DNA of 64,000 nucleotides from the NCBI GenBank assembly GCA_030537155.1, contig JAUNOH010000005.1, forward strand, positions 22,282 to 86,281. Reading direction: 5' to 3'. Numbering within the stretch: position 1 is the first letter of the stretch; every line of letters begins with the position of its first letter. Both the position numbers and the translations under genes were made by a program. Shown here one piece after another: positions 1 through 64,000 of this stretch. The notes under the pieces are model-generated. The model was not told the DNA's origin. It saw only the letters and a program-made list of their open reading frames with translations, and made no database searches. The DNA is from Bacillota bacterium. GTDB lineage: Bacteria; Bacillota_I; Bacilli_A; RFN20; CAG-826.

Positions 1-412
1 CATCGTAGATCGAGGCCTTCTGGAGGGAGTCGATGACGATGCGGTTTAATTCCTCTTTGTTATGGATCCCAAAGCTTTTGGGGGCATAGGCGATGTTGTC
101 GTAGATCGAGGATGGGAAGGGGTTGGGCTTTTGGAAGACCATCCCCACCTCGCGGCGGAGCTCATTGACATCGCACTTCTTCTGGTTTATCTCCTCGCCG
201 AATATCTCGATGCTCCCGTCGACCCGGCATTTCGGGACGAGGTCGTTCATCCTATTCAGGCAGCGGAGGAAAGTCGATTTCCCGCAGCCCGAGGGGCCGA
301 TGAAGGCCGTGATGGCGTTTTGCTTTATCTCCATGTTCACGCCCTTTAAGGCCTCGAACTCCCCATAATGGAGATGGAGGTCCTTAACGGAGATGGCGAT
401 TTTATCTTCCAT
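1..412 (-). CDS. pstB: phosphate ABC transporter ATP-binding protein PstB (N-terminal ~137 aa; 3' end runs off the window)
   Basis: Manual reverse translation from the ATG at 412..410 gives MEDKIAISVKDLHLHYGEFEALKGVNMEIKQNAITAFIGPSGCGKSTFLRCLNRMNDL..., with Walker A GPSGCGKST. The start overlaps the pstA stop. It is absent from the ORF track because it is open to the window edge. Confidence 0.9.
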   Translation of the reverse strand, partial: MEDKIAISVKDLHLHYGEFEALKGVNMEIKQNAITAFIGPSGCGKSTFLRCLNRMNDLVPKCRVDGSIEIFGEEINQKKCDVNELRREVGMVFQKPNPFPSSIYDNIAYAPKSFGIHNKEELNRIVIDSLQKASIYD

Positions 413-1253
413 AGTTTCCTTTCTTCCTCGCGAATAGATAGGAGCTGAGATAAGCCAATCCATTCAAAATAAGGACGAGGATTATCAAGACCAGCGAGGT
501 GGCGGAGGCCTCCTCGGTATAGCCCATGTAGGAGAAATAATAGATATCGAGGGCGAGAGAGGTGCCGGCACTCATAAGCGAGGTCGGGACGAGGTTGACG
601 ACCATGCCAACGGTAAGTAAGAGGACGGCGGATTCGCTGACGACCCTTCCGACGGCGAGAATCAATGAGGTCAATATGCCATCGCTGGCGGCCGGTAAGA
701 CGATCCTAAATATCGTCCTGACCTTTCCAGAGCCAAGGGCGTATGATCCCTCCCTCAAGGAGGTCGGTACCGAGAGGAGGGCCTCCTCGGTGTTACGGAC
801 GATCAGGGGCAAAATCATGATGGCCAATGTCAAGCCGCCACCTAAGAGGGAATAGCCCCAGTTAGTGACGAACAATAGATAGCCGAATAGGCCATAGACG
901 ATGGAGGGGATGCCGGCCAAAGTCTCGATCGAGACCATGATTATCCTAATAGGCAGGGAGTCATTGACCGTGTATTCGGAGAGGAATATGGCGGTGAATA
1001 GCCCGAGGGGGAAGGCGATCAATAAGCTGATTAGAATCAGATATATCGTCCCCAAAAAGGCCGGGAGGATCGAGGGGTGGGCCGAGCTATAGGAGCCAAA
1101 TAGCAACTGGAAGCTGATGCTGCCCCCGCCGCGGACGAAGACGAAGATGATGATGGCCAATAAGGCAATCAGGGAAAGCCCAAGGCTCACGTAGCAGGAG
1201 CCCCTGGCCGCCCCAAAGCCGATCTTCTTAAGCCTCTTATGGATATCAGGCAT
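402..1253 (-). CDS. pstA: phosphate ABC transporter permease PstA
   Basis: ORF 402..1349. The likely start is the internal ATG at 1253 (MPDIHKRLKK...), which overlaps the pstC stop at 1246. It is a multi-TM permease in pstSCAB order. Confidence 0.85.
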   Translation of the reverse strand: MPDIHKRLKKIGFGAARGSCYVSLGLSLIALLAIIIFVFVRGGGSISFQLLFGSYSSAHPSILPAFLGTIYLILISLLIAFPLGLFTAIFLSEYTVNDSLPIRIIMVSIETLAGIPSIVYGLFGYLLFVTNWGYSLLGGGLTLAIMILPLIVRNTEEALLSVPTSLREGSYALGSGKVRTIFRIVLPAASDGILTSLILAVGRVVSESAVLLLTVGMVVNLVPTSLMSAGTSLALDIYYFSYMGYTEEASATSLVLIILVLILNGLAYLSSYLFARKKGNYGR

Positions 1254-2133
1254 GGCGGCTCCTCCCCTTGATGAGGGCAAAGCCCACGTTGATGAGTAGC
1301 GAAAAGAAGAACAAGACCAAGCCGGTGGCCAGCAAGACGTCGAAGGCATCGCCCGTCGACTCCAAGGCCCCCATGGCGATGTTCGCGGTCAAAGTCCTGA
1401 CCGATTGGAATAGGGAGGTCGGGAAGCTAGCCGAGCCGCCGATGACCATGATGACGGCCATCGTCTCGCCCAAGGCCCTACCAGAGGATAAGACCATGGC
1501 GGCGATGATCCCGCTTTTAGAGGCGGGGAGCACAACTTTGAATACGGCCTCGGTCGAGGAGGAACCAAGGGCCAAAGCCCCTTCGTAATAAGTCTTATCG
1601 ACCGCGTTTAAAGAATCCAGGCTGACGGAGACCATGGTCGGGAGGATCATCACGCCCAGGACGATGGAGGCGGATAAAATCCCGTATCCGATGCCACTCG
1701 GGGAGATATATTCCCGCATGAAGGGGACGATGATGATCAGCCCGAACAGGCCGAAGATGACCGAGGGGATCGCGGATAATAAGTCGATCAAAGCCTTGAT
1801 GGGCCGGATGAGGGGATGCGGCAGGAAGCGGAATAAACAGATGGCCGTCAATAATCCAAGCCCACATCCGATAACCATCGAGAGGAGGGTCACGTAGATG
1901 CTGGTGAGGATCATTGAGAGGATGCCATAGCTCGGGGCGCTCGCCAAAGGCGCATAGCTCGTCCCAAATAAGAACTCAAACACCCCCACTTTCGCGATGA
2001 AGGGGGTGGCGGAGACCAGAAGGTAGACGAAGATGGCTAGTAGGAAAAGGAGGGAGCAAAACGCGCAAAAGAGGAAGAGGCCTTTGAAGCCCCCCTCTTT
2101 TATATCGCTTAGCCTTTTTGCCTTACTCGGCAT
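1246..2133 (-). CDS. pstC: phosphate ABC transporter permease PstC
   Basis: 295-aa polytopic membrane ORF lying between pstS and pstA. It overlaps both neighbours. Confidence 0.85.
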   Translation of the reverse strand: MPSKAKRLSDIKEGGFKGLFLFCAFCSLLFLLAIFVYLLVSATPFIAKVGVFEFLFGTSYAPLASAPSYGILSMILTSIYVTLLSMVIGCGLGLLTAICLFRFLPHPLIRPIKALIDLLSAIPSVIFGLFGLIIIVPFMREYISPSGIGYGILSASIVLGVMILPTMVSVSLDSLNAVDKTYYEGALALGSSSTEAVFKVVLPASKSGIIAAMVLSSGRALGETMAVIMVIGGSASFPTSLFQSVRTLTANIAMGALESTGDAFDVLLATGLVLFFFSLLINVGFALIKGRSRHA

Positions 2134-3031
2134 CGATGAGCTGGCTCCAGCTGGTGATCGGTGATTCGGCCTCGGAGTTGTAGATGGTCGAGAGGTCGGA
2201 GAAGGAGATGTCGTTTAAGGGGTTCTTGAGGTTGACGATGGCGGCGATGCCGTCTTTGGCAACCGTGTAGTAGCTGAGGGTGTTACTGACTTTGCTCGAA
2301 TCGTATTCCTCGGAGATCATGCCGAAGATGGAGACGTCGCCGTCGGCATTCTTATAGCCGGTGCCGCTTCCGCCGCCGGAAACCTCAACGGTGACGTTGG
2401 GCTGGACGGCCATGAAGGCGCTGGCGATGGTGGTCATCAAAGGCTGGAGGGAGGTTGAGCCGGAGATGGCGATGCTGCCGGAGAGGGAGCTATCGGCCAC
2501 ATAGGAGGTGGCGCCATCGAGGATGGAGACGTAGCCGGAATCGGAGATCATCTTCTGGGCTTCGGAGCTCTTGAGGTAGTTAAGATAGGCGGTGTAAAGG
2601 GTGGAGCCGGAGATGGTGGCTTCCTTGTAGATGACGTTTAGGGGACGGGAGATGGTATAGGCCCCGGAGGCGATGTTCTCGGTGGTGGCCTCAACTCCGT
2701 CGACGGTCAAGATTTTGACGGCGTCGGTGACGTAGCCGAGTGAATCATAGGCGATGGCGTAGCTATTGCCGGAGACTTCCTCCAAGACGGCGGAGGTCGA
2801 GGTCTGGGTGACGCAGCCATCGACGTCGGCCTTGCCCTTTAGGCCAAGGATCTCCATGAAGGCGCTCTTGGTGCCGGAGCCATCCTCCCTGGTGACGACG
2901 GTGATGGATTTGCTCGAATCGAAGCTTCCGCCATTGCAGCTGGCTAGGGCGACGGCGCCTAATCCCAACATGATGGCGGCGATTCCGCCAAGTCCCATTA
3001 ACTTTTTCTTTTCGACGACTTTGGAGTTCAT
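2123..3031 (-). CDS. pstS: phosphate-binding lipoprotein PstS
   Basis: Lipobox LASC after an N-terminal hydrophobic segment. The substrate-binding-protein-like sequence (VVTREDGSGT, SGGGSGTGY) is the first gene of the pst operon. Confidence 0.85.
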   Translation of the reverse strand: MNSKVVEKKKLMGLGGIAAIMLGLGAVALASCNGGSFDSSKSITVVTREDGSGTKSAFMEILGLKGKADVDGCVTQTSTSAVLEEVSGNSYAIAYDSLGYVTDAVKILTVDGVEATTENIASGAYTISRPLNVIYKEATISGSTLYTAYLNYLKSSEAQKMISDSGYVSILDGATSYVADSSLSGSIAISGSTSLQPLMTTIASAFMAVQPNVTVEVSGGGSGTGYKNADGDVSIFGMISEEYDSSKVSNTLSYYTVAKDGIAAIVNLKNPLNDISFSDLSTIYNSEAESPITSWSQLIDAE

Positions 3032-3105
3032 ACTTTTTCCTTTTTTTGATTTTTATTTCGCCAATCAGTGTGCCGTAAATCGCCATTCCCCTCCCCCAAA
3101 GTCGG

Positions 3106-3133
3106 GTTAAGGGATCGTTAAGAAATCGTTAAG
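3106..3133 (-). promoter_or_regulatory. three Pho-box-like direct repeats (CTTAAC on the minus strand, 11-bp period) upstream of pstS
   Basis: GTTAAG occurs at 3106, 3117 and 3128 on the plus strand. This equals TTAAC(G/C) hexamers with 5-bp spacers on the pstS strand, 75-100 bp upstream of the pstS ATG. It resembles the Bacillus PhoP TT(A/T/C)ACA-N5 repeat architecture. Confidence 0.55.
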
Positions 3134-3205
3134 GCTTGGTGGGCAATAACAAAAAAACGACGGTTTTCAGATTCGCCTCTTTGGATAATTTCCGATCGGG
3201 AAAAA

Positions 3206-3294
3206 TGTGTCTAAACACAAAAGATTCGAATGTTTTATTGATTATTCATGGCCTTCTATCGATAATATAGTCGAGAAATATGTGTCTAGACACA
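3206..3294. promoter_or_regulatory. pair of 14-bp palindromic operator-like sites upstream of the AAA ATPase gene
   Basis: TGTGTCTAAACACA at 3206-3219 and the perfect palindrome TGTGTCTAGACACA at 3281-3294, both preceded by GAAA(A)A. Their centres are 75 bp apart. Confidence 0.5.
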
Positions 3295-3308
3295 ATTTGG
3301 ATGGAAGA

Positions 3309-4631
3309 ATGAATCGAACAATCGAAAGACCCAAATATCTGAAAAAGCTCGTCTCCCTCATGGACAATGGCCGAGTCAAAATCGTAACAGGGGCGAGACG
3401 TTCGGGAAAAAGCTACCTCCTTAAGGAACTTTTCAAAAAAGAATTGCTCGCCATGGGGGTCCCGGCCGACCATTTCATCTACCTATCCTTTGAGGGAAAC
3501 GATAACAACGACCTCAAAAACCCGCTGGAGCTTGAAGCCCACATAAGGGGGCTGGTGAAAAACGATGGTAAGTACTATCTGATAATCGACGAGGCCCAAA
3601 ACATCTTTTCCATCACCAATCCATTATTTACCGGAGGAAAAATACTCCTTGCCAAAAAAGGAGATGAAAACGCCATAACCTACGTAGGCGTCGTCCTTTC
3701 GCTGGCGAAGATAGAAAACCTCGACGTCTACATAAGCGGGAGCAATTCCCGCTTCCTATCCCGGGACATCGTGACCGATTTCCGCGATCGGGGCGACGAA
3801 ATCAACGTTAAACCTCTCTCTTTTTCGGAATTCGTTTCATTTAAAAACGAAAATCCCGAAACCCTATATGAAGAATACTCGCTTTATGGGGGGATGCCAT
3901 TGACGCTCAGCTATGCGGAAAACAGGGAGAAAGAAAATTATCTGAATAACCTTTATCTGCTGACTTACGCCAAAGATCTCGTCGAGCGAAACAAAATCAA
4001 AGACGATGAGACGATCAACGTCCTGGCCAAGATTCTATCTAGTTCGCTCGGTTCTCTCGTCAACGGGGAAAAAATCTCCAACACCTTCGTTTCGAACAAA
4101 TTAAAAATTTCCGGCGAAACCGTAAATAAATACCTTGGCTTCCTAACCGAGGCCTATCTCATCGCGAAGGTTGATCGCTATGACATCAGAGGCCGAAAAA
4201 ATATCGGGGCCCTCTACAAATACTATTTCACCGACCTCGGAATCAGGAATTCGCTTCTCCACTTCCTTTCCCGCGATTTCGGCCACATCATGGAGAACAT
4301 CATATATAACGAGCTCGTCTACCGCGGTTATTCTGTTGAAATCGGGGTTATCAATGCCTTCAAAAAGGAAAACGGGACGACTAAGAGGGAAAACTATGAG
4401 ACGGATTTCCTCGTTAGGAAGGGGAGCCTCACATATTACATACAATCATGCTATTCGCTGAACGATGAGCAAACTTATGAAAGGGAAACCAGGCCATTCC
4501 GCCTCATTGATGATTCCTTCAAAAAAATCATCGTGACCCGGCTTGGTGGGCCCATAAGGCACGACGAGCACGGAATCACCCAAATGGGGATAGTCGATTT
4601 CCTATTGCGGGAAGATTCGCTGGATCTTTAA
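3309..4631 (+). CDS. AAA+ ATPase of the DUF4143-containing family
   Basis: ORF 3207..4631 opens with GTG. The ATG at 3309 gives the family-typical N-terminus MNRTIERPKYLKKLVSLMDNGRVKIVTGARRSGKSYLL (Walker A) and LIIDEAQ (Walker B). Confidence 0.75.
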   Translation: MNRTIERPKYLKKLVSLMDNGRVKIVTGARRSGKSYLLKELFKKELLAMGVPADHFIYLSFEGNDNNDLKNPLELEAHIRGLVKNDGKYYLIIDEAQNIFSITNPLFTGGKILLAKKGDENAITYVGVVLSLAKIENLDVYISGSNSRFLSRDIVTDFRDRGDEINVKPLSFSEFVSFKNENPETLYEEYSLYGGMPLTLSYAENREKENYLNNLYLLTYAKDLVERNKIKDDETINVLAKILSSSLGSLVNGEKISNTFVSNKLKISGETVNKYLGFLTEAYLIAKVDRYDIRGRKNIGALYKYYFTDLGIRNSLLHFLSRDFGHIMENIIYNELVYRGYSVEIGVINAFKKENGTTKRENYETDFLVRKGSLTYYIQSCYSLNDEQTYERETRPFRLIDDSFKKIIVTRLGGPIRHDEHGITQMGIVDFLLREDSLDL

Positions 4632-4670
4632 AAACCCCGCACGTTGTTTTTTTAAGAACCGAACCAGCAA

Positions 4671-4704
4671 AAAGGCCATCCGGAATTACCCCCGAATGGC
4701 CTTT
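4671..4704. terminator. bidirectional hairpin between convergent genes
   Basis: AAAGGCCATCCGG / CCGAATGGCCTTT arms (one mismatch) with flanking A and T runs. It lies between the stop codons at 4631 (+) and 4725 (-). Confidence 0.6.
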
Positions 4705-4724
4705 ATTCAATTTATGGGTTGAGC

Positions 4725-6536
4725 CTACTTATAGTATTTGGCCTGCTCGTCGAACATCTTCTTGTAGAGGCCCTCTTGCTGGGATAGCTCCCTATGGCTC
4801 CCCCGCTGCACCAATTTGCCTTTATCCAGGACGATGATGTCGTCGCAGAATTTGGTCGAGGACATGCGGTGGGAGATGAAGAGGGATGTCTTCTCCTCCA
4901 CCAAAGAGGCGATCGAGTCATACACCTCCAGCTCGCTTTTGGGGTCGAGGGCCGAGGTCGGCTCATCCAATAGGATGAAGGGCGAATCCTTATAAAGGGC
5001 CCTGGCGATGGCTATCTTCTGGCGTTCGCCGCCCGAATAATCCTTCCCCTCATCGGATTTGGCCAAGACGATGGTGTCTAATCCCTCCGGGCATTTTTGG
5101 AGCGAGGCGGCGTCAAAGCCAGCCAAATCGAGGCAGGATAATACCTTTTCCTTCGAATATTCGGAGGAACAGGCCACGTTATCCCCCACCGAGATCGGGA
5201 AGAGGGTGAAATCCTGGAACAAGATGGCCAATAAGGCGTTGTACGCCTTCTTATCGAGGGTCTGGATATCGACGCCATTGAGGGTGATCTTGCCGGAGGT
5301 TGGGGTATAGAAACGGGAGACCAATTTGATGATGGTGGATTTTCCAGCCCCGTTGGGACCGACGATGGCCGTCTTCTTATGGGGTGTGATGGTGAAGCTC
5401 AGGTCATTGAGCGCATAATCGTCGACCCCGGGGTATTTGAAGCTCACGTGCTCGAAGGCGATGACGGGCTCCCCTTCCGGGAGGGGGTCGCCGGATAGGT
5501 TATCATCGGGCAGCGAGAGGAAATCGAAGAAATAGCCGAGGTAATACGACATCAACCGGCTCCTATTGATGACGGAGATGCCTTTGGAGAGGGCGGAGGC
5601 GAAACTCGAGATGGCCCCGACCAGGGTGATGATGGAGCCGACCGAGACGATGCCATAGTAGGCCTTGGCCCCGATATAGAAATAGCTATAGGCCAAAACC
5701 AGGGCCACGGGGATGAAGTAGCCGATCTGGATGCCGGCGAAGGTGATGGAGGTGCGGTTATATTGCCTGACGTCCCTTTCGGAATATTCCTGATAGAGGT
5801 CATCGAGGGGGCCGTCTAGCCCATAGACCCTGATATCCTTGGCCAGGGCCGAATCGGAGGAATAATCGAGCATATAGCCGAATTGGCGGTTGCTCTCCAC
5901 ATTCTCCTCGAAGAAGCGCCGGCTGGCCTTATTGGCCCATTGCCCGATGAGGTAGGTGGCCAATAACATCAATCCCACCGCCCCGAAGATCGTCAGGGCC
6001 GAGAAGGGGCTATTTAAGAAAAGGAAGAGGGGCTCGGATATATCCGACTCGATCGAGACGAAGCAGGCCGATAATAGGATCAAGGAATAGACGAGGCTCG
6101 TGATGGCGCTTAAAAGGCCGCCCAGCACATCCTCGACGAAGGAGGGTATCCCGCCCGAGCCATTGGCCCCGTCGACGGCCTTCTCCAGCATGTCGCGGGT
6201 CTCCTTCTTCTCGAATAGCTCGTAGGGCAAAGAGAAGGATTTATTGACCAACTCGAGGTCGAGCTTGTATTCGAGGAGGTTGCGTTGGATGCCATAGAAA
6301 TGGTTGGTGACCAAGACGATGAGGGCCAGGGCCAAGTCGATGGAGGCCAATAAAACGATGCTCGGGATTATGGCCTCAAAGGAGGAGCCAGAGAGCAGTG
6401 AGTCGAGGATATCGCCCATGAAGTAGAGGCTGACGAATGGGAGGCTGGCGCTGGCTAAGGACTTGATGAAGACGAGGGGGAGGATCGACTTCGAGAGGAA
6501 AAAGGTGAAGCGGATCAGCTTGATGAAGCCTTTCAT
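4725..6536 (-). CDS. ABC exporter, fused permease/ATPase (heterodimer partner 2)
   Basis: N-terminal 6-TM region, then GPNGAGKST (Walker A), YSGGERQKIAIARAL (signature) and ILLDEPTSALD (Walker B). The start overlaps the upstream stop as ATGA. Confidence 0.9.
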   Translation of the reverse strand: MKGFIKLIRFTFFLSKSILPLVFIKSLASASLPFVSLYFMGDILDSLLSGSSFEAIIPSIVLLASIDLALALIVLVTNHFYGIQRNLLEYKLDLELVNKSFSLPYELFEKKETRDMLEKAVDGANGSGGIPSFVEDVLGGLLSAITSLVYSLILLSACFVSIESDISEPLFLFLNSPFSALTIFGAVGLMLLATYLIGQWANKASRRFFEENVESNRQFGYMLDYSSDSALAKDIRVYGLDGPLDDLYQEYSERDVRQYNRTSITFAGIQIGYFIPVALVLAYSYFYIGAKAYYGIVSVGSIITLVGAISSFASALSKGISVINRSRLMSYYLGYFFDFLSLPDDNLSGDPLPEGEPVIAFEHVSFKYPGVDDYALNDLSFTITPHKKTAIVGPNGAGKSTIIKLVSRFYTPTSGKITLNGVDIQTLDKKAYNALLAILFQDFTLFPISVGDNVACSSEYSKEKVLSCLDLAGFDAASLQKCPEGLDTIVLAKSDEGKDYSGGERQKIAIARALYKDSPFILLDEPTSALDPKSELEVYDSIASLVEEKTSLFISHRMSSTKFCDDIIVLDKGKLVQRGSHRELSQQEGLYKKMFDEQAKYYK

Positions 6537-8350
6537 AAAGCGGCACCCCCTTCCATCTCATCGCGGTAATAATGGGCTTGGATCTCGAACATCTTCGCGT
6601 ATTCCCCGCCCTTTTCCATCAACTGCTCATGGGTGCCCTGCTCGGCGATTTGCCCGTTTTCGAGGTAAAGGATGCTGTCGCAGAAGCGGGTCGAGGAAAG
6701 CCGGTGCGAGATGAAGATGGAGCTCTTCCCCTCGCATAGCTCGCCATATTTGGCGTATAGCCTCCCCTCGGCTAAGGGATCGAGGGCCGAGGTCGGCTCA
6801 TCCAGCATCAGTATCGGGCTATCGCGGTATAAGGCCCTCGAGAGCATCAATAGCTGGGTCTGGCCGCCGGAAAGCTCAATGCCATCGTGGTCGAGATGCT
6901 TGGTCAAAGGGGTCTTCTCCTTCTTGGGGAGGGAATCGACTTTCTCCAATAACCCGGCCTTTTTCAGGGCGGCGATGACCCTTTCATCGTCCGGGGTTCG
7001 GCTGCAGGAGACGAACTGGTCGATGGGGAAGGCGATGAGGGAAACCTCCTGATTGACGATGGATAATAGCTTCCTATATTCGTCCACGTCATATTCCTGG
7101 ATATCCCTGCCGTTGAGGGTGATGCGGCCGGAGGTCGGCTTATAGAAGAGGCAGAGCAATTTGATGATGGTCGTCTTGCCGGCCCCATTCTCCCCTACTA
7201 AGGCAACCTTCTCCCCGGGGTGGATGGTGAAGCTAAGATGGGAAAGGGTCGGTTTATCGAAGCCCGGATAGGTGAAGCTGACGTCCTCAAAGGCTATCTC
7301 GACGTCTTTTTTGATGTCCGCGGTGGATAAGCCGACGCCGTGGTTGAACTTTGAGGGGAGCTCGAGGAAATCGATGAGCTTGACCGTGTCTTTGGAGGCC
7401 TGAAGGAGGTCATTGAAGCTATTGGAGAGGGAATCGATGTAGGTGGAGACGCCATTGAGCACCCCGACCATGGTGGCGAATTCGGCCACCGAGATGTTCC
7501 CCTGCCCCACCTGATAGGCCAATATCCCATAGCCCAATAAATCCTTGGCGAAGCCGAATATCGAGTTGGATAGATTGGGGAGGAAAAGGAACCTCCTCTG
7601 GATCTTGGTGTATTTCTTGAAGAGGTCGAACTGCTTGGCAAAAAGCAAATAGAAATAGCCACCCAAGGAATAGTTACGGACGTCTTTCCCGCGTTCGACG
7701 TCGTTGGATAGCCGGCGGTAGGAGACGACTTTGGACCAGCATTTATCGATGTCGGGGTTGCAGGCGTAATACCACTTGGAGCCGAGGTAGGCCATGATGA
7801 AGTTCCCGATGGCCATGGCCGACAAAAGGAGGATCAGCCAGGGGGAGAGGGCCCCCGAATAGGCCACATAAACCACCAAGCCAAGCAAGGCGATCAAAAA
7901 GGCCGGGACCGATTTTAGCAAGAGCTCCGCCCCGTTCCAATTGCTCCATAGCGACATGACGGCGGCGTCGCGTTGCTGCTTTAGCGCCGTATCATCGAAA
8001 TAGGCGTAGTCGCAGCGCATGCTCTTCATCCCCGACTGGCGGAGGAGCCGCTTTATGCGGACGAAGGTGTTGCTCCATTCACAGATCTGGTAGAGGAATA
8101 ACGAGGCGCAGTTGAGGATGATGTAGGCCCCAAGCAATATAGCCAGGCCGATCCCGTATTTAGCTAAATCCGGCTCATCGGAGAGGTATTTGACGCCAAG
8201 GGAGGGGATGAATAGCAAGGGGATCTGGGAGAGGACGGTGACGATGACGTAAATCGGCATGGCCAAAGTGCGCCATTTGCTGGTGGCCCAACTCTCCCGA
8301 TAGCAATAGGCCATCGAGCGCTTTAATGTCCCGCCCTTCCTCTTTTTCAT
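6533..8350 (-). CDS. ABC exporter, fused permease/ATPase (heterodimer partner 1)
   Basis: GENGAGKTT, LSGGQTQLLMLSRAL and LMLDEPTSALD motifs after a TM domain. Confidence 0.9.
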   Translation of the reverse strand: MKKRKGGTLKRSMAYCYRESWATSKWRTLAMPIYVIVTVLSQIPLLFIPSLGVKYLSDEPDLAKYGIGLAILLGAYIILNCASLFLYQICEWSNTFVRIKRLLRQSGMKSMRCDYAYFDDTALKQQRDAAVMSLWSNWNGAELLLKSVPAFLIALLGLVVYVAYSGALSPWLILLLSAMAIGNFIMAYLGSKWYYACNPDIDKCWSKVVSYRRLSNDVERGKDVRNYSLGGYFYLLFAKQFDLFKKYTKIQRRFLFLPNLSNSIFGFAKDLLGYGILAYQVGQGNISVAEFATMVGVLNGVSTYIDSLSNSFNDLLQASKDTVKLIDFLELPSKFNHGVGLSTADIKKDVEIAFEDVSFTYPGFDKPTLSHLSFTIHPGEKVALVGENGAGKTTIIKLLCLFYKPTSGRITLNGRDIQEYDVDEYRKLLSIVNQEVSLIAFPIDQFVSCSRTPDDERVIAALKKAGLLEKVDSLPKKEKTPLTKHLDHDGIELSGGQTQLLMLSRALYRDSPILMLDEPTSALDPLAEGRLYAKYGELCEGKSSIFISHRLSSTRFCDSILYLENGQIAEQGTHEQLMEKGGEYAKMFEIQAHYYRDEMEGGAAL

Positions 8351-8610
8351 AGAAGTGATTTTACTTTAACACGCGCTTGAATCAACCATGGATGGATCCT
8401 CCTTTTTCCAAATGGTATGGAAAATGGGTGGTTGCACCCACCAACCGGGGCTTACAATCTGTCAACCAGCGGTTGCATGGAGGAAAATCAGGCGGCATGA
8501 AGGCCACTCATCTAGCCGCTGTTTTGATGTTTATAACACGCGTCTTTTGCCTGCTACGCACATATTTTCCCTTTAATAGGCACTGTATTGCCTGCTATAT
8601 AGGGCTCAAT

Positions 8611-8650
8611 GAGTCGAACTTGTCACTCTAGTTTTGGAGTAACAAGTTTA
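8611..8650 (+). repeat. direct repeat copy 1 (34 bp perfect, 40 bp with 2 mismatches), containing a hairpin
   Basis: AACTTGTCACTCTAGTTTTGGAGTAACAAGTTTA at 8617-8650 is identical to 10007-10040. An internal 12-bp imperfect stem is formed by AACTTGTCACTC and GAGTAACAAGTT. Confidence 0.9.
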
Positions 8651-8681
8651 AAAATAGTCGATTCAGCGATATACTAGATGC

Positions 8682-9536
8682 ATGGAAAACCGTTACCGCT
8701 TTGAAAAAGACGTCCATTTAGTCGCCGAATCACTCACTATGCCTCTAGGCAAAATAGCCGAAGGGGCGAAGATTCCGGAGTCCAGCTTTTACGACGCCCT
8801 GAAAAATAATGACCCATCTCGGAACATCTTAGAGGCCTTCTACGGTTTCGCCTATAAAAAAGGGCTCAGGTTAAATAAAGCCAAGGAAGAGATATACGGG
8901 GAGGGCCTGAATAATGGCGAGGTTCTCCTCTTCCACGGATCCAGCAACGGGGTGGATGAAGTGGATCCGAAAGGCTCAAGGAAAAACTGCGACTTCTCCA
9001 ATGGGTTCTATTGTGAGGAAAGCTATTCGTCCGCTTTATGCTTTGTCGAAGGGGACCCCAACTCGAGCGTCTACGCCTTCAAGACGGATTTAGGCGGACT
9101 AAGGGTATTGAGACTGCAAAGCGATTTGGAGTGGATGCTATCCATCTGCTATTACCGCGGATCGCTTGTTAAATACGAAGGCAATAATAAGCTACTGGAT
9201 ATCATAAAGAAGCAGCAAGATTACGATGTCATAATCGCCCCAATCGCCGACAATAAGATGTATCGGGTCATGCAGCAATTCGCCATCGGGCAGATCACCG
9301 ACGTGCAGGCCGTCCATGCCCTCTCAGCCTCCAGGCTAGGCAAACAATACGTTTTCAAAACGGAAAAAGCCGTTTCCTCGTTGAAGGAAATCGAGCGGAT
9401 GTATATCAGCGCCCCGGAGAAAGAAGCCAGCAAGGCAGGTTCGGCGGAACGCGCACATGAAATCCAAACAAAACTCGATTTGGCAAAAAGGGAATATCGG
9501 AGAGAAGGCCGATATATCGACGAGGTGTTTAAATGA
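8682..9536 (+). CDS. DUF3990-like protein with an N-terminal HTH-like region (PARP-like HGS / GFY motifs)
   Basis: The stretch LLFHGSSNGVDEVDPKGSRKNCDFSNGFYCEE matches my recollection of the DUF3990 core (lYHGS...DFGkGFYtT). The first ~65 aa look helical and DNA-binding-like. Confidence 0.6.
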   Translation: MENRYRFEKDVHLVAESLTMPLGKIAEGAKIPESSFYDALKNNDPSRNILEAFYGFAYKKGLRLNKAKEEIYGEGLNNGEVLLFHGSSNGVDEVDPKGSRKNCDFSNGFYCEESYSSALCFVEGDPNSSVYAFKTDLGGLRVLRLQSDLEWMLSICYYRGSLVKYEGNNKLLDIIKKQQDYDVIIAPIADNKMYRVMQQFAIGQITDVQAVHALSASRLGKQYVFKTEKAVSSLKEIERMYISAPEKEASKAGSAERAHEIQTKLDLAKREYRREGRYIDEVFK

Positions 9537-10021
9537 GGGAATTTGACGCGAACGGACTAGAATTGGCGAGCTTCCAGGGCGAACTATTCGAGCAATCTAT
9601 CAAAGCCTGCGGGGAATCCTCACCCGTTTTCCTCAGGCGGTTTTTCCTCTCCGATTACGCCGCCACCCTCGATGATGGGGATAGCTCGATTCAATCCCTC
9701 GATTTTAATGAGGCCTTTGAATCCATCCAAAGGCAATACGGACCTAGCCAATATGGCAAAGGCAAATATTCAAGTGAGGGAATGTATTGGTTGGGTTATT
9801 TTGCCAGATACGTATGCTACACGAGGGAATTATCGAGCAGGGCCTTCTATCGACTCTTCGACGTGAAGGACATATATAGCCTCTATGAGTCCTACCATAC
9901 CCAAAGCGAGGAATGGTGCCTCGCGCATCTTCTTGCCAAAAACGGATACACCGAAGCCACGTTGAATAAAAATCAGCGATTATTGGAGGCGCTGAGGGCC
10001 GAATCAAACTTGTCACTCTAG
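9533..10021 (+). CDS. DUF3791-like partner protein
   Basis: ATGA overlap with the upstream gene. The C-terminal SLYESYHTQSEEWCLAHLL resembles the DUF3791 y..lHtqs motif. The last 7 codons (ESNLSL*) lie inside the direct repeat. Confidence 0.5.
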   Translation: MREFDANGLELASFQGELFEQSIKACGESSPVFLRRFFLSDYAATLDDGDSSIQSLDFNEAFESIQRQYGPSQYGKGKYSSEGMYWLGYFARYVCYTRELSSRAFYRLFDVKDIYSLYESYHTQSEEWCLAHLLAKNGYTEATLNKNQRLLEALRAESNLSL

Positions 10022-10040
10022 TTTTGGAGTAACAAGTTTA
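10001..10040 (+). repeat. direct repeat copy 2
   Basis: See copy 1. It lies exactly 1390 bp downstream and is followed by a separate terminator-like hairpin at about 10052-10090. Confidence 0.9.
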
Positions 10041-10088
10041 GTGGTCACGTTAAAAACCGCCCGAGCATCGAACTCAGGCGGCTTTGCT

Positions 10089-10352
10089 TTATCCGATATA
10101 GCCTTGGTGCTTCCCGCTGGAGAAGTACTTTATGGCATAGGAGCAGGTGGCTTTGTAGGAATATCCCTTCTCGAGGCAATACCCCTTCACCTCCTCCATG
10201 AGCTTCCCGGCGATCCCCTGCCCCCTTAGGGAGGGATCAACCACGGTTTGGAGGATGTCTAACACCCCATCCTTTATCTGGAAGCGGACGAAGGCCAGCT
10301 TCTTATCATCCCAATAATAGGAGATCTCGGTTTCGCTTATTCTTTTTTCCAT
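10089..10352 (-). CDS. small GNAT-like acetyltransferase-fold protein (YjdJ/Acetyltransf_CG type)
   Basis: 87 aa with VVDPSLRGQGIAGKLMEEV, a Q/RxxGxG/A acetyl-CoA loop. Confidence 0.65.
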   Translation of the reverse strand: MEKRISETEISYYWDDKKLAFVRFQIKDGVLDILQTVVDPSLRGQGIAGKLMEEVKGYCLEKGYSYKATCSYAIKYFSSGKHQGYIG

Positions 10353-10359
10353 ACGAGCA

Positions 10360-11220
10360 TTATAACGCCTTTATATCCTCAGCTAGGAAATCGACGCTTA
10401 CGATTTTCATCTTATATATCGGCCCGTCGGCCAATTTACACATGAAGCGGAATAACCACGGTATCTTCTTATCTTTCCTTAAATCCACATACCCGAGCAT
10501 ATAACCCTTTCCGGATACCGCTATATCTTTGGATATCGCCGACAATTCACTTATATCGTTTAGGTAGAATAGCGAGGAGACCTTCATCTTCCCCTTCTTC
10601 AGATATTGCTTGTTCATCGTCTTGACGGCCTTTTTGCTCCCGATGTCGAAGATGAGCCGGGCCCCGGGGAAGCGTTTGGATAACGATAGGATCAAAGACT
10701 CCACCTCTTCTCTGCTGAGGTAATAGAAGACGCCCAGGGCGAAGAAGATGGCCCCATGGCTAGCGTCGATGCCTTCCATCCAGGAATACTCGTTGAGATT
10801 GCCGGCTATGCTGGTCTCGTTTTCCTTAGGCGGGAATAAAGATTCCCTCAGCTTGATGACGTCGGGGAAATCGACGTTATAGATATGGCACTGGCCATTG
10901 GAAGAGGATTCCCCGCTTCGATCGAGGCCGCAGCCGAGGTTTACCACCGCCGCTTTGGGGTGCTTTGATAAATATTCCTCTATCTCCAATTTGGCATCAT
11001 ATTGCCGCATGGCCACCTCGAGGATCCCGAAGCGATAGAAATATTTATTCATCTTCTTCGCCAAAAAGGAGAAGTCATAGTCTAGTTTCTCAATGGCCCC
11101 CGCCGCTTCCTCGTCTTGGAATAGCTGGGGGTATATCTGGCTGCAGAGCTTCCTCCCATACAGGGGGATTATCAATGTCTCAGCCACGCTTCCAGTGGCG
11201 ACCTTAATCTTGTTAGTCAT
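10360..11220 (-). CDS. class I SAM-dependent methyltransferase (TcmP/LCM-like O-methyltransferase family)
   Basis: VVNLGCGLD SAM-binding motif; 286 aa. Confidence 0.65.
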   Translation of the reverse strand: MTNKIKVATGSVAETLIIPLYGRKLCSQIYPQLFQDEEAAGAIEKLDYDFSFLAKKMNKYFYRFGILEVAMRQYDAKLEIEEYLSKHPKAAVVNLGCGLDRSGESSSNGQCHIYNVDFPDVIKLRESLFPPKENETSIAGNLNEYSWMEGIDASHGAIFFALGVFYYLSREEVESLILSLSKRFPGARLIFDIGSKKAVKTMNKQYLKKGKMKVSSLFYLNDISELSAISKDIAVSGKGYMLGYVDLRKDKKIPWLFRFMCKLADGPIYKMKIVSVDFLAEDIKAL

Positions 11221-11250
11221 AGCTAATCAATGATAGGCCACCTGCCTGAT

Positions 11251-11275
11251 AAAAGAAAAGGGGATTAATCCCCTT
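11251..11275 (-). terminator. rho-independent terminator of the HTH gene
   Basis: The hairpin AAGGGGATTAATCCCCTT includes the stop codon. It is followed by TTCTTTTAT on the minus strand. Confidence 0.55.
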
Positions 11276-11807
11276 CCTCCTTCTCATCTCCCCTGATCCG
11301 GAACTTTTTCCCCTTGGAGTTGATGAAGACGGCGTTCCCGCTCACGCGGAGCTTGACCCCGTTTTTCTCGATCGTGACCTCGTCGCCATCGATCTTCATG
11401 TTCTTCAGATCCTCATCGTCGAGATCGAGCATATCGTCAAGCCTATCCAACTCGTCCAGCCTCTTCAATTTCTTCAACCGATCTACGCTCATCTTGAAGC
11501 CCGGGATATCGATATCGACGATTTTATCGCCACCTTCCTCATCGTCCTCGTCATCATCCTCGGGCGCTTTCTTATCCGCCGCCTCGGCCACGGCCGGCTC
11601 CTCACTGGAGAAATTGGTCTCCTCCACGGGCTTTTCGGTATCGAGCAATTCGTCGATGGTGATGCCATATAGCTTGGCTAGGGAGATCAGATTATCGATG
11701 TCGGGGCTGGATTCGGCCCTCTCCCACTTGGAGACGGCCTGGCGGGAGACCCCGATCTTCTCCCCCAGTTCCTCTTGTGAGTATCCGCGCCTCTTCCATA
11801 ATTCCAT
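11265..11807 (-). CDS. XRE-family HTH regulator with an acidic C-terminal extension
   Basis: N-terminus RRGYSQEELGEKIGVSRQAVSKWERAESSPDIDNLISLAKLYGITIDELL, followed by a D/E-rich tail. Confidence 0.8.
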   Translation of the reverse strand: MELWKRRGYSQEELGEKIGVSRQAVSKWERAESSPDIDNLISLAKLYGITIDELLDTEKPVEETNFSSEEPAVAEAADKKAPEDDDEDDEEGGDKIVDIDIPGFKMSVDRLKKLKRLDELDRLDDMLDLDDEDLKNMKIDGDEVTIEKNGVKLRVSGNAVFINSKGKKFRIRGDEKEEGD

Positions 11808-11938
11808 TAGCCTATTTGCGATCGCGATGTTCGTTGCTTATCTCCTTTGGCCATTATCCTATTTTCAAAAGCCCCATCAGTCTAACAACTCCACCTTTCA
11901 TTTTGTCAACTGATGGTTGACACGCTCACATAGGCACA

Positions 11939-11960
11939 GAAAAAACCAGCATAGCTGGTT
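11939..11960 (-). terminator. rho-independent terminator after the GH13 gene
   Basis: AACCAGC-ATA-GCTGGTT hairpin followed by T6 on the minus strand, 16 bp after the stop at 11976. Confidence 0.7.
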
Positions 11961-11975
11961 AATTCCCTTTCCGAC

Positions 11976-13688
11976 TCATGATCTTTTTACGAAGAAACCA
12001 TTGGGGAGGATGGATTCCCCATCGTAATTGAGGGATAAATCCGGATCCTTCTCCTTGATGGCTATCTTTTCGTTGGTCGCGTTCCAGAGTATCAATAACG
12101 ATCCATTCTCGCTTTGATAGGAGACCTCCAATAGGCCATCCCTCTCCTTGAATTCCCTTTTGGCGTCCACCAGCGGATAGGAGTTCCTGATGGCTATCAT
12201 CTCCTTTATGTATTTATAGATGAACTTATCTTGTCCTGCCTCATCCCAGGGGAAGCATCTACGGCAATCAATATTATCTTTTCCGGGTAGCCCCACTTCA
12301 TCCCCGTAATAGAGGCTGGGCAATCCGGGATAAAGGAACATCAATAGGTGGGCCGATAGATAGACGTCGCGGTTGAAGCCGCATTCGTCTAATAGCCTCT
12401 TCTTGTCGTGACTATCGATGAGGTTAAGGAGGTTATGGTTGACCGGCTCCTTATACCTGGCCCATAACCCATTGAGGTTATCGGCCATCGCTTTGGCGCC
12501 ATATCGCTTATCGACGAAGAACTCCTCGGCCAGGCGGGTGAAGCCATAGTTCATGATGGAGTCGAATTGGTCGCCATAATTCAGGAAGCTCTCCCCGTTA
12601 TGCCAATCCTCGCCCAAGAGGAGAAAATCGGGGTCTAACTCACGCATGGCGAAATGGAGTTTCCTCCAGAAGGTATGAGCGCATTCATCGCCCACGTCGA
12701 GGCGGAAGCCATCGGGATGGTATTTCTCGTATATCTCCCTGCTGATTTTAAGGAAATAATTCGCGGATCCCCTATCGTTTAGGTTGTTCTTCGGCATATA
12801 GGGATGGAGGCCGAATGATTCATAGTTCCCCTTCTCGAAACTGGGCTTCTCGCCATGGATAAGGAACCAATCGTAATATGGCGATTCCCTGCCTTTTGCC
12901 ACCACATCCTTGAATATCGGGTTTTGGCAGGACATATGGTTGTAAACCATATCCAATATGAGCAATACGTCGTTTTTGTGGCATTCGTCCGCTAATTCTT
13001 TTAGGTCCTCATCGGTGCCGAAATCGGGATCTACCGAGCCATATTCGATGGTGTCGTATTTATGGTTAGTGGAGCCTTTCCAGACGGGGTTTAGATAGAT
13101 GCCACCTATGCCCAGTTCCTTGAGGTATCCGATCTTGCTTTTTATGCCTTTGAGGTTGCCACCGGCGAAGGTCCCTATCCCGACTGGATCGCCCCACTTT
13201 ATCAATGTCTTGGAATGAGGCAATGACTCGTCTCTGCAGAAGCGGTCAGGGAATATCTGATAGAACACCCTGTCGGCGAATTTCCTATTTGGATAGATGA
13301 CGTCGCTTGGGTTGATATAGGGTAGCTGAAAGACGTTGTAGCAGGTCTCCCCCATCTCGTAGGTATCACTCACTCCGGCCTCGGAGAAATAGACGATATT
13401 TCCTTGGGTATCCTCTAACTCAAAGACATAGATGATGCGGACATCCGGGAGATATAAGGTGGTTTGGTAATAGTCATGTAGGGAGTCCGAATAGGATAGG
13501 GCCAAATCAACCTTCTTTTGGTCTTTTACGCCGCGGAATTTGCCTTGGTAGATGATGGAGGCACGCTTAAGGTTTGGGTCGCCTTTGGCGGCCAATAACG
13601 TGACTAAGGCCGTATGCTCATCCAGGGCATAGCAAAAGCGGGAATCCGACTCATGGAAGAGGGCGGGGAGGTTGATTAGGGAGTTCAT
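11976..13688 (-). CDS. glycoside hydrolase family 13 (cyclomaltodextrinase/neopullulanase-like alpha-amylase)
   Basis: GH13 conserved regions DGFRLDVGDE, LLGEDWH and NLIDSHD. The track ORF starts at a TTG (13706); the ATG at 13688 is more likely. Confidence 0.85.
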   Translation of the reverse strand: MNSLINLPALFHESDSRFCYALDEHTALVTLLAAKGDPNLKRASIIYQGKFRGVKDQKKVDLALSYSDSLHDYYQTTLYLPDVRIIYVFELEDTQGNIVYFSEAGVSDTYEMGETCYNVFQLPYINPSDVIYPNRKFADRVFYQIFPDRFCRDESLPHSKTLIKWGDPVGIGTFAGGNLKGIKSKIGYLKELGIGGIYLNPVWKGSTNHKYDTIEYGSVDPDFGTDEDLKELADECHKNDVLLILDMVYNHMSCQNPIFKDVVAKGRESPYYDWFLIHGEKPSFEKGNYESFGLHPYMPKNNLNDRGSANYFLKISREIYEKYHPDGFRLDVGDECAHTFWRKLHFAMRELDPDFLLLGEDWHNGESFLNYGDQFDSIMNYGFTRLAEEFFVDKRYGAKAMADNLNGLWARYKEPVNHNLLNLIDSHDKKRLLDECGFNRDVYLSAHLLMFLYPGLPSLYYGDEVGLPGKDNIDCRRCFPWDEAGQDKFIYKYIKEMIAIRNSYPLVDAKREFKERDGLLEVSYQSENGSLLILWNATNEKIAIKEKDPDLSLNYDGESILPNGFFVKRS

Positions 13689-13784
13689 GAGTTGATTGTA
13701 TAACAAGCCATAGCAAACATGAAAATCGGATTAGCTATTGCTTGGCAATCTGGAAGGGGACAAGGGAGACGGCCTGAAGTTACA

Positions 13785-16700
13785 TTATTCAATTCCGTGA
13801 TGTTTATATCCTAAGAAATAGGAAAGCATCTCTTCTTCGGTAATCAACCCTTTGCCCACTGCAACTTTTAAATATTTAACGTTGTACCGCGTGAATTGCT
13901 CGTATGAAACATATGCGGAGAAATCGTCGTATGTATATAGTCCATATGCCGCAATGTCCTGTTCCATTAGCTCCTCGTCATATTTGAGGTCTTCGCCGAC
14001 TTCGAAAATATTCAAATTGAAGACTTCCGGAATAACAGTAAGAATACCGTTTGCAACGAAATTCCAATTGTTTTCGGTTATGATGTCATACACTTCGACT
14101 GCTCGAGTCTCTTCTTCGATTCTTGTAACTGTCTTAGACGAAACCGCCCCGTCCTCGTAGGCAAGGACCGATTTTCCAATATGTTCTTCATCGCTCGAAT
14201 CGATTGTGAAATACTCCAAAGTTTCCAAATCGAAATATGATTGGCCGCCCGATGTTTCTAAATACGTCCCGTCGTCGAAGAACACAGTGACAACATGACG
14301 TTCAACCTCTTCCCTCCTTTCGATATAGATAACAGAAGCTTCTTCGTAGCATCCGTTAAAGAAACTGTAGGACATCACTGTGTCTTCTAAAGAAATGTCT
14401 TCCACTGCTTTCGGGGAGCCGTCCGCCATCGAGATCATGGAACCAGCCAAAATGCATGATTGAGAATAGTACCAATAAGCAGTGAGGTCATAATTTGCCC
14501 CTGCGGTAAATGGATCAGAATAGCCGTTAAGTCCCATATCGGCCGGATTGCATGTCACCGTATTGGTGAAGCTGTAGGAAGAGTCGTTTTCCACAGAAAG
14601 GCCGTCCAAATTAGTCTCGGTTTTAACGTCTTGATTGGCGGCGTAATTCATCAAAGAGGACGTCCCGGTCAATACATATTGCAGTTTGAAATAAGCTCCG
14701 AAAGCAACATAAACAACCGAGGTGGATGGTTTGCTAGTCGACCCCATGCCAGTGCTCTGACCAACCGAATAATAGCTACTAGAGTCATTCTTATTCCAGG
14801 ACTCGTAGACAACCCACGAGAAGTGGCCGGTACCTGAATTCCATCCTTGGCCATCGCCGCTCCACTTGGTCTCGCCCGTCTTAATGTCGTAGTAGAAAGA
14901 TAATGACACGGCTTCGGCAGGGGTAATGGTCAAAGTATAGTCGTCATCCATGAGGAAAAGTGATCCGTTAACCAAACTGGTCACATCGGTACCCGACGAA
15001 TCCTTAAGAGAATATGTTCGCGTCCTCGTAACATTAATCTTTATGTACATTCCGATATCGATATTGAACGAAGACGCACTGGTGCCCAGACTGGTGGTTT
15101 CGCCGCTTTCGCTAGAGCTTTGGAAAATTTCGTAGCCATAAACGCTGTGTGCGAACGAAACGTCCTCGACAACCACCGTCAAGGTATGCGTGGTTGCAAA
15201 GGCCCCGGCCCAACAATATTGACTATCGTAAAAAATAGATGTGTAAGTCGCAGGCGCAGTGAAATTAGAATTCACGATCTCATTTGTGGGGGTGTTATAC
15301 ATAATCCCTGTAGTTATTACGCTGCAGCTGCTGCCCGCATATCCCTCATCAGATGTCACGGTGAACTGCGTAGATGCGGGCGCCAACGAAAAATCCAAAA
15401 CCGCCCCTCCTTCGACCAGGGTCGTATGCTGAATATTGGCTCCAAGCGCAGCGTTCCCGCTACCATCTGTATTCAAAGCCAAGGTGCCATTCATTATGAA
15501 TTGGGCGTCTTCACCACCGTCATACGAATATAGAACCGACGCATCGTCGCTGCTCAACACCGCTCCGGCCGCATCATGAAAAATCAATTCGTTATTGACG
15601 TTAAAAGTCCCGCCCTGCAGCACCTCCATATATGATCCTAAAAGGAACTTCATACGGTAAGGCATAGTGAAAACTGCCCCACTTTGAATATACATATTCA
15701 TTTTGCACGAAACTGGTAGAAAACAATTTCTAGTATCAAGGGTGGCGCTTATGCCAGACATGCTTACCGAATAATAGAGGTAGCCTAGCGTCGCCTCCCC
15801 GGCAAAAACTATATTCGTTTTTGCACTGTAATCCCTCAAGGTATATCTAACATCCGTTGGATAATACTCCATGGTTATCGAACCCGACGACATATAGAAC
15901 ATGGATTCTTCGGAAGTATTGTTAGTTATCATCGTTACAGTTTTGCTCATGGCGGTGCCACTCGGTCCAACCATGAGAATATCCGCATTAAGCTTGGCTC
16001 CACAATTAATAGTTGTATAAGTCTGGGATGCCGGAAGATCGAACGTCCAAAATGGAACCTGATTCGCTGTAAGCAAGCTCCCTAAACGTCCCTGCGAGCC
16101 AGCATCGTATGTTGCTATGAATGTGTTCATCACGGATCCGGAATTAAGCAAAAGGTACCTATCTTGATCGAATGAGTTATTAATGATTCCACTATTCGAC
16201 TCTTGAAATGGGTTTGCGTAATCGTCATAGCTTTCTTTGATATAGCCGAAGCAATCTAGGGTCCCGTTAACGGTAATCGAACTTCCGAATCCCAAATTAA
16301 TTTCGCTATAGTAGCCATTGTTTCCACTAACGCTCGCAACCCCACCTATTTGCAAAGTCCCGTTGACAACAATATCGGCTCCTTCCCTCATATTCAGGAG
16401 GATCCGGCGATACAAATTAACGTTGCTGGAGCTTTGATCCCCTGCCTTGCCGCCATAAGCGTCCCTGTTGTCCGCGCTGTCTAACCGATACATAGGGCTG
16501 GTAGTATCGCTTGATTTAGCTTTGCCTTGAAAAGGAAGGCACAATGTAACACCGCTCGGAATGGTTAATGTTGTTTCACAGTCGATGGATTGCCCGGTGT
16601 AAACATAAACGGTGCTGTTAGCGGAAGCTGAATTAAGGGCCGCGGAAATTGAAGTGTACTGAGTTCCTGTAGAGCTGTTGTAACAAAGGGCGGTCGTAGT

Positions 16701-16838
16701 CGAAATTGTGTTACTGACACTGGCGCTATTAACCGTGTATTCGGCGTCCCAAACCCAAGAAGCTTCACCAATGGTTACGCAAAGAATGGAGAGAAAAACC
16801 CCTAGAAACATAAAGATTTTTCCAAGAGCCTTTTTCAT
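13785..16838 (-). CDS. 1017-aa secreted/anchored beta-helix-like protein with a C-terminal Hint (intein-like) domain and an 80-aa tail
   Basis: N-terminal signal-anchor MKKALGKIFMFLGVFLSILCVTIG. The body is S/T/N/G-rich with repeated xxNGTLxx strands. The Hint-like blocks are CILAGSMISMADGSPKAVEDISLEDTVMS and VYDIITENNWNFVANGIL. Codon usage is AT-richer than in the flanking genes. Confidence 0.75.
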   Translation of the reverse strand: MKKALGKIFMFLGVFLSILCVTIGEASWVWDAEYTVNSASVSNTISTTTALCYNSSTGTQYTSISAALNSASANSTVYVYTGQSIDCETTLTIPSGVTLCLPFQGKAKSSDTTSPMYRLDSADNRDAYGGKAGDQSSSNVNLYRRILLNMREGADIVVNGTLQIGGVASVSGNNGYYSEINLGFGSSITVNGTLDCFGYIKESYDDYANPFQESNSGIINNSFDQDRYLLLNSGSVMNTFIATYDAGSQGRLGSLLTANQVPFWTFDLPASQTYTTINCGAKLNADILMVGPSGTAMSKTVTMITNNTSEESMFYMSSGSITMEYYPTDVRYTLRDYSAKTNIVFAGEATLGYLYYSVSMSGISATLDTRNCFLPVSCKMNMYIQSGAVFTMPYRMKFLLGSYMEVLQGGTFNVNNELIFHDAAGAVLSSDDASVLYSYDGGEDAQFIMNGTLALNTDGSGNAALGANIQHTTLVEGGAVLDFSLAPASTQFTVTSDEGYAGSSCSVITTGIMYNTPTNEIVNSNFTAPATYTSIFYDSQYCWAGAFATTHTLTVVVEDVSFAHSVYGYEIFQSSSESGETTSLGTSASSFNIDIGMYIKINVTRTRTYSLKDSSGTDVTSLVNGSLFLMDDDYTLTITPAEAVSLSFYYDIKTGETKWSGDGQGWNSGTGHFSWVVYESWNKNDSSSYYSVGQSTGMGSTSKPSTSVVYVAFGAYFKLQYVLTGTSSLMNYAANQDVKTETNLDGLSVENDSSYSFTNTVTCNPADMGLNGYSDPFTAGANYDLTAYWYYSQSCILAGSMISMADGSPKAVEDISLEDTVMSYSFFNGCYEEASVIYIERREEVERHVVTVFFDDGTYLETSGGQSYFDLETLEYFTIDSSDEEHIGKSVLAYEDGAVSSKTVTRIEEETRAVEVYDIITENNWNFVANGILTVIPEVFNLNIFEVGEDLKYDEELMEQDIAAYGLYTYDDFSAYVSYEQFTRYNVKYLKVAVGKGLITEEEMLSYFLGYKHHGIE
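14028..14456 (-). other. Hint/bacterial-intein-like domain within the 1017-aa ORF (residues ~795-937)
   Basis: Cys795 (TGC at 14456..14454) opens an A-block-like motif. An F/G-block-like NFVANGIL is present, but there is no terminal His-Asn and no canonical TxxH. Confidence 0.6.
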
Positions 16839-16839
16839 T

Positions 16840-17103
16840 TCAAGCCAGCTCCTTGAAAATCGACAAATTAAAAGTGAGCGGGCTGACAGTAATCAAAGAG
16901 TAGAAATTTCCAGTAAACCCAAAGGAGAGATAGAAATAGGTAGTATCCGAAATGGTGAGCACATCACTCGAACACAACATTGACACACCATAGGTTAGTG
17001 AGCTCTCGTCGCTATTAGACAGTTCAATTGATTGCTCAGAATAGTAGCCGGTATCGGTGGAGGAAGTTAAAGATATTCCGCCGAAATACGAGCTTGAACT
17101 CAA
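16840..17103 (-). CDS. hypothetical S/T-rich small protein (TTG start overlapping the upstream stop; it may belong with the upstream ORF)
   Basis: 87-codon ORF with the only start a TTG in TATTGAGT. Its stop is 1 nt before the ATG of the 1017-aa ORF. No recognisable motif. Confidence 0.4.
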   Translation of the reverse strand: MSSSSYFGGISLTSSTDTGYYSEQSIELSNSDESSLTYGVSMLCSSDVLTISDTTYFYLSFGFTGNFYSLITVSPLTFNLSIFKELA

Positions 17104-17534
17104 TATTCCCGAGTTGTTACACGAAAATCGATTGTGAAAGAAAAAACACTACCGTCAGTCGAGCTAGTCAATAAATTGTTATCGCTCGCCTCCGCTGCGT
17201 TAAAACCAATCTCATAAACGAGGTCTGCGCTATCGACAACCTCTCCGGCAACGTCGAGACCTTGATCACAAACTGAGAAGTCTGCATTAACACTGGCGGA
17301 AACAAAGCAATCCGCCACAACTGTACCGGTGACTAGTTTGCCCACGGTAGCGTCTATTTCGACAAATGCCGACGTGTTACCCACATTCCACGACGAGAAA
17401 CCAACCCCAATGCAGGAAACAATTGCCAAGACCAAAATGAAAGCTGGATGTGAAAGCCTATGCCTCTTTCCTTTGCCGAGCTTTATTTCGGACGAAGTGT
17501 TTGATATATCTTTATTCCGCTTTCTCAGTTTCAT
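17100..17534 (-). CDS. hypothetical membrane-anchored/secreted small protein
   Basis: Basic N-terminus and a TM segment AFILVLAIVSCIGVGFSSW. The motif C-x3-G-x-S-S-W is shared with the 1017-aa ORF (CVTIGEASW). Confidence 0.55.
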   Translation of the reverse strand: MKLRKRNKDISNTSSEIKLGKGKRHRLSHPAFILVLAIVSCIGVGFSSWNVGNTSAFVEIDATVGKLVTGTVVADCFVSASVNADFSVCDQGLDVAGEVVDSADLVYEIGFNAAEASDNNLLTSSTDGSVFSFTIDFRVTTREY

Positions 17535-17998
17535 AGATATTCAGGGTGATTATCGCACTCATTTTCAGCATTTGAAATTGTAAAAAATCAAGCACGCTTA
17601 AGCGTGTGTCGCAAAAATCCTCAATATTTGCCGTTATTCAACCTTCGTCGCGTATCATAAGTATTCATTCGCGCATTTGTGTCGCATATTTCTTGTTCAT
17701 TATGAAGTTTTTAAAGTTACGTGTTCCTTGGGTCGCTGAAAACACCCCACCCCTACCGTTTACGAATTACGCAATCTTTCGGATTTCTCCTCAAAAGCTT
17801 TACGCCAATCGAATAAATTCATGATTTGAAGAATTTGGCTATGAATGGAGCCGAATTTTTGTACACGAGTCGTTCAAGAATTGAAAATAATCATGATTAA
17901 CACTTGGTTTTATTGCTTTTATGTCGCTCATAAAAGTAGAATTCCCGTGTCATTTCATCTGAATTGGGCGAGCCCATTCATTTAGCTTGGGGGGACAA

Positions 17999-19015
17999 AT
18001 GGTTAAAAGGAATAATCTCCTGGATATATTCAAACTGATTTTGGCCGTCGGGGTCATCTTCGTCCATTTTCCCTTCGAGGGGCCTATCGGTAACTTCTTC
18101 GCCTCCATCGGCACCACCGGGGTAATCGTCTTTTTCCTCATAAGCGGATATTCCTGCTATAAAGGCGAAAACACCGACAATTCGCCGACGATTCTAAGGA
18201 GAACGCGCCGGATTTTAAACCTGACTTTAGTGTCTGTGCTCATCTATCTGATATTCACGATCATCGAAAAGGCAACCTTAGGCACCATCGCCGAATGGGC
18301 AAGCACCTACTTCACCAATCCCCTCTTCTATTTGAGGCTCATCGTCTTGGGTGACTTTGAGTTCATCCATGGGGACCACCTCTGGTTCTTGCTGGCTTTG
18401 CTATATGGCTACCTGATCATGTATCTGGTCGAAAAGAAGAGGCTTAGAAAACCCTTGGCCATCGCCCTGCCCTTCCTGATATTGCTCCGGATTGGGATGG
18501 AGACCTACACCAATTCCTTCGGGGCTGACTGGCATTTATCCGGGAACGTTTTGGTCGGGGCCCTCCCGATGCTGGCTTTGGGCTACTTCATCCACGCGAA
18601 GGAAGAAAGCTTGCTTAAAATCGAAGGCCGTTACTGGATATCCGCCCTGATCCTCTCCTACATCCTCATGTACTACGCGGTCAATAACAAAGCCTTTGGC
18701 CTCGACATCTCCCAGATCTTCAAGGTGTCCACCGCCGCTTTGTCTTTCCTTTGTTGCCTCTCCTACCCCACCCTCATCAAAGACAACCTCATAGCCGCCT
18801 TTGGCCGCTGGGGCTCTTTATATATCTATGTCTTCCATTACCTGATCGGGGTGCTTTTAAAAGACATCTTCATGGCCAATGGGATCACGGGAGATTTCTA
18901 CTCCACCCACTTCCCCTGGATCGTCGTGGGGGTGAGCTTATTATTCGCCGCCTTATTGGCCTTAGCCGAGACGAGGCTATTGCCCAAGTTGAAACATAAA
19001 GCGAACAAGGCATAA
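17999..19015 (+). CDS. acyltransferase family 3 membrane protein
   Basis: ~10-TM protein starting MVKRNNLLDIFKLILAVGVIFVHF, typical of the Acyl_transf_3 N-terminus. The ATG is at 17999. Confidence 0.75.
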   Translation: MVKRNNLLDIFKLILAVGVIFVHFPFEGPIGNFFASIGTTGVIVFFLISGYSCYKGENTDNSPTILRRTRRILNLTLVSVLIYLIFTIIEKATLGTIAEWASTYFTNPLFYLRLIVLGDFEFIHGDHLWFLLALLYGYLIMYLVEKKRLRKPLAIALPFLILLRIGMETYTNSFGADWHLSGNVLVGALPMLALGYFIHAKEESLLKIEGRYWISALILSYILMYYAVNNKAFGLDISQIFKVSTAALSFLCCLSYPTLIKDNLIAAFGRWGSLYIYVFHYLIGVLLKDIFMANGITGDFYSTHFPWIVVGVSLLFAALLALAETRLLPKLKHKANKA

Positions 19016-19109
19016 AGGGATTCACATTCCGATTTCACATCGGTGAATCCATCATTCACGAGAGTTACTCCCTATGCTTTGCTAACATAGCCTCAGGAGG
19101 GATGACGCC

Positions 19110-19724
19110 ATGAATTTCCCCTACAAGCTAAAAGAATTAAGAAAGCAGAAGAACCTCACGCAGGAGGAACTTGCCAAGGAGATCTTCGTCTCGAGGACCC
19201 TGATCAGCAAATACGAGAACGGGGCCGCCTACCCCACCAGGGAGACGATCGAAAAGCTCGCCCTCTTCTTTGGCGTCAAGATATCCGATTTAGTCGATGA
19301 GGATGACACGGCCACCCTGGCGTTGAGGCAGTTGGATACCATCCATAAGCTAAACCTCGTCCTCCAGATCGTGATCATACTCATCACCCTGAGTGCGGCC
19401 ATCCTGAGCTTTCTTCCCATCGTGCAGGGCTCCTATTACGACTATGCGAATTATCAATATGCCCCGGGCACCTCGCCAGATAGGGTCCCCTTTACCATCA
19501 GCCCCCTGGCGATCACCTTAATCAGGAACGGAAACCCCATCGTCCTGATCGGGATGATCAGCTGCTTTGCTAATTCGGCTTTGGCCGGATTCTCGCTCCG
19601 GTTTAGGGACAACGTCTGGCTCCGCTTCATCTCCTATGCCCTATTCGTCGTCAACATCTTCCTCATCTTCTTCTCCATCGTCTTCTGCGCGGGCTACGCG
19701 AGCATGTACATGGGCGATATGTGA
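19110..19724 (+). CDS. XRE-family HTH regulator with a C-terminal multi-TM domain
   Basis: LKELRKQKNLTQEELAKEIFVSRTLISKYENG followed by 3-4 hydrophobic helices. An AGGAGG RBS is present. Confidence 0.8.
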   Translation: MNFPYKLKELRKQKNLTQEELAKEIFVSRTLISKYENGAAYPTRETIEKLALFFGVKISDLVDEDDTATLALRQLDTIHKLNLVLQIVIILITLSAAILSFLPIVQGSYYDYANYQYAPGTSPDRVPFTISPLAITLIRNGNPIVLIGMISCFANSALAGFSLRFRDNVWLRFISYALFVVNIFLIFFSIVFCAGYASMYMGDM

Positions 19725-19776
19725 TTGCTTCCGGAAACAAAAAAGGACCCAGCTCACGCCGGGTCTATTTTTTCAA

Positions 19777-19835
19777 TGGTGGACCAGCTGTCGTACCAGA
19801 CGAACCACCGTCTGTTTTTGAAAAAGCATCGAATA
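19777..19835. repeat. att-like repeat copy C
   Basis: TGGTGGACCAGCTGTCGTACCAGACGAAC...TTTTTGAAAAAGCATCGAATA, about 90 percent identical to 20853-20910 over the first 30 nt. Confidence 0.7.
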
Positions 19836-20024
19836 CATCACGAAATTTACTTATATGTCTATTCGATTGTTTTGGTGTACGGCTGTCTCATGTCCCCATC
19901 ACCAATTCACAGCCTCGAACGTTTCACGCCGTCTGAGAGGGTCTCTGCTTCCGAGGAATAGGCAAAATGTTTATGGCAATAAAAATAGGGCAGAATTTTC
20001 TTCCGCCCCATCCTCTTGAAGACA

Positions 20025-20297
20025 CTATCTATCGTAGATTTCCCTTCGATGGCCGATGGCGATGACGAGGATTATGAGCTTATCGTCTTTGATCTCACAC
20101 ACCATGCGGTAGTCTCCGATTCGGTAACGCCAATAGTCTTTGAGGTTGCCCTTGAGGGCTTTCCCACTAAGTCTAGGGTTCTCGACATTAGTCAAATGCT
20201 TATTGATCCACGACTGGATCATCCTTTTGGTGTAGCCGTCGAACTTAGTGAATTCCTTCGCAGCTTCCTTCGAAAACTCGATCTTATAAAAGGCCAT
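20025..20297 (-). CDS. relE: RelE/ParE-family type II toxin
   Basis: MAFYKIEFSKEAAKEF...YWRYRIGDYRMVCEIKDDKLIILVIAIGHRREIY. The ATG at 20297 overlaps the antitoxin stop by 14 nt. Confidence 0.85.
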   Translation of the reverse strand: MAFYKIEFSKEAAKEFTKFDGYTKRMIQSWINKHLTNVENPRLSGKALKGNLKDYWRYRIGDYRMVCEIKDDKLIILVIAIGHRREIYDR

Positions 20298-20508
20298 TGT
20301 TCTTCTGGACTTCTTCCCAGGAAATGGTCTTTTCCTTACCTTCATCGATAGCGACCATCCTCTCGTCGGCGATGGCTATATCGAATTCGTCTTCAATTGC
20401 CTCGAAATAGACTTTCTTGATGGCTTCGCTGAGGGTCATGCCCTTTAATTGCGCATAGCTTTTTGCAAGTTGCTCTTGCTCTTTGGTCATTCTGATTGAG
20501 ATGCTCAT
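20284..20508 (-). CDS. relB: RelB/DinJ-like ribbon-helix-helix antitoxin
   Basis: MSISIRMTKEQEQLAKSYAQLKGMTLSEAIKK; AGGAGG RBS; located upstream of the RelE gene. Confidence 0.8.
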   Translation of the reverse strand: MSISIRMTKEQEQLAKSYAQLKGMTLSEAIKKVYFEAIEDEFDIAIADERMVAIDEGKEKTISWEEVQKNNGLL

Positions 20509-20690
20509 TTAGACGGTCCTCCTATCTGTATCACATTGTATTACATCATTTCGCGTTTTCCAATGCCCTAGGCAAAAGTTAATTGATTCTTTCAGTTTAA
20601 ACTCTCCTCAGCAACTCATAAGACGTTCCCTTTTGTTTGCCTAGGATTTAGATTGCATATCAAAAACCGCCAAGGCCTCAATCCTTGGCG

Positions 20691-20852
20691 GTCTTTATTA
20701 GTTCGGGCCACGTACCATCAGAGATACTTTTCCAGAACAGCTCGATCTCCCCCTTTTTTTCGAAAATCTCTCGACAAGGGCCTTAGTATTAAAAGCGACC
20801 CACGACTACGTATCTATGAACGTAGAATTCCGGGGTCGCCTACTGATACAAA
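20691..20852 (-). pseudogene. degenerate second copy of the tRNA-proximal short ORF plus its terminator
   Basis: The minus strand reads ...FEKKGEIELFWKSISDGTWPELIKTAKD*, compared with ...FSKKGEIEKFWKSLSDGTWRELIKADKD* in the copy at 22853. In-frame stops lie upstream. The terminator hairpin ACCGCCAAGG/CCTTGGCGGT is at 20666-20692. Confidence 0.55.
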
Positions 20853-20910
20853 TGGTGGACCAGATGTCGTACTAGACGAACTCGATATTTATTTTGAAAA
20901 AGCATCGAAT
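20853..20910. repeat. att-like repeat copy B
   Basis: TGGTGGACCAGATGTCGTACTAGACGAAC...TTTTGAAAAAGCATCGAAT. Confidence 0.7.
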
Positions 20911-21133
20911 TCAACACATAATTTTGAATACCTAGTTGCTTATCTATTTGGAAAAGTCGCACCTTCATATGCCGACAATTGAACTCACCGGAAAGATTTA
21001 GCCTCACATATACGATGCTGATAAGCATGTCAAAATACATATATATGACTGCAACCGATAAATGACGTTTAAGGGGCAAGAAAATTGAGTATTTTGTAAG
21101 TTTATGCCCCTTAACTTGCATTTAACGTATAAT

Positions 21134-22468
21134 TCATTTGATCACCTTCCACCTACCCATCTTTTTGGACCCCACCCTTATGATGAGGCCTTTTTTCTGC
21201 AAACTGGCAAGCGCTCTTTCGACGGTTCTCAGACTTTTCCCGGTTTCCTGGGATAGCGAAATTGAGGTATGGCTCGGATTCGACAAAAGCAAACCGATAA
21301 TCTCGTTTTCTGTATCGCTGAGATTTAAGCCGCCGCTTAAACCATCGTTTAGACCAACGCTTAGACCGAAATTCTGCTTTTCCAGAACAGCCTTATTAAA
21401 CGGGATAATGACATTTATATAGGAATCTGTGATCTCGAAAGCGCCTTCCCCGTATTCCGAAACTATCACCGGGACGCCGTGACCTGTATGCTCAACTATC
21501 CCCATATCGAGGAAGATCCTCATTAGCTTTTCGTTTCTCGGCCTGCTTATACCTTTGAAAAATTGCTCTTTGGTTTGATTATGCGGGAGACCCCCATGCG
21601 AGAGAATTTCTATCCTATCCGAGAAAAAAGAAACCAGCGGTTCGGTTATGCTCCAATCATTATGCACCAGCGCATTAACAACAGCCTCATTGACGGCATC
21701 AAAATTGAAAAGATATATGTCTTTCCTAGGCCTTACGGTTGTGTCCGTGACACATATATTCTCAGCAGAAATCCTGTTCATCAGCTGTTCATAGGCAAAC
21801 AGCAGACATTGATTCCCGTAGTCGCTTCTCTGAGAAATCGAAACCTTGTCGGTTCCTTTGAATTTCACAAAGATCAAAGGAATCGTATTTCTATCAGACA
21901 TCAACTCGGCGAGTTTGTTGTATTCACCATCCGCGTTCCTTAAAAACAGATTCGTCTCAAAGGAATTGTCATTCAAATGAAAGCCTTTCTCAGAATAATA
22001 GATCTTCAATGTTTTAAAAGATATCAAACCGTAACTAGTGGGAGAACTCACCAAAATGTCGTTATTGAAGAAACGCTTTTCATAGCGAACCCTGATTTGC
22101 TCTTGGGTCATTTCGCGGCAGGTCGTACCAACTCTTATGGAGCAGCCTGTCGACGAAAAACCATATTTCTTTTGACAATAAATCGGACTGCTTCCTTTTT
22201 TAATAGCCACATTGACTATCGTTTTCCCTTCGTTATAGATAAGTTCCGTTTTTACGATATCCTGGGGATTCGGTTCGATTTGATTGGTTATCACATCGGC
22301 AAGATCTCTGCACACTTGATCAACATCATCGACCCCGACGATTTCCCCATCGTCTTTTACACCGATATAGATGTTTCCTCCTTCGGCGTTTAGAAATGAG
22401 ACTATCTCTTTGCAAATGGTGTTTGAATATTTCTGCTTGAGTTCCACTAGATTAGATTCGATTAACAT
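21134..22468 (-). CDS. AlbA_2 (Schlafen-type) domain ATP-binding protein with a C-terminal wHTH
   Basis: ESNLVELKQKYSNTICKEIVSFLNAEGGNIYIGVKDDGEIVGV (AlbA_2 signature), HTGHGVPVIV (HATPase_c_4-like), and the terminal RTVERALASLQKKGLIIRVG. Confidence 0.75.
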   Translation of the reverse strand: MLIESNLVELKQKYSNTICKEIVSFLNAEGGNIYIGVKDDGEIVGVDDVDQVCRDLADVITNQIEPNPQDIVKTELIYNEGKTIVNVAIKKGSSPIYCQKKYGFSSTGCSIRVGTTCREMTQEQIRVRYEKRFFNNDILVSSPTSYGLISFKTLKIYYSEKGFHLNDNSFETNLFLRNADGEYNKLAELMSDRNTIPLIFVKFKGTDKVSISQRSDYGNQCLLFAYEQLMNRISAENICVTDTTVRPRKDIYLFNFDAVNEAVVNALVHNDWSITEPLVSFFSDRIEILSHGGLPHNQTKEQFFKGISRPRNEKLMRIFLDMGIVEHTGHGVPVIVSEYGEGAFEITDSYINVIIPFNKAVLEKQNFGLSVGLNDGLSGGLNLSDTENEIIGLLLSNPSHTSISLSQETGKSLRTVERALASLQKKGLIIRVGSKKMGRWKVIK

Positions 22469-22504
22469 ATATTAATTCTCCTATCTACACGATAATTGTA
22501 CTTT

Positions 22505-22598
22505 AATCCGTCACAGAATGCAATTTATACCGTCATAAACCGTCATTAAAACCGCCAAATGTCGATTAGAGCGTTTTAAACCGCCATAAAACCGCTAT
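22505..22598. repeat. iteron-like array of six A(A/T)ACCG(T/C)CA motifs upstream of the AlbA_2 gene
   Basis: The CCG cores are at 22508, 22530, 22540, 22552, 22581 and 22592, with spacings of 22, 10, 12, 29 and 11 bp. All copies are in the same orientation. Confidence 0.6.
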
Positions 22599-22852
22599 TG
22601 GGCATAAGCCGGCCAGAATATTTCATGCCAAGGTTATAGATATGAATGCCTAGTATAGTTTCTTCAATGGTTTAACGATCATGGACTCTATATATTCAAA
22701 GTCTTTTGAAGGCAATCACGGCCAAAAAACAGTTTTAGGAGCAAAAAAATAAATGAAATCGGTTTAGCCGTGTCCGATGCTTGGCCGATTATATTTGATC
22801 GAAATGAAACGTAACAATAGGGGTGGAAAAGAAAAAGGCTGACAGGGACCTT

Positions 22853-23026
22853 TCAGTCCTTGTCAGCCTTTATTAGTTCTCGCCACGTCCCATCACTGAG
22901 ACTTTTCCAGAACTTTTCGATCTCACCTTTTTTCGAGAATCTTTCGATGAGAGCAGTATTATCGAAGGCTATCCCTACTGTGTATCTATCTACATAGACA
23001 AACTGGGGTTCGCCTGGATGAACAAT
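22853..23026 (-). other. short ORF or gene 3' fragment directly downstream of tRNA-Phe, with terminator
   Basis: The track ORF 22853..23059 begins inside the tRNA. The conserved part is ...RYTVGIAFDNTALIERFSKKGEIEKFWKSLSDGTWRELIKADKD*. A 14-bp-stem hairpin plus T-run lies at 22826-22870. Confidence 0.35.
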
Positions 23027-23102
23027 TGGTGGTCCAAGGGGGAGTTGAACCCCCGACACGTGGATTTTCAGTCCACTGCTCTACCAGCTGAGCTACCGGA
23101 CC
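23027..23102 (-). tRNA. tRNA-Phe (GAA), CCA encoded
   Basis: The reverse complement GGTCCGGTAGCTCAGCTGGTAGAGCAGTGGACTGAAAATCCACGTGTCGGGGGTTCAACTCCCCCTTGGACCACCA folds as a cloverleaf with anticodon loop CTGAAAA. Confidence 0.95.
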
Positions 23103-23109
23103 ACACGCT

Positions 23110-23186
23110 TGGCGGATCGTACGGGATTCGAACCCGTGATCTTCTCCGTGACAGGGAGACATGTTGGACCACTACACCAACGATCC
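23110..23186 (-). tRNA. tRNA-Asp (GTC), CCA encoded
   Basis: The reverse complement is GGATCGTTGGTGTAGTGGTCCAACATGTCTCCCTGTCACGGAGAAGATCACGGGTTCGAATCCCGTACGATCCGCCA. The anticodon stem-loop is TCTCC-CTGTCAC-GGAGA. Confidence 0.95.
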
Positions 23187-23331
23187 ATGGCTTAAGCGCC
23201 CTAATATTATCCATAGGAGACCTAGCAATTGCAAGAAGCAGAAAATAGCCTTTTTTCCTTATGGAAAGCCATGATTTAGCCGATTACACGGCTCGACCCA
23301 AAACGGGGCATGATGTTATCATCATAGCAAC

Positions 23332-24285
23332 ATGAGGAAATCGATCATCAGCCTATTGGGCGCCGGCACTTTGGTGGTGGCCGGGGTCATTTTCACGGGC
23401 TTTGGCTTCCTCAATTTCTCCTCCGCCTACCCCGAGGAGGGCGAATACTCCTCCTGGCTATCTAAAATCGACGACTCCACCAAGATAAACTCATTGATGA
23501 TCCCCGGTTCCCACGACTCCGGGGCCCTATATTCGATCGCCGAGCTAAGTGGTAAATGCCAGGATCTCGATATCGCCGGCCAATTAAACGTCGGGGTCCG
23601 CTTCTTCGACTTGAGGCTGCAGCTATATAACAACGAACTGAAGGTCATCCACGGGGTGGTCGACGAGAGTCTGCTATTTCAGGATGTCCTCTCCTCCTTC
23701 TCCTCCTTTTTAAAGGAGCACCCCGAGGAATTCCTATTGGTCTCCATCAAGATGGAGGATGAATCGGTCAATTCAAAACTTAGCTTTGAGGATGCCCTAT
23801 TGGGGGAGATATCCTCCGGGGCCGCTTCGATTTGGAGTAGCTCCACCATTCTCCCCGAGACGGTCGGAGAGGCCCGTGGCTATATCCATCAACTATCGCG
23901 TTATGCGGACAGCTCGATTGGGCTAGCATCCTACGATGGGTGGCAAGATCCCGATGGTGCTGAGGAAAGCAATAGCTTTGAGCTCGGTGATTACCTCTAC
24001 GTCCAGGACCATTACCGGCTCACCGACGCCTCCGATAAGCAAGATGAGATCCTATCGACCATGGCCCATAGCCAAGATGACGATTCGAGGCTCCACCTCA
24101 ATTTCCTCTCGGGGTATCTCACCTCATCATTCCCGCCAAGCTACGCCCCATCGATCGCCAAGACCATCAACCCCTGGTTCATCTCCCTGCTGGAAGATGG
24201 AAAGCAGGCGCCGGGCGTCTATATCGCCGATTTCGTGGCCTCAGATATGTGCGAAGCCATCATAGGGGGCAATTATGTGGCTTAG
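23332..24285 (+). CDS. secreted/anchored PI-PLC X-domain phospholipase C-like protein
   Basis: N-terminal TM segment, then LMIPGSHDSGA, VRFFDLRL and LKVIHG motifs of the PI-PLC X domain. Confidence 0.75.
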   Translation: MRKSIISLLGAGTLVVAGVIFTGFGFLNFSSAYPEEGEYSSWLSKIDDSTKINSLMIPGSHDSGALYSIAELSGKCQDLDIAGQLNVGVRFFDLRLQLYNNELKVIHGVVDESLLFQDVLSSFSSFLKEHPEEFLLVSIKMEDESVNSKLSFEDALLGEISSGAASIWSSSTILPETVGEARGYIHQLSRYADSSIGLASYDGWQDPDGAEESNSFELGDYLYVQDHYRLTDASDKQDEILSTMAHSQDDDSRLHLNFLSGYLTSSFPPSYAPSIAKTINPWFISLLEDGKQAPGVYIADFVASDMCEAIIGGNYVA

Positions 24286-24688
24286 GATCGAGAAGATAAT
24301 AAAGACCGTAACGGCCTGCTTATCCATCCTCCTCTATTCCCTTTTCGCCGTTTTGGAGGCCATCCAATTATCGCAGGGCATCTATACCCTCTTCGAGAAT
24401 CCGGGAACTGGGTTTTCGCTGTATTTCTTCCGCCTATTGGCCTGCCTAGTCGGGTTAACCTGCGGGTCTTTATCCATCTGGGCGAGTCTAGGCAAAAGGG
24501 CAATCTTTCCCCTCCTCAACCCGATATTTATGGGATATTGCTTCCTGTTATCGTTATTAATCTGCGTCCAGGGGGCGCCTTTATTCGGATTATCCAACGG
24601 CTCTTTCTTAATCGCCTTCCCAGTCGTGGCCGGGATTGGGCTTGTACTATCTCTATATCGGCTATACGAAGAAAAGAATAGGATTTAG
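24275..24688 (+). CDS. hypothetical 4-TM membrane protein
   Basis: 137-aa hydrophobic ORF overlapping the PI-PLC stop. Confidence 0.5.
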   Translation: MWLRIEKIIKTVTACLSILLYSLFAVLEAIQLSQGIYTLFENPGTGFSLYFFRLLACLVGLTCGSLSIWASLGKRAIFPLLNPIFMGYCFLLSLLICVQGAPLFGLSNGSFLIAFPVVAGIGLVLSLYRLYEEKNRI

Positions 24689-25095
24689 GAAAAGCTCAAC
24701 CTCTCAACGGGCTGGCTATTCCAATGAAACAGTTTCCAGATTAGTTTTATTGGTAAAACATAGCCGAGCAAAAAGCTGATGTCCTTATATTTTCAGATTA
24801 ATAAATACCGTAAATTTTACGACGATACGTAAAAATTATGGTAAAGGGGCATTCGTGTATGCGTCCGTCTTGGCAAAAGGAAGAACATTTTAATCCGGCA
24901 GGTGGGCCCACAAAGCACTTTGACGAGTTTTGCTGCCGCTGTGGGGATACTCCCGACTTTGCTGCAAGGTCCCTTAATTCAGCTGTATACGATATGAAGA
25001 CAACTCAACGCGCTCTTCTTCGGTTCGCCCGAACGAGCGACGGTCAAAGCGCCCCATACTTATTTATAGCTTCCATAGGTTCGGCGACTTATGAT

Positions 25096-25956
25096 TCAAT
25101 CGCCTATCTCCTCATAGTAATAGGAATAATCGATGCCTTTCATGAAGACTTCTCGGCTTTCGACATCCTCGCATAGGGCCTGTTTTAATAAGACTTTGAG
25201 TGGTTCGGGGTTCAGGGGGCTTTTTTCCATCGCGCGAAGGTACTCCTCTTTGCCAATCTTCGACCAGTCTATGCAGGAGGATAACCCCCTCTTCAGCATT
25301 TGATCAAGCCAGATTCGCGTCGCCCTCCCATTCCCCTCCATAAAGGGGTGGGCGACATTCATCTCCACATATTTATCGACGATTTCCTCAAAACTTCCTT
25401 CCCCCATCGCTTCTATTTTTGCCAAGGCGTTTGGAAGAGAATCCCAGGAGGCGAAAAGAAACCCGCCCTTCGAGATATTTTTATCCCTGACCTTTCCGGC
25501 AAACGGATATAGTCCAGCGAAAAGGTAGGAATGAATCTGTCTTAATCCCTTGACGGTACCAATTTCAAAATCATTCAGCAAATCTCCCTCATATAGCGCA
25601 AGCGCCCTTTGTTTGGATCTCTCATCTAAAGGGGAGGAACCACCCCTAACCCATTCCCTAAGGGAATCGCGGTCTTTAAGCGGGATGAGATAAAGCGTTT
25701 CCGAAACCCCCGTTTCATCCAGCAGATCGCTTTGATACGCCTTTCCATCGGAAGCGGTGAGTTTTCCTTGATAAGTCATTCCGGCCAACTGGGGATGGCG
25801 CCTCTTCAAAGCATTCCAATATAGCCTCGGGTTACTTGAATCGACAAAGGCTTTGATCAAGTCAACAGCCGAGTAGAGGTAAAGCGATCTCCCATCATCC
25901 CAAAGGGCGCGAACCGGGGTCTTCCCAAAGTAGCGGATTGAGGTCTTTTTCTTCAT
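25096..25956 (-). CDS. Fic-family protein with an N-terminal Bro-N/RhuM-like region
   Basis: Canonical Fic motif HPFMEGNGRATR. The N-terminal ~95 aa (IRYFGKTPVRALWDDGRSLYLYSAVDLIKAF) resembles Bro-N/RhuM DNA-binding modules. Confidence 0.8.
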   Translation of the reverse strand: MKKKTSIRYFGKTPVRALWDDGRSLYLYSAVDLIKAFVDSSNPRLYWNALKRRHPQLAGMTYQGKLTASDGKAYQSDLLDETGVSETLYLIPLKDRDSLREWVRGGSSPLDERSKQRALALYEGDLLNDFEIGTVKGLRQIHSYLFAGLYPFAGKVRDKNISKGGFLFASWDSLPNALAKIEAMGEGSFEEIVDKYVEMNVAHPFMEGNGRATRIWLDQMLKRGLSSCIDWSKIGKEEYLRAMEKSPLNPEPLKVLLKQALCEDVESREVFMKGIDYSYYYEEIGD

Positions 25957-26020
25957 AGAAAAATTATACCATCGTGCTCAGTTGTATACAATTTGTAAAC
26001 AACTGAAGAAGATACAAAAA

Positions 26021-26046
26021 AGCCGTCTGGATCGATCCAAACGGCT
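26021..26046. terminator. bidirectional hairpin after the LacI-family gene
   Basis: AGCCGTCTGGATC/GATCCAAACGGCT, flanked by A6 and T7 runs. Confidence 0.6.
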
Positions 26047-26052
26047 ATTTTT

Positions 26053-27063
26053 TTACATCCCTAATGGTTTGGTGGAGCCGCGGTAGACGAGCTCGGCGTC
26101 GAAGTGGTTTAGCTTATCCACGAGGTTCTGGCCGATGAGGTCGACGAGCATGTACATGGCCCTTTTGCCGACATCGGACATATTGATGTGGAAGGCCGTC
26201 ATCTGGGGACGGAAGATGTAGGAGTATTTGGTGCCGACTAAGGAAACGACCTCGATGTCCTCGGGGACTTTAAGCCCGGAGTCGGTGGCCGCGTTCATGA
26301 CGGCCGCGGCGATCGAGTCGCGATAGGCGATGTAGAAGCCGGTTTTGGTATTCTGGAAGATGTCCCTGAATTCCTGATATGTCCTGGTGTAGGAGTCATC
26401 CGCGTTGATGATGCGGTATTCCTTGCCCAGCTCCTCCATCTTCTTGATGAAGGCTTTCTCGCAGGCCGAGAGGAGTTGGCCGCAATTATGGACGTGGAGG
26501 AAGGACATGCTGCCCTGATACCCATCGGCATAACGATCCTCGATGGCCTTGGAGAGGGCCTTATCATAGTCGAAGTAGATGCCCCCGACCCTATCGGAGG
26601 TGAACTTGGAGTTGATGACGATGCTCGGGACGTTATAGGAGGCGATCTTCTCGATGTCGCTCTGGTTGAGCTCGTCGTCAAAGACGATGGCCCCGTCGAC
26701 GTGGGAGGAGATGACCTTCTCGATCTGGTTGATGGCCTCCTCCTTGGAGTGGCTGGTGGTGAACAGGGTGATCTGGAACCCCTTCTCCTTGGCCACGTCG
26801 GTGATGCCGTTGAGCATATTGGAGAGGTAGACGTAGTTGGCCGAGGGGATGATGACCCCGATGTTGGTGGTTTTGTTGGTGGCCAAAGCCTGAGCCAAGC
26901 CCGAGGGGCGGTAGCCAAGGCGCTGAATGGTCTCCTCGACCTTCTTCCTGGTGGCCTCGGTGACGTTGCCCTGATGGTTGATGACGCGGCTGACGGTGGC
27001 TAGTGAAACCCCGGCGGCTTGGGCGACCTGATAGATCGTCACGCGATCCTTTAGATTATTCAT
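26053..27063 (-). CDS. LacI-family transcriptional regulator
   Basis: N-terminal HTH TIYQVAQAAGVSLATVSRVINHQGNV plus a periplasmic-binding-protein-like core. A GGAGGA RBS is present. Confidence 0.9.
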   Translation of the reverse strand: MNNLKDRVTIYQVAQAAGVSLATVSRVINHQGNVTEATRKKVEETIQRLGYRPSGLAQALATNKTTNIGVIIPSANYVYLSNMLNGITDVAKEKGFQITLFTTSHSKEEAINQIEKVISSHVDGAIVFDDELNQSDIEKIASYNVPSIVINSKFTSDRVGGIYFDYDKALSKAIEDRYADGYQGSMSFLHVHNCGQLLSACEKAFIKKMEELGKEYRIINADDSYTRTYQEFRDIFQNTKTGFYIAYRDSIAAAVMNAATDSGLKVPEDIEVVSLVGTKYSYIFRPQMTAFHINMSDVGKRAMYMLVDLIGQNLVDKLNHFDAELVYRGSTKPLGM

Positions 27064-27132
27064 AATCTGTCCTCCTAAAGAATTCCTATCTCTTTAGCAC
27101 CCCCATTTTATGAAAAGTTTTTCTTTTTGCAA

Positions 27133-27146
27133 TGAAAATGCTTTCA
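27133..27146. promoter_or_regulatory. LacI/cre-type palindromic operator upstream of the LacI gene
   Basis: TGAAAATGCTTTCA (TGAAA-N4-TTTCA), 70 bp upstream of the ATG at 27063. Confidence 0.5.
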
Positions 27147-27343
27147 CAAATTTCAAATTAACGAAAAATTATCGAATTAGTGGATTTTGACGCTGTTTCA
27201 TGTCGTTTTTTCGCCATTTTGTTCCCTTTCATTACCGGTAAAAATGTATTGGTTTTTCAAAGGTTACAGAAAATGGCATTGCGTTGGTTTTCAGACTTTA
27301 TCAAGGCAAAGGCCAATATTATATAAAGAGGATATGCGGCCAA

Positions 27344-27384
27344 AAGAAAAGCCCCACCTCCCGAAATCCGGGATTTGGGGCATT
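27344..27384 (-). terminator. terminator after the SPFH gene
   Basis: GCCCCA..CCCG / CCGGGA..TGGGGC hairpin followed by TTTTCTTTT on the minus strand. Confidence 0.55.
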
Positions 27385-27394
27385 CTTATATTCC

Positions 27395-28357
27395 TTATTC
27401 CTCAGCCGTTTCTTCCGGGACGGGGTCCTTGAGGCTTTCGGCTAAGCCGGCCACGAAGCTACCGGCCTTCTCGAAGCCATAGGGGAGCAATATCTTGGTG
27501 GACTTGCCATCCCCCACTTTCGCCAGGGTCTCGAAGTAACGTAGCCTCAATACCGACTCATCGGCCCCGGCCTCCTTTAAGGATACCAAACCCTCGGCCT
27601 CGGCGTCCCTGACCATCTTGATGCCCTCGGCCTCGGCCTGTTTGGTCTTCAATAGGCTTTCGGCTTCACCTTCGGCCTGGAGGATTTTGGCCTGCTTCTC
27701 ACTCTCGGCGTTGAGGATCATGGATTCCTTCTTACCCTCGGCGATGAGGATGGTCGATTGCTTCTCACCCTCGGCCAAAAGGATCTTCTCCCTCTTTTCA
27801 CGCTCAGCCCGCATCTGGCGTTCCATGGCGTTGCGGATGTCCTGGGGCGGGAGGATGTTTTTCACCTCGACCCTATTGACCTTGATGCCCCAGGGGTCGG
27901 TGGCCTTATCGAGGATCTCCCTCATCTTCTGGTTGATGATGTCGCGCGAGGTGAGGGTGCTGTCCAAATCCAAATCACCGATGATGTTCCTCAGGGTGGT
28001 GGCCGAGAGGTATTCGATGGCCTGGATCGGGTTATTTACGCCATAGGCGTATAGATATGGGTCGGTCACCTGGAAGAAGGTGACGGTGTCGATCTTCATG
28101 GTGACGTTATCCTTGGTGATGACGCTTTGGGGCTCGAAGTCCATCACGTGCTCCTTCATCGAGATCTTGTTGGTGACCCGATCGATGAAGGGGATGAGGA
28201 AATGGATGCCAACTCCCCAGGTGGCGTGGTATTTGCCGAGCCTTTCAACGACATATTTGTCGGTTTGCTTGACGACCCTGACGTTCAGGGCGCAGATGAG
28301 GATGATGAGTACGATGATTACTCCGAATACTAAGATTGCGATTTGCCAGCCTTCCAT
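27395..28357 (-). CDS. SPFH/band-7 (stomatin-like) protein
   Basis: N-terminal TM, an SPFH core and a charged coiled-coil tail. It is paired with the upstream NfeD gene. Confidence 0.85.
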   Translation of the reverse strand: MEGWQIAILVFGVIIVLIILICALNVRVVKQTDKYVVERLGKYHATWGVGIHFLIPFIDRVTNKISMKEHVMDFEPQSVITKDNVTMKIDTVTFFQVTDPYLYAYGVNNPIQAIEYLSATTLRNIIGDLDLDSTLTSRDIINQKMREILDKATDPWGIKVNRVEVKNILPPQDIRNAMERQMRAEREKREKILLAEGEKQSTILIAEGKKESMILNAESEKQAKILQAEGEAESLLKTKQAEAEGIKMVRDAEAEGLVSLKEAGADESVLRLRYFETLAKVGDGKSTKILLPYGFEKAGSFVAGLAESLKDPVPEETAEE

Positions 28358-28359
28358 GG

Positions 28360-28830
28360 TTATTTTCCCTCCTTATTCTCTATGGGTTTATACGGGCGGA
28401 CGATCAATTTGTTGCCGCTGACGGCGAGGACTTCGACTATGCTCCCCTTCTCGATGACTTCATCCTCCTTCTCGGCGATGGCGGTCCAGCTGACGTCCCC
28501 GATTAAGACGACGCCGCTATGGAGCAGATCAATCCCATCGGTCAACTCACCCTTTTTATGGATGATGGACTCGATGTTCGCGGAGACGACGTCGCGGTTG
28601 AGGTATCTCTTCACGATCGGCCTCAGGCATAGCAACAATGCGCAGGATACGACGGCGAAGACGATGATCTCAATCCACCAGGCCACTCCCTCGATGAAGG
28701 AGAGTATCAGGGAGATGATCGCGCCCCCGGAAAACCAGAGGGAGATAAGATCGGTATCCAAGGCCTCGATTACCAGGGCGATGACGAAGACGGATAGCCA
28801 GATAATCCACATATAGGCGTCGATGGTCAT
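28360..28830 (-). CDS. NfeD-family membrane protein
   Basis: Three TM helices plus a C-terminal OB-like domain (GDVSWTAIAEKEDEVIEKGSIVEVLAVSGNKLIV). The ATG at 28830 forms an ATGA overlap with the upstream stop. Confidence 0.8.
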   Translation of the reverse strand: MTIDAYMWIIWLSVFVIALVIEALDTDLISLWFSGGAIISLILSFIEGVAWWIEIIVFAVVSCALLLCLRPIVKRYLNRDVVSANIESIIHKKGELTDGIDLLHSGVVLIGDVSWTAIAEKEDEVIEKGSIVEVLAVSGNKLIVRPYKPIENKEGK

Positions 28831-29198
28831 TTCTCTTCCTCCTTCGCGTTGATGATCAAGCAATTCCTTTCCGCATCCCAGATCGTCTTTAACTTCAACG
28901 GCTCGCTCTTCAATTCCAGCTTGAGGGCCGAGAGGAGGTTATTGACCAATCCGGTGCTCGAGATGCGTGAATACGAGCTTTTGCGCTTTATCTCGAAGAG
29001 GGTGTGCTCGTCGATATCCCCCCTCAAGACCCGTTCCTTGCTAAGCGGCTCGAGGATCACCATTCCATCATCTATCCCCACCCGCACCCGGTAGGCCTCC
29101 GAGAGGCTCTCACTCGAGACGGTGTTGAAGGTGAGATTGGAGTGGTATATCGAGACGCTTCCGTAACGGGAGATATTGCTCAGCCAATTTACTGCCAT
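28827..29198 (-). CDS. hypothetical protein (first gene of the NfeD/SPFH operon)
   Basis: The ATG at 29198 is preceded by GGAGGT. 123 aa with no motif recognised. Confidence 0.5.
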   Translation of the reverse strand: MAVNWLSNISRYGSVSIYHSNLTFNTVSSESLSEAYRVRVGIDDGMVILEPLSKERVLRGDIDEHTLFEIKRKSSYSRISSTGLVNNLLSALKLELKSEPLKLKTIWDAERNCLIINAKEEEK

Positions 29199-29331
29199 GG
29201 GTTTACCTCCAGTTAGATTATCGGGTCTATTCCAAATAAATTCAAGGAAATTCAAATTAGTTTATTTTTGTGCCAAAACAGGAAAACCCCGATGGATACA
29301 AAAAAAGATGCCCCTTTGGTCGGGGCATCTA

Positions 29332-30438
29332 TCAATTGACGGGATATGGGACTTCAATAAGCCTATCCGAGGGGATATCCTCCCTCCCCTCCTTGGCCTG
29401 ATGGATTCCATCCAATATGACGAGGTCGCCGGTGAAGCCGACGGTGGTATTCACCACCAGATCGCTCCCCACCCCATACATATCGACCGGGACCCCCAAT
29501 TTGGTCCACTCATCGATCTTCTCGGCCGTGAAGCCGCTGGAGACGGTGATCTTGACGTAGCCGAAGCCATTCTCGTCCAACGTCTTCCGAAGGGCGAATA
29601 TCAACTCCTTGCAGACCCCGTGGGGATCGAAGCCGCTGGTATCCTTATCGTCGAAGTAATGGTCGATCAGGGATTTGGAGGTATCGACCCTGATACCCTT
29701 AAGGGTATGGCCGAGGTGCTTGGCCAATATGAGGGCATCCCTGGTGACGTGGTTATGATAATCGATTAAGGCCGTGACCTGCTCATTGGGGTATTCGGCG
29801 TGGTAGATGTCCGCGGCCTTGCAGACGTCGCCCCCGCATATCTGGATGAGGGCGTGCGGCATGGTGCCCATCCCCTTAACCCCGACCCAGGAGCCCTGGG
29901 CGTCGGTGGAGAAGGCCTTTATCCCGGCCACGTAAGAGGCATAGCCATCGCCGGCCTGGGTAAGGTAATCATCCTGCCTATCGGCCATCGAGAAGCAGGC
30001 GGCGCCCCGTAGGGCCTTAACGACCTCGTGGGTGTTGGTGGCCACCGAGCTCCTTCTGGCCAAGATTCCGTCGATTATCGACTCGAGGTAGCCAAAATCC
30101 TCGTAGAGGCCACTTATCTTAAGGACCGGCTCGCCGGAGGAGACGATATCCCCGTCATTCAGGGCGTATATCTTCAGCCTCTCCGGGTGGTTGGCGAATT
30201 TATGGAGGATGGCGATGCATTCGTCGATCCCGCAGACCATCGCCCCATCCTTCCTTTGGAAGAACTGCTCGGTCACGACGTGGCCCGGGGCTTGGTGGGC
30301 GACGATGTTCCGGGATTTGAGGAAGTAGTTCGCGGAGTAATAGCCCTGCCCTATCCTCTCATCCAGCTTGAAGGTTTTATCGGTCAGTCTCTTTATCTTT
30401 CCCTTTTCCTTAAGGGATATCTCTATTTCCTCAGCCAT
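29332..30438 (-). CDS. nicotinate phosphoribosyltransferase-family protein
   Basis: Type II PRTase-like sequence (GTMPHALIQ, IRVDTSKSL). The start at 30438 comes directly after the upstream stop. Confidence 0.7.
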   Translation of the reverse strand: MAEEIEISLKEKGKIKRLTDKTFKLDERIGQGYYSANYFLKSRNIVAHQAPGHVVTEQFFQRKDGAMVCGIDECIAILHKFANHPERLKIYALNDGDIVSSGEPVLKISGLYEDFGYLESIIDGILARRSSVATNTHEVVKALRGAACFSMADRQDDYLTQAGDGYASYVAGIKAFSTDAQGSWVGVKGMGTMPHALIQICGGDVCKAADIYHAEYPNEQVTALIDYHNHVTRDALILAKHLGHTLKGIRVDTSKSLIDHYFDDKDTSGFDPHGVCKELIFALRKTLDENGFGYVKITVSSGFTAEKIDEWTKLGVPVDMYGVGSDLVVNTTVGFTGDLVILDGIHQAKEGREDIPSDRLIEVPYPVN

Positions 30439-30439
30439 C

Positions 30440-31042
30440 TCATTTGCCGTCGAGGAAGAAATCCTCGCCTTTCTGATAGCCTTCGGCGATGAAGGCGCCC
30501 GATAGGTCATCGTTGACCCTGAGCTCCTTCCCCGAGCAGATCTCGGCCTGGTGGCCGATGTTCCTGATTACCGATTCATGGAAGGTGGAGCCATCGAATT
30601 TGATGGTGCCCTCCAAGGCGCACACCAAAAGCGAGCCGACCTCCAGATTCTTATAACGGGAGACGGTCTCCTTCTTGCCGAGGGGGCCGAAGTCCAGACC
30701 GACGATATGGGCCTTCTCATCGAGAGGGTGCTCCTCGAGGGAAACCACCTCCCCCACCTTAAAGCCGGAATCCCGGCAGTATGGGAGTTTGGGTAGCCCG
30801 GCGTTTTCAATCAACGAGTTGAGGGCGTCGATCAGCCGATCGTCGGGGGTGACGATCAGGCCGTGGCTTTTTATCTTGCATAGCTTCTGGAGGTCGAAGA
30901 TGTTGATGCCGATCAGCTCATCGCCCTTATAAAGGGCGGCCAACTGGCCCTTCTTCTCCACCCGATCTGGGGTGGGCTCCATCTTGAAGACGCAGAATAA
31001 GACGTCGCCATTGACATCGTGATCGTAGAATAGCCTGTACAT
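30440..31042 (-). CDS. ytpR: YtpR-family tRNA-binding protein
   Basis: MYRLFYDHDVNGDVLFCVF N-terminus (DUF4479-like) plus a C-terminal tRNA-binding OB (GFKVGEVVSLEEHP). A GGAGGA RBS is present. Confidence 0.7.
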   Translation of the reverse strand: MYRLFYDHDVNGDVLFCVFKMEPTPDRVEKKGQLAALYKGDELIGINIFDLQKLCKIKSHGLIVTPDDRLIDALNSLIENAGLPKLPYCRDSGFKVGEVVSLEEHPLDEKAHIVGLDFGPLGKKETVSRYKNLEVGSLLVCALEGTIKFDGSTFHESVIRNIGHQAEICSGKELRVNDDLSGAFIAEGYQKGEDFFLDGK

Positions 31043-31043
31043 A

Positions 31044-31667
31044 TTAGTTTCCTCCTTTTTTGAGGATGAGCCGCTTGATGGCGACTCCCTGGGAACGGAA
31101 GTTCCGTTCATATTCGCTTTGTTCGTCGTTTTCCCTATCCCCGGGGTAATCGGGGTTATCGTAGACGATTCGGAGGGAGGTTAACGGCACCTCCTCCTTG
31201 CTGAACTCATAGAGCCCGGAGTTATCGGTCTTGATGATGATGGAACCATCATCCTTCAATATCTTGGCCATCTTCTCGAGCCTATTGTGCTCGGTGAGCC
31301 TCCTCTTGCCGTGCTTCTTCTTCGGCCAGGGGTCGGAGAAGTTGAGGTAGATGGCGTCGAATCTCAATCCGGCTATCTCCTCGTAGACCTCATCGAAATC
31401 CCCCAACCTGAGCAGGACGTTAGCGGATTCAGAATCCAATAGCTTCTTGGCCGCGACGGCCAAGACGTCCACCACCTTCTCGATGCCGAGGTAATGGCCA
31501 TCCTGCTTTTTGCTCATCCCAAGGATGAAGTCGCCCTTCCCGATCCCGATTTCCAGATAGAGGCGGGGGTATTCGAAAAAGGGGAGGTTCTGGTCAATAT
31601 GGGGCAGGACGAGTTCGGGATGCTCCCCGACGAAGGGGGAGGTCCATTTCTTCTTCCTGGCCCTCAC
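31044..31667 (-). CDS. trmB: tRNA (guanine46-N7)-methyltransferase
   Basis: LEIGIGKGDF SAM motif and FSDPWPKKKHGKRRL. GTG start in a GTGA overlap. Confidence 0.85.
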   Translation of the reverse strand: MRARKKKWTSPFVGEHPELVLPHIDQNLPFFEYPRLYLEIGIGKGDFILGMSKKQDGHYLGIEKVVDVLAVAAKKLLDSESANVLLRLGDFDEVYEEIAGLRFDAIYLNFSDPWPKKKHGKRRLTEHNRLEKMAKILKDDGSIIIKTDNSGLYEFSKEEVPLTSLRIVYDNPDYPGDRENDEQSEYERNFRSQGVAIKRLILKKGGN

Positions 31668-33034
31668 TTCTTTAATTGCCCCAAGCTGTGGATGGCATCG
31701 GCGTAGATCGCGATTTGGGCGAGGAAGTCGTCGATGTAGATGTATTCGTTGGGCGAGTGGATGTCGCCGGGGTGATCCTTGAAGGCCGAGCCGTAGGCCA
31801 CGCAGTTTTTGGCCTCCTTGGCATAGGTCCCGCCCCCGATGGCCATCGGCTTATCGAACAGCTTCCAGGTCATGCGGCGGTAGGATTTCATGAGGGTCGA
31901 GACGAGGGGTCCCTTCTTATCGTAGAGGAGATAAGGGGCCGAGGTTACTCCCTCGGCGGCCATCTCGGTGGCCTTCTGGAAGTTCTCGATCAGCTTATCC
32001 TTATCGGCCGTCTCGCCATAACGGAAGTCCTCGGTGAAGGAGAGGATGCCGTCCTTGTATTTGATTATGCCGATATTCCAGGTGCTCTTACCCAGTTCGG
32101 GCGATTCGTTGAAGCCATCGAACCCTTTGCCGTTGACGTCGGCCAAGGCCTTGGAGAGCTTGAGCAGGTATTCGTGCTTATAGAATTCGCCGAAGACCTT
32201 GAAGGCCTTGACGGCGGCGTTATCGCCGAGCTCCGGCGTCGAGCCGTGGGCGGTTTTGCCCTTGACGGTCACGATCATGATCGGGCCGGCCTCGTTGACC
32301 TCGACTTCCTTGCTGTCTTTGTAGGCGGCGGCGAATTTCTTATCGGCGGGGATGGTCACCAGCACCTTATCGCAGACGGCGTTGGCCACGAAGCCCCCGT
32401 CGATGGCGATGATGGGCGAGAGGTCGACCTTTCGCTTGGCCAAGAAGTGGGAGATCCCCTTCTCGGCGTAGATTAAGGGGAATTCGGCGTCCGGGGTGAA
32501 GCCATAGTCGCTATCGGGCTTATTGAGGGAGTGGAAATAATGCTCCAGGCAGCTGGAGCCCCGCTCCTCGTCGCCACCGGCGACCAGGCGGACGCGGTAG
32601 TTCTTGATGAGGCCATTATCTTTCAATAGCTTAACGGCATATAAGGCGGCGATGAGGGGTCCCTTGTCGTCGCTCGTTCCCCTGCCCCACATGATGCGGT
32701 TTTTGCCCTCGCCGGTGATTTTGGCGCCAAAGGGCGGGTTATCCCATTTGCCGGAGACGGGCACGACGTCGCTATGGGCGTAGATGCCGATGAGGGGGCC
32801 ATTACCCTCCCCGAAGCTCAATTCGGTGCAATATCCTTCGCAGGTATCGACCTCAAAGCCGTAATCCTTTCCTAATTTGGCCACGTAGTCGAGGGCGGAT
32901 TTGACGCCCTTCCCATAGGGGGCTCCCTCCCCGATCGTGGTCGGGTCATACACCGACTCGCGGTGAACCAATTCCTGCAGGGCGAGGATGGCGTTATGCT
33001 CATACACCTTCGCCAATTTCTTGAAGTTAGGCAT
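31664..33034 (-). CDS. M20-family dipeptidase (PepV/Sapep-like)
   Basis: HSDVVP and GRGTSDDKGP motifs. The ATG at 33034 is preferred over the track start at 33058. Confidence 0.85.
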   Translation of the reverse strand: MPNFKKLAKVYEHNAILALQELVHRESVYDPTTIGEGAPYGKGVKSALDYVAKLGKDYGFEVDTCEGYCTELSFGEGNGPLIGIYAHSDVVPVSGKWDNPPFGAKITGEGKNRIMWGRGTSDDKGPLIAALYAVKLLKDNGLIKNYRVRLVAGGDEERGSSCLEHYFHSLNKPDSDYGFTPDAEFPLIYAEKGISHFLAKRKVDLSPIIAIDGGFVANAVCDKVLVTIPADKKFAAAYKDSKEVEVNEAGPIMIVTVKGKTAHGSTPELGDNAAVKAFKVFGEFYKHEYLLKLSKALADVNGKGFDGFNESPELGKSTWNIGIIKYKDGILSFTEDFRYGETADKDKLIENFQKATEMAAEGVTSAPYLLYDKKGPLVSTLMKSYRRMTWKLFDKPMAIGGGTYAKEAKNCVAYGSAFKDHPGDIHSPNEYIYIDDFLAQIAIYADAIHSLGQLKK

Positions 33035-33794
33035 TTTCTCTCTCCTTATCTTTACCAAGTTTCCTATTTCTCATAACCAAGTTCGGCCAACCGTTGGGTA
33101 TGGCTTTGCTAAGAACCAAATTGAGGCTCGGGACGAAGAGGGCGGCCAAAACCGCCTCGCCGAGGGCCCCGAGGGCCGTGACGGCTAATGCCGTCATTCC
33201 GATGGCATTCACCCCGTCGCCGAATAGCCATTGCCATAGCCAGTCGACCGTGTCGGCGGTGAATAGGTATATGCAGCCAAACACCAAGACGGTGTGGAGC
33301 ATGGTTAGTAGCAGGCTCGAGACGACTAGCATCGTCTTCCCGACCCCTTTTTTCTTAATGCGGTAAATCGCCTCATAAACCAACCCGGCGGCCAAGCCGA
33401 ATAAAAGGCGCGGGATGATGGCGATGGCCGGGTTCTGGAAGAGGATATCGAAGGCCGAGGTGGCGGCCATCAGGGCCCTGATCCAGCAAAGTAGTCCAAA
33501 CAGGAAGCCATAGAGGGCTCCCCTCTTCCAACCCATTAACGAGGCGCCAAGTAGCACCGGTAGATGGAGAAGCGTGAAGGTTATGACCCCGGAGAATATC
33601 GATAGATAGCCTAGATTGGGCACGAAGGTCATCACGGCGATCAGGCCCACGAAGATGGCGTCCTTGGCCATATTCCTTATCTGGGTGCGGGTATCGATTT
33701 CCCTATGGAAATAGGCGCGGTATAAAAGCGCCCCGCCCAACAAGGAGACGATGGCGAATAGCAAAAAGAAGAATACAACCAAATTAGCGTTCAT
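33027..33794 (-). CDS. ECF-transporter S component (candidate pantothenate-specific PanT)
   Basis: ~6-TM protein overlapping the 3' end of coaX. The specificity is inferred from context only. Confidence 0.55.
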   Translation of the reverse strand: MNANLVVFFFLLFAIVSLLGGALLYRAYFHREIDTRTQIRNMAKDAIFVGLIAVMTFVPNLGYLSIFSGVITFTLLHLPVLLGASLMGWKRGALYGFLFGLLCWIRALMAATSAFDILFQNPAIAIIPRLLFGLAAGLVYEAIYRIKKKGVGKTMLVVSSLLLTMLHTVLVFGCIYLFTADTVDWLWQWLFGDGVNAIGMTALAVTALGALGEAVLAALFVPSLNLVLSKAIPNGWPNLVMRNRKLGKDKERENA

Positions 33795-34557
33795 CTTCGA
33801 AACCGCCCTCATAGATGACCCTGAGGCCATCGAGGATCAGATATTCATCATGGGTAAAGCTCGGGAGCAAGGGGGCGCAATAGGCGGCGTTCCCGCCGGT
33901 TATGACGCGAGTGAGGGGGTAGCCGACCTCCTTCTCGAATTGCTCGGCCAAGCCCCGAATCATGAAGCAGCTCCCATAGACGATGCCGGATAGCAGGCAC
34001 TCCTCGGTGTTTTTCCCCACCGCCTTTGCGGGGGTTTTTAGGGGGATTTCGGGGAGGGCGGCCGTCTTTTCCTTCAAGGCCTTGCCGGACATCTGGACGC
34101 CCGGGGCGATGGATAGCCCGGCGAAGGCGCCTTCGTTGTCGATTAAGATCAATTTGCTGGCGGTGCCCAAATCGGCCACCACCGTCATCGGGCCATATTT
34201 GGCCAATGCCCCGACCGCGTCGGCGATGATGTCGCTTCCGACTTCCTTGGGGTTATCGATATCGAGCTTGAGGTTGCCGCGATAATCAGGCGAGACGTAT
34301 TTGGGGTAGATGTCGAGGGTCTCGAAGACGATCTTGCCCCAGACGGCGCCCAAAGGCGGGACGACGGAGGAGATGATGCAGCCGTTGAGGGACTCGCTAT
34401 TGAAGTGGCGCTCCTCCAGCCATTTGACGAAACGGTGTTGGAAGGCGGCCTGGGGGCGATAGAGGTCGCTCTCGATCTTGAGGGTGGCCAAAAGGGCGCT
34501 CCCCTGGTAGACGCCAAGGCAGGTTAGGGTGTTCCCGATATCGATGGTCAGTAGCAT
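33784..34557 (-). CDS. coaX: type III pantothenate kinase
   Basis: MLLTIDIGNT... and the ADLGTA and GGNA motifs of the CoaX/ASKHA fold. Confidence 0.9.
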   Translation of the reverse strand: MLLTIDIGNTLTCLGVYQGSALLATLKIESDLYRPQAAFQHRFVKWLEERHFNSESLNGCIISSVVPPLGAVWGKIVFETLDIYPKYVSPDYRGNLKLDIDNPKEVGSDIIADAVGALAKYGPMTVVADLGTASKLILIDNEGAFAGLSIAPGVQMSGKALKEKTAALPEIPLKTPAKAVGKNTEECLLSGIVYGSCFMIRGLAEQFEKEVGYPLTRVITGGNAAYCAPLLPSFTHDEYLILDGLRVIYEGGFEDER

Positions 34558-34633
34558 AAAATCGTGTTATGACGACTTTTTTAAAGTCGCATATATGATA
34601 AAAACAAAATGCGACACTTACAAACAAAAGCGC

Positions 34634-35158
34634 TCAATCGCGGCGCAGGGTTTTGGAGTTAACTACCAATGGAACCTCGAGTCCGTGCCACTTGATAGTG
34701 GCCGCATAATGGGGCTCGAGCTTAAAGCCGCACCTCTTGGCGGCCTTGGCGGAGGCTAGATTATCCTGGTGGTGATTCCAATATAGTTTGGATAGATTGA
34801 GTTCCTTCGCCCTCTTCTCGATGAGCTTGTAGGCATCCTCGATATAGCGGTTCCCCCAATACCTCTTCCCGAGCCAACAGCCGATCGAGGCCTCACTTGT
34901 AGTGAGGGGGAGCTCGCTGCCGGAGCCGATGTTGAGAGAGATATTGCCGATCAATTCGCCACTTTTCTTGAGGATGATGGCATAGTTCTCCTCAGATGAA
35001 AGCGGGCCCCTGATGGACTCCTCGCTATCTTTCATCGTCCGGTGGGCCTTCCAGGTCATATAACGGGTGACCTCGGGGTCGGAGGCGATGATGTATAGGG
35101 AGGTTGCATCCGAGATGAGGAAGGGGCGAAGCAATAGCTTCCGGCTTTCTAATTCCAT
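34634..35158 (-). CDS. GNAT N-acetyltransferase (RimJ/RimL-like)
   Basis: 174 aa with LGKRYWGNRYIEDA in the acetyl-CoA loop region. Confidence 0.75.
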   Translation of the reverse strand: MELESRKLLLRPFLISDATSLYIIASDPEVTRYMTWKAHRTMKDSEESIRGPLSSEENYAIILKKSGELIGNISLNIGSGSELPLTTSEASIGCWLGKRYWGNRYIEDAYKLIEKRAKELNLSKLYWNHHQDNLASAKAAKRCGFKLEPHYAATIKWHGLEVPLVVNSKTLRRD

Positions 35159-35225
35159 GGCCGATATTTCACACTAAGGCGGAGGGAAAGTGAAGCAGGA
35201 AGCTATCTCCAATTCGGAGAGTGAT

Positions 35226-35251
35226 GAAAAAAGCCCGCCGGGTAGCGGGCT
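35226..35251 (-). terminator. rho-independent terminator after leuS
   Basis: AGCCCGC-CGGGTA-GCGGGCT followed by T6 on the minus strand. Confidence 0.75.
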
Positions 35252-35257
35252 TTATTA

Positions 35258-37663
35258 TCAGTTGGCGACGATGTTGACGATCTTGTTGGGGACGACGATG
35301 ACCTTCCTTATCGTCTTGCCCTCGAGGAAGGGGACTAACTTCGGGTCGGAGAGGGCCAATTCCTTGGCCTGCTCCTCGTTTAGGTCGGTATTCATCTCGA
35401 CGACGTTCCTGACCTTGCCGTTGACCGAGAAGGCCATGTTCACCGTCTTCTTGACGAGTTTATCCTCCTCATAGGTCGGCCAGCTCTGGTAGGTCAATAG
35501 TTCCTCATGGCCCAAGAGGCTCCACATCTCCTCACCCACGAAGGGGCAGACGCAGGAGAAGACCTTCACGAAGCCCTCGAGGTAGGGTTTGTAGATCGAT
35601 TTGGCCTTATAGCAGTCATTGACGAAGACCATCATCTGGGCGATGGCGGTATTGAAGGATAGCTCCTCATAATCGGAGCTCGCCTTCTTGATGAGGAAGT
35701 TGTAGCTATAGTCGAGCTCACCCGAGTTCTCCTCGGAGATCTTCTTTTTGAACTCATCGTCATCGACGAGGCGGAAGACGCGTTCGATGAAGCGCTTGGA
35801 GCCATCGATCCCGGTCGGGGACCAAGGCTTGGCCTCATTCAAAGGTCCGGCGAACATCTCGAAGAGGCGGAGGGAATCCGCGCCGTGGGAGTTGACGATG
35901 TCGTCGGGGTTGACGACGTTGCCGCGGGACTTCGACATCTTCTCCCCGTTGGCCCCGAGGATCATGCCCTGATGGTATAGCCTCTGATAGGGCTCCTTGC
36001 ATTTGGTGACGCCGATGTCATAGAGGAATTTATGCCAGAAGCGGGAATATAGCAGATGCAACACGGCGTGCTCGGCGCCCCCGAGGTATAGATCGACGGG
36101 GAGCCAGTGCTCGATGAGCTTGCTATCGCAGAGGCAGTCATCGTTTTTGGGGTCGATGTAGCGGATGTAATACCAGCAGGAGCCGGCCCATTGGGGCATG
36201 GTGTTGGTCTCCCGGGTGCCTTTTTTGCCGTCTATCTCGACGTTAAGCCAGGAGGCGGGGGCCCGAGAAAGGGGCGGCTTCCCGTCCTTTGTGGGTTCAT
36301 ACGAATCCATCTCAGGCAGGGTTAACGGGAGCTGGTCTTCAGGGAGAGGAACCACGCTGCCATCGGATAAAATCACCATCGGGATCGGCTCGCCCCAATA
36401 ACGTTGACGGGAGAAGATCCAGTCGCGGAGCTTGAAGTTGATGACGCGCTTGCCGGCGCCTAATTCCTCGAGCTTCTTGGTGATGGCGGCCTTTGCCTCG
36501 GTGATATATAGCCCATTGGCGAAGTCGGAGTTGATATGTTTGGCATCGTCCACCATGGCGGTCTCGGAGATGTCGCCCTCGAGGACCTGGATGATGGGGA
36601 GGTCATATTTCTTGGCGAAGGCATAATCCCTCTCGTCGTGGGCCGGCACGGCCATGACGGCGCCTGAGCCATAGGAGCCCAAGACATAGTCTCCAACGTA
36701 GACGGGAACCTTCCTTCCGTTGATGGGGTTAACGGCATAGACCCCGAGGAAGACTCCGGTTTTATCCTTTTCCAAAGAGGTCCTGGCGAGGTCGCTCTTC
36801 TTGGCGCTTTCCTCGATGTAGGAGTCCACCGCTTCCTTCTGCTCGGGAGTAACGAGCTTCTTCACGAGGGGGTGTTCGGGGGCCAACACGCAGTAGGTGC
36901 AGCCGAATAGGGTATCGACTCGGGTGGTGAAAACCTCAAAGGATTCCGTGGCCCCATCGATGGTGAATTTTATTTGAACACCTTCGCTCCTGCCGATCCA
37001 GTTCTTCTGCATCTCGATGGTGGATTTGGGCCAGTTTAGGCCCTCCAAATCCTTCTCGAGGCGCTCGGCGTAGGCGGTGATCTTGAGGATCCACTGCCTC
37101 ATCGGCATCCTGATGACGGGGTAGCCGCCACGCTCGGATTTTCCATCTATCACCTCTTCGTTGGCCAAGACGGTGCCGAGCTCCGGGCAATAGTTGACCG
37201 GGACGTCGGAGACATAGGCCAGATCGTGCTTATAAAGCTGGATGAAGATCCACTGGGTCCACTTGTAATAGGAGGGGTCGGTGGTCGAGATCTCCTTGCT
37301 CCAGTCATAGGAAAAGCCCAGCGACTGGATCTGGTCCTTGAAGTGGGCGATGTTGGCCTGGGTGAAGATATCGGGGTGCTTGTGGTTTTTGATGGCGAAT
37401 TGCTCGGCCGGGAGGCCAAAGGCGTCCCAACCCATCGGGTGGAGGACGTTATAGCCCTGCATCCTCTTCATCCTGGCGACTATATCGGTGCCGGTATAGC
37501 CCTCGGGATGGCCGACGTGCAGCCCCTGCCCGGAGGGATAGGGGAACATGTCCAAAACATAGTATTTGGGTTTGGAAAAATCGTGGGTGTCGCAATAGTA
37601 GGTATTGTGTTCTTCCCAGTATTTCCGCCACTTCTTCTCAATGGCTTTGAAATCGTATGACAT
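35258..37663 (-). CDS. leuS: leucine--tRNA ligase
   Basis: 801 aa with HVGHPEGY (HIGH) and KMSKS motifs. Confidence 0.97.
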
Positions 37664-37690
37664 AACGCGGAAATTTTAACGCGTACGCAT

Positions 37691-39127
37691 TTAGGCGCAA
37701 ATAGATTTGTAGAGTCCGAGGTATAGTTCGGCGCTGACGGCCCAGGAGTTATCCTTCTCAAGGCACTGCTTCTGGATGGCCTTGAATAGCTTGGGTTTCT
37801 CGTATAGCTCCATGGCCAAATTGCAGGCATAACGGAGGCCGCCGATGTCGTAATCCTTAAAGCCGATGCCGGTGCACTTATCATCGGGCACATCCTTATA
37901 TCCGGCCACCGTGTCGGCTAGACCGCCGGTGTATCTGACGATCGGGAGGGTGCCGTAGGCCTGGGCCACCATCTGCCCGATGCCGCACGGTTCGAAGGAA
38001 GAGGGCATCAGGAAGTAATCGCTTGAGGCATAGACCTTGTGGGCCCTTTCGTTGGAGTAGCCGATGTAGATGCCAACCTGCTCGGGATAGGCTTTCCTAA
38101 GCTGCTCCATCCTCTGCTCGAGGCCGTATTCGCCCGAGCCGCATAAGACGAAGTGGGCGCCCCTATCCAATAGCTCGGGGAGGACGTCGGCCACCAGGTC
38201 GATGCCTTTTTGGAAGGTGAGGCGCGAGACGAGGCCGAAGGTCGGTCCTCCGTGGTCCTTCATGCCACATTCCTCGAAGAGGGCGTCGCGGTTGGCCTTC
38301 TTGCCCTTGGAGAAGTCCTTAATGGAGAAATGATGCGGGATATAGGCGTCGGTCCCGGGGTTGAACTCCTCGGTGTCGATACCGTTTAGGAAGCCGCAGA
38401 AATCGAATTCGCGGGTCCACATGACCCCATCCAGCCCGAAGGAGCCCTCGCGGGTGAGCAGCTCATTCCTATGGGTGGGCGAGACGGTGGTGATCTTATT
38501 GGAGTAGACGATGCCGGCCTTTAAAGTCGAGACCATGTTCTCGAAGCGCGTCGAGCCATCGTCATATAAAGACATCGGGAGGTTATATAGATCGCCCAAG
38601 GCGTTCGGGGCCAGATACCCCTTGAAGGCCGGGTTATGGATGGTCAGGACGAATTTTACGTTACTGAAGAAGGCGTTGTGCCGATTCTGAATCTTGACCA
38701 AAACCGGGATCATGCCGGTCTGCCAGTCGTGGATATGGATGACGTCAGGGCGGTATTTGATGAATTCGAATAATCCCCTGGCGGCCAAGGAGAAGAAGGC
38801 GAAGCGCTCGCCATCATCGTCATAGCCGTATAGCTGCGGGCGGTTGAAGTATTCGTCATTCCCAATCAGATAGTAGGTGATGCCGTCGATCTCGGTCTTG
38901 TAGATGTCGGCCATCCCCCTCCGCCAGGATAGGTAGACCAAAAAGCCGCCGACCCTCTCGACGGGGCGGCCCTTCAAGGCCTTGTTCACCGAGGCGTAAT
39001 AGGGCATGACGCAGATGACTTCCTCGCCCTTTTTGACGATTTCCTTGGACAAGGCGTAGACGACGTCGGCTAAACCCCCGGATTTGGCGAGCGGGTTGAT
39101 CTCGCTGGCGACCATTGCGATTTTCAT
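37691..39127 (-). CDS. glgA: glycogen synthase (ADP-glucose type)
   Basis: N-terminal EINPLAKSGGLADVV motif; 478 aa. Confidence 0.95.
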   Translation of the reverse strand: MKIAMVASEINPLAKSGGLADVVYALSKEIVKKGEEVICVMPYYASVNKALKGRPVERVGGFLVYLSWRRGMADIYKTEIDGITYYLIGNDEYFNRPQLYGYDDDGERFAFFSLAARGLFEFIKYRPDVIHIHDWQTGMIPVLVKIQNRHNAFFSNVKFVLTIHNPAFKGYLAPNALGDLYNLPMSLYDDGSTRFENMVSTLKAGIVYSNKITTVSPTHRNELLTREGSFGLDGVMWTREFDFCGFLNGIDTEEFNPGTDAYIPHHFSIKDFSKGKKANRDALFEECGMKDHGGPTFGLVSRLTFQKGIDLVADVLPELLDRGAHFVLCGSGEYGLEQRMEQLRKAYPEQVGIYIGYSNERAHKVYASSDYFLMPSSFEPCGIGQMVAQAYGTLPIVRYTGGLADTVAGYKDVPDDKCTGIGFKDYDIGGLRYACNLAMELYEKPKLFKAIQKQCLEKDNSWAVSAELYLGLYKSICA

Positions 39128-39173
39128 ATTTCTCTTCCTTCTGCCCGGCGAAAACGTTTGACGTTATGGGCAA

Positions 39174-39187
39174 TGTAAGCGCGTTCA
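39174..39187. promoter_or_regulatory. cre-like palindrome upstream of glgA
   Basis: TGTAAGCGCGTTCA, one mismatch to TGWAANCGNTNWCA. Confidence 0.4.
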
Positions 39188-39364
39188 AACTATTTTAGTC
39201 TAGCGCGCGTGAGCATGCAAGGAAGGGCCAAGGACTCTAGTTAAGGCGCATAAAAAACGGCGTAAATCCACCACCGCTTTATCCCCTGCACACAAAAAGG
39301 CAATTTCCTTTTCTCGGGATGGCCCCTTCAATATAAAATCATCTTAATAGAGAGGTTCCGCCCC

Positions 39365-39748
39365 ATGAAAAAGAAGACGATTGCCCTGGTGGCCCACGAC
39401 AAGAAGAAGCCCGAGATGATTAACTGGGCCATCGCCAATAAGGAGAGGCTCTCCCAGTTCGAGCTATGCGGGACCGGCACCACCGCCAAATTGGTGGCCG
39501 AGGCCACCGGACTCAAGGTGAAGGGCTATCTATCGGGTCCCTTGGGCGGCGACCAGCAGATCGGGGCCAAAATCGCCGAGGGGAAGATCGACATCGTCAT
39601 CTTCTTTTGGGATCCGCTAAATGCCCAACCCCATGATCCCGATGTGAAGGCGCTGCTTAGGATCGCGGCCGTCTACGATATCCCCCTAGCCACCAACCCA
39701 TCCTCGGCCAATTACATCCTCCAATCCCGCTTCCTAGACGCCCAATAG
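39365..39748 (+). CDS. mgsA: methylglyoxal synthase
   Basis: [10 protein letters not shown]...GGDQQIGA motifs; 127 aa. Confidence 0.92.
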
Positions 39749-39762
39749 GGCGTTTTCTTTTT
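39738..39762 (+). terminator. mgsA terminator
   Basis: ACGCCC-AATA-GGGCGT followed by TTTCTTTTT. Confidence 0.6.
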
Positions 39763-39767
39763 CATAG

Positions 39768-39792
39768 AAAAAGCCCCGGTTTCCCGGGGCAG
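39768..39792 (-). terminator. glgD terminator
   Basis: GCCCCGG-GAAA-CCGGGGC followed by T5 on the minus strand. Confidence 0.7.
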
Positions 39793-39805
39793 TTTATTTA
39801 TTGGA

Positions 39806-40942
39806 TCAGACGATGGCGCCTTGGCGGAGGTAGACGTATTCGTGCTTATCCCCCTTCAGGACGTGGTCTTTGGTGATGATGGCGTATTTGTCCACCAGCA
39901 TGTTCTCGATGTGGCAGTTCTCGCCGATCGAGACGTTGGAGAGGACGATGCAGTTCTTCACCGTCGAGCCCTTCCCGATCCTGACGTCACGGGAGATGAT
40001 CGAGTTCTCCACCTTCCCCTCGACGATGGCGCCGTTGGAGATGAAGGAGTTGTTGACCGCGCTATCCTCGCCATATAAGGCCGGCGGGGTGTCGTGGGTC
40101 AAGGTGTAATGGGGCCAGTATTCGTTGAAGAGGTTCATGAAGACCTCGCGATCGAATAGCTCGAAGGAGTAGTCCATGAAGTGCTCGAAGGAATCGAAGC
40201 AGCGGACATAGCCCTTGAATTCATAGGTGTGGATCTTGAAGATGCCGGATTTGCCGAGGGCGTCGATCATCTCCTTGATGCCGGCCTCCTCGTCTATCAT
40301 CGAGCGGCGGCCGACCCTCCTGGCGCACATATCGGCCAAGACGGTGCGGTTGATGATCCAGGTCTCCATCGAGACGAGGGCCGGACCTTCGGTCTTGCCG
40401 TCGTTGGCGCGGGTGGAGATGACGTAGCCATCCCCGTCGACGCGGAGGATGTTGGAGGAGGAGAACTCCTTCGAGGCATCCTTCACCTTGGTGGTGACGA
40501 CGGTGATCTTCTCGTTGCGGGCGATATGCTCGTTGAGGATGGGGCGGAGATCGAGGTTGCAGACGATGTGGGTCGGCTGGATGACGATGTAGTCGGCATT
40601 CGAGTCGAAGATGACCCAGTCGTTCTCGTTGATGTTGGCCAGATCGGTGTTGGTGGCCGGATCGAGGACGCCCTTCTCGTTATACATGATGGTCGAGCGA
40701 CCGATCTTGGTGTTGCTGACCCAGCTGGACATCGTCCTCATGTGCTTGAGGACGGAACGCGGGTGCTCTTTGATTAGGACGCCGACGGTCTCGATGCCGG
40801 AGTTGGTGAAGTTGGACATGGCGAAATCCATGAAGGCATACCTTCCGAGGAAGGAGGTCGAGCCGACGGTTCTGGAGTCGGTGACTTCCCCGAGGGACGG
40901 GGCGTTATGGAAATCGAGGATTCCGATTACGTTGTTGGCCAT
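39806..40942 (-). CDS. glgD: glucose-1-phosphate adenylyltransferase subunit GlgD
   Basis: GlgC paralogue lacking the GGxGxRL loop. It has a left-handed beta-helix C-terminus and lies directly after glgC. Confidence 0.85.
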   Translation of the reverse strand: MANNVIGILDFHNAPSLGEVTDSRTVGSTSFLGRYAFMDFAMSNFTNSGIETVGVLIKEHPRSVLKHMRTMSSWVSNTKIGRSTIMYNEKGVLDPATNTDLANINENDWVIFDSNADYIVIQPTHIVCNLDLRPILNEHIARNEKITVVTTKVKDASKEFSSSNILRVDGDGYVISTRANDGKTEGPALVSMETWIINRTVLADMCARRVGRRSMIDEEAGIKEMIDALGKSGIFKIHTYEFKGYVRCFDSFEHFMDYSFELFDREVFMNLFNEYWPHYTLTHDTPPALYGEDSAVNNSFISNGAIVEGKVENSIISRDVRIGKGSTVKNCIVLSNVSIGENCHIENMLVDKYAIITKDHVLKGDKHEYVYLRQGAIV

Positions 40943-40944
40943 CT

Positions 40945-42078
40945 TTATTCCTCCAAATTGCCGGCGACTAAGGCGATTTCCTTGCGGTCGGCGTTGATTA
41001 TCGAGTTGTCGGCGATCTTGGTGTCGGGTCCGACGATGGCGTCGTAGATCTTGCAGTTCTTGCCGACCTTGGCGCCGTACATGATGACGGAGTTATAGAC
41101 CTCGCTGCCCTCATCGACGAAGGATTCGTTGGAGATGACGCAGTGGTCGACCTTGCCGAGGATATAGGCGCCCTGGTTGATGAGGCAATCCTTGACCACG
41201 GCCGATTTGCCGATGTATTGCGGGGCCGAGCAGGTGTCTTCCGAATAGATGCGGTTGTTGCCCTGGACGGTGTAGAGGTTGGTGGCGGTCTCGTCGTTTA
41301 AGAGGAGATCCATATTGGCCTGGTGGAGGCTGGCGACGGTGCCGACGTCCTTCCAATAGCCACGGTAGGTGTAGGCCATCAGCTTCTTGCCCTGCTTGAG
41401 CATGTTCGGGATGATGTTCTTGCCGAAGTCGTGCTCGCTATTCTCATCCTTGGCATCGGCCCTTAAGGCCGCGCGGAGGGTCTTGTAGGTGAAGATGTAG
41501 ATACCCATCGAGGCGAGGTTGCTATCGGGGTTTTTGGGTTTCTCGGTGAACTTGACGATCTCATCCTTCTCGTTGACGGTCAGGATGCCGAAGCGCGGGG
41601 CCTCCTCCCAGGGGACCTCGATGACCGAGATGGTGCAGTCAGCCTTATTGGCGATGTGCTTCTTGAGCATGTCCTCGTAGGAGCAGGAATAGATGTGGTC
41701 GCCGGAAAGGATGAGCACATATTCCGGGTCGACGACGTCGAGCCAGTCGATGTTCTGATAGATGGCGTCGGCGGTGCCGCTATACCAATTGCTCCCCTCG
41801 TCGGTCTGCTTGGGGGTTAACACCGAGGTCATTGACCTGACCCCGTTTAAGCCCCACTTCTCACCGTTTCCGATGTAGCCGTTGAGGGCACTTGACTCAT
41901 ATTGAGTCAGAACACCTATGTAGGTGATACCTGAGTTGGCGCAATTTGATAACGGGAAGTCGATGATACGGTATTTCCCCCCATAGGAAACGGCCGGCTT
42001 CGCGACTTTCTTCGTCAAAGCCTTAAGGCGAGTGCCTTTGCCGCCTGCTAGGATCATTGCCGCCATTTGCGTTGACAT
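40945..42078 (-). CDS. glgC: glucose-1-phosphate adenylyltransferase
   Basis: MSTQMAAMILAGGKGTRL from the ATG at 42078, preceded by GGAGGA. The 43-codon N-terminal extension in the track ORF is rejected. Confidence 0.93.
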   Translation of the reverse strand: MSTQMAAMILAGGKGTRLKALTKKVAKPAVSYGGKYRIIDFPLSNCANSGITYIGVLTQYESSALNGYIGNGEKWGLNGVRSMTSVLTPKQTDEGSNWYSGTADAIYQNIDWLDVVDPEYVLILSGDHIYSCSYEDMLKKHIANKADCTISVIEVPWEEAPRFGILTVNEKDEIVKFTEKPKNPDSNLASMGIYIFTYKTLRAALRADAKDENSEHDFGKNIIPNMLKQGKKLMAYTYRGYWKDVGTVASLHQANMDLLLNDETATNLYTVQGNNRIYSEDTCSAPQYIGKSAVVKDCLINQGAYILGKVDHCVISNESFVDEGSEVYNSVIMYGAKVGKNCKIYDAIVGPDTKIADNSIINADRKEIALVAGNLEE

Positions 42079-42091
42079 GATGATTCCTCCA

Positions 42092-42105
42092 TGTAAGTGG
42101 TTACA
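42092..42105. promoter_or_regulatory. cre-like palindrome abutting the glgC RBS
   Basis: TGTAAGTGGTTACA, one mismatch to the cre consensus, 13 nt upstream of the glgC ATG. Confidence 0.4.
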
Positions 42106-42227
42106 TTGAATTATAGCACTTACCCGAGCGCATGCGAGAGCGAATGCGTGCATCATGAATTTTGTTGTTTCCAAAAAAGCCCTATGGTATAGTCTTGAAC
42201 GCGTCAAACGCGAATGAGGTGATATTT

Positions 42228-42437
42228 ATGTCGAAGAAATGCCCGATTACCGGCAAAGGACCCCTATCTGGGAACAACCGCTCCCACTCTTTAAGGGCGA
42301 CCCGCCGCCGCTGGAACGTCAACCTCCAGAAGTATAAAGTCGAGGTCGATGGTAAGATGGTTACCGTCAAGATGAGCGCCCGCGCCTATCGCACCCTCAA
42401 CAAATCGACCGGCAAATCCGCCAAGGAAGCCGAATAA
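42228..42437 (+). CDS. rpmB: 50S ribosomal protein L28
   Basis: MSKKCPITGKGPLSGNNRSHSLRATRRRWNVNLQ. Confidence 0.95.
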   Translation: MSKKCPITGKGPLSGNNRSHSLRATRRRWNVNLQKYKVEVDGKMVTVKMSARAYRTLNKSTGKSAKEAE

Positions 42438-42452
42438 GCACCTCAAAAAAAG

Positions 42453-42482
42453 AAAAAACGGCCAGGGAACTGGCCTTTTTTA
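42453..42482. terminator. bidirectional terminator after rpmB
   Basis: GGCCAG-GGAA-CTGGCC flanked by A6 and T6 runs. Confidence 0.75.
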
Positions 42483-42491
42483 TTGCCTATA

Positions 42492-43196
42492 TCAGGCGAG
42501 ATAGAGGGCTAGGCCCAATAGGGTCAGCATCACCGAGAGGCAATCGCAGATTATGGTTGCCCACTCGGAGAAGGCGAGGATGAATAGCTTCGGGCGGGTG
42601 ATGGCAAGGTCGCCATCCTCGGTCGGCTTGGATTCCATCCTTGCCCAGTCCCCGAATTTGGGGGAGAGCATCGTCAAGACCCTGATAGCCGCCAATAGGA
42701 AGAGGATGAGGGCGAGATAGAAGGCCCCGGTGTAGGCCCCGTTATCGAGGTTCCATAAATAAAGGCCGCCCATGGCCGCGCATAAGGCCATCAAAGAAAA
42801 ATATATGCTGGTCAAAAGGATATGTTGCTTATGGTAGCTGGCCGGGATGATGAAGAGGAAAAGGAGCACCACTTCCTCGGCGAAGTGGATGAGGGCCACC
42901 GAGAGGGCCAGATAGAACATGCTGGTCCGACTGGCGATGAATAGATCCATCAAAAAATAGGTGGAGGCCGCCGAGCAGAGCAGATAGATGCCAAGAAGCG
43001 CCTTCAAATATATGGAGCCGGATTGGCCCTGACTCATCATCTCAAACGGGAAATGGTTGAGGAGGGAGTATTTCTCCAGTCCCCTTTTGGCGGCCTGATA
43101 GGAGAGCCTGCCCAAAATGATGAGGCAAGAAAGGATGACCGGCAGGGCGACGATGGCAAAGATTATCAAGGCGAATCTAGTCTGCTCCGGGATCAT
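42492..43196 (-). CDS. hypothetical polytopic membrane protein
   Basis: 234 aa with ~6 TM segments. Its start overlaps the rpe stop. Confidence 0.55.
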   Translation of the reverse strand: MIPEQTRFALIIFAIVALPVILSCLIILGRLSYQAAKRGLEKYSLLNHFPFEMMSQGQSGSIYLKALLGIYLLCSAASTYFLMDLFIASRTSMFYLALSVALIHFAEEVVLLFLFIIPASYHKQHILLTSIYFSLMALCAAMGGLYLWNLDNGAYTGAFYLALILFLLAAIRVLTMLSPKFGDWARMESKPTEDGDLAITRPKLFILAFSEWATIICDCLSVMLTLLGLALYLA

Positions 43197-43846
43197 TTCC
43201 CTAATAGGGCCTTAGCCCTCTCCTTGATGTCCTCATGGCCGTATAGGTAGCTCCCGGCCACCAAGATGTCGGCCCCGGCTTCGAGGCACATCTTCCCGGT
43301 TTCCCCGTTGATGCCCCCGTCGACCTCGATGAGGCAGTTATAGCCGTTGGCATCGATATGGTGCCGGAGGGTTTTGATCTTCTCCAGCGACTCGGGGATG
43401 AACTTCTGGCCGCCTTTGCCGGGTTCGACCGACATGACCAAGACGAGCTTAACTAACGGAAGATAGGGGAAAACCTCCTCCACCGCCGTGTTGGGCTTAA
43501 TCGAGATGCCGGCCTCGGCCCCATCCTTTTCGATGGCGGCGATGGTTTCCAGACCCTGCCTGAAATCTTCGACGGCCTCGAGGTGGAAGGTGACGATGTC
43601 CGCGCCTTTTTTGGCGAATCTAGACCCCCACTCCCACGGCTTCTCGACCATGATGTGGACGTCTTTGACCAAATCGGTGTTGGGGTTGACGATATCCATC
43701 AGGGATTCGTCCCAGGTGGTGTTGGGGACGAATTTGCCGTCCATGATGTCGATGTGGAGGTATTTTGCCCCGATTCTCTTAGCCAGCTTAAAGGCGCCGG
43801 GCAAATCGGCTTTATCGGCGGCTAATATCGAGGGGGCCAAAATCAT
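43193..43846 (-). CDS. rpe: ribulose-phosphate 3-epimerase
   Basis: LHIDIMDGKFVPN and VDGGIN motifs. Confidence 0.93.
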   Translation of the reverse strand: MILAPSILAADKADLPGAFKLAKRIGAKYLHIDIMDGKFVPNTTWDESLMDIVNPNTDLVKDVHIMVEKPWEWGSRFAKKGADIVTFHLEAVEDFRQGLETIAAIEKDGAEAGISIKPNTAVEEVFPYLPLVKLVLVMSVEPGKGGQKFIPESLEKIKTLRHHIDANGYNCLIEVDGGINGETGKMCLEAGADILVAGSYLYGHEDIKERAKALLGK

Positions 43847-43847
43847 A

Positions 43848-44723
43848 TCACTTGAATCCGAATATCTTGGAGAAGAGGCTCTTCCTCTCCTTGAAGGCGT
43901 CTTTATCCGCCATCGCCTTCTTGATGGCGTCGTGCATCTCCATGGCGCTGCGATAACGTTCCTCGGGGCGCTTGCGGCAGGCGGTTATGATTATTTTATC
44001 AAGGCTCCGCGGGATGGAGGGGACGCTTTTGGAGGCTTCCGGGAAGCGGTTCTTTATCTGCTTTATGGCCACTTCCTCCGGCGAATTCCCCTCGAATGGG
44101 ACCCTTCCGGTCAACAATTCATAGTAGACGACGCCCATCGAGTAGATGTCGCTCTGCTCGCTGGCGTCCCCGCCGGTCAATATCTCGGGGGCGGTGTAGT
44201 AAATGGTGCCCTGAATGGAATCCCCGGATTCCCTTTTGGCCCCCACTTCAGTGGCGATGCCGAAATCGGATATCTTCAGCGTCCCATCGGAGAGGTAAAA
44301 AAGGTTATCGGGCTTGATGTCCCGGTGGATGATGCCATGCCGATGGATATAGGCGATGCCGGAGGTCAATTGGAGCATGACCTCGGAGCTCTGGGCATAG
44401 CTTAAGGCCACCGAGAACTGGAGCTTGTCGCGGAGGGTCTGTCCCTTGATGTATTCCTGGGCCATATAGGGACGGCCCTCATATTCCCCGCGGTCGAAGA
44501 CCTTGACGATGTTGGGGTTTCTCAAACTGGCGGCCGCGGCCGTCTCGTTGGCGAAGCGCTGGACGTTTTTGGGGTCGTTTTTGAGCTCTGCCTTCATGAT
44601 TTTCAAAGTGACGACCTTCCTTTGGACGAGGTCATTGGCCTCATACACGTCGGCCATCCCGCCGGTGGCGATGCGGCTGACGATGCGGTAACGCTCACCG
44701 ATCTTATCGCCGATCTTAATCAT
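43848..44723 (-). CDS. prkC: Ser/Thr protein kinase, catalytic domain only (no TM/PASTA)
   Basis: HRDIKPDN, DFG and APE motifs. Starting at the ATG at 44723 (MIKIGDKIGERYRIV) gives 291 aa. Confidence 0.88.
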   Translation of the reverse strand: MIKIGDKIGERYRIVSRIATGGMADVYEANDLVQRKVVTLKIMKAELKNDPKNVQRFANETAAAASLRNPNIVKVFDRGEYEGRPYMAQEYIKGQTLRDKLQFSVALSYAQSSEVMLQLTSGIAYIHRHGIIHRDIKPDNLFYLSDGTLKISDFGIATEVGAKRESGDSIQGTIYYTAPEILTGGDASEQSDIYSMGVVYYELLTGRVPFEGNSPEEVAIKQIKNRFPEASKSVPSIPRSLDKIIITACRKRPEERYRSAMEMHDAIKKAMADKDAFKERKSLFSKIFGFK

Positions 44724-45480
44724 GGAGGGCCTCCCAGTAGGCGATGGCGATGTTGTCGCTCCCGCCATTCGCATTGGCTTCCGAGATGAGGGATAAGACC
44801 TTCTGGTCAACCCGATCGTCGGTGTCCAACACCATATTTATCTCCTGCTCGGACATATTGTTATATAGGCCATCGCTGCAAAGCAAAACCGCCTCGCCGC
44901 GGTAGTTGAAATTGGTGAGGGTAAGGGAGAGGCTTGGGAAGATGCCGAGGGCGTTCATCAGGACATGGCGGTCGGGGTGGGTCGAGCTTTCGCCCTCCTT
45001 GATCTGACCGGTTTTGATGAGGTAATCGACATAGGTCTGATCCTCGGTCAGTCTCTTCAAGCCGAGGTAACGCTCGAAGGAATAGGCCCGGGAGTCGCCG
45101 ATGTTGGCGATGACCATCCTCCTCCCGAAGATGAGGGCCACCACCGCGGTGGTGCCCATGCCGGAGTAGGTCTTGTTCTTCTCCGATTCGCTGTATATGA
45201 GGTCGTTGCATTCCTTAAGGACGAGGTTGAGCCAGGTCCTGGCCTCGGTATAGAAATGGAAGGAGCCCTTCTTCTTATAGAAGCACTCGGCGATGTGGTC
45301 GATGGCCACCTTGGCGGCGTAGTCGCCCTTATTTTGGCCACCCATCCCGTCGCAGACGATCAAAATGACGTCCCCGTAGGCGTTGATCAGGGCTTTGGCC
45401 TGATCCTCGTTGGATATTCTCACCGACCCGATGTCGGTTTTGGCGTAGAAGGCGCCCTCGTATTTCTTTCCCCCAAGCAT
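44716..45480 (-). CDS. stp: PP2C-family Ser/Thr phosphatase
   Basis: SNEDQA and CDGMGG motifs. The ATG is at 45480. Confidence 0.88.
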   Translation of the reverse strand: MLGGKKYEGAFYAKTDIGSVRISNEDQAKALINAYGDVILIVCDGMGGQNKGDYAAKVAIDHIAECFYKKKGSFHFYTEARTWLNLVLKECNDLIYSESEKNKTYSGMGTTAVVALIFGRRMVIANIGDSRAYSFERYLGLKRLTEDQTYVDYLIKTGQIKEGESSTHPDRHVLMNALGIFPSLSLTLTNFNYRGEAVLLCSDGLYNNMSEQEINMVLDTDDRVDQKVLSLISEANANGGSDNIAIAYWEALHD

Positions 45481-45481
45481 A

Positions 45482-46540
45482 TCAGCTTCCCCCCTGTCTT
45501 TGGATTTTGGCCCTGAGCTGGCCACAGGCGGCATCGATGTCGGAGCCAAACTCCTTCCTTACGGTGGTGCTGATGCCCCGTTTCATGAGGATGTCGTGGA
45601 AGGCGTGGATGGCGTTGTTCGGACTTCTTTGGTATGGCTTTTCCTTCACCTCGTTATAGGGGATGAGGTTGACATAGGCGTAGACGTGGTTTTGATAAAT
45701 CAAATCGGCCAATTCCTGGGCGTGCTCAGGCTGGTCGTTTAACCCCTTTAGGAGGATATATTCGAAGGTGACGCGGCGGTCGGCCTTCTCCTGGTATTGG
45801 CGGATGGCCTCCATCAGCTGATCCATCGGGTAGGCCTTGGATATCGGCATGATCTGGTTTCTGATCTCGTCATTCGGCGCGTGGAGGGAGATGGCCAGAT
45901 TAACCTGGATGCCCTCTTCCCCATAACGCTTTATCCCCGCGGGCAAGCCGCAGGTGGAGACGGTGATGTGGCGGGCCCCGATGGCTAAGCCATATTGCTC
46001 GTTGAAGACCCTCACGGCCTCGAGGACGTTCTCATAGTTATCGAAGGGCTCGCCGGTCCCCATGACGACGACGTGGCTGATCGACTCACCCTCCTCCTTC
46101 AGGATGGAGTTGAGGGTCAAAACCTGGCCCACCATCTCGTGGGCTTCGAGGTTCCTCGTCTTCTTCAATAAGCCGGAGGCGCAGAACTGGCAGCCCATCG
46201 CGCAGCCAACCTGGCTGGAGATGCAGGCGACGTTGCCATAGTTATAACGCATCAAGACGGTCTCGACCTTGGCCCCATCCTCCATCTCGAGGAGGAGCTT
46301 GACGGTGCCGTCGCTCGCCTTCTGCTTGGTGTGGATTTCGGGAAGTTCGAGGCAGTAATCGCTTTTTAGGGTCCCGCGGAATGATTTGGCGATGTCGCTC
46401 ATGGCGTCAAAGTCATAGACCCCCTTGCCATAAATCCATGCGAAAAGCTGCCGGGCCCTAAATTTGCTTTGGCCCAGGGAGACTAGCTCGTCGGTGAGCT
46501 TTGATAGGCTATATCCGAAAAGGTTTTTTCTTTCGGGCAT
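45482..46540 (-). CDS. rlmN: 23S rRNA/tRNA A-C2 methyltransferase RlmN (radical SAM)
   Basis: CAMGCQFC radical-SAM cluster motif; 352 aa. Confidence 0.93.
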   Translation of the reverse strand: MPERKNLFGYSLSKLTDELVSLGQSKFRARQLFAWIYGKGVYDFDAMSDIAKSFRGTLKSDYCLELPEIHTKQKASDGTVKLLLEMEDGAKVETVLMRYNYGNVACISSQVGCAMGCQFCASGLLKKTRNLEAHEMVGQVLTLNSILKEEGESISHVVVMGTGEPFDNYENVLEAVRVFNEQYGLAIGARHITVSTCGLPAGIKRYGEEGIQVNLAISLHAPNDEIRNQIMPISKAYPMDQLMEAIRQYQEKADRRVTFEYILLKGLNDQPEHAQELADLIYQNHVYAYVNLIPYNEVKEKPYQRSPNNAIHAFHDILMKRGISTTVRKEFGSDIDAACGQLRAKIQRQGGS

Positions 46541-46552
46541 TTTGCGATGGGG

Positions 46553-47875
46553 TTATTCCTCTTTGGCGGCGCAGGCGCAGGGTTCGCCGGCTTCGGCGAT
46601 ATCGAGCCCACCGACGGAAGGCGAAGCCTTGGCCAAATCGGGGTCCTTGCTTAAGACGGCGTAGTAGGCCGTGGTGTCCAATCCATTATAGGGGAAGAGC
46701 TGCTCTTCCTTCTCGAGTTTGAATTCGGGGTGGTTCTTCAAGAACTCGAAGACGGCGTAATGGCCCTCTTTCTTGTTCATGGTCAAAACCAGGTAGACCA
46801 ATTTGCCGTGCTCGGCCACGTGGGGGGCCAAATCCTCCAATAGCTTGGCCTGCCCGGAGAGGAGGCCGTCGAGGCTATCCTGCTTCAGGTGGACGAAGAA
46901 ATCGGGGTTCTCCCTGATGGAGTCGAACTCGCTGGAGGCGGGCATGGCGATGACTAAGTCCTGCTGCCTGGTGATATAGGCTTCGAGGGCGTCGGAGGCG
47001 GCGCTGAAGAAGTTGACGTTATGGAGGTCCTTCTCCTTGATGAGGCGGCTGACCTCGACGTGGGAGTCGAGGGAATCGGAGACACCGAGGTTGAGCCCGA
47101 TGGAATCGCCATATGATTCGACGAGTTCCTTGAGGGCCTGGTCGTTGTTGCCATAGAGGAAGGCCTCCATGGGTTCGGAAATCTTATATTGGTCGAAGAT
47201 GGCCTTGATGCCGGCTTTTTCAACGAACATCTTGCCGCTTCTGACCCAGTCGAGCTTCCTGAGGGGTTCCTTGCCCTGATAGGCATAGATGCCCTCGATG
47301 GCGGTCTTGATGAAGTCGGGGTTATTCTCCACCACTTCCTTGTCCAAGACGGAGTAACGGGCCCTTAAAGAGGGGGCCGAGGGGCGGATGTTCTTCCTTA
47401 GGCTCTTATACATGTTGCCATAGCCGAAGTGGTTCCAGATCTTCAAGACCCAGAGCGGGGTGTTATAACGCAACGAGAGGTATTCGACCGATCCCTGTTT
47501 GATGTCGTCGGGGATGTAGGTGGGGTTCTCTCCGCCTTTATCCAAAAGCGGCTCGACCTTGGCGAATTTCTCCTCGCCGACCAATTCCTTGACGGCCGAG
47601 GACAAAGCCTCGAGCGAGACCCTCTTGTAGAAGTAGGCATCGCCCAATAGCAAGGCCGCGGCGAAGTATTCATCGTCCCCGAGGCCGAAATCCTTAAGTA
47701 AGAAAGCGAAGAGGATGTCGTGTCGGAGCTCGCAGCCGACCAATCCGGCCACATCCTTCCGTAGCGGGCGGATGCTCACATCGGTCTGGAACTTTTTCTT
47801 AAGTGCCTCGTTAAATAATGTCCCATTCTCGTGGATATCCTTAAGGATATCGATGGAAAGCTGTAGTTCCTGCAT
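46553..47875 (-). CDS. RsmB/NOL1/NOP2-like protein with degenerate catalytic motifs
   Basis: NusB-like N-terminus and the syntenic rsmB position. The stretches VIAMPASSE and LVYLVLTMN replace DAPCSG and LVYSTCS. The ATG at 47875 is 1 nt after the upstream stop. Confidence 0.6.
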   Translation of the reverse strand: MQELQLSIDILKDIHENGTLFNEALKKKFQTDVSIRPLRKDVAGLVGCELRHDILFAFLLKDFGLGDDEYFAAALLLGDAYFYKRVSLEALSSAVKELVGEEKFAKVEPLLDKGGENPTYIPDDIKQGSVEYLSLRYNTPLWVLKIWNHFGYGNMYKSLRKNIRPSAPSLRARYSVLDKEVVENNPDFIKTAIEGIYAYQGKEPLRKLDWVRSGKMFVEKAGIKAIFDQYKISEPMEAFLYGNNDQALKELVESYGDSIGLNLGVSDSLDSHVEVSRLIKEKDLHNVNFFSAASDALEAYITRQQDLVIAMPASSEFDSIRENPDFFVHLKQDSLDGLLSGQAKLLEDLAPHVAEHGKLVYLVLTMNKKEGHYAVFEFLKNHPEFKLEKEEQLFPYNGLDTTAYYAVLSKDPDLAKASPSVGGLDIAEAGEPCACAAKEE

Positions 47876-47876
47876 G

Positions 47877-48473
47877 TCATTCGCCTCCTTTTTTATCGTC
47901 TTTGACATCAAGTGCCTCGGCCCTTTGCTTCATTTTTTCCTCAAAGTCCTCAAAGGCGTTGCCGAGGTAGATTTGGTTGGGGTCATTCGGATCCAGATCG
48001 GCCCGGTCGCGGGGATCGGCCTCATCATCGTGGTGATGGTGGCAGTCGCACTCCTCCTCGTGGTCGTGTTCGGGATCCTCGCCGACGTGGTACATCGAGC
48101 CATCGTATTCGCCCGGATCGACGTGCTCGCCCTTCATGAAGCGCGGGTAGTCGTGGTTGTGGCTCTCATACCGGTTGCCCTCGTCGAAATATTCGAATTC
48201 GACGGCGACGTGGACGGCGTAGACCGTCAATGTCTTCATCAGGTACTCGGCTACCTGCTTCTCCATCAAGGCGTACTTCTTGGGGGCCCTGACGATGGCC
48301 AAGGCGTTCCAGGATGTCTGTTCAGCCCCCTCGTGGAAAACGAATAGGGACGGGGCGAGGAAGTCGATGTCCTCGCTGTGGGCCTCGAATAGATTGGCCA
48401 GATCGGGGGTGTGGTCACGCGAATACTCGCCGACCGCGAACTGGTCCAAACCGAGCAGAAAGATGTTGATCAT
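47877..48473 (-). CDS. hypothetical protein with a His/Asp/Glu-rich C-terminal half
   Basis: 198 aa containing HVGEDPEHDHEEECDCHHHHDDEADPRD. Confidence 0.55.
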   Translation of the reverse strand: MINIFLLGLDQFAVGEYSRDHTPDLANLFEAHSEDIDFLAPSLFVFHEGAEQTSWNALAIVRAPKKYALMEKQVAEYLMKTLTVYAVHVAVEFEYFDEGNRYESHNHDYPRFMKGEHVDPGEYDGSMYHVGEDPEHDHEEECDCHHHHDDEADPRDRADLDPNDPNQIYLGNAFEDFEEKMKQRAEALDVKDDKKGGE

Positions 48474-48545
48474 GATTGTGATAGTATATCACAGCCAAAA
48501 AATATAAAAGCAATTCGCCATGCAGTTTTTGCCCGTTTTTGTGCA

Positions 48546-50744
48546 TCAATAGTCGCTTGGATCGACGTCGAAGCTTATCTCGACGCCGGCGCGGCCCGAA
48601 AGAGTCTTGGCCAGATCGCTTAAATAAGGCCATAGATAGGCGTTGGTCCGATACTTAACTAGGATGTTTCTTCGATGCTTGCCAGCCAAGAAGGCGATAT
48701 AGGGGGTACTGGGCCCCACCACGATCACGTCTTTGAACTTCTGGTTCATGAGATCCTGCTTGATCGCGTGGCTGGCCTCGATGGCCTTTTCCTCATCTTT
48801 GCTCTCGACCCTGATGACCACCAGATAGGCATAGGGCGGCATGATGTTGAGGCGTCTGGTCTCCATCTCCTTTTTGAAGAAGGATTCATAATCCTGTTTG
48901 GCGGCCAGGGTAATCGCGTAGTTACTGGGGTTATATGTCTGGATGATGGCCTCCCCGGTTTTGGCACTCCGCCCAGCCCTTCCGACGGCCTGGGTGATGA
49001 GCTCAAAGGTGTTCTCGCTGGCCCTGAAGCTCGGGGAATATAGCCCGAGGTCGGCCTGGACGATGCCGACTAGGGTGACGTCGGGGAAATCATGGCCTTT
49101 AGCCACCATCTGGGTGCCGACTAAGATGTCGGCCTCCTTATGGCGGAATGACTCGAGGGTGTCGTTGACGGCCGAAGAGACCTTCCCGACGTCGGAATCT
49201 AGCCGCAAAACGCGGGCCTCGGGGAGCAGTTCACCGAGCTTTTTGATGACCCTCTCGGTGCCATAGCCGGTGCGGGCGATTTTCCTCGAGCCGCATTCGG
49301 GGCAGGAATCGGGGTATTTGGCCACGTAATCGCAATGGTGGCATTTGAGCATATTGTCGGCTTTGTGGTAGCTGAGGAAACTATGGCAATTGGGGCAGGT
49401 GTAGACGTAGCCGCAGTCGTGGCAGCCGATATAGGGGCTATAGCCCCTCCGGTTTATCAAAAGCACCGCCTGCTCCCCACGGGATAGCTTCTCCTTAAGT
49501 TTGTCGATCAGAGGTTTGGACAATATCTCGCTTCCGGGCGGCATGTTCCGCCTGTTGGTGAGGTCGATTATCTGGGTGGAGGGCAATTCCTTCTGGTTTA
49601 TCCTCTTGGGGAGGGAGACGAACTCATAGCTCCCTTTGCTGGCCTTGGCCTTGCTCTCGAGACTCGGGGTGGCCGAACCCAAAAGCACCTTGGCCCCGAA
49701 GTGGCGGGCCCTCATGATGGCCACCTCCCGGGCGTGGTAGGTGGGGACGTTATCCTGCTTATACGATTCGACGTGTTCCTCGTCGAGGATGATGAGGCCG
49801 ATGTTGTCAAGGGGCGCGAACACCGCCGAGCGGGCCCCGACGGCGATTTGGGCCTCGCCTTTGGCGATCTTGCGGTATTCGTCGTATTTCTGGGCTGGCG
49901 TCAAGCCGGAATGGAGGATGGCGATCTTCTTGCCGAAGCGCCTGGCGAAATACTCGACCATGATGGGCGTGAGGCTGATCTCCGGGACCATCATCAAAAC
50001 GGATTTGCCCTGGGAGAGGTAATGCTCGGATAGATGGAGGTAGACCTCGGTTTTACCGGAGCCCGTCACCCCCTGGAGGAGCACCACTTCCTTCTCGCTA
50101 TCCAATATCTGGCGGTAGGCCCTCTGCTGGTCGATGGAGAGCTCATGGGGCTGCTCCTTCTCGAATTCCCTGAGGACGTATCTCTGCTTTTCCTTGCTGA
50201 ATAACTCGACTTTCCCCAACTCCACCAGCTTCTTCAAAGATGAGGGCGATCCGCAGTCTTTTTTAAGCACCTCGCCGTGGGCGGATATCAATCTCAATAA
50301 CTCAACCTGCTTGTCGCTGGTGAGGCCGTCTTCGTTTGAATCCAATAAGCGGACCCATTTCTCATAGGCGACCTTTGGCCCGTTCAATGAGCTTTTTGCC
50401 GGGCGAAGAGATGAGGGAAGCATGCTCTGGAGGACGCTGACTTTGGGGGCTAGGTAATGGGAGGATATCTCCTCGGCCAGTTTGGAGAGTTCCTCGTTTA
50501 AAAGGGGTTCGGAGTCGATGACCTCATAGATATAAGAAAGCAAATATCCGGCCTGCTTCTCCAACTCAGCTTTGCCTAGATTGGTTTCCAACACCTCAGA
50601 GACGAAGCCCATGAGCCTCTGCCCATGGAAGGGAACCAAGACGCGGAAAAGAGGCTGGACGTCCCTCCTCCCGTCGTATAAATAAGAAAAAGGGCGGTCG
50701 AGACCGCTTTTTCCGTATTCGATGTATACGTGAAGCACCCTCAC
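48546..50744 (-). CDS. priA: primosomal replication-restart helicase PriA
   Basis: GVTGSGKTEVY, DEEH and two CxxC zinc motifs. GTG start. Confidence 0.93.
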   Translation of the reverse strand: MRVLHVYIEYGKSGLDRPFSYLYDGRRDVQPLFRVLVPFHGQRLMGFVSEVLETNLGKAELEKQAGYLLSYIYEVIDSEPLLNEELSKLAEEISSHYLAPKVSVLQSMLPSSLRPAKSSLNGPKVAYEKWVRLLDSNEDGLTSDKQVELLRLISAHGEVLKKDCGSPSSLKKLVELGKVELFSKEKQRYVLREFEKEQPHELSIDQQRAYRQILDSEKEVVLLQGVTGSGKTEVYLHLSEHYLSQGKSVLMMVPEISLTPIMVEYFARRFGKKIAILHSGLTPAQKYDEYRKIAKGEAQIAVGARSAVFAPLDNIGLIILDEEHVESYKQDNVPTYHAREVAIMRARHFGAKVLLGSATPSLESKAKASKGSYEFVSLPKRINQKELPSTQIIDLTNRRNMPPGSEILSKPLIDKLKEKLSRGEQAVLLINRRGYSPYIGCHDCGYVYTCPNCHSFLSYHKADNMLKCHHCDYVAKYPDSCPECGSRKIARTGYGTERVIKKLGELLPEARVLRLDSDVGKVSSAVNDTLESFRHKEADILVGTQMVAKGHDFPDVTLVGIVQADLGLYSPSFRASENTFELITQAVGRAGRSAKTGEAIIQTYNPSNYAITLAAKQDYESFFKKEMETRRLNIMPPYAYLVVIRVESKDEEKAIEASHAIKQDLMNQKFKDVIVVGPSTPYIAFLAGKHRRNILVKYRTNAYLWPYLSDLAKTLSGRAGVEISFDVDPSDY

Positions 50745-50758
50745 GGGGATATTCTACC

Positions 50759-51346
50759 CTACTTTGAGTTTAAGGCGGCGCTTCTTCTTTTGATGATGGA
50801 GACGATCTCGTCGGCCGCCCGCTCGACGGAGTCGTTGGTGACGACGTATTGGTAATGCTTTTCCTCGTTCATCTCGATCTCGGCCCGCTCCATCCGCCAC
50901 TTGATGGTGGATTCGCTCTCGGTCCCGCGGCCGCGGATCCTCTTCTCGAGGTCTTCCATCGACGGGGGGCAGAGGAAGATGGATACCACGCCGTCATCGT
51001 CTTTGAGGTTGGAGAACACCTGCATGGCCCCGGTGACGTCGATCTCGAGGAGGACGTTCATGCCGCTTCTCCTCATCTGCTCGACCTTATCCTTCGGGGT
51101 GCCATAGCGGTGCCCGACATAGCCGGCCCATTCAAGCAGGTTGCCGTTTTCGATGTTTTTCTGGAATTCGGCGTCGTCGACGAAATAATACTCGCGCCCA
51201 TCCATCTCGCCGGGACGCATCTTCCTGGTGGTCAGCGAGACGGAATAAAAGAGGTTGATCTCCTTCCGTTTGAGGATTTCCATGCGCACCGTCCCCTTGC
51301 CGACCCCTGAAGGGCCCGAGAGAATGATGAGCAACCCCTTTTCCAT
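50759..51346 (-). CDS. gmk: guanylate kinase
   Basis: GPSGVGKGT P-loop; 195 aa. Confidence 0.93.
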   Translation of the reverse strand: MEKGLLIILSGPSGVGKGTVRMEILKRKEINLFYSVSLTTRKMRPGEMDGREYYFVDDAEFQKNIENGNLLEWAGYVGHRYGTPKDKVEQMRRSGMNVLLEIDVTGAMQVFSNLKDDDGVVSIFLCPPSMEDLEKRIRGRGTESESTIKWRMERAEIEMNEEKHYQYVVTNDSVERAADEIVSIIKRRSAALNSK

Positions 51347-51405
51347 GTGCGGCTATTTTAGTCTTCTTGCCCAATCCAGTTCAACCTCAAGCTATAATCT
51401 TTACC

Positions 51406-52818
51406 ATGGCACTGCATTACCGGGAATTAGAGGTTTACGCCCAATATTTGGCTCAGCAGCTCATCGGGCGGCATCTCAACCACTTCCTCGAGCATAGCCG
51501 GGGTTGCTACTTCTTCCGAATCTCCGATGGGAGGCGGCTTTCCATCGTCTTGGAGGGCTCCAACCCCCGGATTTATATCGCCGAGGGGAACCTCGCCGGA
51601 AGCGGGATAAACGCCCCGATCCCCGCCTATTTCAGGAAGGAGCTTTCCAACGCCGAGGTGACCGGGATTAAAACGCTTAGCGGCGATAGGATAATAGACA
51701 TATCCCTGTCCTGCCTCGACTCAGCCTTCCGCCCCATCAAACGCGATTTGGTCATTGAGCTATTCCCCAACAAAAGCAACCTCATCCTCCTCGATGAGGA
51801 AGGCCTCGTCTTAATCTGCCAAAAGGCCAGCTCCCTCGATTCGAAGAGGCCATTATTTAAGGGCGTCCGTTACGAGGCCCCGGAGAAAAACGCCGGGTAT
51901 TCCATAAAGGAAGCCGACTCCTTCGACGCCAAAAAATACGAGGAGGAGATGAACGCCCTGGAGGAATCCCTGCTCCAAAAAAGAAGGCGTGAGCTATATG
52001 GCGAGTTGTTCTCCCTCTTACGCCGGAAGAAGAAATCATCCCTTACCAAGCAGAGCAAGATTGAGGGTGACATCGCCTTGGCCAAAAAGCATTTATCCGA
52101 CGGGGAATACGGCGATTTCATCTACATGAATTTCGAGACGGTAAACCCCCGTCTTGGATATATGGATTTCTATGGCGAGAAAATCGAGTTGGATCCCAGC
52201 AAATCCGCCGCCGAAAACGCCGAGAACTTTTATCGGAGGGCCAAGCGGGCCAAAGCCACCATCAACTCCTCGACCGAAAATCTAAATAAGGCAAAGGAAG
52301 AGGCGAAAAGATACGATGAGGCGCTGGAAATCGCCGAAAACGCGGACGAGGAATTATTGACGGAATTATCCGAGGAATTCCTCAAGGCGAAAAAACGCCA
52401 AAACGCCAAGAAAAAAGACGCCTCGAAGCTATTGAAAAAAGGCAATATGCCCCATAAGGTTTCCGACGGGAAAGGCACCGTCTACCTCTTTGGGAAAAAC
52501 GCCGCCCAAAACGACTTCCTCTCCTTCCATCTCGACACCGCCCCCAACCACATCTGGATGCACATAAAGGATGAGCACGGCGCCCACCTCATCATCAAAA
52601 AGGATTCCGCCACCCCCGAGGAGTTGGACTTCGCCGCCTCGCTTTGCCTATTGTGCTCAAAGAGGGAGGATGGCGAGGTGATATATTGCCCCCACCGCCA
52701 AATCAGGAAGGGCGAAGCCCCGGGCCAAGTCGTCTTAAAAACGTATCAAAGCCTCTACCTCCGCCACATAAATCCCGAGGCCAGAAAAGCCTTCGAGGAG
52801 CTTCAAAAAGCCGAGTAA
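51406..52818 (+). CDS. rqcH: NFACT-family ribosome quality-control protein (RqcH/FbpA-like), short form
   Basis: NFACT-N-like N-terminus from the ATG at 51406, a coiled-coil middle, and an NFACT-R (DUF814) block WMHIKDEHGAHLII. Confidence 0.75.
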   Translation: MALHYRELEVYAQYLAQQLIGRHLNHFLEHSRGCYFFRISDGRRLSIVLEGSNPRIYIAEGNLAGSGINAPIPAYFRKELSNAEVTGIKTLSGDRIIDISLSCLDSAFRPIKRDLVIELFPNKSNLILLDEEGLVLICQKASSLDSKRPLFKGVRYEAPEKNAGYSIKEADSFDAKKYEEEMNALEESLLQKRRRELYGELFSLLRRKKKSSLTKQSKIEGDIALAKKHLSDGEYGDFIYMNFETVNPRLGYMDFYGEKIELDPSKSAAENAENFYRRAKRAKATINSSTENLNKAKEEAKRYDEALEIAENADEELLTELSEEFLKAKKRQNAKKKDASKLLKKGNMPHKVSDGKGTVYLFGKNAAQNDFLSFHLDTAPNHIWMHIKDEHGAHLIIKKDSATPEELDFAASLCLLCSKREDGEVIYCPHRQIRKGEAPGQVVLKTYQSLYLRHINPEARKAFEELQKAE

Positions 52819-52895
52819 GAAACCAGTTTCATACTCCACGCATATATACACGGACGTTAATTTATATATAAAATTCACCATTAGGGATTCGCCGC

Positions 52896-53765
52896 ATGAA
52901 TAACCGGATAAGATTAGCCTCCATCGCATCGTTTCTCTCATTGAGCGCTATCTTTTGCCTATCCTGCTCAGCCAGCATCACCTACCGCTTTAACGACCGC
53001 GGGGAGGATACGGCCTATATCTACCGCAACGGCGATTTGATCAACGATGAGAAGATGGCGAGCGACTACGCCACCGCCACCAAGGAGATCGACGAGGCGG
53101 GATTCATCGAATTATTGGATATCGGCGAGGATTTCATGTTCATCCACCGCTCCGAATCCTGCTCGGTCTGCGAAAACTTCGAGGCCCCCTTCTCAGGGTA
53201 CGTCCAGGCCTCCCTCTCTTTGGCCTATTCGTATTCCGGCACCTTCTCCTCTTTGATAAGCGCCCTCGGCACGACTTATGGGGGCAACCTCATCTCGACG
53301 CTTAGGAGCAACTCCAATACCCCCGGCCTCTTCTTCGTCAACATCGAAGATGATGGCGTCTACCTCCAGGTGGCCGATCAGATTTACACCCATTATGGCT
53401 CCTCGACCATCCTCGGGGACTACCTATACCCCCTATATAGCACCACCAACGTCTACCGCTTCTCCGACTTCGCGGCCCTCGATAGCCTCAATAGGAACGG
53501 CAAGCTCGTGGCCGTGATGGATCTATCCGACGATGGCCAGCTCTCCTTCTGGGTCGATAGCCTCCGCGACTACGCCATCCACGGCGAGAAGGAGCTATAC
53601 CTGGTCGACTACTCCCTCTGCAGCGACGATGATAAGCAGAAGCTCATCAGCGAATTCTCCCTCAAATTCAACGGCGGGAGCCTCCTTAGCTACGTCAGCT
53701 ATGGCGAGAACATCGTCTACGGCCGAAGCGGGGCCATCTCGGTGTTCGAGCAATACTATTCATGA
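52896..53765 (+). CDS. lipoprotein with a thioredoxin-like CxxC motif
   Basis: Lipobox CLSC, then FMFIHRSESCSVCENF. Confidence 0.5.
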   Translation: MNNRIRLASIASFLSLSAIFCLSCSASITYRFNDRGEDTAYIYRNGDLINDEKMASDYATATKEIDEAGFIELLDIGEDFMFIHRSESCSVCENFEAPFSGYVQASLSLAYSYSGTFSSLISALGTTYGGNLISTLRSNSNTPGLFFVNIEDDGVYLQVADQIYTHYGSSTILGDYLYPLYSTTNVYRFSDFAALDSLNRNGKLVAVMDLSDDGQLSFWVDSLRDYAIHGEKELYLVDYSLCSDDDKQKLISEFSLKFNGGSLLSYVSYGENIVYGRSGAISVFEQYYS

Positions 53766-53790
53766 AAAACCCGGGATCGACCCGGGTTTT
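53764..53790. terminator. bidirectional terminator
   Basis: AACCCGGG-ATCGA-CCCGGGTT with flanking A5 and T4 runs, between convergent genes. Confidence 0.7.
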
Positions 53791-53792
53791 CG

Positions 53793-55013
53793 TTAGGCTT
53801 TCTTCCTGATGAATTCGTCGAAGGCTTTGCCTTCCTCATAGGTTTTGAAGCGGCCGAAGTAGTAATCATCGCCCAGATCATCGGCGATCGATTTGGGATA
53901 ACGGCCGTGCATGCAGACGTTCGATCCATATTTCTCCATGATTTCCTCATGGCTATGGGCGTAGTTGAGCTCATCGCGTCTGGAGATCGAGAAGGCGAGG
54001 TATTTCTCATAGTCCATCTTCTGGAAGTTCTGGTTGAAGCAGATGACGTCCGCGTAGATGTCATAGACCGAGACCGAGCAGGCGAAGTCGATGAGGTCGG
54101 GTGTATAGCCTCCGGGCGGCCTCATATTGCATTCGAGGGCCACGATTTCGCCCCGCTTGGCAAAGCCGGGCTTATCTTTGGTGAGCCTAAAGTATTCGAT
54201 ATGGAAGAACCTCTTCCGAATGCCGAAGGCCTTGACGGTGGCCTCACCCATCTTGCGGAAGGATTTGGAATCGAAGCCCTTCAGGGGGATGGAGAAGTCG
54301 CAGCAATAATAGCAATCATCCAAAGCCAAATTGACTAGATCGGCCGGTGGGGTCGGGAAATGCTCGTGGTCGCAGAAGACGACGTTGGAGTCGTCGTCGC
54401 AGATGCCGTCGAAGGAGACGACCTCACCCTCGAGGTATTCCTCGATGATGTATTGGGTGGGGAGTTCCCGATTCAGGAACTCCTCGAGTTCATCGTCGTT
54501 ATGGATCGACTTGCTATCGGCCGCCCCGACGCCGATATTGGGTTTGGCGAAGAGGGGATAGCCGACTTCCTTGGCGAAGGCATATACCGGGGCTTTATCT
54601 CCCCCGGTCGAGAATAAACAATAACGGGCGGTTTTGACCCCGGCCTGCTGGAAGCATTTCTTCATGGCCGATTTGGCCTTTATCTTCTCCATGTCGGCGG
54701 GCCAGAAGCCGGTCCTGACGTCGAACCATTGGCGGAGGGTGGCGTCCTGAGTCAGCCACCACTCGTTGTCGCTCTCGATGAAGTCGAGCCGGCCATAGCG
54801 GTATCTAAAGTGGTCCAAAGCCGAGATCATCTGCTTGAGGTCGCCCAAAGAGGAGACCGCATAGTACTCGGTCAATGCGTCCTTCAGTTCCTGACGGAGC
54901 TCGTGATAGGGGGCGTCCCCGACGCCCAGGACATTGACCCCGCGAGCCTTTAAAGCCGCACACCAGCGGTAGTAGGTCTCGGGGAAATTGGGGGAGATGA
55001 AGACGAAGTTCAT
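53793..55013 (-). CDS. ATP-grasp domain protein, translationally coupled to atpC
   Basis: 406 aa with an ATP-grasp-like core (PLFAKPNIGVGAADSKSI, IIEEYLEGEVVSFDG, ECNMRPPGG). Its ATG at 55013 overlaps the atpC TGA (ATGA). Confidence 0.7.
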   Translation of the reverse strand: MNFVFISPNFPETYYRWCAALKARGVNVLGVGDAPYHELRQELKDALTEYYAVSSLGDLKQMISALDHFRYRYGRLDFIESDNEWWLTQDATLRQWFDVRTGFWPADMEKIKAKSAMKKCFQQAGVKTARYCLFSTGGDKAPVYAFAKEVGYPLFAKPNIGVGAADSKSIHNDDELEEFLNRELPTQYIIEEYLEGEVVSFDGICDDDSNVVFCDHEHFPTPPADLVNLALDDCYYCCDFSIPLKGFDSKSFRKMGEATVKAFGIRKRFFHIEYFRLTKDKPGFAKRGEIVALECNMRPPGGYTPDLIDFACSVSVYDIYADVICFNQNFQKMDYEKYLAFSISRRDELNYAHSHEEIMEKYGSNVCMHGRYPKSIADDLGDDYYFGRFKTYEEGKAFDEFIRKKA

Positions 55014-55423
55014 TTTTTCTCTCCTGTTAGTAGCGATTTGGCCCCGATCCTGGCCTCGGCCCTATTCAGGGCGGCCCTGGCTTCGGCGAAGGCTTTCACA
55101 CCCCCACCCTGCTCAATGGCCTTTAGGGCCCTTTCTTTAGCCGCCTTGGCCCGGGGCAAATCGATGTCTTTAGCATCCTCGAGCAACTCAGTTATGGCAA
55201 TCGTTTCTTCCTTCTTGACCCAGCAGGCCCCGCCGAAGATGGCAAAATAGTGCCAATTTCCGGACACGGAGTATTTAAAAACGCCGGGGACGAGGCTGAA
55301 GATGGTCGTATCGTAATCCGGGAAGATGCCCAAGGGGCCCTTCTGGCTCGGGAAATAGGCGCAGTCGACCTCCTCGTCGATCACCAGACCTTTTGGGGTC
55401 AATAGCTTGAGGCGGAAGGGCAT
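55010..55423 (-). CDS. atpC: F1 ATP synthase epsilon subunit
   Basis: MPFRLKLLTPKGLVIDEEVD... from the ATG at 55423; the last atp gene. Confidence 0.88.
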   Translation of the reverse strand: MPFRLKLLTPKGLVIDEEVDCAYFPSQKGPLGIFPDYDTTIFSLVPGVFKYSVSGNWHYFAIFGGACWVKKEETIAITELLEDAKDIDLPRAKAAKERALKAIEQGGGVKAFAEARAALNRAEARIGAKSLLTGEKK

Positions 55424-55425
55424 GC

Positions 55426-56859
<1,434 letters not shown>

Positions 56860-57729
56860 CTAATTCTGGCCCTGGGAGCCGGTGACCACCTCGATGAGTT
56901 CCTGGGTGATGGCCCCTTGGCGGGCTTTGTTGTATTCGATGGTGAGCTTGTCGATCAATTCGCCGGCGTTGTCGTTGGCCTGATCCATGGCGTTGCGCCT
57001 GGAGGCCTGCTCGGCCAGATGGGCCTCGTCGAAGCGGTGATGGAGCATCGACGAGAGGTAAAGCGGCATCAATTCGTGGATCATCCTCCGGGCCTCGGGC
57101 TCGAAGACGGGGGAGCGGTATTCCTCATCCGCCGGGGGCTGATAGGCCGGCATTTGGATGGGCAACAGCTGGAAGCGGTAAGGCTTGAAGGTCAATGAAT
57201 TGACGTATTTGGTGTAGATGAGGTAAATCCTCTGATACTTCCCGGCGTTGAAGGCATTCCTTAGACGGGAGGTGGCCTCGAGTATCTGCTCGTCGCTTAA
57301 ATCGATCGAATACTCGGCATACCCCTCAATCAGATGGACGCCCTTGGGGGTGTTATGGGCGTAATGGGCGGCGCCTTTAAGGCCGACGGGGAGCAGGCTA
57401 TCGCCCGGCTTAATCCTCTCGTCGATGAACTTGTAGAGCTCGGAGTTATAGGCGGCGCATAGCCCCATATTCGAGGTCAGGAGGATATAGAGGAAGCCCT
57501 CGGCCCCCTCGTTGGGTTTGCCATAGTGGCTGCCGGTGTCTTTATCGTGCAGGAAAAGCTCGCCCATGAACTGACGGCACTCCTCCTCGTATTCGAGGCC
57601 GTTGGCGTAGGCGTTTTGGTAGCGGCGCAGTTTGACGGCGGCGATCATCCCCATGGCCTTGGTGAGCTTCTGGGTCGATTTGACCGATTGGATGCGGCGC
57701 TTGGTTTTGCTCAATCCGGCGTTGGCCAC
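56860..57729 (-). CDS. atpG: F1 ATP synthase gamma subunit
   Basis: 289 aa between atpA and atpD, with the C-terminal ITQELIEVV motif. Confidence 0.92.
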   Translation of the reverse strand: MANAGLSKTKRRIQSVKSTQKLTKAMGMIAAVKLRRYQNAYANGLEYEEECRQFMGELFLHDKDTGSHYGKPNEGAEGFLYILLTSNMGLCAAYNSELYKFIDERIKPGDSLLPVGLKGAAHYAHNTPKGVHLIEGYAEYSIDLSDEQILEATSRLRNAFNAGKYQRIYLIYTKYVNSLTFKPYRFQLLPIQMPAYQPPADEEYRSPVFEPEARRMIHELMPLYLSSMLHHRFDEAHLAEQASRRNAMDQANDNAGELIDKLTIEYNKARQGAITQELIEVVTGSQGQN

Positions 57730-57732
57730 CTT

Positions 57733-59256
57733 TTATTCCCCTTTTTCCATCCTCGAGGATAGATATTCCTCAATCGCCGAGGATAGCTCCTTTTTGGCCT
57801 CCTCGCCCAATTGGTGGGTGTCCCTTATCCCGGCGATCGTCTCCTTGCGGTGCGCGCAGACGTAATCGTAGATCTCCGAAAGGGTCGAGCCGACCTTATT
57901 GGGGTCGAGCTTATCGAGGTATTTGTTCTTGACGGCGAATAGCTCCACCACCTGCCTCTCGAGGGGATAGGGGGCGTATTGCCTTTGTTTCAGGGTCTCC
58001 ATCAGCACTTTGCCATGGGCCAAAACCTCCTTGGTGGAGGCGTCTAGGTCCGAGCCAAACTGGGAGAAGGAGAGCAATTCGTTGTAATTGGCGAGCTCGA
58101 CCTTCAGCGATTTGGCCACTTCCTTCATGGCCTTATACTGGGCCGAGGAGCCGACGCGGGAGACCGAGAAGCCGGCGTCGATGGCCGGGCGCTGACCGGC
58201 GTTGAAGTAATCGACGATCAGGAAGATCTGGCCATCGGTGATCGAGATGATATTCGTCGGGATATAGGCCGAGATGTCGCCGGACTGCGTCTCGACGATC
58301 GGGAGGGCGGTGATGGAGCCGCCTCCGTTTTCCTCATTGAGGCGGCAAGCCCTCTCCAAAAGCCTCGAGTGGAGGTAGAAGATGTCGCCCGGATAGGCTT
58401 CGCGGCCCGGGGAACGCTTCAAAAGAAGCGAGAGGGTGCGGTAGGCCACCGCGTGCTTGGATAAGTCGTCAAAGACGATGAGGACGTCCTGCCCCTGCTC
58501 CATCCATTCCTCGGCCATCGCCATGCCGGCGAAGGGGGCGATGTATTGGAGGGGGGCGCTTTCCGAGGCCGAGGCCGAGACGACGGTCACGTAATCGAGG
58601 CAGTCGTGGCTCTTCAAGACCTCGACGAAGCTCCTGACGGAGGAATTCTTCTGGCCGATGGCCACGTAGACGCATTTGACGCCTTTCCCCTTCTGGTTGA
58701 GGATGGTGTCGAGGGCGATGGCGGTTTTGCCGGTCTGGCGGTCGCCGATGATCAATTCCCTCTGCCCGCGGCCGATGGGGATCATGGCGTCGATCGCCTT
58801 GATGCCGGTCTCCAACGGGGTGTCGACGCTCTTCCTGGTCATGACGCCCGGCGCGATCCTCTCAACCGGGCGGAATCTATCGCTTTTGATGGCCTTGCCG
58901 CCGTCGATGGGTAAGCCAAGGGCGTTGACGACGCGGCCCAATAAGACGTCCCCGACCGGGACCTCGACGACCGTCTTGGTGCGCTTGACGGTGTCGCCTT
59001 CCTTTATCTTGCTGTCATCGCCGAGGATGACGCAGCCGACGTCCTCGTTATCGAGGTTCATGGCCATGCCGTAGACGTCGTGCGGGAAAAGCAAAAGCTC
59101 GCCCAGCATGGCTTTCTCCAGCCCATAGCAGAGGGCGATGCCATCCCCCACGGAGATGACCGTGCCGACGTCATCGGATGCCAACTGGCCTTCGAAGCCC
59201 CTGATCTGGGCCTTGATGAGGGCGGCGATTTCGCTCGAATCTATCTTCATGCTCAT
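57733..59256 (-). CDS. atpA: F1 ATP synthase alpha subunit
   Basis: [10 protein letters not shown]-loop; 507 aa. Confidence 0.97.
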
Positions 59257-59795
59257 TACCTCTTTTCCAGTAGCGTCTTCTCCAATTCCAATAGCCGATT
59301 CCGGAGGCTTCCGTCATAGACCTTCCCGTCGAGGTAGACCTTGACTCCCCCGATGAGGGTGGTCTCGATCTTGTTGCTCAGGGAAACCTTCTTCCCCACC
59401 TTCTGGGAGAGGGCCCCCTCCAGGCGGGAAATCTGCTTCTGCCCGAGGGGGGCGACGCTATAGACGATCCCCTCGGATACGCCCAGCCGCTCATTGGCCA
59501 GGCCCTTGAATTCGCCATATATCCGGGCGAAGCGGTTTATCCGGTGCTTTTTGATGATTAGCCGGAAGAACTCGGGCAGATGCTCCAGCCCAAATGGCTC
59601 GCATAGCTTGTCCGATACCGGGTATTTCTCCTCGGCCTTGAGCGAATACGACTCGAGGAATGCGTAAAGCTCCTTATCCTCCCTCAGGAGGGAGTCGATC
59701 TCCCCCAGGGCCGATAGGTATTCCTCAAGCCTCGCCTCGTCTATCAGCGAGTAGAGGGCGGAGGCGTAATTCCTGCAGGCCTCATCCGCCATCAC
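59256..59795 (-). CDS. atpH: F1 ATP synthase delta subunit
   Basis: 179-aa OSCP-like protein in the expected operon position. Confidence 0.85.
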
Positions 59796-60361
59796 TTATC
59801 CCCCTGATGGATGTCGTCGACGAAATCCTCGAGCAGCTTCTGCTCATCCTCTTCGTTGACTTGGCGCTTTAAAACCTGCTCCGAGGCGGCCAGGGCGATT
59901 TGGACCATCTCCTTTTTGCTATCCTCCAGGCTCTTTTTCTTGGCCTGCTCGATGTCGGATTCGGCTTGCTTGAGGAGGGCGGAGGCGCTTTCCTTGGCCT
60001 CGGCCTTAATCCTCTCGCCTTCGTTATTGGCCTCCACTTTGGCGTCGGCCACTATCTTCCTGGCTTCCTCCTTGGCCCTTTCCACGCCCTCCTCATTCTC
60101 CTTCTTGAAGGCGAGGCCCTCGGATTTGGCCTTCTCGGCCTCGGAGATGTTCTCCCCGATGTAGGCCTTGCGGGCGGCGATGAACTTCTTCAGGGGCTTA
60201 TAGCCGAAATAGAAGACGATCAAAAGAAGGACGATGAAGGCCGCGAATTGGATGATGAAGTCCCAGAAGTTGGGAATCAGCTTCGAGATGAAGTCATCGC
60301 TTTCGAAAGGCGCATCGCTCGTCGAGGACGAATCTGCGAGGATGGTGAATGGAAAGATCAT
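59792..60361 (-). CDS. atpF: Fo ATP synthase b subunit
   Basis: Single TM segment plus a long charged helix, in the expected operon position. Confidence 0.85.
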   Translation of the reverse strand: MIFPFTILADSSSTSDAPFESDDFISKLIPNFWDFIIQFAAFIVLLLIVFYFGYKPLKKFIAARKAYIGENISEAEKAKSEGLAFKKENEEGVERAKEEARKIVADAKVEANNEGERIKAEAKESASALLKQAESDIEQAKKKSLEDSKKEMVQIALAASEQVLKRQVNEEDEQKLLEDFVDDIHQGDK

Positions 60362-60377
60362 CGGGATCCCCCAAATA

Positions 60378-60653
60378 TCAGATCCTTCCGCCTAAGACGA
60401 AGATGATCAGGATGGCGACGACAAGGGCGTAGATACCGCAGGATTCGTCGAGGGCGACGGCGAGGATCATCGTCGAGTTGAGCGAGCTCCTCTGCTCGGG
60501 GTTCCTGGTCATGCCTTCGATGGCCTTGCCGCAGATCCAGGCCTCGCCCAAGGACGAGCAGCCGGCCGAGAAGATGGCGATGGCGGCGGCGATGGCCACT
60601 AAGCCCAGCTGTCCCTCGGTCGTCTCCGACAGGACACTCAGAAAATTAACCAT
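60378..60653 (-). CDS. atpE: Fo ATP synthase c subunit
   Basis: Hairpin proteolipid with an RNPE loop and the ion-binding stretch ALDESCGIYALV. Confidence 0.92.
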   Translation of the reverse strand: MVNFLSVLSETTEGQLGLVAIAAAIAIFSAGCSSLGEAWICGKAIEGMTRNPEQRSSLNSTMILAVALDESCGIYALVVAILIIFVLGGRI

Positions 60654-60665
60654 ATGTTTTTCCTC

Positions 60666-61445
60666 CTATATGGCTTGCGCTTTTAACTCGGGTCCCCGGG
60701 TGGCCTGAACCTCAACCCCCATGTAATCCTCCGGCCGCTCATTGGCGATCCAGACGGCGTTGAGGGAGCAGAAGACCAGGGTTTGGATGAACCCCGAGAA
60801 AAGCGCGAAATAAAGGTTGAGGACGCCCACCGGGATGACGGCCAAATAGGCCAAGGCGGTGGTTTCCCCCGAGATGAAATCGACCAGATACACGTTCCCG
60901 GCGATGCCGAGGGCCCAGGTGACCAGGCCGATGATGATGGTGCCGCTCAAGCCGTTGCCGAACATACGGAGGGTGGTCGAGAGGACCGGCGTTATCTGGG
61001 AGATGATGTTGATGGGAAGGAAGAGGAATATCGGCTCCACGTAACGGTGGAAATACTGCAGATGCTGGTATTTGAGGGCGGTGTAGTGGATGAGGATCAG
61101 CATGACGATGGCCAAAGAAAGCGGCACGAAGAGGTTATCGATGGGGCCGGGCAGCCCGGTTATCGACCAGATGAAGGCCAAAAATAGATAACTGGCCAAG
61201 CCCATGAAGTAGCCGGGGAAGTTATCCCAGTTATCGCCCATGTTGTCATGGACCCAATTCTGCAGCTTCTCGCAGAAGTAATCGGCGAATAAAAGCAAGC
61301 CCGTCGGGGCTTTGGTGGGGTCGGCCCTCTTGGCGAGGATGCCGACTACAATGGCCAAGACGGCCACGATCACCATGATGATCAATGAGGAAATAAGGGC
61401 CCCCGAGGGGTCGAAATCGAACATGGTGGCAAGGCGCTCATCCAT
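60666..61445 (-). CDS. atpB: Fo ATP synthase a subunit
   Basis: Polytopic protein with the conserved LRMFGNGLSG stator-arginine motif. The ATG at 61445 is preferred. Confidence 0.9.
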   Translation of the reverse strand: MDERLATMFDFDPSGALISSLIIMVIVAVLAIVVGILAKRADPTKAPTGLLLFADYFCEKLQNWVHDNMGDNWDNFPGYFMGLASYLFLAFIWSITGLPGPIDNLFVPLSLAIVMLILIHYTALKYQHLQYFHRYVEPIFLFLPINIISQITPVLSTTLRMFGNGLSGTIIIGLVTWALGIAGNVYLVDFISGETTALAYLAVIPVGVLNLYFALFSGFIQTLVFCSLNAVWIANERPEDYMGVEVQATRGPELKAQAI

Positions 61446-62040
61446 TGTCTTTCCCCCCGTCTTTCTTCTCGGATTCGAGGGAGGCAATCTGCCTCTCCAG
61501 CTTCTCTTTTTCGGCCTTCAGGCGTTCTAGTTCGTCATTTTCCTCTACATCGGCTTCCGTGACCTCGGAGTCTTCGGATTCGCTCTTGTGCATGGATGGG
61601 TCGCCGGATAGGGAAACCGGTTCGGCCTTCTTTTTATCGAGCGTGGTGGTGATGGCCAAGACGATCGGCATCGGGAAGAAGGCGGCGAACACCGACCAGA
61701 AGTTCAGCCAGTTGTTTTCCCACATGAAGGTGCAGCAGGCCGCGATGGCCAAAACGCCGCAGTAGACGGCCATGCGGGCGATGTTGAAAAGGGCGGATAG
61801 GCCGGCGGCGGCCTTTTGGGTGGATTCGCCCCCGTAGGTCAATAGATTCGCCCCCCAGACGATGGAGAGGTAGGCCAATATCGAGGTGGCCGATCCGACT
61901 AAAAAGCCAAAGGGCACCCCGGGGTTGGAGAAAAAGGCAAAGGGCGTCAAAGCCAGGGTCACCACGATGGCGAGGCAACTGAGGTAGAAGACGTTTTTCT
62001 TCGTCGGGCTCCAATTCAGGTATCTTTCGGCTAGGCTCAT
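61438..62040 (-). CDS. atpI: AtpI-like membrane protein with a long acidic coiled-coil tail
   Basis: First gene of the atp operon. It has 4 TM segments in the first ~135 aa, then SESEDSEVTEADVEENDELERLKAEKEKLERQIASLESEKK. Confidence 0.6.
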   Translation of the reverse strand: MSLAERYLNWSPTKKNVFYLSCLAIVVTLALTPFAFFSNPGVPFGFLVGSATSILAYLSIVWGANLLTYGGESTQKAAAGLSALFNIARMAVYCGVLAIAACCTFMWENNWLNFWSVFAAFFPMPIVLAITTTLDKKKAEPVSLSGDPSMHKSESEDSEVTEADVEENDELERLKAEKEKLERQIASLESEKKDGGKDNG

Positions 62041-62145
62041 ATATAAATTTGGGAACTTTAAATGCTAAAGCATATAAAATCTTAGGTTCGCAACCCCGGC
62101 AAGTCAATTGACAACCGATGGCAAAATGTCGTTTATAATCGCGTT

Positions 62146-62673
62146 TTAGAGGTGCTCCACCACTTCGATGTGGAGGCGTTTCATGGCCCTGACGGCCGTC
62201 TCCTCGGCCTCCGGGTCGCCAGAACCCGAGGCGAAACGGTAGAAGACGATATGGGCGTTGGGCTGGGCGGCCTTGGCCATCACGGCATTGGCGATGACGC
62301 AGATGGATGTATCGAGACCGCATAACCCGATTTTGGAATATTCGTCCTTCCGGAGGTAATCGAATAGCTCGGCCGAGGGGAAGGTCGGTTTCTCGAATAC
62401 CTTGGATTGTTGGGCTATCTCCCCCAATTTGCCGCGTATCTTCCAGCCCTCGCTCCCCTTCAGGCAATGGGGGACGGGGAGGTTTCTCCCCTCCTCGGTG
62501 TGCATGTAGTCGCAACCATGGGTGTCCTGGGTGAATAAGATCTCGGCCCCATCGGCTTTGGCCTTCTCGATGAGGGAGATTATCCTCTCCTCCAGCGCCT
62601 CGGCCCCGGGGAATCCCAAGGAACCGTCGACGAAATCGTTCTGGTAGTCGATTATGATCAGGGCTTGCTTCAT
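62146..62673 (-). CDS. pncA: isochorismatase-family amidase (nicotinamidase PncA-like)
   Basis: MKQALIIIDYQNDF and CGLDTSICV (catalytic Cys). The ATG at 62673 is preferred; the track N-terminal extension is rejected. Confidence 0.8.
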   Translation of the reverse strand: MKQALIIIDYQNDFVDGSLGFPGAEALEERIISLIEKAKADGAEILFTQDTHGCDYMHTEEGRNLPVPHCLKGSEGWKIRGKLGEIAQQSKVFEKPTFPSAELFDYLRKDEYSKIGLCGLDTSICVIANAVMAKAAQPNAHIVFYRFASGSGDPEAEETAVRAMKRLHIEVVEHL

Positions 62674-62680
62674 ATTGGGG

Positions 62681-62708
62681 ATTATAATCCCACTTCCCCT
62701 TTTATCAA
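62681..62708 (-). promoter_or_regulatory. sigma-A type promoter giving a probably leaderless pncA-like transcript
   Basis: The minus strand reads TTGATA-N16-TATAAT-CCCCAAT-ATG. The -10 lies inside the perfect palindrome GGGATTATAATCCC (62678-62691). Confidence 0.5.
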
Positions 62709-62833
62709 GGCGCGCGATAATCGTGAGGGGCTGTCGCATTGGCCAAATCCCACCTTGCCTTGTAAGGGGTTTCATTGTAGGATAATCAGCCGTTGCGGTT
62801 TCGCCCCGCGACATCCATAGGAGGAAACATAAA

Positions 62834-64000
62834 GATGAGTTTCACCCTCAAGTATTTAGGTAAAGAAGAGACATTCGACAAAAAGGTATCGCTTTTGGAG
62901 TTGGTCAGGGATATCGACCCCGAGAGGAAATATATCGCCGCCAAGGTCAATAACCGCGTCCGCGAATTGGAATATGAGGTTTATTACGACGCCGAAATCG
63001 AGTTTTTGGATCTGACCAACTCGGACGCCGTCAAGATCTATGAGGCCACCCTCCGCTTCATCGTGGCCATGGCCTTCCACCGCTGCTACCCGGATTTGTC
63101 GATCCGCTTCTCCTACAACGTCTCGCGCTGCGTGAGCATCCACCTATTGGACAATAAGAGCAAGGCCAACACGGCCATGCTCCTCCGGGTGAAGAGGGAG
63201 ATCGACGAAATCATCGAGAAGGACCTCGAGATGCGCCGCCTCATCGTCCCCAACGAATTGGCGAGGACGATTTATAAGGAATGGGGCTATAAGGATAAGA
63301 TCGAGATGCTCCAGTACCGTCCCGAGAAGACGGTCCACCTCTACGAATGCGCCGGCTTCCAGGATTATATGTATTCGCGCCTGCTCCCCTCCACCGGCTA
63401 CGTGAAGAAATACAAGCTCCGCCTCTACACCCCGGATTTCCTGCTTCAGTATCCGAGGGCCGAGGAAGGCGGCGAGATCCCCGAGTTCAAAGACGCCCCA
63501 ACCTATGGCCGCGTCTTGGCCGAGAGCCACGACTGGAGCAAGACGGTGGGCGCCGACACGGTCGGCTCCATCAACGCCACCATCAAGGAATTGGGGACCG
63601 TCGAGTTCATCAACCTCTGCGAGTCCTACCATAACCGCGAGCTATGCGAACTTGGCGAGATGATCCAGGACGACATCGATAACATCCGCCTCATCTGCAT
63701 CGCCGGGCCCTCCTCCTCTGGGAAGACGACCTTCGCCAACAGGCTCCGCATCGAATTGCTCTCCCGCGGCATCCATTCGGTCAGGATCTCCCTCGACGAT
63801 TACTACAAACCCAAAAGCGAGATCCCCCTCGGCCCCGACGGGGAGCCCGATTTGGAGACGATCGAGGGTCTGGACATCGAATTGTTCAACCAGAATATGC
63901 TCGATCTGATTTCGGGGAACGAGGTCACCCTCCCGAAATTCGACTTCAAGCTCGGCAAACGCGTCGAGGGTAGGAAGCTCCAGGTCGCGGAGAACGAGCC
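62834..64000 (+). CDS. uridine-kinase-family (Udk/PRK-like) P-loop kinase with a ThrRS/TGS-like N-terminal extension (3' end off window)
   Basis: Manual translation from the ATG at 62834 (RBS GGAGGA) gives MSFTLKYLGKEETFDKKVSLLELV...IAGPSSSGKTTFANRL...ISLDDYY. It stays open to the window end and is not in the track. Confidence 0.8.

Follow-up and report, generated by a model that had tools for sequence, protein, structure and literature searches.

The 64-kb stretch of DNA analyzed here (the window) carries a small co-directional gene pair, ORF1 and ORF2, bracketed by two direct copies of a palindromic repeat (Table 1). The start codon of ORF2 overlaps the stop codon of ORF1 (ATGA, 9533-9536), and the pairing is kept in 113 cassettes. 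ORF1 joins a helix-turn-helix (HTH) domain, predicted to be of the XRE fold, to DUF3990, a toxin-like domain of the ADP-ribosyltransferase (ART) clan (PMC7955679). The HTH prediction draws on the Pfam matches of homologues, some of which match HTH_3 and HTH_19, and on fold superposition: the N-terminus superposes on the HTH domains of SinR, DdrO and HipB at 1.5-3 Å over about 52-60 residues. The remainder of ORF1 gives weak structural matches to ART-fold toxins; the fold search also matched the VPA0770 toxin, again weakly. H85 and Y110 are conserved residues of ART type. DUF3990 also forms the C-terminal domain of the Serratia Rhs protein Rhs5, for which no test was reported (PMC4524185). Since a fold search with ORF2 matched nothing, this protein is without a known fold, recombinase folds included; searches of PDB sequences returned chance matches only. 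The two-gene module looks like a toxin-antitoxin or candidate phage-defense pair, and PADLOC lists the HTH-DUF3990 pair type as a candidate system only.

Table 1. Features of the cassette and its borders (positions in the window).
Feature	Position	Strand	Description
Upstream repeat copy	8611..8650	+	34-mer 8617-8650; palindrome proper 8617-8648
GAGTCG	8611-8616	+	Imperfect 5' extension of the upstream copy; resembles the final ORF2 codons
Promoter-like site TTTAAA-17-TATACT	8647..8675	+	Overlaps the last bases of the upstream copy
ORF1	8682..9536	+	284 aa; predicted XRE-type HTH ~1-75, DUF3990 82-235, conserved C-terminal helix
ORF2	9533..10021	+	162 aa; all-alpha, without known family
Downstream repeat copy	10001..10040	+	34-mer 10007-10040; palindrome 10007-10038
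G+C-rich hairpin	10052..10095		T-rich tails on both strands; likely bidirectional terminator
GNAT gene	10089-10352	-	Convergent to the cassette

The promoter-like site scores 9 of 12 matches, which taken alone is not above chance; the same layout is found in the relatives L022, L226 and L227. The ATG of ORF1 at 8682 lies 6 nt past the -10 box and no Shine-Dalgarno sequence is evident there (by eye, unscored); the start is probably of the leaderless type. At the other end, the G+C-rich hairpin lies 12 nt downstream of the repeat, also reads as a terminator on the minus strand (~10056-10095) and is likely the terminator for both the cassette and the convergent GNAT gene. Besides GNAT, the genes called within about 6 kb encode an AAA_14/DUF4143 protein, two ABC proteins, an LCM methyltransferase, an HTH_3 protein, an alpha-amylase and one protein without a Pfam match. 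No recombinase domain and no intI were found among the genes called over this distance in this species. The 618-aa ABC gene model has an in-frame stop in the window's copy.

An earlier, sequence-only reading of this DNA had described an exact 34-mer recurring 1390 bp apart, its extension to a 40-bp match with two mismatches, a 12-bp imperfect stem with an 8-nt loop, a separate terminator-like hairpin 3' of the repeat and an ESNLSL-stop shared by ORF2 and the open reading frame 8377..8631. Rescanning and translation bore out all five. The inverted repeat inside the 34-mer, AACTTGTCACTC / GAGTAACAAGTT, has one C·A mismatch, a 12-8-12 geometry and an A+T-rich stem without bulges. The 34-mer is predicted to fold at -14.8 kcal/mol on the plus strand (z = -3.2) and at -15.1 kcal/mol, with 12 uninterrupted pairs, on the minus strand; predicted hairpin z values range overall from about -3.2 to -3.9. 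In the leftward extension (GAGTCG at 8611-8616 versus GAATCA at 10001-10006) both mismatches affect the third base of a codon and, read in the frame of ORF2, leave the amino acid unchanged (GAG/GAA, TCG/TCA). Comparison of 8351-8616 with the cassette revealed no similarity outside the 40 bp. A scan of the 64 kb allowing up to three mismatches found no third match to the 34-mer, with none expected from shuffles. Independent samples of the species also contain both copies, with 99.3-100% identity. An Rfam search with the element matched no family, and a literature search on the palindrome sequence found nothing relevant. As an intrinsic terminator the element was rejected: its stem is A+T-rich, only TTT follows and a terminator scan calls none there.

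The last five codons and the stop of ORF2 lie within the 5' arm of the downstream copy, where the protein ends ...ESNLSL-TAG. The open reading frame 8377..8631, which ends with the same six residues, has no Pfam match and is absent from the genes called on public contigs of the species. That the repeat encodes the C-terminus of ORF2 is true of the window; however, judged from the homologues, whose tails differ in length and frame and mostly stop at or before the first palindrome base, this coding role is lineage-specific and incidental. The ...NLSL-stop would be a by-product of ORF2 running into the palindrome in the window's lineage.

Related cassettes share a palindrome of the form AACTT-N21/22-AAGTT, constant in length at 31-32 bp, in which the outer AACTT/AAGTT are conserved and the interior varies. 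Of 102 cassettes, 79 have it upstream of ORF1; at the stop of ORF2 it was found in 33 out of 111. Both copies occur in 31 cassettes, and the spacing ranges from 1338 to 1493 bp. The related loci hold 223 such palindromes, compared with 2 in shuffled sequence. In the main family (geometry 11/12-7/9-11/12) the stop codon overlaps the first palindrome base, the -35 box TTGAAC sits in the palindrome center and TATAAT lies 7-8 nt beyond the palindrome; the window's palindrome ends at the -35 box, whereas that of the main family contains it. Among distinct upstream copies, 54 of 73 have a -10 box behind them, compared with only 3 of 30 downstream copies, and several clades carry two tandem upstream copies, 46-58 bp apart. 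The downstream copy is dispensable, because only 30% of cassettes have one. Where it is present, its arms are conserved while the centers drift (three changes in the center and none in the arms between L052 and L053). In the window's lineage the element is far better conserved than the cassette, which is 71% identical. By these comparisons, the 34-bp repeat is the local, lineage-specific form of an old conserved palindrome, and the module is widespread in gut and rumen Firmicutes, its two-copy layout recurring in at least 33 loci from several orders.

The symmetry of the palindrome appears to be maintained. Inner-arm positions, which played no part in site selection, are Watson-Crick complementary in 77% of cells versus 27% in shuffled sequence; every one of them shows alternative pair types, and the arms change symmetrically. 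A test for an RNA-level signature (G·T versus A·C mismatches, that is, tolerance of G·U on one strand) revealed no asymmetry, and the symmetry is therefore one of DNA rather than of an RNA hairpin. The palindrome also co-varies with the helix-3 (recognition-helix) region of the HTH: TTTGT is found with ISRTTL, TAGGTGCA with S(K/R)RT(L/I)LY, CTCTGTAAC with VTRMALYRW and the window's TCACTC with IPESSFY, a co-variation that goes clade by clade and is confounded with phylogeny. In the lineage to which the window belongs, the 5' arm varies without compensation and the 3' half not at all, which makes the site less symmetric than a simple dimer operator predicts.

The sequence-only reading had granted that it would fall if the 34-mer were a common intergenic repeat scattered over the genome. 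With two copies in 64 kb, the window does not bear this out. Loci selected by protein homology, about 670 kb of genome sequence, contain palindromes only next to cassettes. The arm pattern of the window had no match in 185,579 representative genomes, the species or its element variant not being among them. Exact-consensus palindromes in metagenomes adjoin unrelated genes, housekeeping genes included, in 53 of 134 instances, which would require binding in trans, scars or another factor; only two viral contigs carry the consensus palindrome. The many gene-independent copies of a REP- or MITE-like dispersed repeat were found neither in the window nor in the loci or the representative genomes. On this sampling the palindrome is tied mainly to one cassette family.

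Comparisons between loci place the edges of the cassette at the repeat. Between the window and L226 and L227, which lie in other genomic contexts, nucleotide homology spans 8617/8618-10039; the repeat marks both ends of a discrete portable cassette, as had been proposed. Four or five independent pairs of cassettes that are nearly identical begin to match 0-4 nt from the 5' edge of the palindrome; such palindrome-edge breakpoints are seen in L048/L050, L052/L053, L096/L098 and L086/L094, where the cassettes are 98% identical and the flanks unrelated. L048 and L050 share 28 nt past the downstream copy. An occupied and an empty site can be compared in L059 and L195, a related family member of another clade and not the window's species: L059 has two identical 33-bp copies delimiting a unit of 1416 bp and L195 one full palindrome, the flanks being 88% and 82% identical and the palindrome 100%. 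An empty site was thus seen in another clade and not in the window's species, all of whose public contigs (at least 18) carry the cassette or break at the repeat. A second candidate empty site, L192 versus L043, was rejected as a replacement, whose left breakpoint coincides with the palindrome's 3' end and whose right one lies inside the next gene. The comparison of L206 with L215/L178 involves a further direct repeat of 119 bp and perhaps also an assembly that took a path through two repeats. At this locus the sister species L229 has the ABC pair (76% DNA identity) with differing flanks, no palindrome and no synteny; neither it nor the more distant relative L230 is informative on an empty site at the window's locus. 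Public contigs of 1416 bp, considered as the excised circles that the sequence-only reading had suggested looking for, end exactly as a 34-bp repeat dictates at k=31 and were dismissed as assembly breaks.

Other loci show the element at further junctions. Arrays with the element between successive cassettes occur in L225 and L042. In L142 and L143 identical copies bracket other, unrelated genes; there it separates co-directional genes and is followed directly by a ribosome-binding site, and in L142 it is intercistronic, without a promoter. An upstream copy whose 5' extension resembles the ORF2 tail is found in L024 as in the window. The suggestion that the cassette is what remains of an array fits both this tail and the loci L225, L042, L142 and L143. 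Of the alternative suggestion, an attachment site left as an insertion scar, the cassette bounds and the occupied/empty pair stand. A simple scar does not: no att-type core or recombinase was identified, and the palindrome is conserved, tied to a promoter and co-varies with the HTH. The original interpretation is, in sum, partly supported.

The reading that we favor, and to which we give about half of our belief, is that the palindrome is a junction element serving both as operator of the HTH protein and as a recombination-prone boundary of the two-gene module. The XRE-type HTH at the N-terminus of ORF1 would recognize the palindrome. The upstream copy, abutting or overlapping the module promoter, would mediate autorepression, and the downstream copy at the ORF2 stop would provide a second site acting as auxiliary operator, loop anchor or insulator. 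Junctions would be built in the order stop codon, palindrome, promoter, with one copy at each, and the module would therefore be bracketed by direct repeats of at least 31 bp. Recombination between the copies could delete, move or swap the intervening DNA, a boundary role partly shown by the locus comparisons; the simplest agent would be ordinary homologous or slippage-type recombination, the module itself encoding no recombinase. Neither a promoter nor a co-directional gene lies 3' of the window's downstream copy, which may represent an orphan junction. Together with the 6-nt ORF2-like tail of the upstream copy, this would make the cassette most simply the remnant of an array, or one that has recombined out. 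The perfect identity of the two 34-bp copies may reflect selection on the site and, added to it, a recent recombination or gene conversion. A single-copy empty site in the window's species would read left flank, 34-mer, then GTGGTCACG.

It is conceivable, if rather unlikely, that these loci belong to an undescribed cassette system of gut and rumen Firmicutes, in which conserved palindrome-plus-promoter junctions of 31-32 bp make defense and toxin modules plug-in units, with excision, insertion and shuffling taking place at the palindromes. The units would comprise HTH-DUF3990 pairs, HipBA-like pairs, GmrSD and small accessory genes, and the agent would be a dedicated recombinase or the HTH-DUF3990 protein acting as a site-recognition factor. 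If true, integrons or dif modules would have in this system a chromosomal counterpart among Gram-positive bacteria.

We regard as unlikely that the palindromes are site-specific recombination sites (att-, attC- or dif-like) used by a recombinase encoded elsewhere in the genome, the cassettes being mobile units that resemble those of integrons or dif modules and the overlap with promoters being secondary. Several observations would agree with such sites: the empty site L195 keeps exactly one copy, unit boundaries coincide with the outer edges of the palindrome in several contexts, identical copies bracket unrelated genes (L142, L143), arrays exist (L225), and the length is constant with conserved ends and a variable interior. 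However, homologous recombination between repeats of at least 31 bp explains every one of these patterns equally, and a fixed crossover point could not be demonstrated. No recombinase was found among genes called up to about 6 kb from the cassette in this species, and the palindromes have no bulged bases and, read by eye, fit neither the attC cores RYYYAAC/GTTRRRY nor the 28-bp, 11-6-11 dif. Co-variation with the cassette's HTH would be unexpected for the site of a host recombinase.

The opposite view, to which we also assign a low probability, holds that the element is purely regulatory: it would supply primary and auxiliary operators of the HTH protein (by looping or roadblock) with no role in mobility, and the boundary coincidences would be the edges of a functional unit. 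Promoter overlap, co-variation with the HTH, the tandem double upstream sites of some clades and the conserved arms and drifting centers of downstream copies (L052/L053) all speak for it. Nevertheless, it leaves unexplained why the L059/L195 difference ends at the two copies, why cassettes of 98% identity in unrelated surroundings have breakpoints 0-4 nt from the edge of the palindrome, why unrelated genes are bracketed and why upstream copies bear ORF2-tail remnants (window, L024); moreover, 70% of cassettes have no downstream copy.

Very unlikely, and disfavored by the conservation data in the sequences compared, is a repeat without function, left behind by a tandem duplication or by the decay of a neighboring cassette and containing its hairpin by chance. 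The ORF2-like tail with its two synonymous-type differences, a downstream copy that drives nothing and the lack of excision variants among public contigs of the species are in keeping with this idea. Against it, at least 33 loci from several orders share the two-copy layout, with a sequence specific to each clade; the element stays identical (100%) next to flanks that differ by 12-18% and outlasts the much less conserved cassette of the window's lineage; and paired changes keep its arms complementary. Least probable is an RNA hairpin acting as terminator, mRNA 3'-end stabilizer or processing site between cistrons: the downstream copy is transcribed because it lies 5' of the terminator, the element precedes a ribosome-binding site between co-directional genes in L142/L143 and the hairpin z values are favorable, but upstream copies precede the -10 box and are therefore not part of the module's mRNA, only about three T follow the A+T-rich stem, the window, L049, L057 and L059 have a separate, canonical terminator further on, mismatches show no preference for G·U over A·C on the coding strand, sequence beyond mere pairing is conserved across orders and Rfam has no match.

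Gut and rumen Firmicutes commonly carry DUF3990 modules, which are classed only as candidate defense systems. A promoter palindrome matched to the HTH is a candidate regulatory site and would offer a handle on how these modules are controlled. Its presence at module ends, at an empty site and at other gene junctions suggests that defense and toxin cassettes may be lost, gained and reshuffled, possibly without a recombinase, in bacteria from which integrons are essentially not known. The palindrome may also serve as a precise marker for annotating cassette boundaries, and it accounts for the way in which short-k assemblies break the locus into 1416-bp pieces.

The element invites analogies with several known systems. 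By eye, the CIRCE, Cheo/LexA box, Rex, TnrA/GlnR and BirA operators fit it in neither spacing nor sequence. An IS200/IS605-type or PATE hairpin-ended element was rejected, since seamless excision would be expected, yet L195 keeps a full palindrome. Like autoregulated type II toxin-antitoxin systems with XRE/HipB HTH proteins, the module has two small co-directional genes that overlap (by ATGA); its predicted XRE-fold HTH and the palindromes, sometimes in tandem, at the promoter may be a further likeness. In those systems the HTH resides in the small antitoxin, whereas here it is fused to a toxin-like ART-clan domain; the site is unusually long, and a second one lies 1.39 kb away at the stop of the last gene. 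By analogy with looping between distant operators (lambda OL-OR, gal, lac), this second identical site could loop the DNA.

Integron cassettes likewise consist of one or more genes with one imperfect palindrome, one site per junction and one at an empty position. Their attC sites are longer, about 57-141 bp, and combine the cores R''(RYYYAAC)...R'(GTTRRRY) with extrahelical bases. The present element measures 31-34 bp, has neither bulges nor extrahelical bases, and shows before AAC such bases as GTCG, ATCA, GAAA or AGTA and after GTT such bases as TAAA, TAGT or TGTT. Unlike integron cassettes, those described here carry their own promoter inside the site and have no integrase nearby. A dif site has 28 bp, with 11-nt XerC/XerD arms and a 6-nt spacer; the element does not follow this layout, and no dif-like arm was seen by eye. 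The dif modules of Acinetobacter plasmids, bounded by pdif (XerC/XerD) sites (e.g. PMC6449649, PMC13141974), resemble our cassettes in being small, often toxin-antitoxin modules with short dyad-symmetric bounding sites, varied contexts, site shuffling and no recombinase inside. In contrast, the sites here are near-perfect palindromes of 31-32 bp, unrelated to dif, that carry or abut the module promoter and are arranged as direct repeats, whereas dif modules alternate C/D orientations; we found no link of the element to Xer.

Further parallels can be drawn with the promoter-early stem-loops (PeSLs), mobile regulatory cassettes of T4-type phages whose stem-loop may overlap the -35 box and whose copies recombine without a dedicated recombinase (Arbiol et al. 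2010, PMC2839356; Comeau et al. 2014, PMC4122927). In both cases the motif starts at the upstream stop codon, joins a stem-loop to a sigma-70-type promoter and is repeated on both sides of small accessory genes, and indels end within motifs, here in L059/L195, in the palindrome-edge pairs and in the window versus L226/L227. PeSLs populate the hyperplastic regions of T4-type phages, whereas the element lies in chromosomes of gut and rumen Firmicutes, and no PHROG matches were obtained. Mini-circles formed between neighboring motifs and termination at the stem-loop belong to the PeSL type; the A+T-rich stem of the present element does not look like an efficient terminator. Its sequence is conserved across bacterial orders, and its co-variation with the HTH suggests an operator function that has not been reported for PeSLs.

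Two exact copies of the 34-mer AACTTGTCACTCTAGTTTTGGAGTAACAAGTTTA, and no third at up to 3 mismatches, are present in the 64-kb window (chance expectation 0). Leftward the match extends by 6 nt, GAGTCG in the upstream copy and GAATCA in the downstream one, giving 40 bp with 2 mismatches and a spacing of 1390 bp by direct reading, just as the sequence-only reading had it. The imperfect stem described there was also recovered. The arms AACTTGTCACTC and GAGTAACAAGTT are complementary except for one C.A mismatch, and folding predicts a hairpin on either strand, at -14.8 kcal/mol (z = -3.2) for + and at -15.1 kcal/mol with 12 unbroken pairs for -. Each copy closes a reading frame with the same ...ESNLSL-TAG, downstream that of ORF2 and upstream that of an ORF at 8377-8631; the latter, called spurious in that reading, has no family match and no gene call on public contigs of the same species. 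The G+C-rich hairpin beyond the downstream copy is indeed distinct from the repeat. Elsewhere in the window, an 81-nt direct repeat (20678-20758 and 22853-22933, 81% identical) has its copies 2175 bp apart. At 8351-8389, the species' public contigs give the adjacent ABC gene 13 extra codons (618 aa); because the window has an in-frame stop in this extension, either its strain differs or the longer call is wrong.

Features of the repeat-bounded cassette (window coordinates)
Feature	Position	Strand	Length	Remarks
Upstream copy of 34-mer AACTTGTCACTCTAGTTTTGGAGTAACAAGTTTA	8617-8650	+		exact match
Promoter-like TTTAAA-17-TATACT	8647-8675			at the upstream copy of the repeat
ORF1	8682-9536		284 aa	DUF3990 at residues 82-235, E = 4.5e-31 (Pfam)
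ORF2	9533-10021		162 aa	start overlaps ORF1 stop as ATGA
Downstream copy of 34-mer AACTTGTCACTCTAGTTTTGGAGTAACAAGTTTA	10007-10040	+		exact match
G+C-rich terminator-like hairpin	~10056-10095			from folding/terminator reading; also reads as terminator for convergent GNAT gene

The locus with both copies was found in several independent metagenome assemblies at 99.3-100% identity. Among public k=31 (Logan) contigs (loci L006-L009 and L014-L019), those of exactly 1416 bp correspond to window 8621-10036, and others flanking the locus terminate at 10011. We rejected the idea that the former are circles: their ends match a break in the de Bruijn graph, the 34-bp exact repeat being the reason why the locus falls into 1416-bp and flanking contigs at k=31. 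Cassette-sized contigs arising from such breaks could be mistaken for circular elements.

The enclosed gene pair looks like a candidate toxin-antitoxin or defence-type module, whose toxin-like protein would bear its own predicted DNA-binding domain. The model of ORF1 is confident (pLDDT 94). In structural superposition its N-terminal domain matches XRE-type HTH domains, those of SinR (1.5 A across 52 residues), DdrO, HipB and HigA2, and some ORF1 homologues match HTH_3 and HTH_19 directly in Pfam. The rest gives weak ART-fold matches, namely the VPA0770 toxin (probability 0.96, E = 0.017), PARP10 and diphtheria toxin. DUF3990 is assigned by Pfam to the ADP-ribosyltransferase clan (PMC7955679) and constitutes the C-terminal domain of Serratia Rhs5, as described in work on Rhs effectors secreted by the type VI system (PMC4524185). 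ORF2 is predicted to be all-alpha (pLDDT 90), with no family match in Pfam, NCBIfam or PHROG and no structural neighbour of its model in the PDB. The resemblance to a toxin-antitoxin or defence-type module follows from matches to PADLOC candidate-defence models, PDC-M13, M10 and M42A for ORF1 and, weakly, PDC-M42B for ORF2 (E = 1e-3). The ORF2 terminus falls in the 5' arm of the downstream copy. This coding by the repeat is incidental: the tails of ORF2 homologues are of varying length and frame, and for most of them the stop falls at the palindrome's first base.

Relatives of ORF2 were taken from 80 genome loci (35-61% identity; all MAGs or isolates, most of them labelled Firmicutes and a few bins assigned to other phyla) and, for closer ones (70-94% identity), from public assemblies. 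Their cassettes carry a recurrent palindrome of constant length, AACTT-N21/22-AAGTT, of which the 34-bp repeat is the variant proper to the window's lineage. The form of the main family of cassettes is AAACTTGTTTGT-N7-9-ACAAACAAGTTT. The loci examined contain 223 instances, as against 2 in shuffled sequence. Of the 102 cassettes with a visible upstream region, 79 have the palindrome 35-135 nt before ORF1, and in 33 of 111 it is found at the ORF2 stop codon; at many main-family loci its first A is the last A of ORF2's TAA. Thirty-one cassettes have both copies, spaced by 1338-1493 bp, and in several clades the upstream copy is doubled in tandem at a distance of 46-58 bp. In the window's lineage, both copies are also found in L022, L024, L226, L227 and L228, each in a different genomic context. 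The AACTT-to-AAGTTT block is kept in 10 of 10 aligned copies while the flanks are not, and the 3' half, TTGGAGTAACAAGTTT, is nearly invariant in cassettes only ~71% identical.

Several properties show that the symmetry of the palindrome belongs to the DNA rather than to a transcript. To guard against selection bias, sites were picked only by the outer AACTT/AAGTT anchors and their position relative to ORF1. At inner-arm positions 6-13, Watson-Crick complementarity holds in 77% of cells (27% in shuffled sequence), and every position shows alternative pair types (G-C, A-T, C-G and T-A at position 6, for example). Coding-strand mismatches show no preference for G.T over A.C (12 GT/TG against 11 CA/AC in upstream copies, 13 against 12 in downstream ones), and upstream copies lie 5' of the -10 box, hence outside the mRNA. 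The inner arms vary by clade together with the helix-3 region of the ORF1 HTH: TTTGT accompanies ISRTTL, TAGGTGCA accompanies S(K/R)RT(L/I)LY, CTCTGTAAC accompanies VTRMALYRW, and the window's TCACTC accompanies IPESSFY. Such co-variation is what protein-site co-evolution would predict, but it is confounded with phylogeny, and the 5' arm in the window's lineage shows uncompensated variation as well.

Autoregulated operators classically show the layout seen here: a palindrome overlapping the promoter, and an XRE HTH in the operon's first protein. Main-family palindromes have TTGAAC at their centre and TATAAT 7-8 nt past their end, so that the spacer has the canonical 17 nt; next come a ribosome-binding site and the ORF1 start, the leader being 25-50 nt long with AGGAG. 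A -10 box follows 54 of 73 distinct upstream copies as opposed to 3 of 30 downstream ones. The -35 box in the window's lineage is at the end of the palindrome (TTGAAA-17-TATAAT in L022). There the ORF1 mRNA might be leaderless, since the ATG comes only 6-7 nt after the predicted -10 box (6 nt in the window; L022, L226 and L227 are alike) with no Shine-Dalgarno sequence.

The palindrome also marks the limits of the cassette. Homology between the window and L226/L227, which have different neighbours, spans 8617/8618-10039: it begins with the first base of the upstream palindrome and ends within the last bases of the downstream one. In pairs of near-identical cassettes whose flanks are unrelated (L048/L050, 98.4%; L052/L053, 98.2%; L096/L098; L086/L094), homology sets in 0-4 nt from the upstream palindrome's 5' edge. 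Looking for empty sites, as had been proposed, yielded one pair, from a relative rather than the window's species: L059 has a 1416-bp unit between two identical 33-bp copies, and in L195 matching flanks (88% and 82% identical) enclose one palindrome, 100% identical, on which both flank alignments overlap. Contigs seen for the window's species include none without the cassette, and the sister species shows no syntenic empty site. Replacement is seen as well. In L192 (2450-2600) palindrome and promoter directly drive a 275-aa gene without Pfam match, which by eye looks SIR2-like from its N-terminal sequence only; in L043 (4088-5560) they drive ORF1-ORF2 and then that gene, whose N-terminus differs there. 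On the left the breakpoint is at the palindrome's 3' end. In L215 (reverse complement), a 119-bp direct repeat (270-388 and 2225-2343, 98% identical) with a terminator-like hairpin inside flanks both palindromes, 160-190 nt away on their outer sides. Pieces are joined in permuted order in the short contig L206, reflecting either a rearrangement or an assembly path through repeats. In another clade (L095, 4008-4040 and 5490-5530; also L093), direct copies of a G+C-rich terminator-like hairpin, GGGGCAGGGTCG...GACCCTGCCCC, bracket the cassette, differing from the upstream palindrome and adding to it.

The palindrome does occur without the cassette too. Each one found in ~670 kb of loci chosen by protein homology adjoins a cassette; a metagenome scan with the main-family consensus returned more than 120 stretches, in which, out of 134 palindromes, 56 have a DUF3990 cassette recognisable beside them, 25 fall at contig ends and 53 neighbour other genes. 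Among these other genes are XRE-HTH genes, one SIR2-like gene, one for a GH3 enzyme and a locus repeated many times, presumably FMN-dependent dehydrogenase-like from its N-terminal sequence only. Such palindromes could represent scars, sites for binding in trans, or promoters that recombination has spread. The element also borders genes other than those of the module. In L142 (2502-2991), identical copies surround a 124-aa ORF between a methyltransferase gene and MBL-fold and APH genes, a ribosome-binding site following without a -10 box. In L143 (507-1283), a repeat of ~80 nt that includes the palindrome lies on both sides of a 219-aa NPPF-motif protein adjoining GmrSD, and in L042 the copy downstream of the cassette, together with TATAGT, precedes a UmuC-like/YolD/MazG-like operon. 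A common repeat scattered across the genome, the alternative that the sequence-only reading had raised against itself, is not what we found: besides the lack of a third copy in the window, 185,579 representative genomes gave no hit to the window's arm pattern. Genes for AAA_14/DUF4143 ATPases are found repeatedly beside cassettes of this lineage (window ~3500-4630, via L001:1-1100; L225, L226) and beside the sister species' ABC pair (L229), which may reflect a variable or defence-island neighbourhood.

The best-supported reading of the observed conservation, placement, promoter overlap, DNA-level symmetry, boundary coincidences and one clean occupied/empty pair is that of a junction element with two roles. 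The palindrome would be the operator of the cassette's own HTH protein, to which ORF1 would bind; and, being directly repeated over at least 31 bp at every junction of the cassette, it would allow recombination between copies to delete, transfer or swap the module. We infer this mechanism, a function for the downstream copy and any activity in the window's species. The original proposal thus stands insofar as it saw a cassette with recombination-prone bounds. For its other version, a remnant of a tandem array, there are hints. The upstream copy retains GAGTCG, which matches the last codons of ORF2 with two synonymous third-position differences, and that of L024 retains 9 nt of ORF2-tail-like sequence, suggesting derivation from an ORF2-end junction; two substitutions make this only a hint. 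Also in the window's lineage, L225 (1090-2800) has a palindrome after ORF2, a promoter-like sequence, an HTH_26 + HipA_C (HipBA-like) pair and a degenerate third copy, which would amount to an array of different toxin-type cassettes. A mere insertion scar does not fit a conserved functional palindrome, which is what the repeat is.

Among described elements the closest analogue is the PeSL of T4-type phages, in which a stop codon, a stem-loop and a sigma-70 promoter are combined; it flanks accessory genes and gives rise to indels and mini-circles through homologous recombination (PMC2839356, PMC4122927). The dif modules of Acinetobacter and integron cassettes share the logic of the palindrome-bounded cassette but differ in site anatomy. 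In kind, the palindrome resembles toxin-antitoxin operators as well as PeSL-like and dif-module-like junction elements.

Follow-up and report, generated by a model that had tools for sequence, protein, structure and literature searches.

In hedgehog proteins, a thioester is formed in the Hint domain and nucleophile transfer takes place in the following helical SRR of 50-100 aa (PMC7242414). The BIL2 domain of Tetrahymena BUBL resolves the thioester with a lysine amine, to which the N-extein is transferred (PMC8616854). A large secreted beta-rich protein with a Hint domain and then a short C-terminal domain is an architecture that recalls polymorphic toxins (PMC3482391). We interpret the locus described here as a horizontally acquired two-gene cell-envelope unit, whose larger protein is predicted to carry a Hog-like self-processing module (probability about 0.55).

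The window, i.e. the whole stretch of 64,000 nt that was analysed, comes from a gut Bacillota genome and contains three co-directional minus-strand ORFs, 13785-16838 (1017 aa), 16840-17103 (87 aa) and 17100-17534 (144 aa). The two smaller ORFs overlap by TTGA (17100-17103) and a 1-nt gap at 16839 (TGAAATG) separates them from the giant, so that the tight packing with a 4-nt overlap and a 1-nt gap described in the initial annotation was found again. An AAGGAG Shine-Dalgarno sequence precedes the ATG of the giant. The features of the locus are as follows:

17549..17576, minus strand: promoter-like site TTCAAA-16-TG-GATAAT immediately ahead of the small gene (weak evidence)
16840..17534, minus strand: small partner gene, 231 aa once the frameshift is repaired, read here as the 144-aa and 87-aa ORFs (aligned to the intact ORF of L003)
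17388..17450, minus strand: hydrophobic segment of the small protein (residues 29-49) ending in the family motif G-F-S-S-W (codons read; 33-member family)
17124..17127, minus strand: frameshift site, T4 in the window and T5 in five other assemblies; the 1-nt deletion splits the small gene
16761..16838, minus strand: giant residues 1-26, hydrophobic segment after a basic N-region, either a signal peptide or a signal anchor, then A-S-W at 26-28 (sequence; related giants)
14457..16754, minus strand: giant residues 29-794, S/T/N/G-rich all-beta body (AF2 model, family alignment)
14034..14456, minus strand: Hint domain, residues 795-935 (profile, Foldseek, alignment)
14454-14456, minus strand: codon of the catalytic Cys795 (codon read)
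14241-14243, minus strand: codon of Gln866 at the block-B position (His in 87/90 relatives)
13788..14033, minus strand: conserved tail, residues 936-1017, followed by the stop codon at 13785-13787 (alignment, AF2)

The initial annotation counted two small proteins, but the alignment to L003 showed that the 144-aa and 87-aa ORFs are halves of a single 231-aa gene. This gene is whole, with the T5 run, in five independent assemblies of the same species (L003, L088, L089, L090 and L091), which are otherwise ~99-100% identical to the window across the locus. Given the frameshift, mechanical ORF calling produced an artefactual TTG "start" for the 87-aa ORF, and the unit is therefore a pair (small protein and giant), not a triad. 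The small gene is either inactivated by the 1-nt deletion or mis-assembled in the window assembly; an assembly error may account for the missing base. Since the small gene is broken in the window, the pair may be non-functional in this strain. The 3-kb ORF of the giant is intact in 6/6 assemblies and the small gene in five. As to the promoter-like sites, 6 were found compared with 8.7 expected after shuffling, which is not above expectation.

The pairing of the small protein and the giant recurs at no fewer than 14 other loci in gut Bacilli and Clostridia, where small-protein homologues of 190-250 aa sit directly upstream of giants. A GF[SA]SW gene was present upstream of 11 of the 17 SW-type giants vs 3 of the 41 others (Fisher p=1.4e-5). 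The initial annotation had suggested looking for a recurring triad of two small proteins and a Hint giant; the set is indeed conserved elsewhere, but as a pair. In at least nine of the recurring loci, the pair follows genes for an ABC-2 ATPase, a 12TM_1 (12-TM) permease, an ~800-aa anchored protein with a weak Beta_helix match and a Flg_new lipoprotein, none of the four being located within the window. The earlier claim that sortase signal, transporter and immunity gene are missing thus holds within the window, which has no dedicated transporter, but not for these genomes, in which ABC-2/12TM_1 genes precede the pair.

The small protein and the giant share a hydrophobic N-terminal segment ending in a G-F-S-S-W-type motif. 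In the small-protein family (33 members, every one 144-248 aa), residues G45, F46 and W49 never vary and S43 and V44 hardly ever do; the sequence S-V/I-G|F may be a signal-peptidase I site. Where the window protein has A-S-W after its hydrophobic N-terminal segment, a segment also recognized in the initial annotation, related giants have G-x-S-[ST]-W-[ILV]-I. In the AF2 model of the giant (mean pLDDT 71), the body is all-beta by DSSP, with rungs of short strands at residues ~145-202 and 380-470 interleaved with beta-sandwich segments, and ends at Ser794, the residue preceding the predicted scissile bond. No Pfam Beta_helix match and no Foldseek match to the body with TM >0.2 were obtained, and Pfam, PDB and Foldseek provided no assignment for it. 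The parallel beta-helix passenger of the initial annotation is a putative reading of the body. The view that the set belongs to no described family is right for the small protein and the giant body, for which Pfam, NCBIfam and PHROGs were blank, but not for the Hint part, already recognized by NCBI, where the giant (MDO5330286.1) is named "Hint domain-containing protein".

Judged by its sequence, the domain at residues 795-935 is a hedgehog-type Hint. Its profile matched BIL2 (6tmm/6y75) in the PDB with E=1.5e-10, and hedgehog 1at0 was also matched. Foldseek gave TMt of 0.77-0.83 for the Hint model to BIL2, hedgehog Hint and mini-inteins, with BIL2 (~0.81-0.82) and hedgehog Hint (1at0, 0.80) both above inteins by E-value. 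The Hint-like module of the initial annotation is thereby borne out. The Pfam family matched by most members was the hedgehog Hint model PF01079 (53/87), and PT-HINT PF07591 was matched weakly by 11/87. Besides the Hint fold, the domain has Cys as the first residue, as is typical of the Hint superfamily; Cys795 is invariant in 90/90 modules and 137/137 representatives, and the residue before it (position −1) is mostly small (S 47/137, G 28/137). The C-terminal His-Asn and the +1 nucleophile are absent from the module, so only N-terminal chemistry would be possible; the domain ends G-x-L-S/T-..., and the residue following the partly conserved Asn943 is hydrophobic. In the window, the block-B His (TxxH), which assists the N-S acyl shift in the Hint superfamily, is replaced by Gln866. 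The third residue before the block-B His is Ile or Val, not Thr. The same Gln variant, "GGQSYFD", occurs in two unrelated proteins accompanied by a compensating Gly-to-Ser change, and this recurrence speaks for tolerance of the variant and against decay. Position −1 is Pro in four sister strains; Pro at this position is unfavourable for the acyl shift in inteins.

The tail following the Hint domain (80 aa in the initial annotation, ~82 aa as delimited here) is a previously undescribed domain. According to the AF2 model, its 4-5 helices form a bundle. It is acidic, rich in aromatic residues and marked by the signature D-I-x-x-Y-G-L-Y-T-Y, in which Y965, G966 and Y970 are invariant. Its net charge is about −9.5, its pI 4.2 and its longest hydrophobic run ≤7 residues; the giant ends with ...LGYKHHGIE. 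Neither a Pfam or PDB match nor a toxin-family match to the tail was found. In conservation the tail exceeds the Hint domain: its identity to the window copy is 29-59%, compared with 22-37% for the module as a whole, and its mean column identity is 41% in 87 sequences. It is obligately coupled to Hint: among the best tail matches, 143/147 have a Hint domain directly upstream and the remaining four are fragments <130 aa. The tail was found at the C-terminus of ~2,000-2,200 protein clusters (families) of gut-bacterial surface proteins with unrelated bodies. N-terminal export signals are present on the module-bearing proteins that look full-length. The module lies ≤~15 residues from the end in 89 of the 90 ORFs (255-3574 aa), the exception (L057) having a ~380-residue acidic extension beyond it; among the bodies in these ORFs are Flg_new repeats, subtilase S8 and peptidase M64. 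In 80 loci, no neighbouring gene was conserved alongside the module, which therefore appears to be autonomous. Hint and tail together are a widespread, self-contained C-terminal module which is not peculiar to the window protein. The Hint annotation was known from NCBI; the conserved Hint-coupled tail of ~80 residues on ~2,000 families is new.

The most likely mechanism, as far as it can be read from sequence, would be Hog-like autoprocessing at Ser794-Cys795. The ~231-aa beta-rich small protein and the 1017-aa adhesin-like giant would both be exported via their N-terminal hydrophobic segments with the common G-F-S-S-W-type motif and would probably act jointly at the cell surface. After export, Cys795 would attack the Ser794-Cys795 bond (N-to-S acyl shift) to give a thioester. 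Water, or an acceptor that the tail holds in place, would then serve as the nucleophile resolving the thioester, and the ~770-aa body would be detached or transferred from the 223-aa Hint-tail fragment. The module would then represent a generic C-terminal processing cassette in about 2,000 secreted-protein families of gut Bacillota.

Like the Hog domain, the module combines a secreted N-terminal cargo, a Hint domain that begins with Cys and lacks a C-terminal Asn, and an obligatory helical region directly after it at the extreme C-terminus, whose length falls within the 50-100 aa of its counterpart. It differs in being bacterial, in having mostly Ser or Gly at −1 where hedgehog has an invariant Gly, and in the tail, which is acidic and soluble, whereas the SRR is amphipathic and membrane-binding. 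No adduct is known for the module, and the equivalent of Asp46 appears not to be conserved, unlike in Hog. The Hog analogy is only architectural because the tail is acidic, contains no long hydrophobic run and has no similarity to the hedgehog SRR. BIL2 is the top match of the module in both sequence and structure, and both are non-mobile Hint domains within secreted or modifier proteins; BIL-A and BIL2, however, retain the C-terminal His-Asn and act at both ends, by cleavage or splicing, whereas the module has the conserved tail instead. An intein was rejected, as +1 Cys/Ser/Thr is lacking along with His-Asn and the module lies at or near the C-terminus, always with the tail and on unrelated bodies, not inserted in a conserved host site. 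With LPXTG/sortase, SLH and dockerin modules it shares portability, a position at or near the C-terminus and the presence on many unrelated secreted bodies within one phylum. Unlike those, its chemistry is predicted to be autocatalytic via Hint, and LPXTG, a membrane-spanning segment and a positively charged end are absent, for which reason a sortase substrate was also rejected. An anchoring role for the module is only hypothetical. The small protein and the giant resemble the SipW-dependent TasA/camelysin type in the conserved motif at the end of the signal sequence common to several proteins of the locus, and some Hint-tail proteins carry a true SipW-type signal. In contrast, no homology of the GFSSW family to that type was detected (hhalign probability 1.4% vs SipW/TasA-type N-domains; no Pfam/NCBIfam match, no TIGR04088 signal or Peptidase_M73 match), no SipW gene adjoins the SW-type pairs and no S26 peptidase gene is near the window pair; assignment of the small protein to it was rejected.

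How the thioester would be resolved separates two further readings. Hint and tail may constitute a bacterial Hog-type protein ligase, the tail recruiting an envelope nucleophile that resolves the Cys795 thioester; we regard this as unlikely. Candidate nucleophiles include an amine or hydroxyl of peptidoglycan or teichoic acid, a glycolipid, and a lysine in the GFSSW partner. On this reading, sortase would not be needed for the covalent anchoring or polymerisation of thousands of surface proteins in gut Firmicutes, and the cassette may also be the prokaryotic stock behind the eukaryotic Hog domain (Hint + ARR). Alternatively, and with somewhat better prospects though still on the doubtful side, the module serves hydrolytic maturation or release only, Hint and tail being cut off as a propeptide and the tail acting as a folding cap, solubility tag or regulatory element, not as an acceptor-recognition domain. 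Hydrolysis is the default outcome in non-splicing bacterial Hint/BIL domains (PMC7242414; PMC2362128), the soluble, acidic tail bears no obvious ligand-binding signature, and no acceptor or partner gene is conserved nearby. A mere propeptide is, however, not expected to exceed the catalytic domain in conservation, with Y-G-L-x-x-Y invariant over ~2,000 clusters. Hint domains of other families cleave without such tails. It is very improbable that a PT-HINT-like domain frees the tail as an effector or toxin against competitors. The order of domains and the weak PF07591 matches recall polymorphic toxins, in which Hint likewise lies near the C-terminus of a large secreted protein as a presumed releasing protease, but the tail has invariant residues and is not polymorphic, an 80-aa acidic helical bundle matches no toxin family, no immunity-like gene recurs downstream and ordinary enzymes (S8 and M64 peptidases) are among the bodies; a polymorphic toxin was rejected.

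Two readings of the locus as a whole compete with that of a two-gene unit with Hog-like self-processing. The small GFSSW protein as a pilin-like subunit and the giant as a tip adhesin, joined by a common N-terminal donor strand as in TasA/SipW or chaperone-usher fibres and possibly helped by the ABC-2/12-TM genes, is quite unlikely. The mature N-terminal motif is common to a small beta-sandwich protein and a large adhesin-like one, several small paralogues are present at some loci (L063, L078), and SipW lies near other Hint-tail proteins with genuine SipW-type signals. Gram-positive pilins, e.g. CppA (prob 0.90, E=0.095), are among the top Foldseek matches to the small-protein model, although every match is weak. 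This model is of low confidence (pLDDT 59) and gave no match at E<0.06, though, and, apart from the hhalign result, the window lacks a signal peptidase and an assembly ATPase and its small gene is frameshifted. The frameshift, together with the Q866 substitution and a Hint that would be catalytically dead (through the change from His to Gln and, in sister strains, Pro at −1), could instead mark a decaying remnant, a foreign island being lost in this strain, which seems about equally improbable. A strain-level nonsynonymous excess (8 vs 0-1 synonymous), further strain-specific frameshifts and a toxin-antitoxin pair in the region favour decay, but the giant is uninterrupted in every assembly, every other highly conserved Hint and tail position is retained, and both the recurrence of the Gln variant with its compensating change in unrelated members and the possible assembly error speak against it.

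The base composition is consistent with horizontal acquisition. The GC content is 0.45 in the giant and 0.44 in the small gene vs 0.55-0.60 in genes beyond 26 kb, and GC3 is 0.497 and 0.390, respectively, vs 0.776±0.062 in core genes (4.5 and 6.2 SD below), in agreement with the AT-richer stretch and A/T-ending codons described initially. Relatives reside in genomes of 27-44% GC and match the local composition there, whereas the AT content of the gene greatly exceeds that of the host in the window genome and in L010, and this difference is in line with the acquisition proposed in the initial annotation. Further low-GC patches lie at 3.2-4.6 kb and 21-23 kb of the window.

The giant ends in a module that belongs to the Hint superfamily; its catalytic Hint fold is known, and what is new is an obligatory partner domain and a very broad deployment. 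The locus reads as follows in the ORF listing:

13785-16838, minus strand, giant, 1017 aa
16840-17103, minus strand, 87-aa ORF, 3' half of the small gene
17100-17534, minus strand, 144-aa ORF, 5' half of the small gene

Taken alone, the window's giant gave only sub-threshold Hint/intein matches in scans with Pfam, NCBIfam and PHROGs (Pfam Intein_splicing, E=4e-4), and a similarly weak signal to PDB 6y75 (E=2e-3). Relatives were found in 438 loci by scanning one genome per species; most of them align only to residues ~790-1005, and 90 modules were taken from the loci matching this stretch. The profile of these modules matched the BIL2 domain of Tetrahymena BUBL1 in the PDB (E=1.5e-10), as well as hedgehog Hint, PI-SceI and others, and the Pfam hedgehog Hint family PF01079 was matched by 53 of 87 members, the most of any Hint family. 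The AF2 model of the giant, built from a 13-sequence alignment (mean pLDDT 71; 71-91 in the Hint and tail blocks), superposes on BIL2 with a TMt of 0.81, on hedgehog Hint 1at0 with 0.80 and on mini-inteins with up to 0.83. The Hint-like module read from the sequence in the initial annotation is thus confirmed by profile, Pfam and structure matches. For the fold of the body, the full-length profile matched nothing in the PDB beyond Hint, and Foldseek returned only the pilus adhesins PitA and SpaC at TM < 0.2.

The first residue of the Hint domain, Cys795, is invariant in all 90 modules and in 137/137 of a second sample. The block-B His is present in 87/90 modules; the window has Gln866 in its place. 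The same G-G-Q-S-Y-F-D variant (Gln for His, Ser for Gly) was also found in two Hint-tail proteins with unrelated bodies, one from a Bacilli MAG (L024:161-4756) and one from an Acholeplasmatales MAG (L022:2045-10813). Since it recurs in two unrelated proteins, the Gln looks like a tolerated variant. The Hint domain ends in G-x-L-S/T and has neither His-Asn nor a +1 nucleophile, which excludes splicing and C-terminal cleavage; the chemistry predicted to be available to it is hedgehog-like N-terminal thioester formation.

The tail (residues 936-1017) forms four to five helices in the AF2 model. Tails are 29-59% identical to the window copy, versus 22-37% for the whole module; conservation is higher in the tail than in the Hint domain. 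Y965, G966 and Y970 never vary, and 89/90 modules also have D961 and L967. With a mean net charge of -9.5 and a pI of 4.2, the tail is acidic; 18% of its residues are aromatic and its hydrophobic runs do not exceed 7 residues. Neither Pfam, NCBIfam nor PDB sequences gave a match for it, and its profile found nothing in the PDB below E=0.8. Among 1.84 billion cluster representatives, a tail-only profile detected 2,222 proteins at E≤1e-3, of which 1,877 reach E≤1e-10, with the tail almost always at the very C-terminus. Among the best 150 matches, 143 of the 147 newly retrieved representatives have a Hint domain directly upstream of the tail, the other four being fragments under 130 aa. In 89/90 ORFs (255-3574 aa), no more than ~15 residues separate the end of the module from the C-terminus, the exception being the L057 protein with ~380 more, acidic residues. 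Where sequence follows the tail, it is acidic and of low complexity or a small extra domain; membrane segments and sortase signals do not occur there. The sole strong internal match (residues 475-550) was seen in P0092, a 3496-aa JGI/NCBI protein with a Hint-like stretch before the tail and ~2,900 residues after it, perhaps the result of a gene fusion or of a wrong gene call.

Flg_new/InlB-repeat proteins, a subtilase and an M64 peptidase are among the bodies that bear the module. The N-termini of module-bearing proteins include the Sec type, the x-S-[ST]-W (SW) type, the genuine SipW type (GTTFAWFTDS) and, in one case, a prepilin-like sequence. The SipW-type signal is accompanied by a conserved TasA-like N-domain in L037, L043, L048, L054 and L075, and a gene for a SipW-type signal peptidase I lies near Hint-tail genes in four loci (e.g. 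L057:7131-7640). Across 80 loci, no recurrent partner gene was found beside the module except that of the SW-type giants, and the cassette therefore appears autonomous.

No description of the Hint-tail cassette was found in the literature, and it lies outside the known bacterial Hint classes, i.e. BIL-A, BIL-B and the proteobacterial/myxobacterial class (PMC2362128). It resembles hedgehog/Hog proteins in its order of cargo, Hint and a helical region of 50-100 aa at the very end, but unlike in bona fide Hog domains the tail has no SRR homology and is not amphipathic. The His-Asn that marks inteins and BIL-A domains at the C-terminus is absent, and a true intein or BIL-A was rejected for this reason. 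A polymorphic toxin was also rejected, given the conservation of the module's tail and the lack of an immunity gene. A phage origin was rejected as well: there was no PHROG match, the BFVD matches were Hint domains only, and the Hint-tail had no tblastn match in 50,697 phage records.

The export signal, the Hint domain with its invariant first Cys, the lack of C-terminal catalytic residues and the obligatory, conserved helical tail support a mechanism in which, after export, Cys795 would form a thioester with Ser794, and resolution of this thioester would release the body from the Hint-tail fragment of 223 aa. The simplest outcome is plain hydrolysis. In hedgehog proteins, however, the nucleophile for the Hint-derived thioester is delivered by the SRR (PMC7242414), and in BIL2, the closest solved structure, a lysine amine receives the N-extein (PMC8616854). 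Because of these precedents, a tail-assisted transfer of the body may be regarded as a serious possibility, if an unlikely one, with roughly one chance in five. The acidic, soluble character of the tail argues against a lipid as the acceptor.

An obligatory and better conserved C-terminal domain on a hedgehog-type Hint, with no counterpart in Pfam, NCBIfam or the PDB, that forms a portable cassette in ~2,200 clusters of proteins from gut Bacillota represents a new use of Hint chemistry. It points to autocatalytic processing, and possibly attachment, of surface proteins in lineages which dominate animal guts and are mostly uncultured. It also provides a concrete bacterial candidate for the origin of the hedgehog Hog domain, a question explicitly left to future bacterial Hint families (Bürglin 2008; PMC2362128).

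The tight packing of three co-directional minus-strand ORFs was confirmed by the ORF listing, including both junctions, the TTGA overlap at 17100-17103 and the one-base gap that separates the stop codon (TGA) of the 87-aa ORF from the giant's ATG, 11 nt upstream of which lies AAGGAG. The reading of these ORFs as a triad with two separate small proteins did not hold. On ENA contig k141_166750 (L003, from the same species), which carries a copy of the giant at 99% identity, a single 231-aa ORF lies directly upstream. The DNA alignment of the small-gene region revealed one synonymous substitution and one indel (TTTT at 17124-17127 in the window versus TTTTT in L003) and nothing else, and once the missing base is added, the window's 144-aa and 87-aa ORFs become one, which encodes the L003 protein. 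Four further independent assemblies (L088-L091) likewise have five T residues and an unbroken 231-aa ORF. The two ORFs are thus one gene split by a homopolymer indel. The deletion is either an assembly error or a genuine strain-specific pseudogene, and the unit is a pair whichever is the case. The window corresponds to an NCBI MAG, 'Bacillota bacterium', whose annotation lists the 144-aa fragment as hypothetical protein Q4F15_02485; the giant is identical to MDO5330286.1, named 'Hint domain-containing protein'. A homopolymer indel in one gene can evidently pass for two 'novel small proteins'. The small ORFs of the window matched nothing in Pfam, NCBIfam or PHROGs, and a promoter and terminator scan of the window gave a number of sites not above chance.

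The full-length giant family is rare, with 13 matches among 5.8 billion clustered proteins, none of them named. In every locus whose flank is long enough (L001, L004, L005, L006/7 and others), a gene of 196-231 aa lies directly upstream of the giant, which it usually overlaps by 4 nt, so that the small-gene and giant pairing does recur elsewhere. The small proteins of other loci are highly divergent and share 12-27% identity with that of the window. They have a basic and hydrophobic N-terminal segment ending in S-[VI]-G-F-[SA]-S-W, whose G, F and W never change among 33 sequences, and the rest is predicted to be beta-rich. The family profile finds these 33 proteins only, all of 190-248 aa save the window's truncated 144-aa ORF, and all of them lack Pfam domains and informative names. 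For the small protein, the AF2 model is of low confidence (pLDDT 59) and gave no Foldseek match < E=0.06. Homology to TasA/SipW was rejected as unsupported (hhalign probability 1.4%).

A related motif, x-S-[ST]-W-[ILV]-I, occupies the same position in the giants (G-E-A-S-W-V-W in the window). Upstream sequence was long enough for 58 Hint-tail genes; of these, 11/17 SW-type giants are preceded by a GF[SA]SW gene, versus 3/41 others (Fisher p=1.4e-5), and the three 'exceptions' are giants with SW-type variants missed by the regular expression. A signal-peptidase site S-V-G|F, membrane-interface pairing or a donor strand are candidate roles for the small partner and the common motif. In L006:11950-15704, a second pair (244 aa and 1007 aa) lies immediately downstream of the first; its giant has no Hint-tail, which means that SW-type giants occur with and without the cassette.

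Four further genes precede the pair in L001/2, L005, L006/7, L021, L050, L060, L063, L064 and L078, encoding an ABC-2-type ATPase (DrrA/GldA-like, under all equivalog cutoffs), a 12TM_1-like permease of 530 aa, an N-anchored protein of ~800 aa with a weak Beta_helix match and a Flg_new lipoprotein of ~365 aa with a lipobox. A tblastn search for this cluster in the 64-kb window gave only generic ABC ATPase similarity. The absence of a transporter, as first noted, therefore applies to the window, which has none of the four genes, but not to the other genomes, in which the ATPase and permease precede the pair. There, the GFSSW pair and its neighbourhood constitute an uncharacterised cell-envelope gene set, possibly a new envelope system.

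The AT-richness noticed by eye was borne out by GC in 1-kb windows, 0.42-0.47 across 13-18 kb versus ~0.55 past 26 kb, and by GC3, which is 0.497 in the giant and 0.390 in the small region as against 0.776±0.062 in 30 genes past 26 kb. The relatives come from genomes of 27-44% GC and match their local composition, whereas the window giant is a strong AT-rich outlier, as is the homologous giant at L010:5603-8755 (GC 0.42 in a locus of 0.60), which shows the same foreign-composition pattern. These compositions are consistent with a horizontal origin. Between strains, the giant differs in 8 nonsynonymous versus 0-1 synonymous codons, clustered at residues 653-665, 728 and 794, as would fit a surface protein under relaxed or diversifying selection. 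At residue 794 (codon 14457-14459, minus strand), directly before the catalytic Cys at the predicted scissile position, the window has Ser and four other strain variants (P0001, P0195-P0197) have Pro. With its frameshifted partner, its block-B Gln and no ABC cluster, the window copy is an atypical, possibly impaired member of the family.

The 17-26 kb part of the window is a variable, lower-GC region around the pair, which includes a gene for an HTH membrane protein and the following features:

17987-19015, plus strand, Acyl_transf_3 membrane acyltransferase, 342 aa, intact
20025-20508, minus strand, DUF6290 antitoxin and ParE-family toxin, overlapping ORFs of 74 aa and ~90-106 aa (Pfam assignment via the 99%-identical L003)
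21134-22468, minus strand, 444-aa gene with SLFN_AlbA_2, HATPase_c_4 and HTH_24 (GC 0.42, GC3 0.49)

The acyltransferase gene is also intact in L089 and L090 and is broken into 222 aa and 98 aa in L003 and L088; frameshifts thus hit different genes in different strains, flanking one divergent intergenic region. The 444-aa SLFN/AlbA_2 ATPase gene is a further compositional outlier within the variable region, and near the start of the window the gene at 3207-4631 (plus strand) is also AT-richer (GC 0.45, GC3 0.57) amid high-GC neighbours.

Follow-up and report, generated by a model that had tools for sequence, protein, structure and literature searches.

A Hint domain joined to a conserved tail forms a candidate C-terminal autoprocessing cassette in secreted proteins of gut Bacillota

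A 1,017-residue protein encoded by a Bacillota bacterium ends in a 223-residue segment made up of a Hint domain and a C-terminal tail. We favor, at a probability of roughly 0.55, the reading that these residues (795 to 1017) form a self-contained, single-turnover C-terminal autoprocessing cassette composed of a non-splicing Hint domain and an acidic helical domain. What appears to be new, as judged from sequence, is a Hint domain permanently joined to a domain of about 80 residues for which no Pfam family was found, at the ends of thousands of surface or secreted proteins. A full-text literature search found no published description of this Hint-plus-tail cassette.

RESULTS

Layout of the gene and its product

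The gene lies on the minus strand of the 64,000-nucleotide stretch of DNA that was analyzed (the window). Features are listed below by window position.

13785..16838, minus strand: whole gene, 1,017-aa secreted or surface protein (from the open reading frame list; NCBI MDO5330286.1)
16758..16838, minus strand: predicted N-terminal signal peptide or membrane anchor, MKKALGKIFMFLGVFLSILCVTIGEASW (read from the sequence; extent approximate)
14457..16757, minus strand: passenger, residues about 28 to 794 (from sequence searches)
14454..14459, minus strand: predicted scissile junction S794/C795, with C795 as the Hint position 1 nucleophile
14025..14456, minus strand: Hint domain, residues 795 to 938 (from AlphaFold2, Foldseek, PDB profile alignment, and column counts)
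within 14025..14456, minus strand: Hint key residues C795, E840, Q866 (block-B His position), K889, D918 (block-F acidic residue), and N924
13788..14024, minus strand: C-terminal tail, residues 939 to 1017, about 80 aa (from conservation)
16840..17534, minus strand: upstream small gene, encoding a transmembrane protein that has a GFSSW motif (unbroken and 231 aa long in a 99%-identical contig)

The protein is identical to NCBI MDO5330286.1 (an exact match to cluster member P0176), which already carries the name "Hint domain-containing protein [Bacillota bacterium]." A preliminary description of the region had placed a non-canonical Hint domain with an unassigned tail at 13788 to 14456, an interval that runs from C795 to the last codon, and a sequence check located every string that it quoted. 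The A-block-like motif CILAGS... starts at residue 795 (codon 14454 to 14456, minus strand), the F/G-block-like string VYDIIT...NNWNFVANGILTVIPE occupies residues 916 to 938, and the tail, VFNLNIFEV...HHGIE, occupies residues 939 to 1017. In the window, the Hint domain closes with the strand GILTVI (...GILTVIPE-V), where the family consensus reads NGMLSMPGG; no His-Asn followed by a nucleophile is present there, as the preliminary description had stated.

The C-terminal piece resembles Hint domains in predicted structure and in sequence

Structure prediction, Foldseek searches, and comparisons with Pfam, NCBIfam, and the PDB all gave a resemblance to Hint domains that is not due to chance. An AlphaFold2 model of 228 residues spanning the Hint domain and tail had a pLDDT of 90.2 and a pTM of 0.86. 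Its best Foldseek matches were BIL2 (6y75/6tmm), Hedgehog (1AT0), and inteins, with E values of 6e-11 to 1e-8, target TM-scores of 0.79 to 0.83, a Foldseek probability of 1.00, and more than 40 intein chains; these matches cover the Hint part only. The Clostridium thermocellum BIL (2LWY) was also a structural match. Because those pLDDT and pTM values hold over all 228 residues, the model suggests that the tail packs against the Hint domain in a fixed arrangement.

At the sequence level, the 223-aa piece scored 19.8 bits against NCBIfam intein_Cterm (cutoff, 15.6) and matched Pfam Intein_splicing at an E value of 5e-5, under the Pfam threshold. In a phmmer search of the PDB, residues 3 to 140 of the piece aligned with Tetrahymena BIL2 (E value of 2e-4). 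A profile of the family found BIL2 at 2.7e-10 and also matched 1AT0 (profile positions 6 to 77 to Hh-C 1 to 72), in an alignment that pairs Cys1 with Cys1 and His72 with the block-B position; C795 likewise aligns with Cys1 of BIL2. The Pfam model most often matched by family members was PF01079 (Hedgehog-type Hint), which was weakly hit by 10 of 15 members (best E value of 3e-5), and many relatives carry precomputed PF01079 matches. The window's own piece had no match to PF01079 at an E value of ≤1 and none to Hint_2 (PF13403) or PT-HINT (PF07591), each of which matched 3 of 15 relatives (Hint_2 with a best E value of 2.8e-4, under threshold; PT-HINT weakly).

Cys1 was present in all 362 cassettes examined. 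Given this residue and the modeled fold, the piece belongs to the Hint superfamily, and the same two features lead us to expect cleavage or transfer at S794/C795. The domain was rightly called non-canonical: its nucleophile is Cys, block B lacks the His, and its end is predicted to be non-splicing. It is not a one-off; it belongs to a very large Hint-plus-tail family.

Several further positions vary. K889 and N924 of the window stand where relatives have His (163 and 151 of 168 cassettes, respectively). E840 appears to align with Hedgehog D46, an Asp that acts as general base for the incoming hydroxyl. The D46-like column holds Asp in 152 of the 168 top representatives and V, D, E, F, or M among 86 more diverse cassettes; a D46 equivalent was therefore rejected as a hallmark of the whole family and is true of the largest subgroup only. 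The residue at position −1 is Ser in the window and Pro in four near-identical strain variants. Pro at −1 disfavors N-terminal cleavage in engineered inteins. It occurred in 7 of 245 junctions, 6 of them in cassettes with the block-B His, and it was rejected as a sign of inactivity because these His-type cassettes have it too.

Block B alternates between His and Gln

The block-B His that had been reported as absent is indeed lacking from the window's copy (SGGQSYFD, residues 863 to 870, in which Gln866 takes the usual position of the block-B His), but this holds for a minority Gln type only: over 362 unique cassettes, the position was His in 351, Gln in 11, and no other residue. The TxxH motif is not matched in the window, which reads S-G-G-Q; the family majority is x-x-E-H, with the Thr position usually Ile or Val. 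The block-B His is normally essential in model inteins and Hedgehog (PMC8616854, PMC6333167), and its loss can be compensated (PMC6333167).

Gln at this position arose at least three times independently. All 11 Gln-type cassettes retain Cys1, and those of the core cluster share 37 to 57% mutual identity. An acidic residue at block-F position 130 was found in 9 of the 11 Gln-type cassettes versus 15 of the 351 His-type cassettes (Fisher P value of 2.5e-10, ignoring shared ancestry); we take this residue to occupy the canonical intein F-block Asp position. Since block B holds only His or Gln, where drift would yield varied residues, the alternation argues that the Gln type (Gln866 plus Asp918) may be a working alternative active site rather than a product of decay.

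The tail is the best-conserved part of the cassette

A search for homologues of the tail, suggested in the preliminary description, showed that it recurs as a fixed part of the cassette family. Acidic and rich in aromatic residues, this domain is made up of some five short helices and is soluble (pI of 4.1 to 4.5), with no hydrophobic stretch. Mean column identity was 49% in the tail versus 45% in the whole cassette, and N943, F945, D961, I962, Y965, G966, L967, Y970, Y989, K996, and G997 are invariant or nearly so; the fully invariant residues include D, Y, Y, K, and G.

No relative of the tail was found in Pfam, PHROGs, the PDB, or BFVD; a tail-only model (pLDDT of 84.7) gave best Foldseek E values of 6.4 in the PDB and 2.7 in BFVD. 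Two candidate assignments were rejected. Phage XkdX (PF09693) matched 1 of 18 tails, that of the window, at 18.9 bits (cutoff, 23.5) over 18 residues; the PHROGs search of the tail gave nothing consistent, which speaks against XkdX-like homology, and there was no fold match in BFVD. EF-hand_6 matched 2 of 18 tails at an E value of about 0.05, and the DIxxYGLxTYEE loop has an invariant Tyr at a calcium-ligand position.

The cassette ends varied secreted proteins and has no conserved neighbor

The family comprised 8,724 representative clusters at an E value of ≤1e-3, 3,721 at 1e-10, and 2,019 at 1e-30. In 158 of 168 full cassettes examined, the cassette lay ≤10 residues from the C terminus. All 80 of the genome matches listed were from uncultured bacteria, nearly all labeled gut or rumen Bacillota, Mollicutes included. 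A phage origin was rejected, as the full cassette was found on only about 11 IMG/VR contigs.

Most cassette proteins start with signal-peptide-like N termini. In the window, the MKKALGKIFMFLGVFLSILCVTIGEASW N terminus closes with an [ST]-W motif common to homologues and to the upstream small gene. Passengers are very varied, and some have subtilisin (Peptidase_S8) regions or Listeria-Bacteroides repeats; by eye, without a domain-library scan, further passengers resemble lipases and leucine-rich repeats. The window's passenger gave no match in Pfam and PDB sequence searches and has homologues among the passengers of many other proteins with the cassette. All 8 changes between the window's gene and L001 are nonsynonymous (0 synonymous) and fall in the passenger, too few for a selection test; among five strain variants (8 changes in total), no amino acid change fell within the cassette.

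When all open reading frames of the 80 loci were clustered, no family occurred in more than 12 loci, and no conserved partner enzyme or immunity gene was found; from this lack of a conserved partner, the cassette appears to act alone. A SipW-like signal peptidase was present in 4 of the 80 loci. A gene of ~226 aa comparable with the upstream small gene was seen near the cassette gene in 8 of the 80, matched by size, position, and N-terminal transmembrane segment plus S-W motif only. In the window, loss of 1 nt from a T-run near 17123 interrupts the upstream small gene, and the next gene downstream of the cassette gene encodes an alpha-amylase.

DISCUSSION

Proposed mechanism

Non-splicing Hint domains hydrolyze or ligate. 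If the cassette is an autoprocessing unit, the fold and the conservation suggest that after Sec export the thiol of Cys795 would attack the Ser794 carbonyl in an N-S acyl shift, and the 794-residue passenger would then be held as a thioester. An outside nucleophile would resolve the thioester and detach the passenger from the Hint-tail unit, which should remain whole, since a second cut would require an Asn or a downstream nucleophile and it has neither. The tail would most likely position or gate the resolving nucleophile, since every cassette has it, its conservation exceeds that of the Hint domain, and plain Hedgehog hydrolysis needs no extension; the acceptor may be merely water under some control. 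Without its sterol-recognition region (SRR), Hedgehog retains cleavage but loses transfer (PMC7242414), and BIL2 transfers the domain ahead of it to Lys amines (PMC8616854). By analogy with Hedgehog, the cassette's tail probably guides or controls thioester resolution.

A bolder version, which we regard as tentative and rather improbable, makes the cassette a bacterial counterpart of the Hog unit: a sortase-independent, single-use protein ligase in which the tail would choose the attacking nucleophile, and instead of water this might be a membrane lipid, a glycan, or an amine, for example. Varied secreted proteins of gut Bacillota would then be covalently tethered or conjugated at a new C terminus, including proteins of bacteria labeled Mollicutes. 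In wall-less Mollicutes, anchoring to peptidoglycan is impossible.

Several observations stand against the autoprocessing reading. The window's copy is without the block-B His and two further His residues (at K889 and N924), strain variants have Pro at −1, the tail is unlike the hydrophobic Hedgehog SRR and has no relative, and the acidic residue aligned with D46 is conserved in only part of the family.

Alternative readings

Some of these same features would fit a lineage that has lost catalysis, in which the Hint domain and tail persist only as a folded module for structure or binding and the protein is not cleaved. Q866, K889, and N924 replace the His residues of 351/362, 163/168, and 151/168 cassettes, respectively, Pro stands at −1 in the strain variants, and the window falls under threshold against every Pfam Hint model. 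We nevertheless consider such a loss unlikely, if deserving of serious attention: Cys1 is kept in 11/11 Gln-type cassettes at 37 to 57% mutual identity in the core cluster, block B is exclusively His or Gln with Gln reached independently at least three times, and the Gln type gains an acidic block-F residue. That the cassette is unchanged among the five strain variants points the same way, weakly, given 8 changes in total.

Many secreted bacterial proteins have a Hint domain ahead of a C-terminal toxin (PMC3482391), and PT-HINT (PF07591) was weakly matched by 3 of 15 members, so that a pretoxin Hint domain might set free a small toxin or signaling cargo, here the 80-aa tail. The preliminary description had offered release of the tail as an alternative, and this suggestion did not survive. 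Far from being variable, the tail is the best-conserved part of the cassette, with invariant residues across hundreds of copies; there is no Asn or +1 nucleophile to cut between it and the Hint domain, and a cut at Cys1 would keep the two joined. Nor is any immunity-like gene conserved downstream, where the window has the alpha-amylase gene. We regard such a role as very improbable. Still harder to credit is a true or degenerate intein, or a BIL-type splicing element, inserted in a host gene. The block A and F/G motifs are intein-like and inteins are among the best structural matches, but neither a homing endonuclease nor a C-terminal junction of Asn/Gln/Asp plus Cys/Ser/Thr is present, the cassette terminates unrelated passengers instead of interrupting a conserved host site, and the Hint domain is followed by a family-specific, cotraveling tail instead of a C-extein resuming the host fold.

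Relation to known Hint systems

With the Hedgehog/Hog unit (Hint module PF01079 plus a sterol- or adduct-recognition region), the putative autoprocessing cassette shares the order of parts: a secreted passenger is followed by a Cys1 Hint domain that lacks a C-terminal Asn and then by a helical extension. The Hog extension has 50 to 100 aa and no homologues elsewhere; the extension in the cassette has 80 aa, five helices, and is conserved. PF01079 is the Pfam model most often matched by members, 1AT0 is a top structural match, and an acidic residue presumably occupies the D46 position (E840; Asp in the largest subgroup). To our knowledge, no SRR structure exists. The two differ in that the cassette tail is acidic and soluble, whereas the SRR is hydrophobic and membrane binding (PMC7242414); moreover, the window has Gln for His72, the D46-like residue is not conserved family-wide, and the hosts are bacterial.

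BIL2 (PDB 6Y75/6TMM) is the closest solved relative, both by sequence (E value of 2.7e-10) and by structure (Foldseek E value of 6e-11, target TM-score of 0.83), and is likewise a Hint domain, one that hands its upstream domain to an amine instead of conventional splicing (PMC8616854). Unlike the window's copy, it has both a block-B His (H69) and a C-terminal Asn (the crystallized mutant is C1A-N143A), and in Tetrahymena BUBL it lies between ubiquitin-like domains and has no helical tail. BIL, Hint_2, and PT-HINT proteins resemble the cassette as non-splicing Hint domains in secreted bacterial proteins; they cleave at their N terminus. We know of no BIL family described with a conserved tail. 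PT-HINT domains differ in preceding variable toxins, with no conserved tail described (PMC3482391), and the proteobacterial C-terminal Hint group of Burglin is a different protein set (PMC2362128).

Implications

Hint chemistry underlies protein splicing and the cholesterol modification of Hedgehog. The alternation of His and Gln in block B, coupled to the acidic block-F residue, would amount to a natural experiment on catalysis of the N-S acyl shift and could serve the engineering of intein-type tools. Should the tail guide the thioester toward a specific acceptor, the cassette would represent a new, sortase-independent means of anchoring or conjugating bacterial surface proteins. The evolutionary origin of Hedgehog autoprocessing is still open (PMC2362128); the family, if the proposed reading is true, would be a bacterial parallel to Hedgehog autoprocessing and might bear on the origin of Hog.

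Gene structure and predicted fold

The following features describe the protein that ends in the cassette, that is, a Hint domain (residues 795-938) plus a conserved C-terminal tail.

13785..16838, minus strand: open reading frame (ORF) of the Hint protein, 1017 codons, from the ORF list
14454-14456, minus strand: codon of C795, which opens CILAGSMISMADGS (translation)
Residues 863-870, minus strand: SGGQSYFD, with Gln866 at the block-B His position (translation)
Residues 916-938, minus strand: VYDIIT...NNWNFVANGILTVIPE, the end of the Hint domain, lacking His-Asn (translation)
Residues 939-1017, 13788-14024, minus strand: the tail (translation)

Translation reproduced exactly all strings and coordinates of the preliminary description, including two features it had reported: the block-B His is missing, with Gln866 in its place, and the Hint domain ends without His-Asn (VYDIIT...NNWNFVANGILTVIPE). 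The protein is 100% identical to NCBI MDO5330286.1, from a metagenome-assembled genome. Since that record is named "Hint domain-containing protein [Bacillota bacterium]," the Hint domain had been annotated before; the tail carries no annotation there.

Evidence for a Hint domain from the window's sequence was weak but consistent. Pfam Intein_splicing (E of 5e-5), Hom_end_hint, and AXH all matched under threshold, NCBIfam intein_Cterm scored 19.8 bits (cutoff, 15.6), and phmmer against the PDB aligned residues 3 to 140 with the Tetrahymena BUBL BIL2 domain. An alignment of 15 cassettes (A2) was made before structure prediction. The AlphaFold2 model (mean pLDDT of 90.2 and pTM of 0.86 over all 228 residues) consists of a β-rich domain at residues 6 to 146 followed by five short helices. 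Foldseek searches of the PDB matched this model to BIL2 (E of 6e-11, target TM of 0.83), the Hedgehog Hint domain 1AT0 (E of 1.3e-9, target TM of 0.79), many inteins, and a Clostridium thermocellum BIL, all over ~150 residues, i.e., the Hint part only. The model and these matches thus predict the Hint fold that had been proposed from the sequence.

A large family of C-terminal cassettes

Word-indexed searching at first recovered just 12 relatives. A full-length search returned ~1000-aa proteins of like architecture and unrelated large proteins ending in the cassette, and when 1.84 billion cluster representatives were searched exhaustively with a profile, there were 8724 matches at E≤1e-3, 3721 at E≤1e-10, and 2019 at E≤1e-30; the best 150 all span profile positions 2 to 229. 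The window's Hint domain and tail are therefore one member of a large family and not a one-off oddity.

In 158/168 full cassettes, no more than 10 residues separate the end of the tail from the protein C terminus. Exceptions include one protein (P0026; 3496 aa) with two internal cassettes and, beyond them, a C-terminal transmembrane region, five (P0046, P0077, P0101, P0128, and P0102) with an additional conserved ~88-aa domain past the tail (…YILEAFEESGTSLE…WEVSYDG…), and three with acidic low-complexity extensions. At locus L022 (4147-7782), an internal cassette precedes ~370 aa of acidic low-complexity sequence. The passenger, the region N-terminal to the position-1 Cys (Cys1), ranges from 50 to >4000 residues. 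Passengers include subtilisin (Peptidase_S8) regions and Listeria-Bacteroides repeats, and the sequences of some others look like lipases and leucine-rich repeats. Most complete cassette proteins have a signal-peptide-like N terminus.

A single peptide pattern matched 425 loci among species-representative genomes. Of these, 80 were listed, and every one belongs to an uncultured bacterium; nearly every label is that of a gut, faecal, or rumen member of the Bacillota, with Alistipes and Prevotella as the labels of two others. Host labels include Oscillospiraceae, Christensenellaceae, Faecousia, Ruminococcus, and "Bacilli," and the cassette also occurs in records labelled Acholeplasmatales and Anaeroplasma. 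A taxonomy look-up places Acholeplasmatales in the class Mollicutes, whose members lack a cell wall. The full cassette was present on ~11 IMG/VR contigs.

On two contigs carrying P0001 (L004 and L005), a 349-aa cassette protein directly follows a Peptidase_S8 gene, and phage-integrase and Mob_Pre (plasmid-mobilisation) domain genes lie on the same contig; in P0027, from another sample, the S8 domain and cassette are fused in one protein. The two arrangements, with the integrase and Mob_Pre genes on the contig, suggest that genes were split or fused and that the cassette has spread horizontally.

His-type and Gln-type cassettes

Cys1 was invariant in three cassette sets (168/168, 86/86, and 102/102). 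The family consensus at the Hint-domain end is NGMLSMPGG; with no Asn and no downstream nucleophile there, the canonical second cleavage is impossible. At the block-B position, 351 of 362 unique cassettes have His (His-type) and the other 11 have Gln (Gln-type), with no third residue. The window's copy falls in a core cluster of Gln-type cassettes (with P0214/P0215, L006, L008, L009, P0216, and P0221/P0224) whose members each have other Gln-type cassettes as nearest neighbours, at 37 to 57% identity. Since the Gln-type cassettes P0218 and P0313 are nearest to His-type ones (52 to 55% identity), the His-to-Gln change arose at least three times.

All 11 Gln-type cassettes keep Cys1. An Asp or Glu occupies block-F position 130 (D918 of VYDIIT in the window) in 9/11 of them versus 15/351 His-type cassettes (Fisher's exact P of 2.5e-10, shared ancestry being ignored). 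Taken together, the His/Gln-only alphabet, the repeated origin, the retained nucleophile, and the coupled second-site change favour a different active site that remains under constraint over one that has lost function. The block-B His is normally essential (PMC6333167; BIL2 description, PMC8616854), so the activity of the window's copy is uncertain; loss of this His was compensable in an intein (PMC6333167). To judge from sequence, this copy represents the rarer Gln-type active site.

The largest subgroup (168 cassettes) has further conserved His residues at profile positions 101 (163/168) and 136 (151/168), where the window has K889 and N924; position 136 is variable among the more diverse cassettes taken from genomes (44/86 have His). 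A block-F Cys at position 138 (GHLCYYVNG; N926 in the window) is conserved in 125/168 members and could be a partner of Cys1, in the manner of Hedgehog Hint's internal Cys, or act as a second nucleophile.

The tail

The tail is the better conserved half of the cassette (mean column identity, 49% versus 45% for the whole), with N943, F945, D961, I962, Y965, G966, L967, Y970, Y989, K996, and G997 invariant or nearly so. It is acidic (pI 4.1 to 4.5) and aromatic-rich (15/79 residues), and its composition revealed no membrane-like stretch. A tail-only model (pLDDT of 84.7) had no structural match in the PDB or BFVD, and searches of Pfam and PHROGs gave scattered subthreshold matches only. An XkdX identity was rejected, as the match was limited to the window's own tail.

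Neighbourhood and strain comparison

Comparison of 80 loci showed no conserved neighbour gene, and the cassette thus seems to act autonomously. In 4/80 loci there is an ORF for a SipW-like signal peptidase near the cassette gene. Among the window's ORF (16758-16838) and its homologues (L006 to L085), many proteins start with a hydrophobic segment that closes with G-x-[ST]-[ST]-W or ...TFAWFTDS, the latter resembling the TasA/SipW-type signal class; NCBIfam had no match for the window.

A small gene just upstream (16840-17534, minus strand), whose product shares at its N terminus (…GVGFSSWNVG) the transmembrane segment and S-W motif of the Hint protein, is intact (231 aa) in L001, a 99%-identical metagenome contig. 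In the window, a 1-nt deletion in a run of T near 17123 (T4 versus T5) splits it into 144-aa and 87-aa ORFs, which could reflect sequencing error, phase variation, or a pseudogene. Between the two strain versions of the Hint gene, 13785-16838 and L001 10001-13054, eight codons differ, all nonsynonymously (0 synonymous): passenger residues 249, 300, 653, 656, 661, 665, and 728 and the −1 junction residue (S794P). In the alpha-amylase gene next to it there are 0 differences. Diversifying selection may act on the passenger, eight sites being too few for a test.

The stretch at ~14000-26000 has low GC (0.43 to 0.48 versus ~0.55 elsewhere) and looks like an accessory or mobile island. It carries genes for the Hint protein, an acyltransferase_3, HTH regulators, a Schlafen/AlbA_2-HATPase protein, and a PI-PLC-like protein; the gene calls of L001 add a ParE toxin paired with a DUF6290 protein, as well as a Fic protein. 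Near 22548, upstream of the Schlafen/AlbA_2 gene, L001 has 23 nt that the window lacks (AAATGGCGGTTTAAATGGCGGTT, two copies of a short unit), a difference in tandem-repeat copy number.

Relation to known systems and proposed mechanism

The Hedgehog Hog domain is most alike in architecture: a secreted passenger, a Hint domain without Asn, and a 50- to 100-aa helical extension without homologues. Hedgehog-type Hint (PF01079) is the Pfam model most often matched by cassette relatives, and Cys1 and the block-B position of the family profile align to residues 1 and 72 of the Hedgehog C-terminal part (Hh-C) with no net offset. The window's E840 presumably lies opposite Hedgehog D46; the largest subgroup has Asp at this position, which varies among cassettes of wider diversity. 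The window lacks a PF01079 match and the block-B His, and its tail is acidic where that of Hog is hydrophobic; Hog membership is thus not established. The cassette was rejected as an intein, as it lacks Asn or a +1 nucleophile and does not lie inside a host protein, and as a polymorphic toxin (contrast PMC3482391), as its tail is conserved and it has no conserved immunity gene. The proteobacterial C-terminal Hint group noted by Burglin (PMC2362128) is distinct.

The cassette has a Hint fold with Cys at position 1 and no splicing residues, and a fixed Hint-tail pairing carried C-terminally on varied secreted proteins with no conserved partner genes. Of the two outcomes in the preliminary description, sequence and model make the first, cleavage or transfer at S794|C795, plausible; the second, a tail set free as cargo, is implausible given the tail's conservation and the lack of Asn or a +1 nucleophile. 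A thioester would link Cys795 to Ser794, and its resolution by an external nucleophile would separate the passenger from an intact Hint-tail fragment of ~25 kDa. Presence in genomes labelled wall-less Mollicutes argues against peptidoglycan as a universal acceptor. Internal cassettes, as in P0026 and L022, are consistent with N-terminal cleavage and speak against a role of the tail as a terminal sorting signal. Hedgehog without the recognition region that follows its Hint domain (SRR) keeps hydrolysis and loses cholesterol transfer (PMC7242414), and BIL2 passes its upstream domain to lysine amines (PMC8616854). With these precedents, and because the tail accompanies the Hint domain throughout the family and is the more conserved of the two, it more likely positions or gates the nucleophile than serves as a passive spacer.

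The cassette, then, is a recognised Hint domain joined to an undescribed conserved domain, very abundant and unstudied.
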